From assembly GCA_021650915.1 (NCBI GenBank), contig CP091279.1, forward strand, positions 1,620,001 to 1,652,000: a stretch of DNA of 32,000 nucleotides, read 5' to 3'. Below, piece by piece: positions 1 through 32,000 of the stretch (the first letter of the stretch is position 1; every line of letters begins with the position of its first letter). The stretch is from Candidatus Brocadia sp. Lineage in GTDB: Bacteria > Planctomycetota > Brocadiia > Brocadiales > Brocadiaceae. The notes beneath the pieces are model-generated. The model worked only from the letters and a program-made list of their open reading frames with translations, was not told where the DNA came from and did no database searches. The translations under genes and the position numbers were made by a program.

Positions 1-1
1 T

Positions 2-238
2 GTACACTTTCCGACCGATATGAATTTATTGTGGGATGCGGGACGCAAGAGTCTGGACATGATAGAGGATGCAATAGAGGAAGGCATCCTGGCGGGGAAA
101 GGATGGCGCAAGAGCAAATATTGGAGGAGAGAGTTAAAAAAGCTGATGAGGATAAGCGCAAAGGCGTCAAGCAGCGGGGGGGAAAAACAAGGAAGAGCAT
201 GTGAGGAGTTACTTGGAATTATCGAGGGGTTTGAGTGA
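2..238 (+). CDS. Transposase orfA, C-terminal fragment (5' end outside the window)
   Basis: Translation (..HFPTDMNLLWDAGRKSLDMIED..GIIEGFE*) is identical to the C-terminus of the 246-aa ORF at 5040-5780. Confidence 0.8.
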   Translation, partial: VHFPTDMNLLWDAGRKSLDMIEDAIEEGILAGKGWRKSKYWRRELKKLMRISAKASSSGGEKQGRACEELLGIIEGFE

Positions 239-962
239 AAAGATAGGAGCGAGTCTGTTAGCCATCTACGAAAAGGTGCTAACGACGAACCAGGTAGACA
301 AGCATGCAGGGAAAATAGGGACACTGGAGTATTTTCACGGGATGTTGAATAAACAGATAGACCTGGTGGAGAGAAGGGTGATCCGGGATGAGGTAATACC
401 GGCGGCAGAAAAGGTTCATTCGTTGTTTGAGCCGCATACGGAGTGGCTGTACAAAGGCAAGTCAAACAAAAGGGTAGAGTTGGGACATAATATTCTGGTA
501 GCAAGCGATCAGTGGGGTTTCATCGTGGACCATGTGGTAGGAGAAAAACAGGCGGATGTATCGTTGGTAATTCCATTGGCAGATAGGTTGTTGAGCCGTT
601 ACGGAGAAGGCACAATAAAGAGTATAAGTTTTGATAAAGGTTTTTACAAGAAAGAGAATAAAGAGTTGCTGAGTTTGTATATACCAGAGGTAATCCTTCC
701 CAAGAAGGGCAAGAAGAATAAGGCGGAACAGGAAGAGGAATCGGGTAAGACATTTAAGAAGCTAAGGCACAAGCACTCGGCGGTAGAATCGGATATCAAT
801 CGTTTGGAGCATCACGGCTTGGATAGGTGTCCGGACAAAGGGCTGCATGCCTTTAAAAGATATTGTGCAATGGGCGTGTTAGCTGCGAATTTGCACAAGC
901 TGGGAAACGTGCTGCAGGAGAAGGCACGGAAGCAGTGCGAAAAGTTGCGAAAAGCCGCCTAA
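201..962 (+). CDS. Transposase orfB (DDE domain, C-terminal half), in the +1 frame relative to orfA
   Basis: The 253-aa product is identical to 5743-6504. ..LVASDQWGFIVDH.. and ..HKHSAVESDINRLEHHGLDR....AANLHKLG resemble the second Asp and the Y/R/E C-terminal block of IS4/IS5/IS1182-type DDE transposases. Confidence 0.85.
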   Translation: MRSYLELSRGLSEKIGASLLAIYEKVLTTNQVDKHAGKIGTLEYFHGMLNKQIDLVERRVIRDEVIPAAEKVHSLFEPHTEWLYKGKSNKRVELGHNILVASDQWGFIVDHVVGEKQADVSLVIPLADRLLSRYGEGTIKSISFDKGFYKKENKELLSLYIPEVILPKKGKKNKAEQEEESGKTFKKLRHKHSAVESDINRLEHHGLDRCPDKGLHAFKRYCAMGVLAANLHKLGNVLQEKARKQCEKLRKAA

Positions 963-1127
963 GCAAGCAAAAAACACGAAGAAAAACAGTCTGCCGGGAG
1001 GCAGGTACGCCCAGACAAGGCTAAAATAAAGGGGAAAACAAGGGAAATATGTAAAAGAACAGTATTTTTGCCAAAAACCCTAATCTCAAATCTTAAAATT
1101 ATCTATTGGTAAATAGAAAATCGACCT

Positions 1128-1156
1128 CGCACTTTTACAAAAAGTGCGTTTTCGTT
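1128..1156 (+). terminator. Hairpin plus T-run inside the IS right end
   Basis: CGCACTTTT-ACA-AAAAGTGCG is a perfect 9-bp stem followed by TTTTCGTT. It is repeated identically at 6670-6698. Confidence 0.5.
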
Positions 1157-1263
1157 CAGACACTACGTACTTGTAAAACCTTGATTACAATTATTTTGTC
1201 GATTGTTTTCCGTACGTCTGTCAACCCTCCATTCTGCAAAATGCTTTTGAAGTTTACACAAAA

Positions 1264-1315
1264 TAAAAAAGCCTTACTGCAAAAATGTTCATCCAAACAT
1301 CTTCGGCAGTAAGGC
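1264..1315 (-). terminator. Intrinsic terminator / expression platform of riboswitch A
   Basis: The minus strand reads AGCCUUACUGCCGAAGAUGUU-UGGAUG-AACAUUUUUGCAGUAAGGCU followed by UUUUUU. This gives a stem of about 21 bp including G-U pairs. It is paralogous to the hairpin at 27872-27924. Confidence 0.75.
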
Positions 1316-1332
1316 TATCTTTTTGTCGCTAC

Positions 1333-1428
1333 AGCAAGTTCGTCTTTCGCTACCTACGTCCGTGTACGTCTGGAAAAGACCCTTTACTTTGCGTCCCCTG
1401 ATCACTCAGGGTTTGCCCTTATCGTGAT
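1333..1428 (-). promoter_or_regulatory. c-di-GMP-I (GEMM-I) riboswitch aptamer, copy A
   Basis: The minus strand reads CACGAUAAGGGCAAACC-CUGA-GUGA-UCAG-GGGACGCAAAGU...ACGUAGGUAGCGAAAG. Compare my recollection of the Vibrio cholerae Vc2 aptamer: CACGCACAGGGCAAACCAUUC-GAAA-GAGUGGGACGCAAAGCC...CCGGUAGGUAGCGGGG. Shared elements are the GGGCAAACC junction, a GNRA-capped P1b, the GGGACGCAAAG core and an identical GUAGGUAGCG 10-mer. Confidence 0.8.
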
Positions 1429-1448
1429 ATATTTTATTTCATAATCTT

Positions 1449-1486
1449 TGTGTTAGTGTGTTAGTGTGTTAGTGTGTTAGTGTGTG
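1449..1486. repeat. Tandem octamer (TGTGTTAG)x4 plus partial TGTGTG
   Basis: Direct reading: four perfect TGTGTTAG units at 1449-1480, then TGTGTG at 1481-1486. Confidence 0.95.
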
Positions 1487-1597
1487 TAAAATACAATACG
1501 AATCGTATTTCTGTCAAGCAAAAAATAAAAACCATTTTTAAATGAGTATTCAGAATCGTTCAGGATGACTAAAAAGAAATCCCGAATGTAAAATGTA

Positions 1598-1625
1598 TTG
1601 CCATAAGCATCAAAAAGAGTATAAT
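1598..1625 (+). promoter_or_regulatory. Sigma70-like promoter for the antitoxin/relE operon
   Basis: TTGCCA (1598-1603), a 16-nt spacer, then TATAAT (1620-1625), about 85 nt upstream of the ATG at 1709. Confidence 0.5.
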
Positions 1626-1708
1626 TTTAAAAGACTCCTTAGTTAATGCACTTTAATAAACTTTACTTTGGTAATGGTCTAGTAACGTTACTTCTAAAGG
1701 AGAAAAAT

Positions 1709-1930
1709 ATGGCTACAACCATGAAGCAAGAAAATAAATCAATCAAGGTTAAGCAATATATAATAGATGATAATGGACGAAAGGTAGCTGCAATTATTGA
1801 GATGGAAGAACTCAACCGATTAGAGGAATTGCTTGAGGATTTATCAGATATAAAATCTATTGAAGACAGAAAAAATGAGCCCGATGAGGATTATGAAACC
1901 TATAGCACCAAAAGAAAGTCACAATTATAG
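1709..1930 (+). CDS. Type II antitoxin (Phd/YefM-like or RelB-like), 73 aa
   Basis: AGGAG lies 6-7 nt upstream of ATG 1709, an in-frame internal start of ORF 1646-1930. The product is small with an acidic C-terminus. Its stop TAG overlaps the GTG start of the downstream RelE-family toxin. Confidence 0.7.
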   Translation: MATTMKQENKSIKVKQYIIDDNGRKVAAIIEMEELNRLEELLEDLSDIKSIEDRKNEPDEDYETYSTKRKSQL

Positions 1931-2184
1931 TGTATAAGTTAATTATGAAAAAATCGGCAAGGAAGGAACTTGATAATATCTCCAACCCCTTCTTCTTAAA
2001 AATTGACGAGGCAATCTTAGCTCTAAAAAATAATCCACATCCTTATCCTCAATCTAAAAAATTAAAAGGCGAAGATAAGTACAGATTACGCGTGGGTGAC
2101 TTCAGGGTAATTTACACCGTTGATGAAAAGCAAAAAATTATCTCAATATATCGCATTAGACATCGTAAAGACATCTACCGATAA
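1930..2184 (+). CDS. relE: RelE/ParE-family type II toxin (mRNA interferase), 84 aa
   Basis: MYKLIMKKSARKELDNI...YRLRVGDFRVIYTVDEKQKIISIYRIRHRKDIY matches the RelE/ParE pattern (KxA.K.L at the N-terminus, RVGDYR(vi)Y core, HRK(d/e)iY at the C-terminus). It is translationally coupled to the antitoxin. Confidence 0.85.
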   Translation: MYKLIMKKSARKELDNISNPFFLKIDEAILALKNNPHPYPQSKKLKGEDKYRLRVGDFRVIYTVDEKQKIISIYRIRHRKDIYR

Positions 2185-2219
2185 TCCTGTTTTGTGATGT
2201 GTTTACAACGACAATATGT

Positions 2220-2471
2220 TTAGTCGATGTCAATTCGCATATCCTCTTTAAATTCTTCTAATGTTGAAATAGATACCTGGTATTTGCCCTGTGTTCTCAG
2301 AAAAGAAATCCTATCCATACCTGCAAGCCGTGCCGCCTTACCAGATGACAGCTTGCCAAGCTCATAAAGCTTTACGGCTGCGGCTGTTTTTAATTCATGA
2401 GAAAAATCGTCTTTTGTTTCTTTTAATAATACCAAGATTTCATCTGGATATTCGATTGTTAATGTTGCCAT
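2220..2471 (-). CDS. UPF0175-family antitoxin-like protein, 83 aa, with no cognate toxin gene
   Basis: ..IEYPDEIL.....FSHELKTAAAVKLYELGKLSSGKAARLAGMDRISFL.. matches the UPF0175 signature (LY..GKLS.GKAA.LAGM.R.EF). Only 35 nt separate its stop from the converging relE stop. Confidence 0.75.
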   Translation of the reverse strand: MATLTIEYPDEILVLLKETKDDFSHELKTAAAVKLYELGKLSSGKAARLAGMDRISFLRTQGKYQVSISTLEEFKEDMRIDID

Positions 2472-2670
2472 ACTTCACCTCATTTATAATTTGAGCTTTC
2501 TTCAGAACTTGTAAAATAGAATTGAATGATTTCACAAATATTATATCGATATCCAACACATGTCAACTTAAACCACACCAAAATACAATATCGTGCAATG
2601 TCTTATGAGTTGAAATCCCCCTTGAATTACTGTGATAAAATTTATTGCCTATGGTATCAAAAATAGTATA

Positions 2671-2715
2671 ACCTAAATCCTGCAACAAGGCTTTGCCTTG
2701 TTGCAGGATTTAGGT
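2671..2715 (-). terminator. Perfect 20-bp hairpin downstream of cimA (probable terminator)
   Basis: ACCTAAATCCTGCAACAAGG-CTTTG-CCTTGTTGCAGGATTTAGGT. On the minus strand it is followed by TATACTATTTTTGA. It lies 115 nt past the cimA stop. Confidence 0.55.
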
Positions 2716-2829
2716 ATCAAAATGGGGCATACCATTCCCGTAATTGATGGAATAAACGTCAACATTAAGGAAGTAGTTTGATGACTTGGAATTTTTATGG
2801 CATGGAGCTTATCTCTTTATATCCAAGCC

Positions 2830-4404
2830 CTATCCTTTCGTCTTACCTTCCTGCTCTTTTAACAATTTATACTCAATACTATCCACAAGGGCATACCAGC
2901 TTGCTTCAATAACATTTTCCGACACCCCAACCGTATTCCAGATATTTTCCTTATCCTGGGACTCAATAATTACCCTGACCTTAGCAGCCGTTCCCGAACG
3001 GGGATTGATCACGCGCACTTTATAGTCCACCAGCTTCATATCCTTCAACGAAGGATAGAACCGCTCCAGCGCCTTGCGCAATGCGGAGTCAAGGGCATTC
3101 ACCGGACCTGCCCCCTCACTTGCAGAAAGCTCCTGAATCTTGTTCACCTTAATCTTAACCGTCGCCTCCGTTACCGGCAATCCGTTTTCCCTCTTCTCCA
3201 CAATCACCCGAAACCCTTCCAAGTCAAAAAAGGTTTTGTAACGGCCGATCTTCTTTCTCACCAGTAATTCAAAGGATGCCTCAGCCGATTCAAACTGATA
3301 CCCTTCATTCTCCAGGCTTTGCACCTCCTCAAGGATATCTTTCATGAACTTGCTGTCATACGTCAGATGAAATTTTTCTACCTTGGCAAGGATTGTAGAA
3401 CTACCGGAAAGCTCGGAGATCAGGATCTTTCTTTCGTTTCCTACCGATTCCGGTGGAATATGTTCATAGGTGCCTTTATCTTTCTGAATGGCATTGACGT
3501 GCAGTCCGCCCTTGTGGGCAAAGGCGCTCGTCCCCACAAAGGGCTGATTGGAGCGCAAAAGTAAATTGGCCGTCTCATACACATACCTGGACACCTCCGT
3601 TAGTTTCCTCAGCCCCCCGTCTTCCAGACAGTGATATCCCATCTTCAGGACAAGATTGGGAATAATAGAGCAGAGGTCTGCGTTCCCGCACCGCTCGCCA
3701 ATCCCATTGATCGTGCCCTGCACTTGCCTGACCCCCTGATTCACGGCAGCAAGGGTATTGGCTACGGCAAGGTCACCATCGTTGTGGACGTGTACACTGA
3801 GCATCCCCTTTATCTTTTCCCTGACAACTCCGACAATCTCAGCTATTTCCGCCGGTAAACTTCCCCCATTCGTATCACAGAGCACGAGGGCGTCGGCGCC
3901 TGACTCCTGAGCCGCCTGCAAAACCTTTACTGCATATTCCTGATTCTTTTTATAGCCATCAAAAAAATGTTCGGCATCAAAAAAAACCTCTTTGCCCTTT
4001 GCTTTCAGATAGGCAATGGTATCGGCAACCATCCGCAGATTTTCTTCGAGCGAGACCTTTAATACGTTTCTTACCTGAAAATCCCAGCTCTTTCCCACAA
4101 TGGCCACCACAGGCGTATCCGCCATAAGCAGTGCATGAATATTTTTATCATCCTCGACACGCTTATCTGCCCTCCGTGTACTCCCAAAAGCAGCGATTTT
4201 GGCGTGTCGAAGTTTCAGGGATTTTACCTCCTTAAAATAGGATTCATCCTTGGGATTCGCTAGCGGGTAACCGCCTTCTATATAGTCTATCCCAAGATCG
4301 TCTAATTTCAAAGTAATGACCAGCTTGTCCTGCAAAGAAAATGAAATCCCTTCGCCCTGGCTGCCATCCCGTAGTGTCGTGTCGTAAATAAATATCCTGT
4401 TCAT
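2830..4404 (-). CDS. cimA: Citramalate synthase / LeuA-family (2-isopropylmalate synthase-like) enzyme, 524 aa
   Basis: The N-terminal [17 protein letters not shown] and the [17 protein letters not shown] (HxH) motifs belong to the DRE-TIM aldolase LeuA/CimA family. The length and C-terminal regulatory domain fit the CimA-type (LeuA_rel) group. Confidence 0.85.
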
Positions 4405-4553
4405 ATTCGTAAAATTCGTAAGTAATTCAAACCAATCCCTAACGCAGCACGGTCGAACCTCCCCCTCAAACCGGGTGCATCCCGATTATTGTAAATCAGG
4501 TTAACCGGGTAGACATTGTCCGCCAAACATCTCCTTCACGTTGCCTGTTTTTT

Positions 4554-4574
4554 GGTGGGCAATGCCCACCCTAC
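4554..4574. repeat. REP-like palindrome GGTGGGCA-A-TGCCCACC with a CTAC head
   Basis: 8-bp perfect arms immediately followed by CTAC. Confidence 0.6.
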
Positions 4575-4824
4575 TCCTGGAAAATGTGAAGGTGCTTCAA
4601 ATTATCGATAAATATTGTTCAGAATTGATGATGTTAGCAACGGCAGAATATCTTGTCAAGCTTAAAGAATCATGCAGAAAGAATGACACTATGGGGTAAT
4701 CACTGCCCATGCAAACACAATGGCTTTCAGAAAAGATTGTTTTCTTAATTGACCAAACAATGAATATTTATTTATAATGTTAAATTAGGCTGCATTTGGC
4801 AGCGATTTGTAAAGCTCCCCTTAT

Positions 4825-4853
4825 TGTAGGGCGACCAGGCTGGTCGCTCTACA
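4825..4853. repeat. REP-like palindrome TGTAGGGCGACCAG-G-CTGGTCGCTCTACA
   Basis: Arms match 13/14 and are bounded by GTAG...CTAC. It directly abuts the left end of IS copy 2. Confidence 0.6.
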
Positions 4854-5039
4854 TAGTGTTTGAACGGAAACCCCCCAGAGCCCTGTAAAGTAAGGAGAAG
4901 CTGGTGAAAAATGTTCATGAAAGTCATTGAATTTTTTCGGGTAAAAGGGTAAAATATGGCGAAAATGAAGGGATTCTGGGTATAAAGAGTCCAAATATTC
5001 GGTTCATTAACCCACTAGCCAAAGGACATTCGATAGAAG

Positions 5040-5780
5040 ATGAGAAAGAGATTTGAGCAGCAATTGAAGCTTGGCATCATACCCATTTCAGGGGTAAAAC
5101 TGCCAATAAAGAGTCGAGATGAGCTACCACCGATACTGAGGGCGTTGCAACATATCTATGTTACACCGGAGTTGAACGAGGAGGTATTCCGGATATTAGA
5201 GGCGAAGGTAACGAAGGGGAAGAAAAAGACGGGAAGATATGGGATGGATTTATGGCATATTTTGGTGTTGTCGGTGGTAAGATTAGGGTTAGATGCCGAT
5301 TATGACAGGTTGGAGGATTTTGCCAACCATCACAAACTTATCAGGCAGATAATGGGGGTTGAGACGGCATTTGGAGAGGCGAAGGTTTTTTCGATGCAGA
5401 GCATCAAGGACAATATAAGATTGTTGGATGAGGAGACCCTCAGGCAGATAAATGAAGTGGTGATATCATCGGGGCATCAGTTGGTTAAAAAAAAGGACGA
5501 AGGACTGTGTATTAAGGTGGATACGTATGTGTTAGAGACGAATGTACACTTTCCGACCGATATGAATTTATTGTGGGATGCGGGACGCAAGAGTCTGGAC
5601 ATGATAGAGGATGCAATAGAGGAAGGCATCCTGGCGGGGAAAGGATGGCGCAAGAGCAAATATTGGAGGAGAGAGTTAAAAAAGCTGATGAGGATAAGCG
5701 CAAAGGCGTCAAGCAGCGGGGGGGAAAAACAAGGAAGAGCATGTGAGGAGTTACTTGGAATTATCGAGGGGTTTGAGTGA
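5040..5780 (+). CDS. Transposase orfA (N-terminal half, carries the first catalytic Asp region)
   Basis: 246 aa. ..KVDTYVLETNVHFPTDMNLLWDA.. is typical of the N-terminal catalytic block of IS4/IS5/IS1182-type DDE transposases. Confidence 0.85.
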   Translation: MRKRFEQQLKLGIIPISGVKLPIKSRDELPPILRALQHIYVTPELNEEVFRILEAKVTKGKKKTGRYGMDLWHILVLSVVRLGLDADYDRLEDFANHHKLIRQIMGVETAFGEAKVFSMQSIKDNIRLLDEETLRQINEVVISSGHQLVKKKDEGLCIKVDTYVLETNVHFPTDMNLLWDAGRKSLDMIEDAIEEGILAGKGWRKSKYWRRELKKLMRISAKASSSGGEKQGRACEELLGIIEGFE

Positions 5781-6504
5781 AAAGATAGGAGCGAGTCTGT
5801 TAGCCATCTACGAAAAGGTGCTAACGACGAACCAGGTAGACAAGCATGCAGGGAAAATAGGGACACTGGAGTATTTTCACGGGATGTTGAATAAACAGAT
5901 AGACCTGGTGGAGAGAAGGGTGATCCGGGATGAGGTAATACCGGCGGCAGAAAAGGTTCATTCGTTGTTTGAGCCGCATACGGAGTGGCTGTACAAAGGC
6001 AAGTCAAACAAAAGGGTAGAGTTGGGACATAATATTCTGGTAGCAAGCGATCAGTGGGGTTTCATCGTGGACCATGTGGTAGGAGAAAAACAGGCGGATG
6101 TATCGTTGGTAATTCCATTGGCAGATAGGTTGTTGAGCCGTTACGGAGAAGGCACAATAAAGAGTATAAGTTTTGATAAAGGTTTTTACAAGAAAGAGAA
6201 TAAAGAGTTGCTGAGTTTGTATATACCAGAGGTAATCCTTCCCAAGAAGGGCAAGAAGAATAAGGCGGAACAGGAAGAGGAATCGGGTAAGACATTTAAG
6301 AAGCTAAGGCACAAGCACTCGGCGGTAGAATCGGATATCAATCGTTTGGAGCATCACGGCTTGGATAGGTGTCCGGACAAAGGGCTGCATGCCTTTAAAA
6401 GATATTGTGCAATGGGCGTGTTAGCTGCGAATTTGCACAAGCTGGGAAACGTGCTGCAGGAGAAGGCACGGAAGCAGTGCGAAAAGTTGCGAAAAGCCGC
6501 CTAA
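5743..6504 (+). CDS. Transposase orfB (C-terminal half of the DDE domain), +1 frame
   Basis: 5743-5040 = 703 = 3n+1. This frame is open from 5698, so a fusion is possible anywhere in 5698-5780. Confidence 0.85.
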   Translation: MRSYLELSRGLSEKIGASLLAIYEKVLTTNQVDKHAGKIGTLEYFHGMLNKQIDLVERRVIRDEVIPAAEKVHSLFEPHTEWLYKGKSNKRVELGHNILVASDQWGFIVDHVVGEKQADVSLVIPLADRLLSRYGEGTIKSISFDKGFYKKENKELLSLYIPEVILPKKGKKNKAEQEEESGKTFKKLRHKHSAVESDINRLEHHGLDRCPDKGLHAFKRYCAMGVLAANLHKLGNVLQEKARKQCEKLRKAA

Positions 6505-6669
6505 GCAAGCAAAAAACACGAAGAAAAACAGTCTGCCGGGAGGCAGGTACGCCCAGACAAGGCTAAAATAAAGGGGAAAACAAGGGAAATATGTAAAAGA
6601 ACAGTATTTTTGCCAAAAACCCTAATCTCAAATCTTAAAATTATCTATTGGTAAATAGAAAATCGACCT

Positions 6670-6698
6670 CGCACTTTTACAAAAAGTGCGTTTTCGTT
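6670..6698 (+). terminator. Hairpin plus T-run inside the IS right end (copy 2)
   Basis: Identical to 1128-1156. Confidence 0.5.
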
Positions 6699-6821
6699 CA
6701 GACACTACATAGGCTGACGGGGTGTTTCCGGCAATTTTACACACCCTGTATCCCCTCTTTCCAGAGGGGACTCATAATATACGTTTAAAATTCCTTAACA
6801 TTCAAGAAATCGGAGGAAAAC

Positions 6822-8063
6822 ATGTCGCACCCACATCAGCCACACGGCAAACATCCAGCTGGCCATCCTATGCCCCACATGCATGGTGGCCACCCTGTAT
6901 CACCAGAACAGGACAGCCACCCTGAAACAATACGGGAGACCTACACCCGCATCAAAGACGATACTTCCGGCAAATCTGCCATAGAATACATGAAAAATAT
7001 GAAAAACCAGCTGCGCCTGGTTTTCTGGGAGACCACCGTTGGATGCAACCTGGAATGCGTCCATTGCCGCCGTTTAGACGTAAGCACTACCCTTGCCAAG
7101 GATGATATGACCACAAAAGAGGCGCTCGCCTTCGTAGATGCCATTGTCGAGGCAGGCAGGCCTATCCTGGTGCTCAGCGGCGGTGAACCGCTCTTCAGAC
7201 CGGACATCTTCGAGATTGCAAAGTACGCCGTAAGCAAGGGGCTGAGCGTTGCGCTGGCAACAAACGGCACCCTCGTTGATGACCAAACGGCAAAGAATAT
7301 CGTTGACGCGGGCATTGCCAGGGTTTCCATCAGTTTTGATGGCGCCGATGCCAAGACCCATGATGAATTCAGGAAAATACCCGGCTCGTTTGAACGGTCT
7401 ATTGCCGGATTTAAACGCTTAAAAAACCTGGGCATGAGCATGCAAATCAACTGTACGATTGCAAAACACAACGTGCATCAGGTTGACGACCTTTACAACC
7501 TTGCCCTGAAACTGGGCGCTGACGCATTGCACATCTTTATGCTGGTGCCGGTAGGATGCGGAGTCCAGATTGCCGATGACCAGATGCTTCATCCCCAGAA
7601 ATACGAGGAGGTGCTGAATCATTTCTACGACCTCTCAAAAGAGGCCAAGATTCAAACCAAGGCCACCTGTGCCCCCCACTATTTCCGCATCATGAGGGAA
7701 CGCGCAAAGGAAGAGGGAATTACCATTTCGCCGAAAACCCACGGCATGGCGGCCATGACGAAGGGATGTCTGGCAGGCACCGGCGTGTGCTTCGTTTCCC
7801 ACAAGGGGGAGGTCTTCCCGTGCGGGTACTTGCCGGTCGAGGCAGGTCACGTAAAGAAACAAAAATTTGTGGATATCTGGAATGATTCTCCGGTCTTTCA
7901 GAAATTACGCGATCCTGATTTATTGGAAGGCAAGTGCGGCGCCTGCGAGTACAAAAAGGTCTGTGAGGGTTGCAGGGCACGGGCATTTTACGATACGGGC
8001 AACTATCTGGCTGAGGAGCCTTACTGCATCTACCAGCCGAAGATGGCCAAGGCTGGTAAATAG
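6822..8063 (+). CDS. Radical SAM/SPASM-domain protein of the NirJ/AhbD (haem-biosynthesis) type, with a His/Pro-rich N-terminal tail
   Basis: GGAGG lies 6 nt before the ATG. The CNLECVHC (CxxxCxxC) cluster sits in ..LRLVFWETTVGCNLECVHCRR.. The C-terminal Cys-rich SPASM-like region is ..CLAGTGVCFVSHKGEVFPCGY..GKCGACEYKKVCEGCRARAF.. The specific function is inferred only from family resemblance. Confidence 0.85.
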   Translation: MSHPHQPHGKHPAGHPMPHMHGGHPVSPEQDSHPETIRETYTRIKDDTSGKSAIEYMKNMKNQLRLVFWETTVGCNLECVHCRRLDVSTTLAKDDMTTKEALAFVDAIVEAGRPILVLSGGEPLFRPDIFEIAKYAVSKGLSVALATNGTLVDDQTAKNIVDAGIARVSISFDGADAKTHDEFRKIPGSFERSIAGFKRLKNLGMSMQINCTIAKHNVHQVDDLYNLALKLGADALHIFMLVPVGCGVQIADDQMLHPQKYEEVLNHFYDLSKEAKIQTKATCAPHYFRIMRERAKEEGITISPKTHGMAAMTKGCLAGTGVCFVSHKGEVFPCGYLPVEAGHVKKQKFVDIWNDSPVFQKLRDPDLLEGKCGACEYKKVCEGCRARAFYDTGNYLAEEPYCIYQPKMAKAGK

Positions 8064-8077
8064 CAAGTCTGCGACCC

Positions 8078-8117
8078 AGTTCATCTGGTGGATACGCTTC
8101 GCTTTATCCACCCTACA
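8078..8117. repeat. REP-like element AGTTCATCTGGTGGATACGCTTCGCTTTATCCACCCTACA
   Basis: GGTGGATA...TATCCACC forms an 8-bp stem followed by CTACA. It is 38/40 identical to the copy at 8323-8362. Confidence 0.65.
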
Positions 8118-8197
8118 GAAAACTTGTAGGACGAACCGGTCTTTTCAATAGCACATACGTTTTATGCCTACGTGGTGCAAATCGTACAAAATATTTC

Positions 8198-8221
8198 GGT
8201 TCAATCGGGGACGATTGAACC
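8198..8221. other. Perfect 10-bp hairpin GGTTCAATCG-GGGA-CGATTGAACC between converging genes
   Basis: Direct reading. ATTGAACC recurs at 8291-8298. There is no adjacent T-run, so terminator function is unproven. Confidence 0.4.
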
Positions 8222-8322
8222 AGCCCAAGGCGATTGTTTTGTATCGCCGTATCCAACAGCCATTATGCCTATGCTGGTTTAATCTTGCAGATTGAACCAA
8301 TCATTTGACTCCTCCTTCGCTT

Positions 8323-8362
8323 AGTTCATTTGGTGGATACGCTCCGCTTTATCCACCCTACA
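8323..8362. repeat. REP-like element, second copy (AGTTCATTTGGTGGATACGCTCCGCTTTATCCACCCTACA)
   Basis: Direct repeat of 8078-8117, 245 bp away, just downstream of the stop of the minus-strand NACHT gene. Confidence 0.65.
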
Positions 8363-8396
8363 CCAAAAATCCGCCAAGGGTGCAAGGGGCAAAGGG

Positions 8397-11318
8397 TCAG
8401 GGGTTCACTGACCTGGTGAGGCGGATGCCAACGCGGTTGAAGCGGTTGTCAGGCGCGTTGCTGCTCCGGTTAGCCGACCGGCAGTTCTGCGCAACGCTGG
8501 TCCAACTGCCACCGCGCATCACGCGGGAGGAGCCCTTCTCAGGACCTTTCGGTTCCTCTTTAGGACTCGATTTATAGTAATCCGCATCATACCAATCAGC
8601 GCACCACTCATAAACATTACCATGCATGTTAGCCAGTCCAAGGGAATTGAGGTTTTCCGCGCCGGCGTGGGGATTGACTTCATCTACGGCATGGGCATGC
8701 GGTTTATCGGCCTCGCCGAACCAGGCATGGCTAGTCAAATCTTCCGGGTTGTCGCCAAAATAATATTGGGGGCGCCTGGCACTTTCCCCACCCCTGGCTG
8801 CATACTCCCACTCAGCCTCTGTAGGAAGGCGTGCATTCAGCCAGAGGGCACAATAATAGGCTTCAAACCAAGTGTTGCTCACAGCGGGGTGACTGTCTCC
8901 TCCATAATTTGGATACTTTTTTCCTAAGGGGAAATTTGCCAGCATGCGGTTTGTCACCGGATGTTTCGCCATAAGAAAGCTATCAACTTTTACCTGATGG
9001 GCCGGTCGTTCATTATCTCCATGGTTATCATCCCCCATGAGGAAGGTACCGCCCTGCACCCCTATCCATTCTAAGCAATTAGCCGGATCATTTAAAAATG
9101 CCCTCTGGCGCTCTGCGGCATGTTCCAGATCAAGGAGTTCATAGAGTATGCCTCCGGGTTCAAGGGGTTTAAGCTCCATGTTCGTCAGCAGGATCTGGGC
9201 GCGATAGATCACCTCGCAGTCGCGTTCACCGCATTCCAACAACATGATGCGCAGCGTTTCCTGCACAAGGTTTTGACGTTCGGCTTCAGACACCAGGGGG
9301 AGGGATTGCTCCAAAGAATCGATCAGCAGCAGCTTGCCCTGATTGCCCTGCTCTTGTTCAATCAGTGGCTGAATGATTTCATCAACCGACGCCTTGACTT
9401 CCGTGGTTACCCGCAGCGCAAGTGGCCGGTTTATCGTCCACAATCCGTTAATCAGCGCTTTAACGTCATCATCCTGGACCAGCAGTCCGGCATAAAGCCT
9501 GACTACTTCCTCCCAATCCGGATTGGCTGCATGCCTGATGACAAATTCCTGCTTCTTTTCCAGCAACGCCAGGGCCGTGAAATACTCCCACAGGGATCGA
9601 TGGACAAAGGTGTACCCTTCCTTCAGGCGTTGAATCAGCCCGGTTTCCCGCTGCAGCAGGTCAAGAACTTCATCTGTTTTTCCCGGTAAGGCAGCGGTTG
9701 GATGGCTCCGGCCAATAACCTTCACATGATCGGGGTCGAAATCAGCCTCCTGCCACAAAAAAAATTTTAAGGAGATATCCTTTAATAAACCAAGTGCCTC
9801 CTCATACGTAATGTGAACCTTTCCCGTCTGTCTTTGATCCGTATCATAGGGACGATCCAGCAAAGAGCGGGTGCAGTTTGCGTAAAGCTGACTACGGCGT
9901 TCAATCAGTTCTGCCTTGTCATCGATTCCAAAAGTAAAGCAGATCATACTCAGCAGGAAGGGGTTGGCTGCCAGGGCGCGGATGCGCGGTTTGTCCCCGA
10001 AGGTTTTCCACAAGACATCGATTTTATCCGTGTCGTCTTTAAACCATTTGCCCAGGTATTCTTTCATCACAAGATCGTCCAACGGCAGTAAATCCAGGGG
10101 ACGGTATCCCGGATAGTCTTCTGATTTGAGCCCAATAGGACGGGAAGTGACGATTATCCTGCAGCGAGGATATTTCTTCGCAAACGCATCCATGATACCG
10201 GCAATTTTTTTATTTGTCTCCGGGTCTTCAATTTCATCAAGGCCATCCAGGAACAGCGCCATCGGCTGTTCCAGAAAACGCCTTTTATCACAGAGAACAT
10301 CGAGCATTTCAGGACTGTCACTATCCTCATTGATCTGCTGTTTTACAAACTCATCCAGGGTATTTTTGGCGCAACAAAAATCACGCAATCGCAAATAAAC
10401 CGGTATCAGTTCCTTTTTACCTTCTGCTCCAAGGGTGGCAAATCGGTGGACAAGATAGCGCATCAATGTCGTCTTGCCCCCTCCCGGCAGTCCACGCACC
10501 AGAAACCGGGGTTCCTTAAATCCATCAATAAACAGGTCTTCTATCCCCAGTGGCTCGACATCACTACCTGTGGCAACTCTCTGCCAGTCACTTAAATACA
10601 GCGGCACAAAGCCCTCGTCAATAGAGGCCATGTGATCGAACGTCTCTCCGCTCTTGCCTGCATGCTGGCACTGACTGCCGAAGAAATACATGGATGAAAA
10701 TTTCAACTGAATCCGTTTGCAGTAGTTGCGCATGAAGTCCTGAGTTTCGCTTCTCTGCAGACTCCAGCCCGCCCCTGCTCCGGTAAGTTTATACTCATGA
10801 CGGATGAAGTTTGACATATGTTGCCTTGCGAGCCGCTCGAACTGAGACACATCCTGAAACGTCCCGTACAAACCTTCTTTGGGAAATTCATTCCGGAATC
10901 GTATGACAAGCCCAAACTGCTCATGCTCTTCCGTAGTCTGCGGAAAGAACGGAGTTTCTTTGAAGTACATCATTATCTGAGGGCGGTTGTTTTGCCGCCA
11001 GCCCCTGATGGCCGTGCGGATCTCGTGCCCCGTCCCTGATTGTGCATCGCGGGTGGGCGTACCAAAGCGCTTCCAAAATATACCAAGCAGAATATCGCAG
11101 TCTTCAATACGTAAGATAGGATCAATGAGTCCCTGAGGGCCATCGGCGTGAAACCCAGGATAGGCATCGGTCTCCCAACGGCTTAATTCCAGGAGTAAAT
11201 TGCGATCGGCGGCGACACCGCGGTTTAACTCGTCAATGACAGACTCCATCACCTTCCGTTCTTCTTTTACATCTCCCGGCGACGCAAGCACAATTCGAAG
11301 ACACTGCTTTGCCTTCAT
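8397..11318 (-). CDS. NLR-like STAND NTPase, 973 aa: DUF4062-like N-terminal domain, NACHT, helical linker, and a C-terminal FGE/SUMF1-type (sulfatase-modifying-factor-like) domain
   Basis: aa 8-125: ..IVLASPGDVKEER..DAYPG..CDILLGIFWKRFGT..SGTGHE..MMYFK (DUF4062-like pattern). Walker A is GLPGGGKTTL (aa 276-285) and Walker B is ALFLDGLDE (aa 354-362). aa 749-970: ..GGTFLMGDD...RPAHQV.V..F.MAKHPVTN....RGGSW...CRSANR....RVGIRL (FGE-sulfatase family). Confidence 0.9.
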   Translation of the reverse strand: MKAKQCLRIVLASPGDVKEERKVMESVIDELNRGVAADRNLLLELSRWETDAYPGFHADGPQGLIDPILRIEDCDILLGIFWKRFGTPTRDAQSGTGHEIRTAIRGWRQNNRPQIMMYFKETPFFPQTTEEHEQFGLVIRFRNEFPKEGLYGTFQDVSQFERLARQHMSNFIRHEYKLTGAGAGWSLQRSETQDFMRNYCKRIQLKFSSMYFFGSQCQHAGKSGETFDHMASIDEGFVPLYLSDWQRVATGSDVEPLGIEDLFIDGFKEPRFLVRGLPGGGKTTLMRYLVHRFATLGAEGKKELIPVYLRLRDFCCAKNTLDEFVKQQINEDSDSPEMLDVLCDKRRFLEQPMALFLDGLDEIEDPETNKKIAGIMDAFAKKYPRCRIIVTSRPIGLKSEDYPGYRPLDLLPLDDLVMKEYLGKWFKDDTDKIDVLWKTFGDKPRIRALAANPFLLSMICFTFGIDDKAELIERRSQLYANCTRSLLDRPYDTDQRQTGKVHITYEEALGLLKDISLKFFLWQEADFDPDHVKVIGRSHPTAALPGKTDEVLDLLQRETGLIQRLKEGYTFVHRSLWEYFTALALLEKKQEFVIRHAANPDWEEVVRLYAGLLVQDDDVKALINGLWTINRPLALRVTTEVKASVDEIIQPLIEQEQGNQGKLLLIDSLEQSLPLVSEAERQNLVQETLRIMLLECGERDCEVIYRAQILLTNMELKPLEPGGILYELLDLEHAAERQRAFLNDPANCLEWIGVQGGTFLMGDDNHGDNERPAHQVKVDSFLMAKHPVTNRMLANFPLGKKYPNYGGDSHPAVSNTWFEAYYCALWLNARLPTEAEWEYAARGGESARRPQYYFGDNPEDLTSHAWFGEADKPHAHAVDEVNPHAGAENLNSLGLANMHGNVYEWCADWYDADYYKSSPKEEPKGPEKGSSRVMRGGSWTSVAQNCRSANRSSNAPDNRFNRVGIRLTRSVNP

Positions 11319-11825
11319 TTAATACCCTCTCATCCTTTTGCTGATGCTATGAGATGCCGGAAATCGGCCTCAACGAAATAGGGAAAAAAACGTGATGTCT
11401 GGGATTACCGGAAAAGACCTTTTGTCGTGCCCGTATATTAGAACAAAAAATGAAAATAATACAAGATTTTTGTAATGTTCCAGCCCACGGCAGAGGACTG
11501 CTTTGTACCTATTTACTACCTGTTTTCTCTGCGGCTTGTTGCGTTATGATATCATCCCTCAATGGATGAATATCTGTCTTCACCAAGAAACATACGCCTT
11601 TCAGGTAATTTTTTACATCAGGTCTCATCTTGTATTGCCTGGTTACGGCCAAAACTGGCCTTCAGGCGCTTCAGGGCGACAGGGAAACCGGCCTTTAGAA
11701 AACCCTGTAACAAAGGATATTTTAAAAAAATTCCAGAAAATACTTGATTCAGGGGCGTATTTAAGGTATTCTAACCCCGAATTTAACACCTTTTATATAA
11801 ACATTTTTTGAAAGGAGGTTGTTGG

Positions 11826-12101
11826 ATGAATAAACAGGAGTTGATTGACATTGTGGCAAAAGAGTGTGAAGTGTCGAAGGCTTGCGGCGAAGCCGCGGTG
11901 AATGCCGTGCTGAACGGCATCAAGAATGGCGTTAAGAAGAGCAAGGAAGTGCGCCTGATTGGCTTTGGCACCTTTTCGGTAAGAGCCAGAAAGGCACGGA
12001 AAGGACGCAATCCGCAAACAGGTGCGGTAATTAATATCAAAGCCAGCAAGGCGATAAAATTTACTGCCGGACAGGACTTTAAAAACGCAGTTAACAAATA
12101 A
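11826..12101 (+). CDS. hup: HU-family nucleoid DNA-binding protein, 91 aa
   Basis: AAGGAGG lies 7 nt upstream of ATG 11826. MNKQELIDIVA...GFGTFSVRARKARKGRNPQTG matches the HU/IHF signature. The ORF-track start at 11808 is a TTG extension. Confidence 0.9.
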   Translation: MNKQELIDIVAKECEVSKACGEAAVNAVLNGIKNGVKKSKEVRLIGFGTFSVRARKARKGRNPQTGAVINIKASKAIKFTAGQDFKNAVNK

Positions 12102-12131
12102 ACAATCCCCCCAGCTGCTATCGATGCAAAC

Positions 12132-12162
12132 AAAAAAGCAGGCTTTTCAGCCTGCTTTTTTG
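12132..12162 (+). terminator. Intrinsic terminator of hup (symmetric A6/T6 flanks)
   Basis: AAAAAAGCAGGC-TTTTCA-GCCTGCTTTTTT, 30 nt after the hup stop. Confidence 0.75.
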
Positions 12163-12236
12163 TTGTTCTCTCTTGTCATCTTACAGAGAAGCTTTTGCAG
12201 CAAATTGCCGCGCTTATACTATTACATCATAAAAAC

Positions 12237-13955
12237 GTAACTATTCAGCGTAATATCGCCCCCTATCGTTACGAGCTGGCAAAATCAGGCAATTTGCCGC
12301 GAAATACCATCCGTAATGCCTGACTTAAATTTACCCCTTGTTTTCGACAAGTCGAGAGATAACTACGGATGAGGCAGAAGATCTTCGCTCCGTCCAGAGA
12401 ACGAAAACAGCCCGATATCTTCTGCTGAACCTTCGTCATCCTGATATCGTTTTCGGCCAGGTTATTCGTGAAGGGGACGTTTTTATTGTCCATAAATCTG
12501 AGCACATCACCCTCATACTCCCGTAATCGTTCCAGGAGATTCCGTGCTTTTGTCCTTTTTACCCGCCCTCTTTTCCCCTTACGGTTCGTTTCATCAGGGG
12601 GCGGGCTTTCAGCTTCTGCGTTTTGTAATATCCCCCGGTACCTTTGCCGGTATTTCTCAGACTCGCCGTTTTCCAACAAACCCCCCGCATCCTTTACCGC
12701 ACGGTTTATCTCTTCGAGCAGGGCTTTCATCTCTTTCGCCCACGGTTGCTTCTTATCCTCTTCCCACACCCCCTCCAATTCCCTCAGGTGGTGTGCATTA
12801 CAGAGCGCATGTGTACAGCGGGTGTAGGTGTAATACGCCTTCAAATGGTCGTGACAAAGAATCCCCCGAAACTGGGGCAGTATCCCGATACTATCCATCG
12901 CTTCCGTCCCACGTCTTTCGTGAGGGAAAAAGTGTGTCCACAAACTATTGGATGCACTATGCAGCCAATACCTGTCTCCGTTCTTGTTGATGCTCGTTTC
13001 ATCTGCCTGCAATACCTCTGATTTGACAAGTTCTTCCTTGGTTTTCCCCTCGAAGGCTTCCAGAGATTCATAGGCATCCTTGTTAAAGTTGTAAAGAGAG
13101 CCTTCGCTCAGCGGTATCCCCATCTGCTCCTCAAAATACTCCTGGATCCTCTTATAGGGTATCAATTGATACTGTGACATATATACTGCGTGCGCTTTCA
13201 AATCCGGCCCATACTGCACTGCCTTTGTCACCCCTTCCGGAAATGACGCTACAAACCTACTTCCCTCCGCATCCTCAACTATCTCTGCCCGATACTCCGT
13301 TACCACCCTTGAAATCTTCATATCAAACACCTGACGCGACTCATAACCGATCAACCTGTATTTGCCGCTCGGATACTTCCTCCGGTCTACTTTTATTACT
13401 TCCACCTTATCAGGATTGGCTACCTTTTTCAGCGTTACTCCATCATGACCCTCTTGCCCACCTGCCTTCCTCTCTCCTTTCGCCCTGCTCTTTCTCGTGC
13501 GATTCGGATCGCTTGCGGGCGGCTTACTACTGTTGCGACTGTTCCGGTTCAGACGTCCTACCAGCAGCGTTATCACTAACACCAACAACTCTATCATTGA
13601 CCTTATGGCAGGTGACAGACCTTTTTCCTCTGAAAGCAGCTTTTCTACTTTCCGCAGCGTTGCATCTATATCTATATTCTCTATCGTCAATGGATGGCAC
13701 CGGTATTAATAGCCTGAAATCATCTCCTGCGGCTATTATACCACAGGCTTTTTCACCCATTTTTTTCACCCTCTACCGCCCTACAAAACTCTGTAATTCT
13801 CTGGCCGAACATACCCCACACCTCTCTTTGCAAAAACCTCCGATGGGCTACAGTGGCATCCTCCACAGCCATTTATTCTACCAACCAATTCTACGGCCCC
13901 CTTTTCTCATGTTGACTGTCAACTAAATTCTAAAATATTTTCGCTGAATAGTTAC
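12237..13955 (-). mobile_element. IS66-family insertion sequence, single-ORF type, intact (1719 bp)
   Basis: Perfect 14-bp terminal inverted repeats GTAACTATTCAGCG (12237-12250) and CGCTGAATAGTTAC (13942-13955). They are flanked by an 8-bp direct repeat ATAAAAAC (12229-12236 and 13956-13963). 8 bp is the characteristic IS66 target duplication. Confidence 0.9.
12269..13690 (-). CDS. IS66-family transposase (TnpC-type), 473 aa
   Basis: ..LQADETSINKNG..WLHSASN...LCHDHLKAYY....ALCNAHHLREL.. resembles the IS66 DDE core with its conserved C.AH.RR/L motif. There is an N-terminal coiled-coil/basic region and no accompanying tnpA/tnpB ORFs. Confidence 0.9.
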   Translation of the reverse strand: MTIENIDIDATLRKVEKLLSEEKGLSPAIRSMIELLVLVITLLVGRLNRNSRNSSKPPASDPNRTRKSRAKGERKAGGQEGHDGVTLKKVANPDKVEVIKVDRRKYPSGKYRLIGYESRQVFDMKISRVVTEYRAEIVEDAEGSRFVASFPEGVTKAVQYGPDLKAHAVYMSQYQLIPYKRIQEYFEEQMGIPLSEGSLYNFNKDAYESLEAFEGKTKEELVKSEVLQADETSINKNGDRYWLHSASNSLWTHFFPHERRGTEAMDSIGILPQFRGILCHDHLKAYYTYTRCTHALCNAHHLRELEGVWEEDKKQPWAKEMKALLEEINRAVKDAGGLLENGESEKYRQRYRGILQNAEAESPPPDETNRKGKRGRVKRTKARNLLERLREYEGDVLRFMDNKNVPFTNNLAENDIRMTKVQQKISGCFRSLDGAKIFCLIRSYLSTCRKQGVNLSQALRMVFRGKLPDFASS

Positions 13956-14037
13956 ATAAAAACTTCTTCTTTGTGAGTTTTAAACACACCCCCTCAATCC
14001 CTTCTTTTCAGAGGGAAGTTGGCTGCGGTGAGCTGCG

Positions 14038-15900
14038 TCAGGCGTTCTCTACAGATGTCTCAACTGATTCCACGGCCTGCTGCCGTCGGGTAATCCTTCG
14101 GTCATTCTCGGTAAGCAGTTTCTTTCTTAGGCGGAAGGTCTTTGGGGTAATTTCAACCAATTCATCATCCTCAATATACTCAAGGGCCATTTCCAGCGAA
14201 AACTCCCTCGGAGGCGGCAGCTTGATCCCCTTTTCTGCCGTGGCACACCTGATATTTGTGGCCTTTTTTGCCCTGATAATATTCACCGTAATGTCATTCT
14301 GCTCACAGTGCTCCCCCACAATCATTCCTTCATATACCCGGTCGCCGGGTTTTATGAACATAATCCCTCTGTCCTGCAGGCCATCCAGGGCATATGCGGT
14401 TGCTTCACCGTTGGCCATAGAAATCAACACCCCCTGAATGCGGTGGGCAATATCACCTTTGTACGGTTCGTAATCATAAAAATTGTGATACATCACCGCT
14501 TCACCGCGGGTAGAGCTCAGGAGACGGTTCCTGAGACCGATCAAACCGCGGGAGGGCACTTTAAACTCAAAGTGAGTAATGTCCTTATCCGTATCCATGC
14601 TCAGCATTTCTCCCTTTCGTGTGCCCATCATAGAAATGACGTGTCCCTCATATTCTTTGGGTACGTCAATGACCACATATTCCACCGGCTCTGCCTTCCC
14701 TCCTTTCAATTGTTTGAAGATCACTTTTGGTTTGGAAACCTGCACCTCATATCCCTCGCGGCGCATGTTTTCAATCAGCACGGAAAGATGCAACAGTCCC
14801 CGTCCCGATACCCGGAAGGCATCCGGTGTTTCCGTATCGTCTACCTTGAGGGCCACATTTGACCGGAGTTCGCGGTACAGCCTTTCCCTCAGATTCCGGC
14901 TCGTAACGTATTTTCCGTCCTGGCCGCAGAAGGGAGAATTATTTACGGAAAATATCATAGAAAGCGTGGGTTCATCGATGCTGATTTTTGGCATGGCCTG
15001 GGGATTTTCAATTGACGCAATCGTATCGCTGATGTCAATATTCTCAATTCCGGTGAGGGCAACAATGTCGCCGGCCTGAGCCGATTTTGCCGTCTGCCGT
15101 CCCAGTCCGGTAAAAGTAAAAAGTTCTGTTACCCGATGCACGGTCTGCCGGTTATCCTTGTCAATCCGCGTAACCTGCTGCCCCGCCTGGATGCTGCCCA
15201 TAAAAACCCTGCCAATCCCGATCCTGCCCACGTAGTCATTATAATCCAGTGACGTCACCTGCAGTTGCAGAGGGGCATTCGGATCACCGCTCGGTTTTGG
15301 AATATAATGCAGGATGGTATCGAGCAGCGGGACAATATCTTCGTTTTTCTCCTCCAGGGTCAGTTTTGCATACCCCTCCCTGCCGCTCGCATAAATCACG
15401 GTAAAGTCCAACTGCTCATCTGTTGCATTGAGTTCAACGAAGAGATCAAAGACCTCATTCAACACCTCTTCACAGCGGGCATCGGGCCGGTCAATCTTGT
15501 TAATCACCACGAGGGGTCTGAGATTGTAACTCAGTGCCTTGCGGAGCACAAACCGCGTCTGCGGCATTGTCCCCTCAGCCGCATCAACGAGCAACAACAC
15601 TCCATCGGCCATCTTGAGGACGCGCTCGACCTCACCGCCAAAATCAGCATGTCCCGGGGTATCAATGATATTGATTTTTACGCCTTTGTAGTTAATAGCG
15701 GTATTTTTCGCCAGGATCGTAATGCCACGCTCACGCTCCAGGTCGTTGGAATCCATAATCCTTTCTACGTTTTGAATCTGCTGATTCGACCGGAATGTGC
15801 CACTTTGCTTGAGCAACTGGTCGACCAGGGTGGTCTTGCCATGATCAACATGGGCAATAATTGCCACATTCCGCACATCATCTCTTACTAATTGCGTCAT
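14038..15900 (-). CDS. typA: Translational GTPase TypA/BipA, 620 aa
   Basis: [22 protein letters not shown] (G1) and [14 protein letters not shown] (G3), with EF-G-like domain order. GAGGAG lies 4 nt upstream of ATG 15900. The GTG at 15921 in the ORF track is an upstream extension. Confidence 0.95.
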
Positions 15901-15960
15901 ATAACTCCTCAAATATACCACAGAGTATTATGCAACCGGCACTGCGCGATTGCCAAAATA

Positions 15961-15994
15961 AAAAAGCCGCTACGATAAATCGTAGCGACTTTTT
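15961..15994 (-). terminator. Bidirectional-looking intrinsic terminator closing the bfr operon
   Basis: AAAAA-GCCGCTACGA-TAAA-TCGTAGCGAC-TTTTT, with a 9/10 stem and A5/T5 flanks. It lies between ORF 16043-16435 and the typA start. Confidence 0.65.
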
Positions 15995-16042
15995 AACATA
16001 ACACCACATCAGGGAAGCCTTAAAACTACGTTTTATAATAAT

Positions 16043-16435
16043 TTACGCTTTTATTATCACAAATACACTCCTTATTGTCAATAGTATGTATTTACCAACG
16101 CCGATGTTTTGCCAAGGAAGAGAAGATTCCTCGTCCTTGCTTATCAAACGATGGTACCAGCGGATGATTACAAAGTGAAGCGCATCTTTCAGGACTGAAT
16201 TAAGCGTCTTACTCCCGACAAGCTCAAGCCCTGCGGGGAAATCAGAAAAGACGGCCCCCCCATCTCCCAACAGACAGACGAAGCATGAAAATCCGGAGTC
16301 CACCCTGACAGAGGTAATTTCACACATATTTTTAGCCAAAATCATCTCTGGAAAATACCACACGGATAATTCTGCAAGGACAAGGCGCCACGGAGACTTT
16401 CCCTTTACGCCAGAGCCAAGCCTGACCCTCTTCAA
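16043..16435 (-). CDS. Hypothetical protein, 130 aa (TTG start, tightly coupled to bfr)
   Basis: The ORF begins 1 nt after the bfr stop and ends before the terminator at 15961-15994. No competing ORF covers this 400-bp stretch. I recognise no family, and the non-ATG start makes it uncertain. Confidence 0.35.
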   Translation of the reverse strand: MKRVRLGSGVKGKSPWRLVLAELSVWYFPEMILAKNMCEITSVRVDSGFSCFVCLLGDGGAVFSDFPAGLELVGSKTLNSVLKDALHFVIIRWYHRLISKDEESSLPWQNIGVGKYILLTIRSVFVIIKA

Positions 16436-16436
16436 C

Positions 16437-16907
16437 TTACATTAAGTGAGTTACAATATACTGATTGCCGAATTTTTCAGTATTGTTCACCTTCGTTTGC
16501 AATTCACTCAAATGTTTCTCTTCTGACTTAAGAATCTCCTCCAACAGCATTCTGCTCCCATGATCTTTTTCATGAAAACATATGGTAATGCCGCTATTGA
16601 GGCGTTCAATTGCTTCGATCTCTATGTTGATGTTCAGTTTTAACATGGTGACAATGTCATTTTGTTTCTCTTCCGGCACTATATGCTTCTGATATTTTAC
16701 CGTCGATCCAAGCATTAAGATGCGTTCCGCAAGCGCTTCCGCATGTTTCATCTCATCGATTGCATCGTTTTTTAACATATCGGCAAGTTTCTGATACCCC
16801 ATATCCGCACACTTCGTATGCTGGTCCATGTAAATACCTACAGCGCCAATTTCCGCTGCGTAGACTTCACAGAGCACCTTATAGACTTTCTCATTGATCT
16901 TTCCCAT
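16437..16907 (-). CDS. bfr: Bacterioferritin-like ferritin-superfamily protein, 156 aa
   Basis: It shows a four-helix-bundle ferroxidase pattern: ..E(18)..IDEMKHAE.. (ExxH with the Met position used as the haem ligand in Bfr) ..IEIEAIERL.. ..SEEKHLSEL.. Confidence 0.85.
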   Translation of the reverse strand: MGKINEKVYKVLCEVYAAEIGAVGIYMDQHTKCADMGYQKLADMLKNDAIDEMKHAEALAERILMLGSTVKYQKHIVPEEKQNDIVTMLKLNINIEIEAIERLNSGITICFHEKDHGSRMLLEEILKSEEKHLSELQTKVNNTEKFGNQYIVTHLM

Positions 16908-17065
16908 GTTTTCTCCTTATCGAATTGTTTTATCCTAAAAAAATCTTTTCCACAAATGTTGTCTGCACCATTTTCACCCCGTAATGAAATGAGAAGAAGC
17001 TTCTTTTCAGTCCTCTCTCCACTAATATATATAAAATATCTGGCTGAAATTCAAACAATATTAAC

Positions 17066-17080
17066 TAACAATCATTGTTA
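17066..17080. promoter_or_regulatory. Candidate Fur-family operator (7-1-7 palindrome)
   Basis: TAACAAT-C-ATTGTTA has perfect 7-bp arms and matches the 7-1-7 Fur consensus TGATAATNATTATCA at 10 of 14 arm positions. It lies in the divergent bfr / K+ channel intergenic region. Confidence 0.3.
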
Positions 17081-17279
17081 AATTTCACGGCTACTCTTTT
17101 TGAAATATCGAGTAAGAGCTCCGGCGAAGAATTGAATTGCGAAAAACCAGGTTATATTTTACAGTATGGGGAAATATTTTGTAGCACTTTCATGATGTAC
17201 GAGGATGAGGACGCTTCTTTTTCATGATAATTGTGAAACTTTTGGAGACATCTCCCTTTAAATCTATTTTTCATCTGCA

Positions 17280-18113
17280 ATGAAAAAGATTGAACCGCAC
17301 CTTTCCGAAAAAACTTTCAGGGGAAAACTTTTCAGGGTTATCTACGAATCTGGCACCATAGGGGGTAAGTTGTTTAATGTTACCCTCATCTCTTGTATCG
17401 TAATCAGCGTTCTCATTGTATCACTCGATAGTATCGAGAGTGTCAGCATTCGTTATGGGAAAGCATTATTATATGCTGAATGGGTCATAACGATCCTTTT
17501 CAGCATTGAGTTTGCGCTCAGAATCACGTGTGTAAAAAAACCCCTGAAATATCTTTTCAGCTTTATGGGTTTGGTCGATCTCCTTTCTATCCTTCCCTTG
17601 TATCTCAGTTTCTTTTTTACCGGGACAAAGTACTTCGTCGTCATCCGAACGTTCCGCATATTGCGGATCTTCAGAATCTTAAAAATGTGGAATTTTGTCG
17701 AGGCCTCTCACCAGTTAACAAAGGCCCTTTATATCAGTTCCATTAAAATCGGGGTATTTATTCTCTTTCTCCTCGTGCTTGTCGTTATCATTGGGTCCCT
17801 GATGCATCTCATTGAAGGCGGAAAACATGGCTTTGACAGTATTCCCCATAGTATCTACTGGGCTATTGTAACCCTCACTACCGTAGGTTATGGCGATATT
17901 GCGCCTAAAACACCCGCAGGCAGATTATTTGCTTCCGTCATTATGCTTTTAGGTTATGGAATCATCGCAGTCCCAACAGGGATTGTGACTGCCGAATTAG
18001 TAAAATTTACCAAGATACCACACGCCAAATCTGTCCATAGTTGCCCTTCCTGCGGCAAAGAAGGACATGACACCGACGCCCACTTCTGTAAATTCTGCGG
18101 GGAGAAATTGTAG
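17280..18113 (+). CDS. Voltage-sensor-containing K+ channel (Ion_trans family) with a C-terminal zinc-ribbon tail, 277 aa
   Basis: S4-like VVIRTFRILRIFRILKMW, selectivity filter TTVGYGD, and C-terminal CPSCGKEGHDTDAHFCKFCG (CxxC...CxxC). Confidence 0.9.
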   Translation: MKKIEPHLSEKTFRGKLFRVIYESGTIGGKLFNVTLISCIVISVLIVSLDSIESVSIRYGKALLYAEWVITILFSIEFALRITCVKKPLKYLFSFMGLVDLLSILPLYLSFFFTGTKYFVVIRTFRILRIFRILKMWNFVEASHQLTKALYISSIKIGVFILFLLVLVVIIGSLMHLIEGGKHGFDSIPHSIYWAIVTLTTVGYGDIAPKTPAGRLFASVIMLLGYGIIAVPTGIVTAELVKFTKIPHAKSVHSCPSCGKEGHDTDAHFCKFCGEKL

Positions 18114-18146
18114 TATTGGCACAAAACTATCCGTCTTCATATCATG

Positions 18147-19349
18147 CTATAGACGACCTAATTCTTTTGAAATGATGCTGTATACTTGCCTGAGAGGGAT
18201 TCCCTTTTCGCTTGCTATCCGTTTGCAATCTTCATATTCAGGGGAAACCGTTTTCAGATCGTCGTTAGACCTTCCGATCTTTACCTTGATTTTCCCAAGG
18301 GAGCTGTCAAACTCCGTCATTTCCCGCGCAAGGATTTTCCGAAGTACCTTGTATTTCCTGACGCCAAATGTCGTTGTTTCGTTGAATAAAACGGACTCAA
18401 CGGACGGGAGATGCAGTTCAGAAACGATGGCGCTGACGATAGTTCCCGGTCGCCCTTTTTTCATCTGGATTGGGGTAAAATAGGCGTCTGCCGCACCTGC
18501 ATCAAACAATTTATCCATAACGTAGCCCAATATCTCACCCGTCATATTGTCAATATTGGTTTCGACGATCCACATTTCGTCGGATTCCTGGCACATTGTT
18601 TCACCAATAAAGACGCGCAATAAATTCGGGATGTTTGGATTATCATTACTCCCCGCTCCGTAGCCAATCTGAATGACTTTCATTTCCGGATTGGTGCGCA
18701 AACCTTCGCCAAGGGTCGTTATGATGGCAGCGCCCGTCGGTGTGGTTAATTCCTTTTCAATATTGACAGACTTTAATAACTGGTTCTTCAGCAGTTCTGC
18801 TGTTGCCGGAGGAGGGACGGGGAATGATCCATGCTCGCATGTCGTGTATCCATATCCCGTAGGTACAGGAGAAAAATAGATCTTTTCGATTCCCAAATGC
18901 CTGATGGCAATCACGGAACCGACAATATCAATGATTGAGTCAATTGCACCAACTTCATGAAAATGGACTTCTTCCACCGTACTATTATGGACTTTTGCTT
19001 CAACCATGGCAAGTCTTTGAAAAATTTTGATGCTGTCGTCTTTTACCGTATGATGGAGGGTGCTTTTTTCTATGATTGCCCGGATGTCAGAAAGTCTTAA
19101 GTGTGCATGGTGGCGATGGTCGTGATGCGGAGCGCTGGCTGAGGTGTGCGGCGAAGAGATCGTCACATGAACCTTGGTGCCGCTGATTCCGGCGCGTTTC
19201 ACCTTTTCTGCCGATAATGCGTAACCGTGGATGTGGAGTCTTGCAAGTTGCTCTTGCAAGACGTTAATATCAAGCCCGGCGTCAACAAACGCCCCAAGGG
19301 TCATATCTCCGCTAATACCAGAAAAACAGTCAAAGTATGCAATTTTCAT
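18147..19349 (-). CDS. larC: LarC-type nickel insertion protein (nickel-pincer cofactor biosynthesis; DUF111 family), 400 aa
   Basis: MKIAYFDCFSGISGDMTLGAF is the canonical LarC N-terminus. There is a His-rich loop HTSASAPHHDHRHHAH. I chose the ATG at 19349 (AAGGAAAG upstream) over the 38-codon extension in the ORF track. Confidence 0.9.
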   Translation of the reverse strand: MKIAYFDCFSGISGDMTLGAFVDAGLDINVLQEQLARLHIHGYALSAEKVKRAGISGTKVHVTISSPHTSASAPHHDHRHHAHLRLSDIRAIIEKSTLHHTVKDDSIKIFQRLAMVEAKVHNSTVEEVHFHEVGAIDSIIDIVGSVIAIRHLGIEKIYFSPVPTGYGYTTCEHGSFPVPPPATAELLKNQLLKSVNIEKELTTPTGAAIITTLGEGLRTNPEMKVIQIGYGAGSNDNPNIPNLLRVFIGETMCQESDEMWIVETNIDNMTGEILGYVMDKLFDAGAADAYFTPIQMKKGRPGTIVSAIVSELHLPSVESVLFNETTTFGVRKYKVLRKILAREMTEFDSSLGKIKVKIGRSNDDLKTVSPEYEDCKRIASEKGIPLRQVYSIISKELGRL

Positions 19350-19557
19350 CTGAAATCTTTCCTTTGTTGAGAGTGCGTAAGACATCCGTTTAACGCTGCA
19401 AATGCTAGCACACGCTTTCCCGTGAGTCAATGAAAAACAGCCCATTTTCGTTGACTTATTCACATTCGCTTATATAATGCAGATTTACAGGGTCAGGGTA
19501 CTCTTTGTTTTGTCCTGGGATGGCTGGATAACTTGTCGTACCGTAATTTCATGGCTT

Positions 19558-19626
19558 GAGATTCTTCGTCCGTTTCACTCCATCAGAATGACACCATTTG
19601 TCATTCTGAGCGAAGCAAAGAATCTC
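19558..19626. repeat. Imperfect inverted-repeat element (GAGATTCTT...CAGAATGACA / TGTCATTCTG...AAGAATCTC)
   Basis: The arm termini are complementary while the interiors differ in length (36 vs 28 nt). It ends 14 nt before the nadD ATG. Confidence 0.5.
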
Positions 19627-19639
19627 ATTTAGGAATAAC

Positions 19640-20284
19640 ATGGATATTGGTGTCTTTGGCGGATCGTTTAACCCAATACATATTGGGCATCTTATTGTTG
19701 CGGAGGAGGTGTATCAGCAGCGGCGATTATCGAAGGTTATCTTTGTTCCAACAGGAATATCCCCCCATAAGGAAGAAAGAAACTTGCTCGATTCTTTTCA
19801 CCGGTATCAGATGGTGAAATATGCTATAAAAGATAATGAGCATTTTGAGGTATCTGATTTGGAAATCAAACGGGCTGGAAAATCATATACCATCGATACC
19901 ATTTGCGCCTTAAAAGATGGGTACGGAAAACACCATAATTTGTTTCTGATCATGGGTACGGACATGATCATCGAGATAAGCACCTGGAAAGACATTGACC
20001 TGCTTTCCAGGATGTGTCATTTTGTAGTTGTTAACCGTTTCCCGATGATGCCAAATGGGAGTAATCCCTCATTCCCTTCTCAAACGTCGAATCTGCGCTG
20101 CACTGAAATATTCTCCCCCGAGAAAAAAGCGGAGATTGAGCAACTAAAGGTTACGATACCGCACATTGGCATATCATCAACGGAAATCAGGGAGAGACTG
20201 CAAAACGGGCGCAGCATACGATATTTGGTTCCCCGCTGTGTGGAAGAATATATTAGGGCAAGCAATATTTATGTAAAAGCGTAA
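19640..20284 (+). CDS. nadD: Nicotinate-nucleotide adenylyltransferase, 214 aa
   Basis: GGSFNPIHIGHL (HxGH nucleotidyltransferase motif) and ISSTEIR near the C-terminus. Confidence 0.9.
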   Translation: MDIGVFGGSFNPIHIGHLIVAEEVYQQRRLSKVIFVPTGISPHKEERNLLDSFHRYQMVKYAIKDNEHFEVSDLEIKRAGKSYTIDTICALKDGYGKHHNLFLIMGTDMIIEISTWKDIDLLSRMCHFVVVNRFPMMPNGSNPSFPSQTSNLRCTEIFSPEKKAEIEQLKVTIPHIGISSTEIRERLQNGRSIRYLVPRCVEEYIRASNIYVKA

Positions 20285-20336
20285 CAAACAATGTGAAAAC
20301 GTACTATTTTTGTATTCATACACCAAGGAACACACG

Positions 20337-20849
20337 ATGAAACATCTTTATTTACTCACGATATTTTTCTCTTTTTCTCTGCATACCGTAAGCCTTGCGC
20401 AAGGCAATATTGTTGACTATTTTTTAAAAGACCCGAAGGCGTGGGATGAAACAAAAAAGATCATTCATAAGACGCCGACACGAGTCGTCATTCCTGATGG
20501 CTGCACGTCACTGGGATTTTATCTTGCAGAACTGACACAGGGTGACGAAGTCGCGCTGATTTTTATCGATACGCAAAAGTCCGACAAGTTAAAACAGACC
20601 GGCTTCTGTGAGGCAGGAGACAAACTGTTGCCGGGTTTAAACAGGGTCGTATCAGTCTTAACCAGAAATTCCGGAGACCGTACCCGGTTTCACTATAAAT
20701 TCATCCTCCAAAGGAATATCAATAACGTGCCCGTTTCCGTTTACCATAATGGCAATGCCGTTCTGGAAAGCAGGTATGACGGCAGTCAACCGGTAAAAGA
20801 CATTTCCAATTTATCAGGCATTGAACTTTGTGAGATAGAAGTTCGTTAG
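20337..20849 (+). CDS. Secreted hypothetical protein, 170 aa
   Basis: AAGGAA lies upstream of ATG 20337. The N-terminal signal peptide is MKHLYLLTIFFSFSLHTVSLA|QG. I recognise no family. Confidence 0.6.
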   Translation: MKHLYLLTIFFSFSLHTVSLAQGNIVDYFLKDPKAWDETKKIIHKTPTRVVIPDGCTSLGFYLAELTQGDEVALIFIDTQKSDKLKQTGFCEAGDKLLPGLNRVVSVLTRNSGDRTRFHYKFILQRNINNVPVSVYHNGNAVLESRYDGSQPVKDISNLSGIELCEIEVR

Positions 20850-20934
20850 CGGGTCTTATCTGCTGCCATTCTTTATACAACGCGACTCTCTTGTTAAGAT
20901 TAAACAGAGATGAAGACTTTTTCGTGTTATCGAC

Positions 20935-21318
20935 ATGCGTAAACCCGAACCGGTGGTGATTATTTATGACGACAAGTGCAGCTTATGCCGTGGATGCAGG
21001 CGATGGATTGAGTTGCACGCCATCCAAAGGAACGTCTTTGAATTTATTCCCTGCCGATCAGAAGAACGCAGACGCAGATTTCCTGAATTGAATGATGATG
21101 TCTGTGTACAGTCCTTTCAATTAGTGCTTCCGCAAAAACAGATTCTTGCCGGCGATACGGCATTGCCGGAGATACTCATCCGGCTAAGAGGATACCGGTG
21201 GTTACAGATATTATTTCAATTGCCGGTAAGTAAAGCCTGCCTCTATGCAGCATACCGATGGATTTCCAATAACAGATACCTCATTTCAAAAACCATTAAG
21301 CCTCTCATTCAGGAATAG
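20935..21318 (+). CDS. DCC-family thiol-disulfide oxidoreductase (DUF393), 127 aa
   Basis: N-terminal ..VIIYDDKCSLCRGCRRWIE.. matches the YDGxCxLC signature of the DCC/DUF393 family. Confidence 0.75.
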   Translation: MRKPEPVVIIYDDKCSLCRGCRRWIELHAIQRNVFEFIPCRSEERRRRFPELNDDVCVQSFQLVLPQKQILAGDTALPEILIRLRGYRWLQILFQLPVSKACLYAAYRWISNNRYLISKTIKPLIQE

Positions 21319-21597
21319 AATCACAAAGACAGGGATACCGGTCAGACCACCGACAATTCGATTTAGCGCCTCATTGACGCTATTTCTTTCGGGTGGTTTA
21401 TTTCAAATCAGCACGCAACCTCTTTCCCTGGACGTGGATAATAAAGGATCCCTTGTTTGAGTATAATTTTCTGCCAGAAACTGCCGATAAATATACAACC
21501 CTTTTTCTATAATTCAGTCAATGCAAGCCGCTCAATTTGAAGATATACTTTCCTTTCAGACCTTGGATACCAACAGCAATAAATGGGAGATTACAAC

Positions 21598-21789
21598 ATG
21601 AAAATTGTTTTACGCATAATAGATATCCTGGTGTTTCTCCGCGGTGCAGGACGGAAAAGGACAAAAAGGTCCTTTCACGAAATTGATGCATTTCTGTTCT
21701 TCTTAATAACCATAATCCTGATTAGCAGCATCATGATTATTGAATCTCTCAATTCTTTGAAACAGGAATTGCGACTGAAGTCAGAATAG
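21598..21789 (+). CDS. Possible small single-pass membrane protein, 63 aa
   Basis: GGGAGA lies 7 nt before ATG 21598. There is one hydrophobic span (AFLFFLITIILISSIMII). It sits 100 nt upstream of the HDOD-GGDEF gene. No homology is recognised. Confidence 0.3.
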   Translation: MKIVLRIIDILVFLRGAGRKRTKRSFHEIDAFLFFLITIILISSIMIIESLNSLKQELRLKSE

Positions 21790-21889
21790 ACAGAAACGCT
21801 TAGCAGAGAGACAAAAAATAGACCTGACATTGATTAAGGAAAGATCGTACACGAAAATGTCCCTGTTTTCTGTTTGGTAACGTAGAGCG

Positions 21890-23443
21890 ATGAAAAGAGA
21901 AGATGTCATAAAAATCGTTTTAAAATCAGAGTCCCTGCCTACCCTGCCAGCCGTTGCATGCAAACTCATCTCCATCTCGTCTCAGGAAGAAATAGGAATG
22001 AAGGAAATTGCAAACCTGGTATCGAAAGATGCCTCTCTGTCTGCAAAGGTATTGAAAATAGCCAATTCAGCCCTCTACAATTTCCCGGTAAAAATAAGCA
22101 ATGTGCATCAGGCTGCTTCAAGAATCGGATTGAACGCAATCAGGAGCTTAGTGCTTTCCTTTTCATTTTTATCAATCAAGGCAAAGAACGCGGGAAATAC
22201 TTTCAACTATGAGATGTTTTGGGAAAAATCCCTTGCGAACGCAGTCGCAGCAAAACTTGTCATGGCTGAGGTTAGCAAATCTGACGGAGAAGAGATATTC
22301 ATCTCCGGACTCTTACAAAACATAGGAGAACTGATTATGGCTGGATGCTTCCCCAAGCAGTATGCACAAGTATTGCAGGAAACATCGGGTAGCGAAAACG
22401 ATCCTGCTGGAGCGGAAGAACAAATTATTGGAGCAGATCATGCATATATTGGCTATGAGATTGCTAAAAAGTGGGGATTCCCTCAGGAGTTACTCATCCC
22501 TATTCTCTATCACCATTCACCGCAAAACTATAAGGACGACGACAGCAAGCTCAGGCTTGCGGTCAACGTTGTCCATTTATCAGGAATTGTTGCGAATATC
22601 CTTTATTCAACGAACCCTCAGAAATATCACCAAATGTTTCTGGATGTGTCAAAGGCAACGTTCGGTTTCAATGATACCGTTGTTAGCAGGATAATGGATA
22701 ATGTCGTCACAGAAATCAACGAGACCGCCGGATTGTTTGGCCTTCATGTCAAGAACCACAAGCCAATTGAGGAGATACTGCAAGAAGCCAACGCGTCTCT
22801 CAGCAGCATAAACTTAACGTACGATCAAATGAACCGGGAACTGAACGACACGAAAATCCAATTGCAGAGGCTTACCAAAGAACTTGAAGAAAAAAACAAA
22901 CACCTTGAAAATCTTGTACAATTGGACAGCTTAACAGAAGTATATAATCAGGGTTGCTTTCAAAAAATGCTCGAAAATCAAATCAGCCTGGCAGTTCGTA
23001 AAAATTCATCGCTTAGTTTAATTATGATCGATGTCGATTATTTCAAAAGTATTAATGACAATTACGGCCATTTGGTGGGCGACGCTATTTTAAAAGAATT
23101 CTGTGCCTTAATGAGAAAATCTTTTCTGGATCACGACATGATCTTTCGGTATGGGGGTGAAGAATTCGCCATTATCCTTGCTGGCATGGCTGAGCGTGAT
23201 GCCAGAATTGTTGCTGAACGGTTACGGGAATCGATTGCCAACCATACCTTTATAGTTCATAACAACAAACATCATGTTACAGCCAGTTTTGGGGTTGCGG
23301 GCATAATGCCGGCACTCGATGGTCTTACAAAAAAAGACCTTATTGCCTTTGCGGACGCAGCCCTCCTTGAATCCAAAAAAACAGGGCGCAACAGAGTTTC
23401 GGTGTATAGTCAGAAAAAGAATTTACTCTCCCAGCCCGCTTAA
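21890..23443 (+). CDS. HDOD-domain / coiled-coil / GGDEF diguanylate cyclase, 517 aa
   Basis: N-terminal ..LPTLPAVACKLISI..(HDOD pattern)..YHHSP.. A coiled coil follows (..LNDTKIQLQRLTKELEEKNKHLENL..). The C-terminal domain reads ..DVDYFKSINDNYGHLVGD...RYGGEEFAIIL with an intact GGEEF active site. No RxxD I-site lies five residues upstream (LDHD instead). Confidence 0.9.
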   Translation: MKREDVIKIVLKSESLPTLPAVACKLISISSQEEIGMKEIANLVSKDASLSAKVLKIANSALYNFPVKISNVHQAASRIGLNAIRSLVLSFSFLSIKAKNAGNTFNYEMFWEKSLANAVAAKLVMAEVSKSDGEEIFISGLLQNIGELIMAGCFPKQYAQVLQETSGSENDPAGAEEQIIGADHAYIGYEIAKKWGFPQELLIPILYHHSPQNYKDDDSKLRLAVNVVHLSGIVANILYSTNPQKYHQMFLDVSKATFGFNDTVVSRIMDNVVTEINETAGLFGLHVKNHKPIEEILQEANASLSSINLTYDQMNRELNDTKIQLQRLTKELEEKNKHLENLVQLDSLTEVYNQGCFQKMLENQISLAVRKNSSLSLIMIDVDYFKSINDNYGHLVGDAILKEFCALMRKSFLDHDMIFRYGGEEFAIILAGMAERDARIVAERLRESIANHTFIVHNNKHHVTASFGVAGIMPALDGLTKKDLIAFADAALLESKKTGRNRVSVYSQKKNLLSQPA

Positions 23444-23498
23444 AAGGGCATGAAACGCTGTTTTTTTCCGCGTCTTTGCAAGATGCCGCGGCGCCTGA

Positions 23499-24419
23499 TT
23501 ATTCCAAAACCTTTCTGACAAAACCACCCTGCGCATCGAGCCTTTTCCTTGCCTCCGGGTAATCGACACCCAGTTTCTGCATAACGATAGCAACCTTTGC
23601 ATTCCCAAAAGCAGCTTCCAGCAGTTTCTTCGCAGCTTCACGGCTGATACCGGTAACCGTCATAATGATGCGCTCTGCACGGTCCGTAAGCTTTGCGTTG
23701 GTAGCCCTGAGATCGACCATAAGGTTCTCATAGACCTTGCCAATCTTAATCATAGAAGCCGTGGTCAGCATGTTTAGGATAAGTTTTGTAGCGGTGCCAG
23801 CCTTCATCCGGGTAGATCCGGTTATGACTTCAGGGCCTGTAATTGGCCTGATGACGACGTCGACGTCAAAATGGGGGGTGGTTTCTTTGTTGCAGCAGAG
23901 GAAGATAGTTTTTGCGTTGCGCTTTTTTGCTTCAAAAAGCGCCCCCATCACATAGGGAGTTGTTCCGCCCGTCGTGATGCCCACAACGACGTCCTTATGG
24001 CTCACCTCTCTTAGCTGGATGTCCTTTGCGCCATTTTCCGGGAAATCTTCAGCCCCCTCTACCGATTGAAAGACGGCCTTTTCACCACCGGCAATGATTC
24101 CCATAATAAGGCCGGGGTCGGTGCCATAGGTAGGAGGGCATTCCGATGCATCCAGAATACCCAGTCTTCCGCTGGTACCAGCACCCACATACAGAAGCCG
24201 GCCACCATCCCGAAAAGCCGAAACAATTACGTCAACCGCCTTTGCAATATGTTCCCGTTCCTTGTGGACGGCGGTAAAGACATTGGCATCCTCGGCATTG
24301 ATACTATCAATAATCTCCAGGGTGGTTTTGCAATCGATATTGAAAGTACGCTGATTGCGCTGTTCGGTGAGCAATTGAGAACGATCTTCCATCTCCATGA
24401 TAGGTGCGCATATTACCAT
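23499..24419 (-). CDS. murQ: N-acetylmuramic acid 6-phosphate etherase, ~300 aa
   Basis: SIS-domain motif VGAGTSGRLGILDASECPPT plus ..LLTEQRNQRT..ID.. at the N-terminus, as in MurQ. Alternative starts are at 24398 and 24392. Confidence 0.9.
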   Translation of the reverse strand: MVICAPIMEMEDRSQLLTEQRNQRTFNIDCKTTLEIIDSINAEDANVFTAVHKEREHIAKAVDVIVSAFRDGGRLLYVGAGTSGRLGILDASECPPTYGTDPGLIMGIIAGGEKAVFQSVEGAEDFPENGAKDIQLREVSHKDVVVGITTGGTTPYVMGALFEAKKRNAKTIFLCCNKETTPHFDVDVVIRPITGPEVITGSTRMKAGTATKLILNMLTTASMIKIGKVYENLMVDLRATNAKLTDRAERIIMTVTGISREAAKKLLEAAFGNAKVAIVMQKLGVDYPEARKRLDAQGGFVRKVLE

Positions 24420-24491
24420 TGTCTCAGAAGGTTGTCAAAGAATATTTGGCGGAATATTTACAAAGGAAAGAAGTTCCTTTAAGATATCCCT

Positions 24492-27400
24492 TTACTCCTT
24501 TAAAAACCGTGCTATTTGCTGGAACAGAGAAATTGATCCCATACCTCCTAATGGCGTTAAAATGGCCATTAGGATTGGATTCTGGAAAGAAATGGGCGGA
24601 GAAAATGCCCCGTTTTTTAGTTTCTGAATTTCATTCATAACATGCTCGATAGACCTTGACCGTTGTTCTATAAGTTTTGATTTCTTAACATCAAATGCAT
24701 CGACTTCTTCGGGCAATTGGGTATTGAGCAATTTCAGTTGTTCTTCACGCAACTGAGTTATTGTTTGCTGGCGGGCTTTTTTTGTTACATGAAAGAGGAT
24801 GATCGTACAAGTCAATGCAATCAGTGTCGTTAATCCAATAACAATTGCTAAAGGTACGGTCCATGTCCAATTGTCAAAATATTTGTGACGGGACACAAGG
24901 AGTAAAAACAAAATCAAAAATGGATACTTTATCATTTCTCCAACCACCTTCGTTCTTTTCCAAATGATATTCATTTTGAACCAGTATCCCCATGTATCAT
25001 GCATCATCTGATTATCATATTTATGCAGGCATGTATCGTAGAGATATTTGCACTTTTTATTATTTTTTTTACACATATCATTTTCTAAGGAGCAGTGGAT
25101 ATTCATAACCTTTGACCAATTTACTTTTTCATTTAGGTCGATTATCCGGTTGATAAACTTTATGCAGAGCCCGGTGGTATAAATCACAAACATGATGAGA
25201 ACTAACATAAATAAAAGGCTTGAAATGAGGATACATTTATCCACAATAAAACTAATTCCGCCACGATAAGGAATAGATGGTTTACCGCATGTAAGAATGA
25301 ATACATAGCCCATCCCTAAATACATTGCCGCCCCACCTATGCTGAATATCCATTTCTTTTTGGATATTTCACTTGCTTGAAATCTGTTCCAGACCTCAAG
25401 AATGTTAGAGATTGTATCGCCTTTTCTCTTTGACATATCTGTGCCATTTTCGGGTTTTTGTAAAGACTGGGTTATTTCCTTATTGTTACACACGATACCC
25501 TGTATAGAAAAAAGCAGAAAATAGAGCGCAAGAAATCCACCGAACAGGCGAAGCAGTTCAGTTGGCCAGATACTAATACCATCAAAAAACGTTATCGGTT
25601 CACCCTCCCCACTCAACGACGACTTGAATGCATAAACGGTTAAGGCTATAAAAGACGTTATGCAAGAAATTAAAAAACCCATCCAATACTTCTTCCAAGG
25701 GTCATCTATTCCAGCCTTTTTAACTTTTTGTAGATTGTAATAAACCAAACCGCTGAATACGCTCGTCGGAAGAAATAACATGAAAAAAAGATAAAACAAC
25801 CAATCTTTAAGTGGCTTGCCTTTCCAACAGTCATTGCGATTAGGATGCAACAGCTTTGTTCCGGAGGAGTTTGATTTACCTTTTGCAACAGGAGTCAAAT
25901 CGTATGCCCCTCGATGTCCGATTTCAAAAATACGGGGTTGGTTCCTGTTTCCATTGAAATCAAATTCGTCTTCGGCTATGATTCCTAAAGCTTGGAGTGC
26001 AGCAAAGAACAAAGAGGTTTGGTAGGTAGAACGGAATGGCGGTGTTGCCCATTGATATTGAGGATGCAATTGAAGTCCATAACTGGATGCCACAACAAGG
26101 TTCCTCGTCCAGGGAAGTTCGGTATGATGATAAAGTCGGGCATCCAGGTCAGTGGTAAAAAAGATAGCATTGGGGAATTGATCATGCAGTGCCCTTAAGA
26201 TAAGTAATTTGTCATATATGTCGTTACCAAGAACACCAATTGCACATACATTGTATTTGGAATATTCTTGTTGTATCCTCTCGGTCAGGCGGCGTATGTA
26301 ATCAAATTGATCCTGACCCAAGGGTTGTTCAAATGCCGGAGTGAAATAGCTAGCATCAGAATTTTTCTTCATTTTTTGTGCACTATCAGTTGACGTCCTG
26401 GGAGGTGAATTGGAATCATCGGCTGCATTAGATATCATACCGTCAATGCCACGCATGTAACTGAAGATGTGTATCTTTTCAAGCAATGCAATATTGTTCC
26501 CTGTGTTGGACGTTTGGTTGTGTTTTCCACCATATTTCTCCAAGAAAGATATAATGAAAGATACCGGTAATGTCCGTCCGTAAAATGTATCCCAATCGCT
26601 GATGAGAACGATATCTCCAGAGGTTTTACTTCCGATATTTCTGTCACGCCGCCCCAGTTCTTCTACTAATTCACGGGTCAACTGTTGATCAGGATGAATT
26701 GATCGTTGTAAAGAAACCTTCGTTTCTCTCAGAATAGCATCAAAAAGGTCTGTATCCTTTAGAAAAGGCTGCACCTCATAATACATTTTGATTAGCACAG
26801 GAATGGATATCGGTTTTTTTGCCATCATCAAAAGCGGATCCGCCGTCGCCCAGGGTGAGTATATCTTAAATTCCACATGATCAGGTACTGGTCTTTGTCG
26901 TTCGTTTTTTAAATTATTTTTAGCCATTTCATAGGCGGATTTTGCATCTTCGAATTCCTTTTGTGACTGGGTTATTTGTTTTTTCTTAGAGACATTCTTT
27001 TCAATATCATCTAAAACTTCTTTTGATTTAAAATATTTGCACATCTTTCTGAGAAATTCCTTTACAGAACTGTCGTCTGGAATTGCCTTTGAAATAATTT
27101 CTTCAAGGACGGTAGAATTGGTGGGGCCAAGAACTTCAATAGTTTGTCTGCGCTGACTTTCCTGTCGTGGAGATTTAAATTCGTCAATGCAATCCTGAAC
27201 ATGCCGAAATAAACTCCTTAATTCTTCGATCCACTTATCTGAAAAATACTCTTCGCCCAACCAGAGCACAAGTATTGCATCATATTCCTTTTTCATCTGC
27301 GGTGACCACAGATATGGATTTGTTGGAAATAGATCCGGCAGAAACCATTCATAAGGTATGGTACGAATCAGACCACAGATCTCTCTTTCAAAATACCCGA

Positions 27401-27812
27401 TGTGCTCAGCATCCTTAGGCCTGTAGCCAGCAACATGAAGTGCGGAAAGAACGGCATATCGGCTTCGCAATCGGACTTCAAGATTTTCTGTGTAAAGTTC
27501 TGCAGTTGTCATAACTGGTAAGATTAATATATTTTTAATCTCAAGATCTAACTCTGGTGTAAAATCTTTGGGGCCTTTACCCTGGTTTTTTGTATACCTC
27601 AGGTAATTTTCAACCGCCTGAAAGGGGTCTTGCCACATACGCGCCAACACGTTCTCTTCACCCAATGTAGACGCAGCCTTTTTCTCGCCAGGCGATGGAC
27701 GAAAGGTAAGTAAAGGAGCATAGAACTTGACGATTCCGCCTGCAATGATGGCAACAATTAGCAGGAGAACAGGAACTGTATACGAAGATTTTTCTTCAGG
27801 TTGGTCAGCCAT
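24492..27812 (-). CDS. Large uncharacterised membrane protein, 1106 aa: N-terminal TM anchor, ~640-aa soluble region, 7-8 TM C-terminal module, and a coiled coil
   Basis: It is a single uninterrupted ORF. Hydrophobic spans fall at about aa 13-30, 671-691, 709-729, 752-775, 821-841, 858-884, 962-974, 985-1008 and 1079-1097. A heptad-like segment spans aa 1010-1066. I recognise no catalytic or family motif. It is preceded by a riboswitch plus terminator. Confidence 0.85.
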   Translation of the reverse strand: MADQPEEKSSYTVPVLLLIVAIIAGGIVKFYAPLLTFRPSPGEKKAASTLGEENVLARMWQDPFQAVENYLRYTKNQGKGPKDFTPELDLEIKNILILPVMTTAELYTENLEVRLRSRYAVLSALHVAGYRPKDAEHIGYFEREICGLIRTIPYEWFLPDLFPTNPYLWSPQMKKEYDAILVLWLGEEYFSDKWIEELRSLFRHVQDCIDEFKSPRQESQRRQTIEVLGPTNSTVLEEIISKAIPDDSSVKEFLRKMCKYFKSKEVLDDIEKNVSKKKQITQSQKEFEDAKSAYEMAKNNLKNERQRPVPDHVEFKIYSPWATADPLLMMAKKPISIPVLIKMYYEVQPFLKDTDLFDAILRETKVSLQRSIHPDQQLTRELVEELGRRDRNIGSKTSGDIVLISDWDTFYGRTLPVSFIISFLEKYGGKHNQTSNTGNNIALLEKIHIFSYMRGIDGMISNAADDSNSPPRTSTDSAQKMKKNSDASYFTPAFEQPLGQDQFDYIRRLTERIQQEYSKYNVCAIGVLGNDIYDKLLILRALHDQFPNAIFFTTDLDARLYHHTELPWTRNLVVASSYGLQLHPQYQWATPPFRSTYQTSLFFAALQALGIIAEDEFDFNGNRNQPRIFEIGHRGAYDLTPVAKGKSNSSGTKLLHPNRNDCWKGKPLKDWLFYLFFMLFLPTSVFSGLVYYNLQKVKKAGIDDPWKKYWMGFLISCITSFIALTVYAFKSSLSGEGEPITFFDGISIWPTELLRLFGGFLALYFLLFSIQGIVCNNKEITQSLQKPENGTDMSKRKGDTISNILEVWNRFQASEISKKKWIFSIGGAAMYLGMGYVFILTCGKPSIPYRGGISFIVDKCILISSLLFMLVLIMFVIYTTGLCIKFINRIIDLNEKVNWSKVMNIHCSLENDMCKKNNKKCKYLYDTCLHKYDNQMMHDTWGYWFKMNIIWKRTKVVGEMIKYPFLILFLLLVSRHKYFDNWTWTVPLAIVIGLTTLIALTCTIILFHVTKKARQQTITQLREEQLKLLNTQLPEEVDAFDVKKSKLIEQRSRSIEHVMNEIQKLKNGAFSPPISFQNPILMAILTPLGGMGSISLFQQIARFLKE

Positions 27813-27871
27813 AACGATTTATTTCTGAACTTTCTTAATAATCAAAATAGTGGTTTTACAAATAAGTAAAC

Positions 27872-27924
27872 AAAAAAACCTTACTGCAAAGATATTTTCT
27901 CAAAACATCTTCGGCAGTAAGGCT
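27872..27924 (-). terminator. Intrinsic terminator / expression platform of riboswitch B
   Basis: The minus strand reads CCUUACUGCCGAAGAU-GUUUUGAGAAAAU-AUCUUUGCAGUAAGG (16-bp stem) followed by U7. The stem sequence is shared with the terminator at 1264-1315. Confidence 0.75.
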
Positions 27925-27925
27925 G

Positions 27926-28028
27926 TCTTTATTCCTGGAAGCCGTATTTTCTAAACCACTTCCGTGTAGGCTTAAAGATCCACTACTTTGCGCCCCCTGA
28001 TCACTCAGGGTTTACCCTTATCGTAATG
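27926..28028 (-). promoter_or_regulatory. c-di-GMP-I (GEMM-I)-like riboswitch aptamer, copy B (divergent)
   Basis: The minus strand reads UACGAUAAGGGUAAACC-CUGA-GUGA-UCAG-GGGGCGCAAAGU. Over this 44-nt 5' half it differs from copy A at 3 positions (the first base plus the two core changes). It is followed by CCU..GGAAG...CUUCC.AGG in the P2 position. The 3' GGUAGGUAGCG motif of copy A is absent. Confidence 0.55.
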
Positions 28029-28177
28029 TTTCCTAAAAAGGTTATTAGCAAAATAGTATCCACTTCACCGCAAAAACAGATATTTTAGCTAATTATTTCA
28101 TACTACTCTTCTTTCAAATAATTTATAAATAAAACAATCCCAGACATAAAGATCCACGAATCGACGAAAAAAGATAA

Positions 28178-28235
28178 AAAAGTGTGTCATGGCACACTTG
28201 TGTGACGTCACATAAGTGTGCCATGACACACTTTT
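28178..28235. repeat. 58-bp near-perfect palindrome made of three tandem GTGTG...CACAC sub-palindromes
   Basis: AAAAGTGTGTCATGGCACACTT-GTGTGACGTCACAT-AAGTGTGCCATGACACACTTTT. The 22-nt outer arms are perfectly complementary, and the centre is TGACGTCA. Confidence 0.95.
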
Positions 28236-28383
28236 AAAAGTAATAGACAATATCTCCCTAAACGGACACCTTCAGTAATGCCATTTCCCTTGACTGTCCC
28301 AGTATTACTGATAAAATGAGTACACTTTTTTGGCATTTATTTTAAATCTCTCTCTATTTAGGTCTTTCCGGGATATAAAACAT

Positions 28384-29814
28384 ATGGAACATTTCGAACA
28401 GGAACGTCTTGATAAACTCCAAAAGCTGCGCGAAAAAGGGGTAGAACCCTATGGAAAACGATACGACAATACACAATCTATACAGTCAATTTTGGATAGC
28501 TTTATCGCAGACCGGGACGATATAAAGATCAGGGCTGCCGGGCGCATCTCAACCATGCGACCTCATGGGAAAACGGCGTTTTTAGACATACGAGACTGGA
28601 CGGGGAAGATACAGGTCTATATAAAACTTGACAAAGTTGGGCCGGAAAAATTTGAGCTGTTTAAATTACTAGATCTGGGCGATATTGTCGGCGTGGAAGG
28701 CGCACTCTTTAAGACCAGGACCGGCGAAATCACTATTTATGCGGATGACTTTACCGTCCTCACAAAATCCCTGCTAACACCGCCGGAGAAGTGGCACGGA
28801 CTGAAAGACGTGGAGTTACGGCACCGGCAGCGGTACGTCGATTTGTTTACCAATACCGAGGTCATGGATACCTTCCTGAAACGGATAAAGATCATGAAAC
28901 ACATACGGAAATTCCTGGACGACCGGGGGTTTGTAGAGGTGGAAACGCCCATGATGCAGTCGATCCCCGGCGGCGCCGTGGCACGGCCTTTCATTACCCA
29001 TCACAATGCCCTCGATATCGATCTCTATCTGAGGATCGCCCCGGAGCTCTATCTCAAGAGACTGCTCGTCGGGGGAATGGAACGGGTCTATGAGATTAAC
29101 CGTAATTTCAGGAATGAAGGCATCTCCACAAAACACAACCCGGAATTTACCATGATGGAGCTCTATCAGGCATACAGTGACTACAACGGCATGATGGAGC
29201 TTACGGAAGGACTGGTGACATCGCTGGTGAAGGAACTGTACGGTGGATATGAGATACCTTTTGGTGAACGGAAGATTGACATGACGCCGCCCTGGCGCCG
29301 GGCAACTTTCTGTGAATTGCTAAAGGAGTGCAGCGGGGTGAGTTTTGAAGACGAGGCTGGATTGATGAGAAAGTCAAAGGAATTGGGACTGGAGACCCAG
29401 GGTGTAGACAGGGACAATATGGCCAACAATATCTTTGAGCATACCGTAGAACCGACGTTGAACAATCCCACCTTTGTGTTAGACTACCCCACCTCAATAT
29501 GTCCCTTAACAAAGGCCTGTGAGTACGACCCGCGTTTTGCCCAGCGGTTTGAGCTGTACATGGCGTCGATGGAAGTTGCCAATTCGTATTCAGAGCTTAA
29601 CGACGCCCCGGAACAAGACAAGCGGTTCCGCGAGCAGTTAGGCACCGAGTCCGATATTACCGGCAAGATAGACGAGGATTTCCTTACCGCTTTGAAATAC
29701 GGTATGCCTCCGGCGGGCGGGCTTGGGATTGGCATTGACAGGCTTATCATGATCCTTACCAACAATGTCTCCATTCGGGAGGTCATCCTCTTCCCGCTCC
29801 TGAAGCCAAAATAA
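28384..29814 (+). CDS. lysS: Lysine--tRNA ligase, class II, 476 aa
   Basis: [24 protein letters not shown] is the typical LysS N-terminus. ..[23 protein letters not shown].. is class II motif 2, and ..[15 protein letters not shown].. is motif 3. The ORF-track start at 28330 is an extension. Confidence 0.95.
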
Positions 29815-29835
29815 AGTAAAATAATGCAAAACAAA

Positions 29836-29925
29836 CCACAGGTTGCACAGATTTCACTGATAAAAATTTGAATAACTTTGGGGAATTTACTAATCTAAAA
29901 TCTGTGTAATCTGCGAAATCTGTGG
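29836..29925. repeat. Inverted/direct repeat element built from AAATCTGTG units
   Basis: CCACAGGTTGCACAGATTT (29836-29854) is complementary to AAAATCTGTG (29897-29906) and AAATCTGTGG (29916-29925). It lies between the lysS stop and the next gene. Confidence 0.5.
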
Positions 29926-29936
29926 TTCCATCTTCA

Positions 29937-30860
29937 ATGAAAATGACAAAGATTGACGAGACTCTCTATGTAGCAATCTCTCTGGATATCGACCCGGATG
30001 CCAATAGTGCCGTTGAAGGACGGTATGATGCCCTTTCTTGCCCTACGGAGAACGGCACGGTAACCATCGGGGCATGTAAAAGAGGATTGCAAAAGATCCT
30101 GGAACTTTTTGACATCTATGATATAGACGCTACCCTGTTCTATGAGGCAAGAACCGCACAGATACTCGTTGCAGACGGAATGAATTTGCCAAAGTTGTCT
30201 GAAAGGCATGAAGTGTCCTGTCATTCTTTAGAACACGAGGATTTTTTAGGAACGGTATCCGGCATGCCTATGGAAGAGGAGACCTTAGAGGAGGCGATAA
30301 CAAAGGCACGCAATATCCTGGAAAGGATTTTTGGAAGAGATATCAAGGGATTCCGGGCGCCGTATACCAGGATCAATCAGACTGTGGTGAAGGTCATAGA
30401 ACGGCAGGGCTTTCAGTACGATTCATCTGAAACGATAACACTGGGCGCTGAATGGACGGGGAGTCCGTTTCCCCTGGAAACGTTTGATTCGAATCTTTGG
30501 GAACTGGCGTTGCCTGCCTGTTATGATACAAAGGGCAAGAAGCTGTCTTCGTACCTGTGGGCTATTTTTGAAGGAAGAAGGGGCTCCGGCGATTATCTTG
30601 ATGCAGTTTTGCAGGCACGAGATGTAGCCAAAGGCGGGCTCTTTATCTTTTCGATCCACCCGTGGCATCTGTATACAAATTGTCAGGGAATCCCATTTAC
30701 CGAAGCACAAGTCCGGGAAAATCTGGGAAATTTGGAATCTATCCTTTCCCAATTAAAACGGATGCAGGGGGTTCACATAATCCGACAGGATCATTATCTG
30801 GATCAATGGTTGCAATCATCGGGTGTAAAGAGTACAATAATTCCTGAAAGTTCGGCGTGA
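29937..30860 (+). CDS. Polysaccharide deacetylase (CE4 / NodB-homology) family protein, ~307 aa
   Basis: CE4 motifs appear in order: ..ISLDIDPD (Asp-Asp), ..SCHSLEHED (HxxxH), ..FRAPYTRIN (RxPY). I took the start at ATG 29937, because GTG 29922 lies inside the repeat element. Confidence 0.8.
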   Translation: MKMTKIDETLYVAISLDIDPDANSAVEGRYDALSCPTENGTVTIGACKRGLQKILELFDIYDIDATLFYEARTAQILVADGMNLPKLSERHEVSCHSLEHEDFLGTVSGMPMEEETLEEAITKARNILERIFGRDIKGFRAPYTRINQTVVKVIERQGFQYDSSETITLGAEWTGSPFPLETFDSNLWELALPACYDTKGKKLSSYLWAIFEGRRGSGDYLDAVLQARDVAKGGLFIFSIHPWHLYTNCQGIPFTEAQVRENLGNLESILSQLKRMQGVHIIRQDHYLDQWLQSSGVKSTIIPESSA

Positions 30861-30916
30861 CACTGAGAGCGGTCTCGGCAGCCTGGTTTACATTGTTTGT
30901 GCGGGAGGGAGAAAAG

Positions 30917-31102
30917 ATGGTAAAGAAGATCGGTTACAGCCTTGTTGTTGCTGGGGCATTGTGGTTCGGTACCGGGGTTGTGAACACGGTATTTGTGGGA
31001 TCCGCAATGGCAGAAGAAAAGAAATGCGATAAGTGTGGACATCTGCCGTCGGAGTGTGCAAAAGCAAATTGTCAGTGCGACTGCCAAAAGGGAAAACACT
31101 GA
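30917..31102 (+). CDS. Small secreted Cys-rich peptide, 61 aa precursor
   Basis: GGGAGGGAG lies upstream of ATG 30917. The signal peptide is MVKKIGYSLVVAGALWFGTGVVNTVFVGSAMA|EE. The predicted mature 29-mer EEKKCDKCGHLPSECAKANCQCDCQKGKH has 6 Cys and 2 His. Confidence 0.5.
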   Translation: MVKKIGYSLVVAGALWFGTGVVNTVFVGSAMAEEKKCDKCGHLPSECAKANCQCDCQKGKH

Positions 31103-31210
31103 TTATTCAGGAAAAATTGAATGTTATAGTGAATATCTAAACGAGAGCACAAGTTTTTTATTGCGCTCACTACAGGCGTGTAGGTGCAAGAAACGCAACG
31201 TGGCCAGGAG

Positions 31211-31246
31211 AGAGAGGCAACTCAAACGAGTTGCCTCTCTGTTTTA
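31211..31246 (+). terminator. Intrinsic terminator
   Basis: AGAGAGGCAACTC-AAAC-GAGTTGCCTCTCT is a perfect 13-bp stem followed by GTTTTA. Confidence 0.65.
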
Positions 31247-31277
31247 GGATTTCAATCTTCCTATTATACAAGGAATT

Positions 31278-31907
31278 TCAATGTGAAATCGTAGCGCGGG
31301 GGTTTATTCCCCGCAATTGGCCGTGTGGATACTGCCTTGATTGGAGCGTTACGCTGGGTTTCGTTTTTTTCAACAAGAATAATAGTTTCCTTCCCCTCGC
31401 TTTCATTGCTAGACTACCCTCTTCCGTCAGTTTATCGAGGAGATTTCGTACACCTTCCACATAGCCGTTATCCTGAATGGCAATCTCTGTGAGGGCTTGC
31501 ATTGCGAACGTCTTGACGATCCGGCTTTTATCCAGGAGATACATCTTTAGTAGCGCAATGACCCTTTGACGTTCATTCTTGTTGAGTTTCAGGCGAGGAA
31601 GTATTTGCGCGGTATGCCAGCGTACCTCCTGTTGATTTATCTTTGCAATCGTTTCGATGGATAACCTTTTGTAAGGCCTTAGCCATGCTGGATGTATGCG
31701 TGATATCTTTTCAGCAGCATCGGATGCCCGCATCCTAATACCTGGATTATCTGTAAGGATTGCTGAAATTACATTGTCAAAAAGCCGGGGACGGGATAAC
31801 ACCGGGACAACGACTTCCTCAGCTTTGCCTTTTGTCCGCATGTCGCCTGAATGCAATAGTTGTTCAATCTTATTCATATCTCTTTGTGCATCTACAACGA
31901 AATCCAA
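31278..31907 (-). CDS. HEAT/ARM-like helical repeat protein (possibly DNA alkylation repair AlkD-like), ~200 aa
   Basis: The helical repeat pattern is ..IRMRASDAAEKISRIHPAWLRPY...VRWHTAQILPRLKL...IVKTFAMQALTEIA.. The function call is weak. The C-terminal tail is contributed by a REP-like element. Confidence 0.55.
   Translation of the reverse strand: MDFVVDAQRDMNKIEQLLHSGDMRTKGKAEEVVVPVLSRPRLFDNVISAILTDNPGIRMRASDAAEKISRIHPAWLRPYKRLSIETIAKINQQEVRWHTAQILPRLKLNKNERQRVIALLKMYLLDKSRIVKTFAMQALTEIAIQDNGYVEGVRNLLDKLTEEGSLAMKARGRKLLFLLKKTKPSVTLQSRQYPHGQLRGINPRATISH
31291..31314. repeat. REP-like element GTAG-CGCGGGG-GTTTATT-CCCCGC
   Basis: A GTAG head plus a 6-bp GC stem. It lies inside the last ~12 codons of the minus-strand ORF 31278-31907. 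Confidence 0.55.
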
Positions 31908-32000
31908 CTCTTCTCAGGATCCCCACGGTTATTCCCCTGAATGCCAACGCTTCATGTTATTTAATTTTAAGATGTGACTCTCCTGCTCCTCTTGTTCCTT

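Follow-up and report, generated by a model that had tools for sequence, protein, structure and literature searches.

Genomic context of the leader element

The window analyzed in this study is a 32,000-nt stretch of contig CP091279.1 from Candidatus Brocadia sp., and all coordinates given without a locus name refer to it. We examined an element at 27872-28028 (minus strand), which lies upstream of a gene for a large membrane protein, together with its neighborhood and with a second element of the same kind near the other end of the window:

24492-27812, minus strand: ORF of the 1106-aa membrane protein, with its ATG at 27812
23499-24419, minus strand: murQ, 72 nt downstream of the 1106-aa gene
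1262-1434, minus strand: paralogous GEMM-I aptamer and terminator, with an RF03167 match of 64.6 bits (gathering threshold 59) at 1301-1426

The 72-nt gap before murQ contains a promoter-like site (TTGACA-17-TAATAT, 24410-24438, minus strand), which points to independent transcription of murQ. Convergent with murQ, and about 1 kb from the gene placed under the riboswitch, is the gene of an HDOD-GGDEF protein (21890-23443, plus strand) whose GGEEF motif is intact; this protein is probably a diguanylate cyclase. On the other side, a near-perfect palindrome at 28178-28235 (29+29 nt, 97% complementary, no spacer, centered on GTGACGTCAC and flanked by A and T runs) separates the riboswitch leader from lysS (28330-29814), which is divergently oriented. 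On neither strand does a gene end at this palindrome, whose form suggests a bidirectional terminator or an insulator.

A complete c-di-GMP-I aptamer

When the whole window was searched with Rfam cmscan, the minus strand at 27910-28026 matched the c-di-GMP-I (GEMM-I) family RF01051 over the full model (positions 1-87 of 87), with a score of 50.3 bits against a gathering threshold of 35 and an E-value of 3.6e-07, which was computed for the full window against all Rfam families. The GEMM-I features named in the preliminary description, that is, GGGUAAACC, the 6-bp P1b with its GUGA loop, GCGCAAAG, the P2 helices CCU/AGG and GGAAG/CUUCC and the U7 tail, were all present. It had recognized only the 5' half of the aptamer, which turned out to be too narrow a view, as the 3' half follows after a 40-nt insertion in the distal part of P2. 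This insertion is the sole large departure of the aptamer from the RF01051 model. The parts of the element are as follows:

27906-28028, minus strand: complete c-di-GMP-I (GEMM-I) aptamer including P1 (RF01051 model positions 1-87 of 87)
28028-28025 and 28023-28022 pairing with 27909-27906 and 27913-27912, minus strand: P1, from the alignment mapping
28017-28009, minus strand: GGGUAAACC junction, from the sequence
27990-28015, minus strand: P1a/P1b hairpin, from the Rfam alignment and the fold
28010-28005 with 28000-27995, minus strand: P1b, 6 bp (CCCUGA/UCAGGG), from the sequence and the fold
28004-28001, minus strand: GUGA tetraloop capping P1b, from the sequence
27993-27986, minus strand: GCGCAAAG core, from the sequence
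27916-27987, minus strand: P2 hairpin, from the Rfam alignment and the folds
27927-27910, minus strand: aptamer 3' half GACAGCCUUACUGCCGAA, after the 40-nt P2 insertion
27879-27922, minus strand: intrinsic terminator hairpin, with a fold energy of -25.2 kcal/mol (z -6.5)
27872-27878, minus strand: U7 tract of the terminator, from the sequence

P1a is a 2-bp stem (G28015-C27990 and U28014.G27991) that is separated from the 6-bp P1b by a 3x3 internal loop (AAA/GGC), and the two aptamer hairpins are joined by an AAA linker (A27989-A27987). It has been reported that the linker between GEMM hairpins is 'virtually always AAA' and that GEMM RNAs with a GYRA loop are expected to lack a tetraloop receptor and normally do so (Weinberg 2007, PMC1950547). 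The base of P2 is conserved (AGUA/UACU, GG/CC, UCUUU/AAAGA and the AG bulge), and in the minimum-free-energy fold the 40-nt variable insertion forms the distal stem with CCU/AGG and GGAAGU/GGCUUCC. This distal stem is different in every Brocadia copy, and conservation of the GGAAG/CUUCC helix does not extend to the two closest orthologues; the helix belongs to the variable P2 stem and does not define the class. Two pairs of P2 are non-canonical (U27982-U27920 and A27979-C27925, marked by two 'v' signs in the Rfam alignment). They may weaken the aptamer, and L003 and L011, the orthologous leaders closest to this one, retain both. The aptamer alone folded to the family structure at -38 kcal/mol (z -3.7), and none of 200 shuffled sequences folded as well as the aptamer or the terminator. 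As judged from its alignment to the family, the Candidatus Brocadia element at 27872-28028 is a c-di-GMP-I (GEMM-I) riboswitch of the standard type, with all its parts present.

Terminator and predicted direction of switching

The terminator stem had previously been given as 16 bp abutting the 3' end of the aptamer. On the basis of the current folds, it comprises 20 bp (27922-27902 with 27898-27879, with a bulged C27913 and the loop GAG at 27901-27899), or 22 bp if the A-U and G.U closing pairs are counted, and it shares 27906-27922, that is, 17 nt of the P2 and P1 3' strands, with the aptamer. Its 5' arm (27902-27922), which overlaps the aptamer 3' strands (27906-27925), is made up of the P2 3' strand (27922-27916), the junction with the C92 equivalent (27915-27914) and the P1 3' strand (27913-27906). 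Because the terminator is built from the 3' strands of the aptamer, the two structures are mutually exclusive, and the overlap with P2 and P1 therefore predicts an ON switch in the presence of ligand. In a previous survey, 78 of 322 GEMM RNAs had a terminator overlapping P2, an arrangement that was read as ligand-induced expression, and GEMM RNAs were common in Planctomycetes (Weinberg 2007, PMC1950547). Folding with and without the terminator, as had been proposed for this element, placed the combined sequence in the terminator state at -59.7 kcal/mol, compared with -38 kcal/mol for the aptamer alone, both energies being derived from a model that ignores ligand and co-transcriptional kinetics. 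The U tract is separated from the ATG at 27812 by 59 nt.

The predicted mechanism would run as follows. With no ligand, the nascent leader would form the 20-bp terminator (27879-27922) with its U7 tract, and RNA polymerase would halt approximately 60 nt upstream of the ATG. At high c-di-GMP, the ligand would be bound at the three-helix junction, where, by analogy with the Vibrio cholerae Vc2 riboswitch, G28016 would read G-alpha, A27989 would occupy the A47 contact position and C27914 would pair with G-beta. Binding would lock P1 and P2, and since these hold 17 of the 21 nt of the terminator 5' arm, the terminator could not form and the 1106-aa gene would be transcribed. We infer the direction of regulation (ON) from this architecture, and it seems probable to us, with good though not full confidence, that this canonical c-di-GMP-I riboswitch is a transcriptional ON switch of the 1106-aa membrane protein gene.

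On the minus strand upstream of the aptamer, a simple scan for promoters revealed no sigma-70-like site. Upstream of other copies (1301-1426, L007 and L011), TTGACA/TATTYT motifs were seen by eye.

Conserved positions and ligand specificity

Alignment to RF01051 placed the equivalents of Vc2 G20, A47, C92, C44 and G83 at 28016, 27989, 27914, 27992 and 27923, respectively. The ligand-contact nucleotides G28016, A27989 and C27914 are all canonical, corresponding to the G20, A47 and C92 that serve as c-di-GMP contacts in Vc2 (PMC4744006, PMC6140456). C27992 and G27923 are present, in the sequence alignment, at the positions of the interhelical C44-G83 pair, which has been described as 'universally conserved' (PMC4744006). 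In the cGAMP-type GEMM-Ib RNAs, an A at Vc2 position 20 is the specificity determinant (PMC6140456); this adenine signature is absent from the 27872-28028 aptamer, which has G28016. The aligned nucleotides lead us to expect that the RNA would bind c-di-GMP.

Compared with the paralogue, the element had been described as carrying C-to-U and A-to-G changes at two normally conserved positions, and these substitutions are indeed present. Their supposed unusual nature did not hold up. C22->U corresponds to U28014, which stands on the 5' side of the second P1a pair and forms a wobble with G27991. Among 11 Brocadia copies, the C22-G45 pair is CG in six, UG in four and UA in one, the UA case being the leader of the orthologue of the 1106-aa gene in L011. 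A43->G corresponds to G27993 on the 3' side of the internal loop and occurs in 7 of the 11 copies. The same substitution was found by a pattern scan in unrelated GEMM-I RNAs of IMG/VR viral contigs, scoring 83.2, 74.1, 53.3 and 53.2 bits:

L151:869-956: viral-contig GEMM-I with A43->G
L173:280-370: viral-contig GEMM-I with A43->G
L183:3751-3841: viral-contig GEMM-I with A43->G
L199:2383-2482: viral-contig GEMM-I with A43->G (53.2 bits), which pairs U22-A45 together with G43

The two highest-scoring of these RNAs (83 and 74 bits) have a GAAA loop and a classical receptor. Since A43->G, and in one case U22-A45 with it, occurs in these viral contigs, positions 22 and 43 are naturally polymorphic in GEMM-I. 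On such comparative evidence, the C22->U and A43->G substitutions are benign.

The c-di-GMP-I-GGC variant (RF03167) was also considered. The aptamer scored 50.6 bits against this model, nearly equal to the 50.3 bits for RF01051 and below the gathering threshold of 59. Brocadia copies align well to RF03167 because P1 is part of this model and long insertions in P2 are tolerated by it. The two consensus sequences differ (GACGCGAAg in RF03167 and GACGCAAAg in RF01051), and the aptamer has GCAAAG where RF03167 reads GCGAAg, that is, A and not G. The diagnostic 'GGC' position, as read from the model consensus, is presumably the equivalent of A47. The GGC variant was rejected by both the score and the diagnostic base.

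Occurrence in other Brocadia genomes

The loci closest to the 1106-aa gene were all from Candidatus Brocadia. In all seven Brocadia orthologue loci (L001-L005 from genomes, L007 and L011 from metagenomes), the leader of the orthologue contained a GEMM-I RNA above the gathering threshold, with scores from 45.3 to 67.4 bits and the same terminator after each. The distance from GEMM-I to the gene was 45-75 nt in six loci and approximately 245 nt in L002 and L007, and the ligand-contact nucleotides and the terminator were intact in all eight orthologous leaders. Thus, the original proposal that the 1106-aa gene has a leader with a riboswitch and a terminator is borne out by the RF01051 match and by the presence of the same link in every Brocadia orthologue locus found. 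No GEMM-I was found upstream of more distant homologues (0 of 79 loci, Scalindua-type ones included), and therefore the link between riboswitch and gene arose within, or is specific to, the genus Brocadia. Because murQ has its own promoter-like site and the genes downstream of the 1106-aa orthologues differ between species, the 1106-aa gene is probably the only target of the riboswitch.

We aligned 11 Brocadia copies of the aptamer and terminator (alignment A3). Standard pairs made up 94.5% of the cells in the aptamer and 98.2% of those in the terminator, and sliding the partner columns reduced standard pairing to approximately 30-50%. Compensatory changes were observed in P1, the 2-bp stem and the terminator; for example, the inner pair of P1 is CG in six copies, UG in three and UA in two, and terminator pair 155-174 is GC in eight, AU in two and GU in one. 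Covariation among the 11 copies was not significant (49 of 500 and 66 of 500 shuffles reached the observed score), and these statistics are uninformative because the Brocadia copies are too similar and their core is nearly invariant.

Extra cassettes of aptamer and terminator were found in two of the loci:

L002:348-490: aptamer and terminator before a secreted 190-aa Lcl_C-domain (adhesin-like) protein (714-1286)
L005:6782-6909: aptamer and terminator directly after the 1106-aa orthologue, with no obvious ORF behind

Brocadia thus carries near-identical GEMM-I and terminator cassettes before different genes, which offers an entry point to the c-di-GMP regulon of anammox bacteria. Aggregation of anammox cells is of practical importance.

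Alternative explanations

The preliminary description had called the element divergent and proposed that it might either have changed its ligand specificity or be degenerating. That the RNA is a GEMM-I specificity variant for 3',3'-cGAMP or another cyclic dinucleotide would fit the departure of C22->U and A43->G from upper-case positions of the RF01051 consensus, as well as the two P2 mismatches. However, position 20 is a G (G28016), in contrast to the A of cGAMP riboswitches (PMC6140456), A47 and C92 are canonical, U22 lies within a covarying pair and G43 is found in the 83- and 74-bit RNAs with GAAA loop and classical receptor. In addition, A43/C22 and G43/U22 alternate at the same locus, before the same gene, in sister species. 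A change of ligand is very improbable in view of these observations. The suggestion that the element is a copy of the paralogue at 1301-1426 that is decaying and no longer works, with a terminator that is constitutive or an element that is inert, could draw on its lower score (50 versus 65 bits), the two non-canonical P2 pairs and the lack of a recognizable promoter. Yet the form with U22, G43 and the P2 mismatches is kept before the orthologous gene in both L003 (Ca. B. carolinensis) and L011, the 2-bp stem of L011 shows a compensatory U-A pair, and the contact nucleotides and terminator have stayed intact in 8 of 8 orthologous leaders. Moreover, the higher-scoring paralogue is the one without a downstream gene. 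Orthologue conservation and compensatory changes thus speak against decay, which we consider improbable.

It should be noted that the polarity of the switch is an inferred direction, and that the promoter scan covered sigma-70-like sites only. On these grounds, one might think of a working c-di-GMP riboswitch that is turned OFF by its ligand, or of one that controls translation instead of transcription. Such a design is distinctly improbable, since the ligand-stabilized aptamer and the terminator, which uses the aptamer 3' strands, are mutually exclusive, no separate antiterminator is present, and the start codon with any ribosome-binding region lies 59 nt past the U tract and, in the minimum-free-energy fold, does not pair with the aptamer. 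The transcriptional ON switch is the reading that we retain.

Comparison with known riboswitches

The Brocadia RNA resembles the GEMM type without receptor and with a P2-overlapping terminator (RF01051; Weinberg 2007, Figure 2B) in its P1 hairpin of 2 bp and 6 bp with a 3-nt internal loop, its GNRA (here GYRA) loop, the AAA linker and the variable-length P2. The likeness extends to the competition between the terminator 5' arm and the P2 3' strand, the location in a 5'-UTR, the membrane- or environment-related target gene and the occurrence in Planctomycetes. It differs from that type by the 40-nt distal P2 insertion, the U.G wobble in the 2-bp stem, the G for A in the 3' internal loop and the two non-canonical P2 pairs, and, unlike that type, its terminator also takes C92 and the whole P1 3' strand. 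With Vibrio cholerae Vc2 (3IRW and related structures), it shares the G20, A47, C92 and C44-G83 nucleotides according to the family-model alignment. In Vc2, a GAAA loop docks into an 11-nt-type receptor in the second hairpin, whereas the Brocadia RNA has GUGA and lacks the receptor. To our knowledge, Vc2 has no overlapping intrinsic terminator after the aptamer. The GEMM-Ib cGAMP riboswitches, such as Geobacter Gs1761, belong to the same fold family (Rfam clan CL00126) and have A at the G20 equivalent, where the Brocadia RNA has G.

Little is added here to riboswitch biology, as the class, its occurrence in Planctomycetes and the ON design by terminator competition were already described in 2007-2008. 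What remains of interest is the uncharacterized protein encoded by the target gene, together with the spread of the cassette, which is specific to Brocadia.

The membrane protein predicted to be regulated

Sequence searches of the 1106-aa protein against Pfam, NCBIfam, PADLOC and PDB returned no match. The protein is recorded exactly and falls in a 90% cluster with Candidatus Brocadia fulgida BROFUL_00549. Its family, whose members have 1000-1100 aa, is distributed over many phyla (166 protein-search matches and more than 550 metagenome loci) and has the conserved motifs ARLWQDPF, LISEWDTxYGR, FSYMRGIDG, AIGVLGSDVYDKLL, IFFTTDLDARL, IPPFRDxYQTS and GISIWPTE. The predicted c-di-GMP induction is the first regulatory clue for this widespread and unannotated family of approximately 1000-1100-aa proteins.

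An AlphaFold (AF2) model (pLDDT 74.9, pTM 0.74) has an N-terminal TM helix, a domain of approximately 600 aa, seven TM helices and a helical C-terminal tail, and the seven hydrophobic helices, several of which are very long, are supported by hydropathy. Foldseek matched the ~600-aa domain (residues ~90-640) to LivK-like substrate-binding proteins and to the Venus-flytrap modules of mGluR and CaSR. For the LivK-like proteins, the E-values were 6e-5 to 1e-4, with a probability of 1.00, TM(target) of 0.53-0.57, rmsd of 7.5-9 A and 10-11% identity. The N-terminal model thus superposes on LivK-like proteins and class C GPCR ectodomains with no family match at the sequence level, and, as modeled, this domain may have a type-I periplasmic-binding-protein (Venus-flytrap) fold.

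The C-terminal domain, modeled with a pLDDT of 79.7, gave insect GR/OR proteins as all of its best 15 Foldseek matches, and these matches were weak (E-values of 0.008-0.05, TM of 0.3-0.4). Proteins of the 7TMIC superfamily are defined by seven TMs, an N-in/C-out topology, longer intracellular loops, long TM4-6 and a split TM7, and bacterial members of the GR/OR superfamily have been reported (Bac7TMICs) (Himmel et al. 2023). The C-terminal domain of the 1106-aa protein has seven hydrophobic helices. Its TM values against insect GR/OR reach only 0.3-0.4, and the loop-charge pattern of its 7TM block suggests N-out/C-in, opposite to that of the 7TMICs, so that the resemblance to this superfamily serves here as no more than a lead. 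On the modeled fold, a receptor-like or channel-like role is plausible. The more specific idea, which we regard as unlikely at present, is that the protein could be a new bacterial chemoreceptor in which a Venus-flytrap domain is fused to a GR/OR-related 7-helix domain, under a c-di-GMP ON switch that only Brocadia has. A fusion of flytrap and 7TM module is not known to have been described for either family. If the idea were true, anammox cells with high c-di-GMP, that is, aggregated cells, would deploy a small-molecule-gated channel or receptor.

The paralogous copy and mobile elements

The P1b hairpin of the element at 27872-28028 recurs unchanged in the paralogue at 1262-1434, as does its 18-nt terminator 5' arm GCCTTACTGCCGAAGATG. 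This exact 18-mer is common to both copies, and 0 of 100 shuffles reached two matches. The segment GGUAGGUAGCG of the paralogue, which the 27872-28028 element had been said to lack, lies within the paralogue's own variable insertion, an unaligned insert in the Rfam alignment, and by that alignment it is a non-core element. The best model for 1301-1426 was c-di-GMP-I-GGC, despite the canonical A at the diagnostic position, and the copies L002u, L004u and L005u likewise scored best against the GGC-variant model. Caution is thus needed in annotation, as Brocadia copies may match the 'GGC variant' best and yet have the canonical diagnostic A.

No plausible ORF was found downstream of the paralogous riboswitch on its strand. 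A fragment of a DDE_Tnp_1 transposase (201-962, plus strand) lies approximately 300 nt beyond it on the opposite strand; therefore, the target gene of the paralogue may have been lost to IS insertion. This fragment is one of several mobile-element remnants in the window, which also contains an IS66-family transposase (12269-13690, minus strand) and a 973-aa protein with a NACHT NTPase fused to an FGE-sulfatase domain (8397-11318, minus strand). In L011, a group II intron domain match (RF00029, 42.8 bits, 607-677, minus strand) was observed approximately 600 nt upstream of the riboswitch.

Finally, a perfect 8-nt tandem repeat (TGTGTTAG, or ACACACUA on the RNA strand, 4.6 copies) occupies 1449-1485 of the window, between a promoter-like TTGACA (1517-1512)/TATTTT (1493-1488) pair and the paralogous riboswitch. 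A single CTAACACAC motif is found at the equivalent leader position in L007 (~1100-1125) and L011 (~1290-1300).
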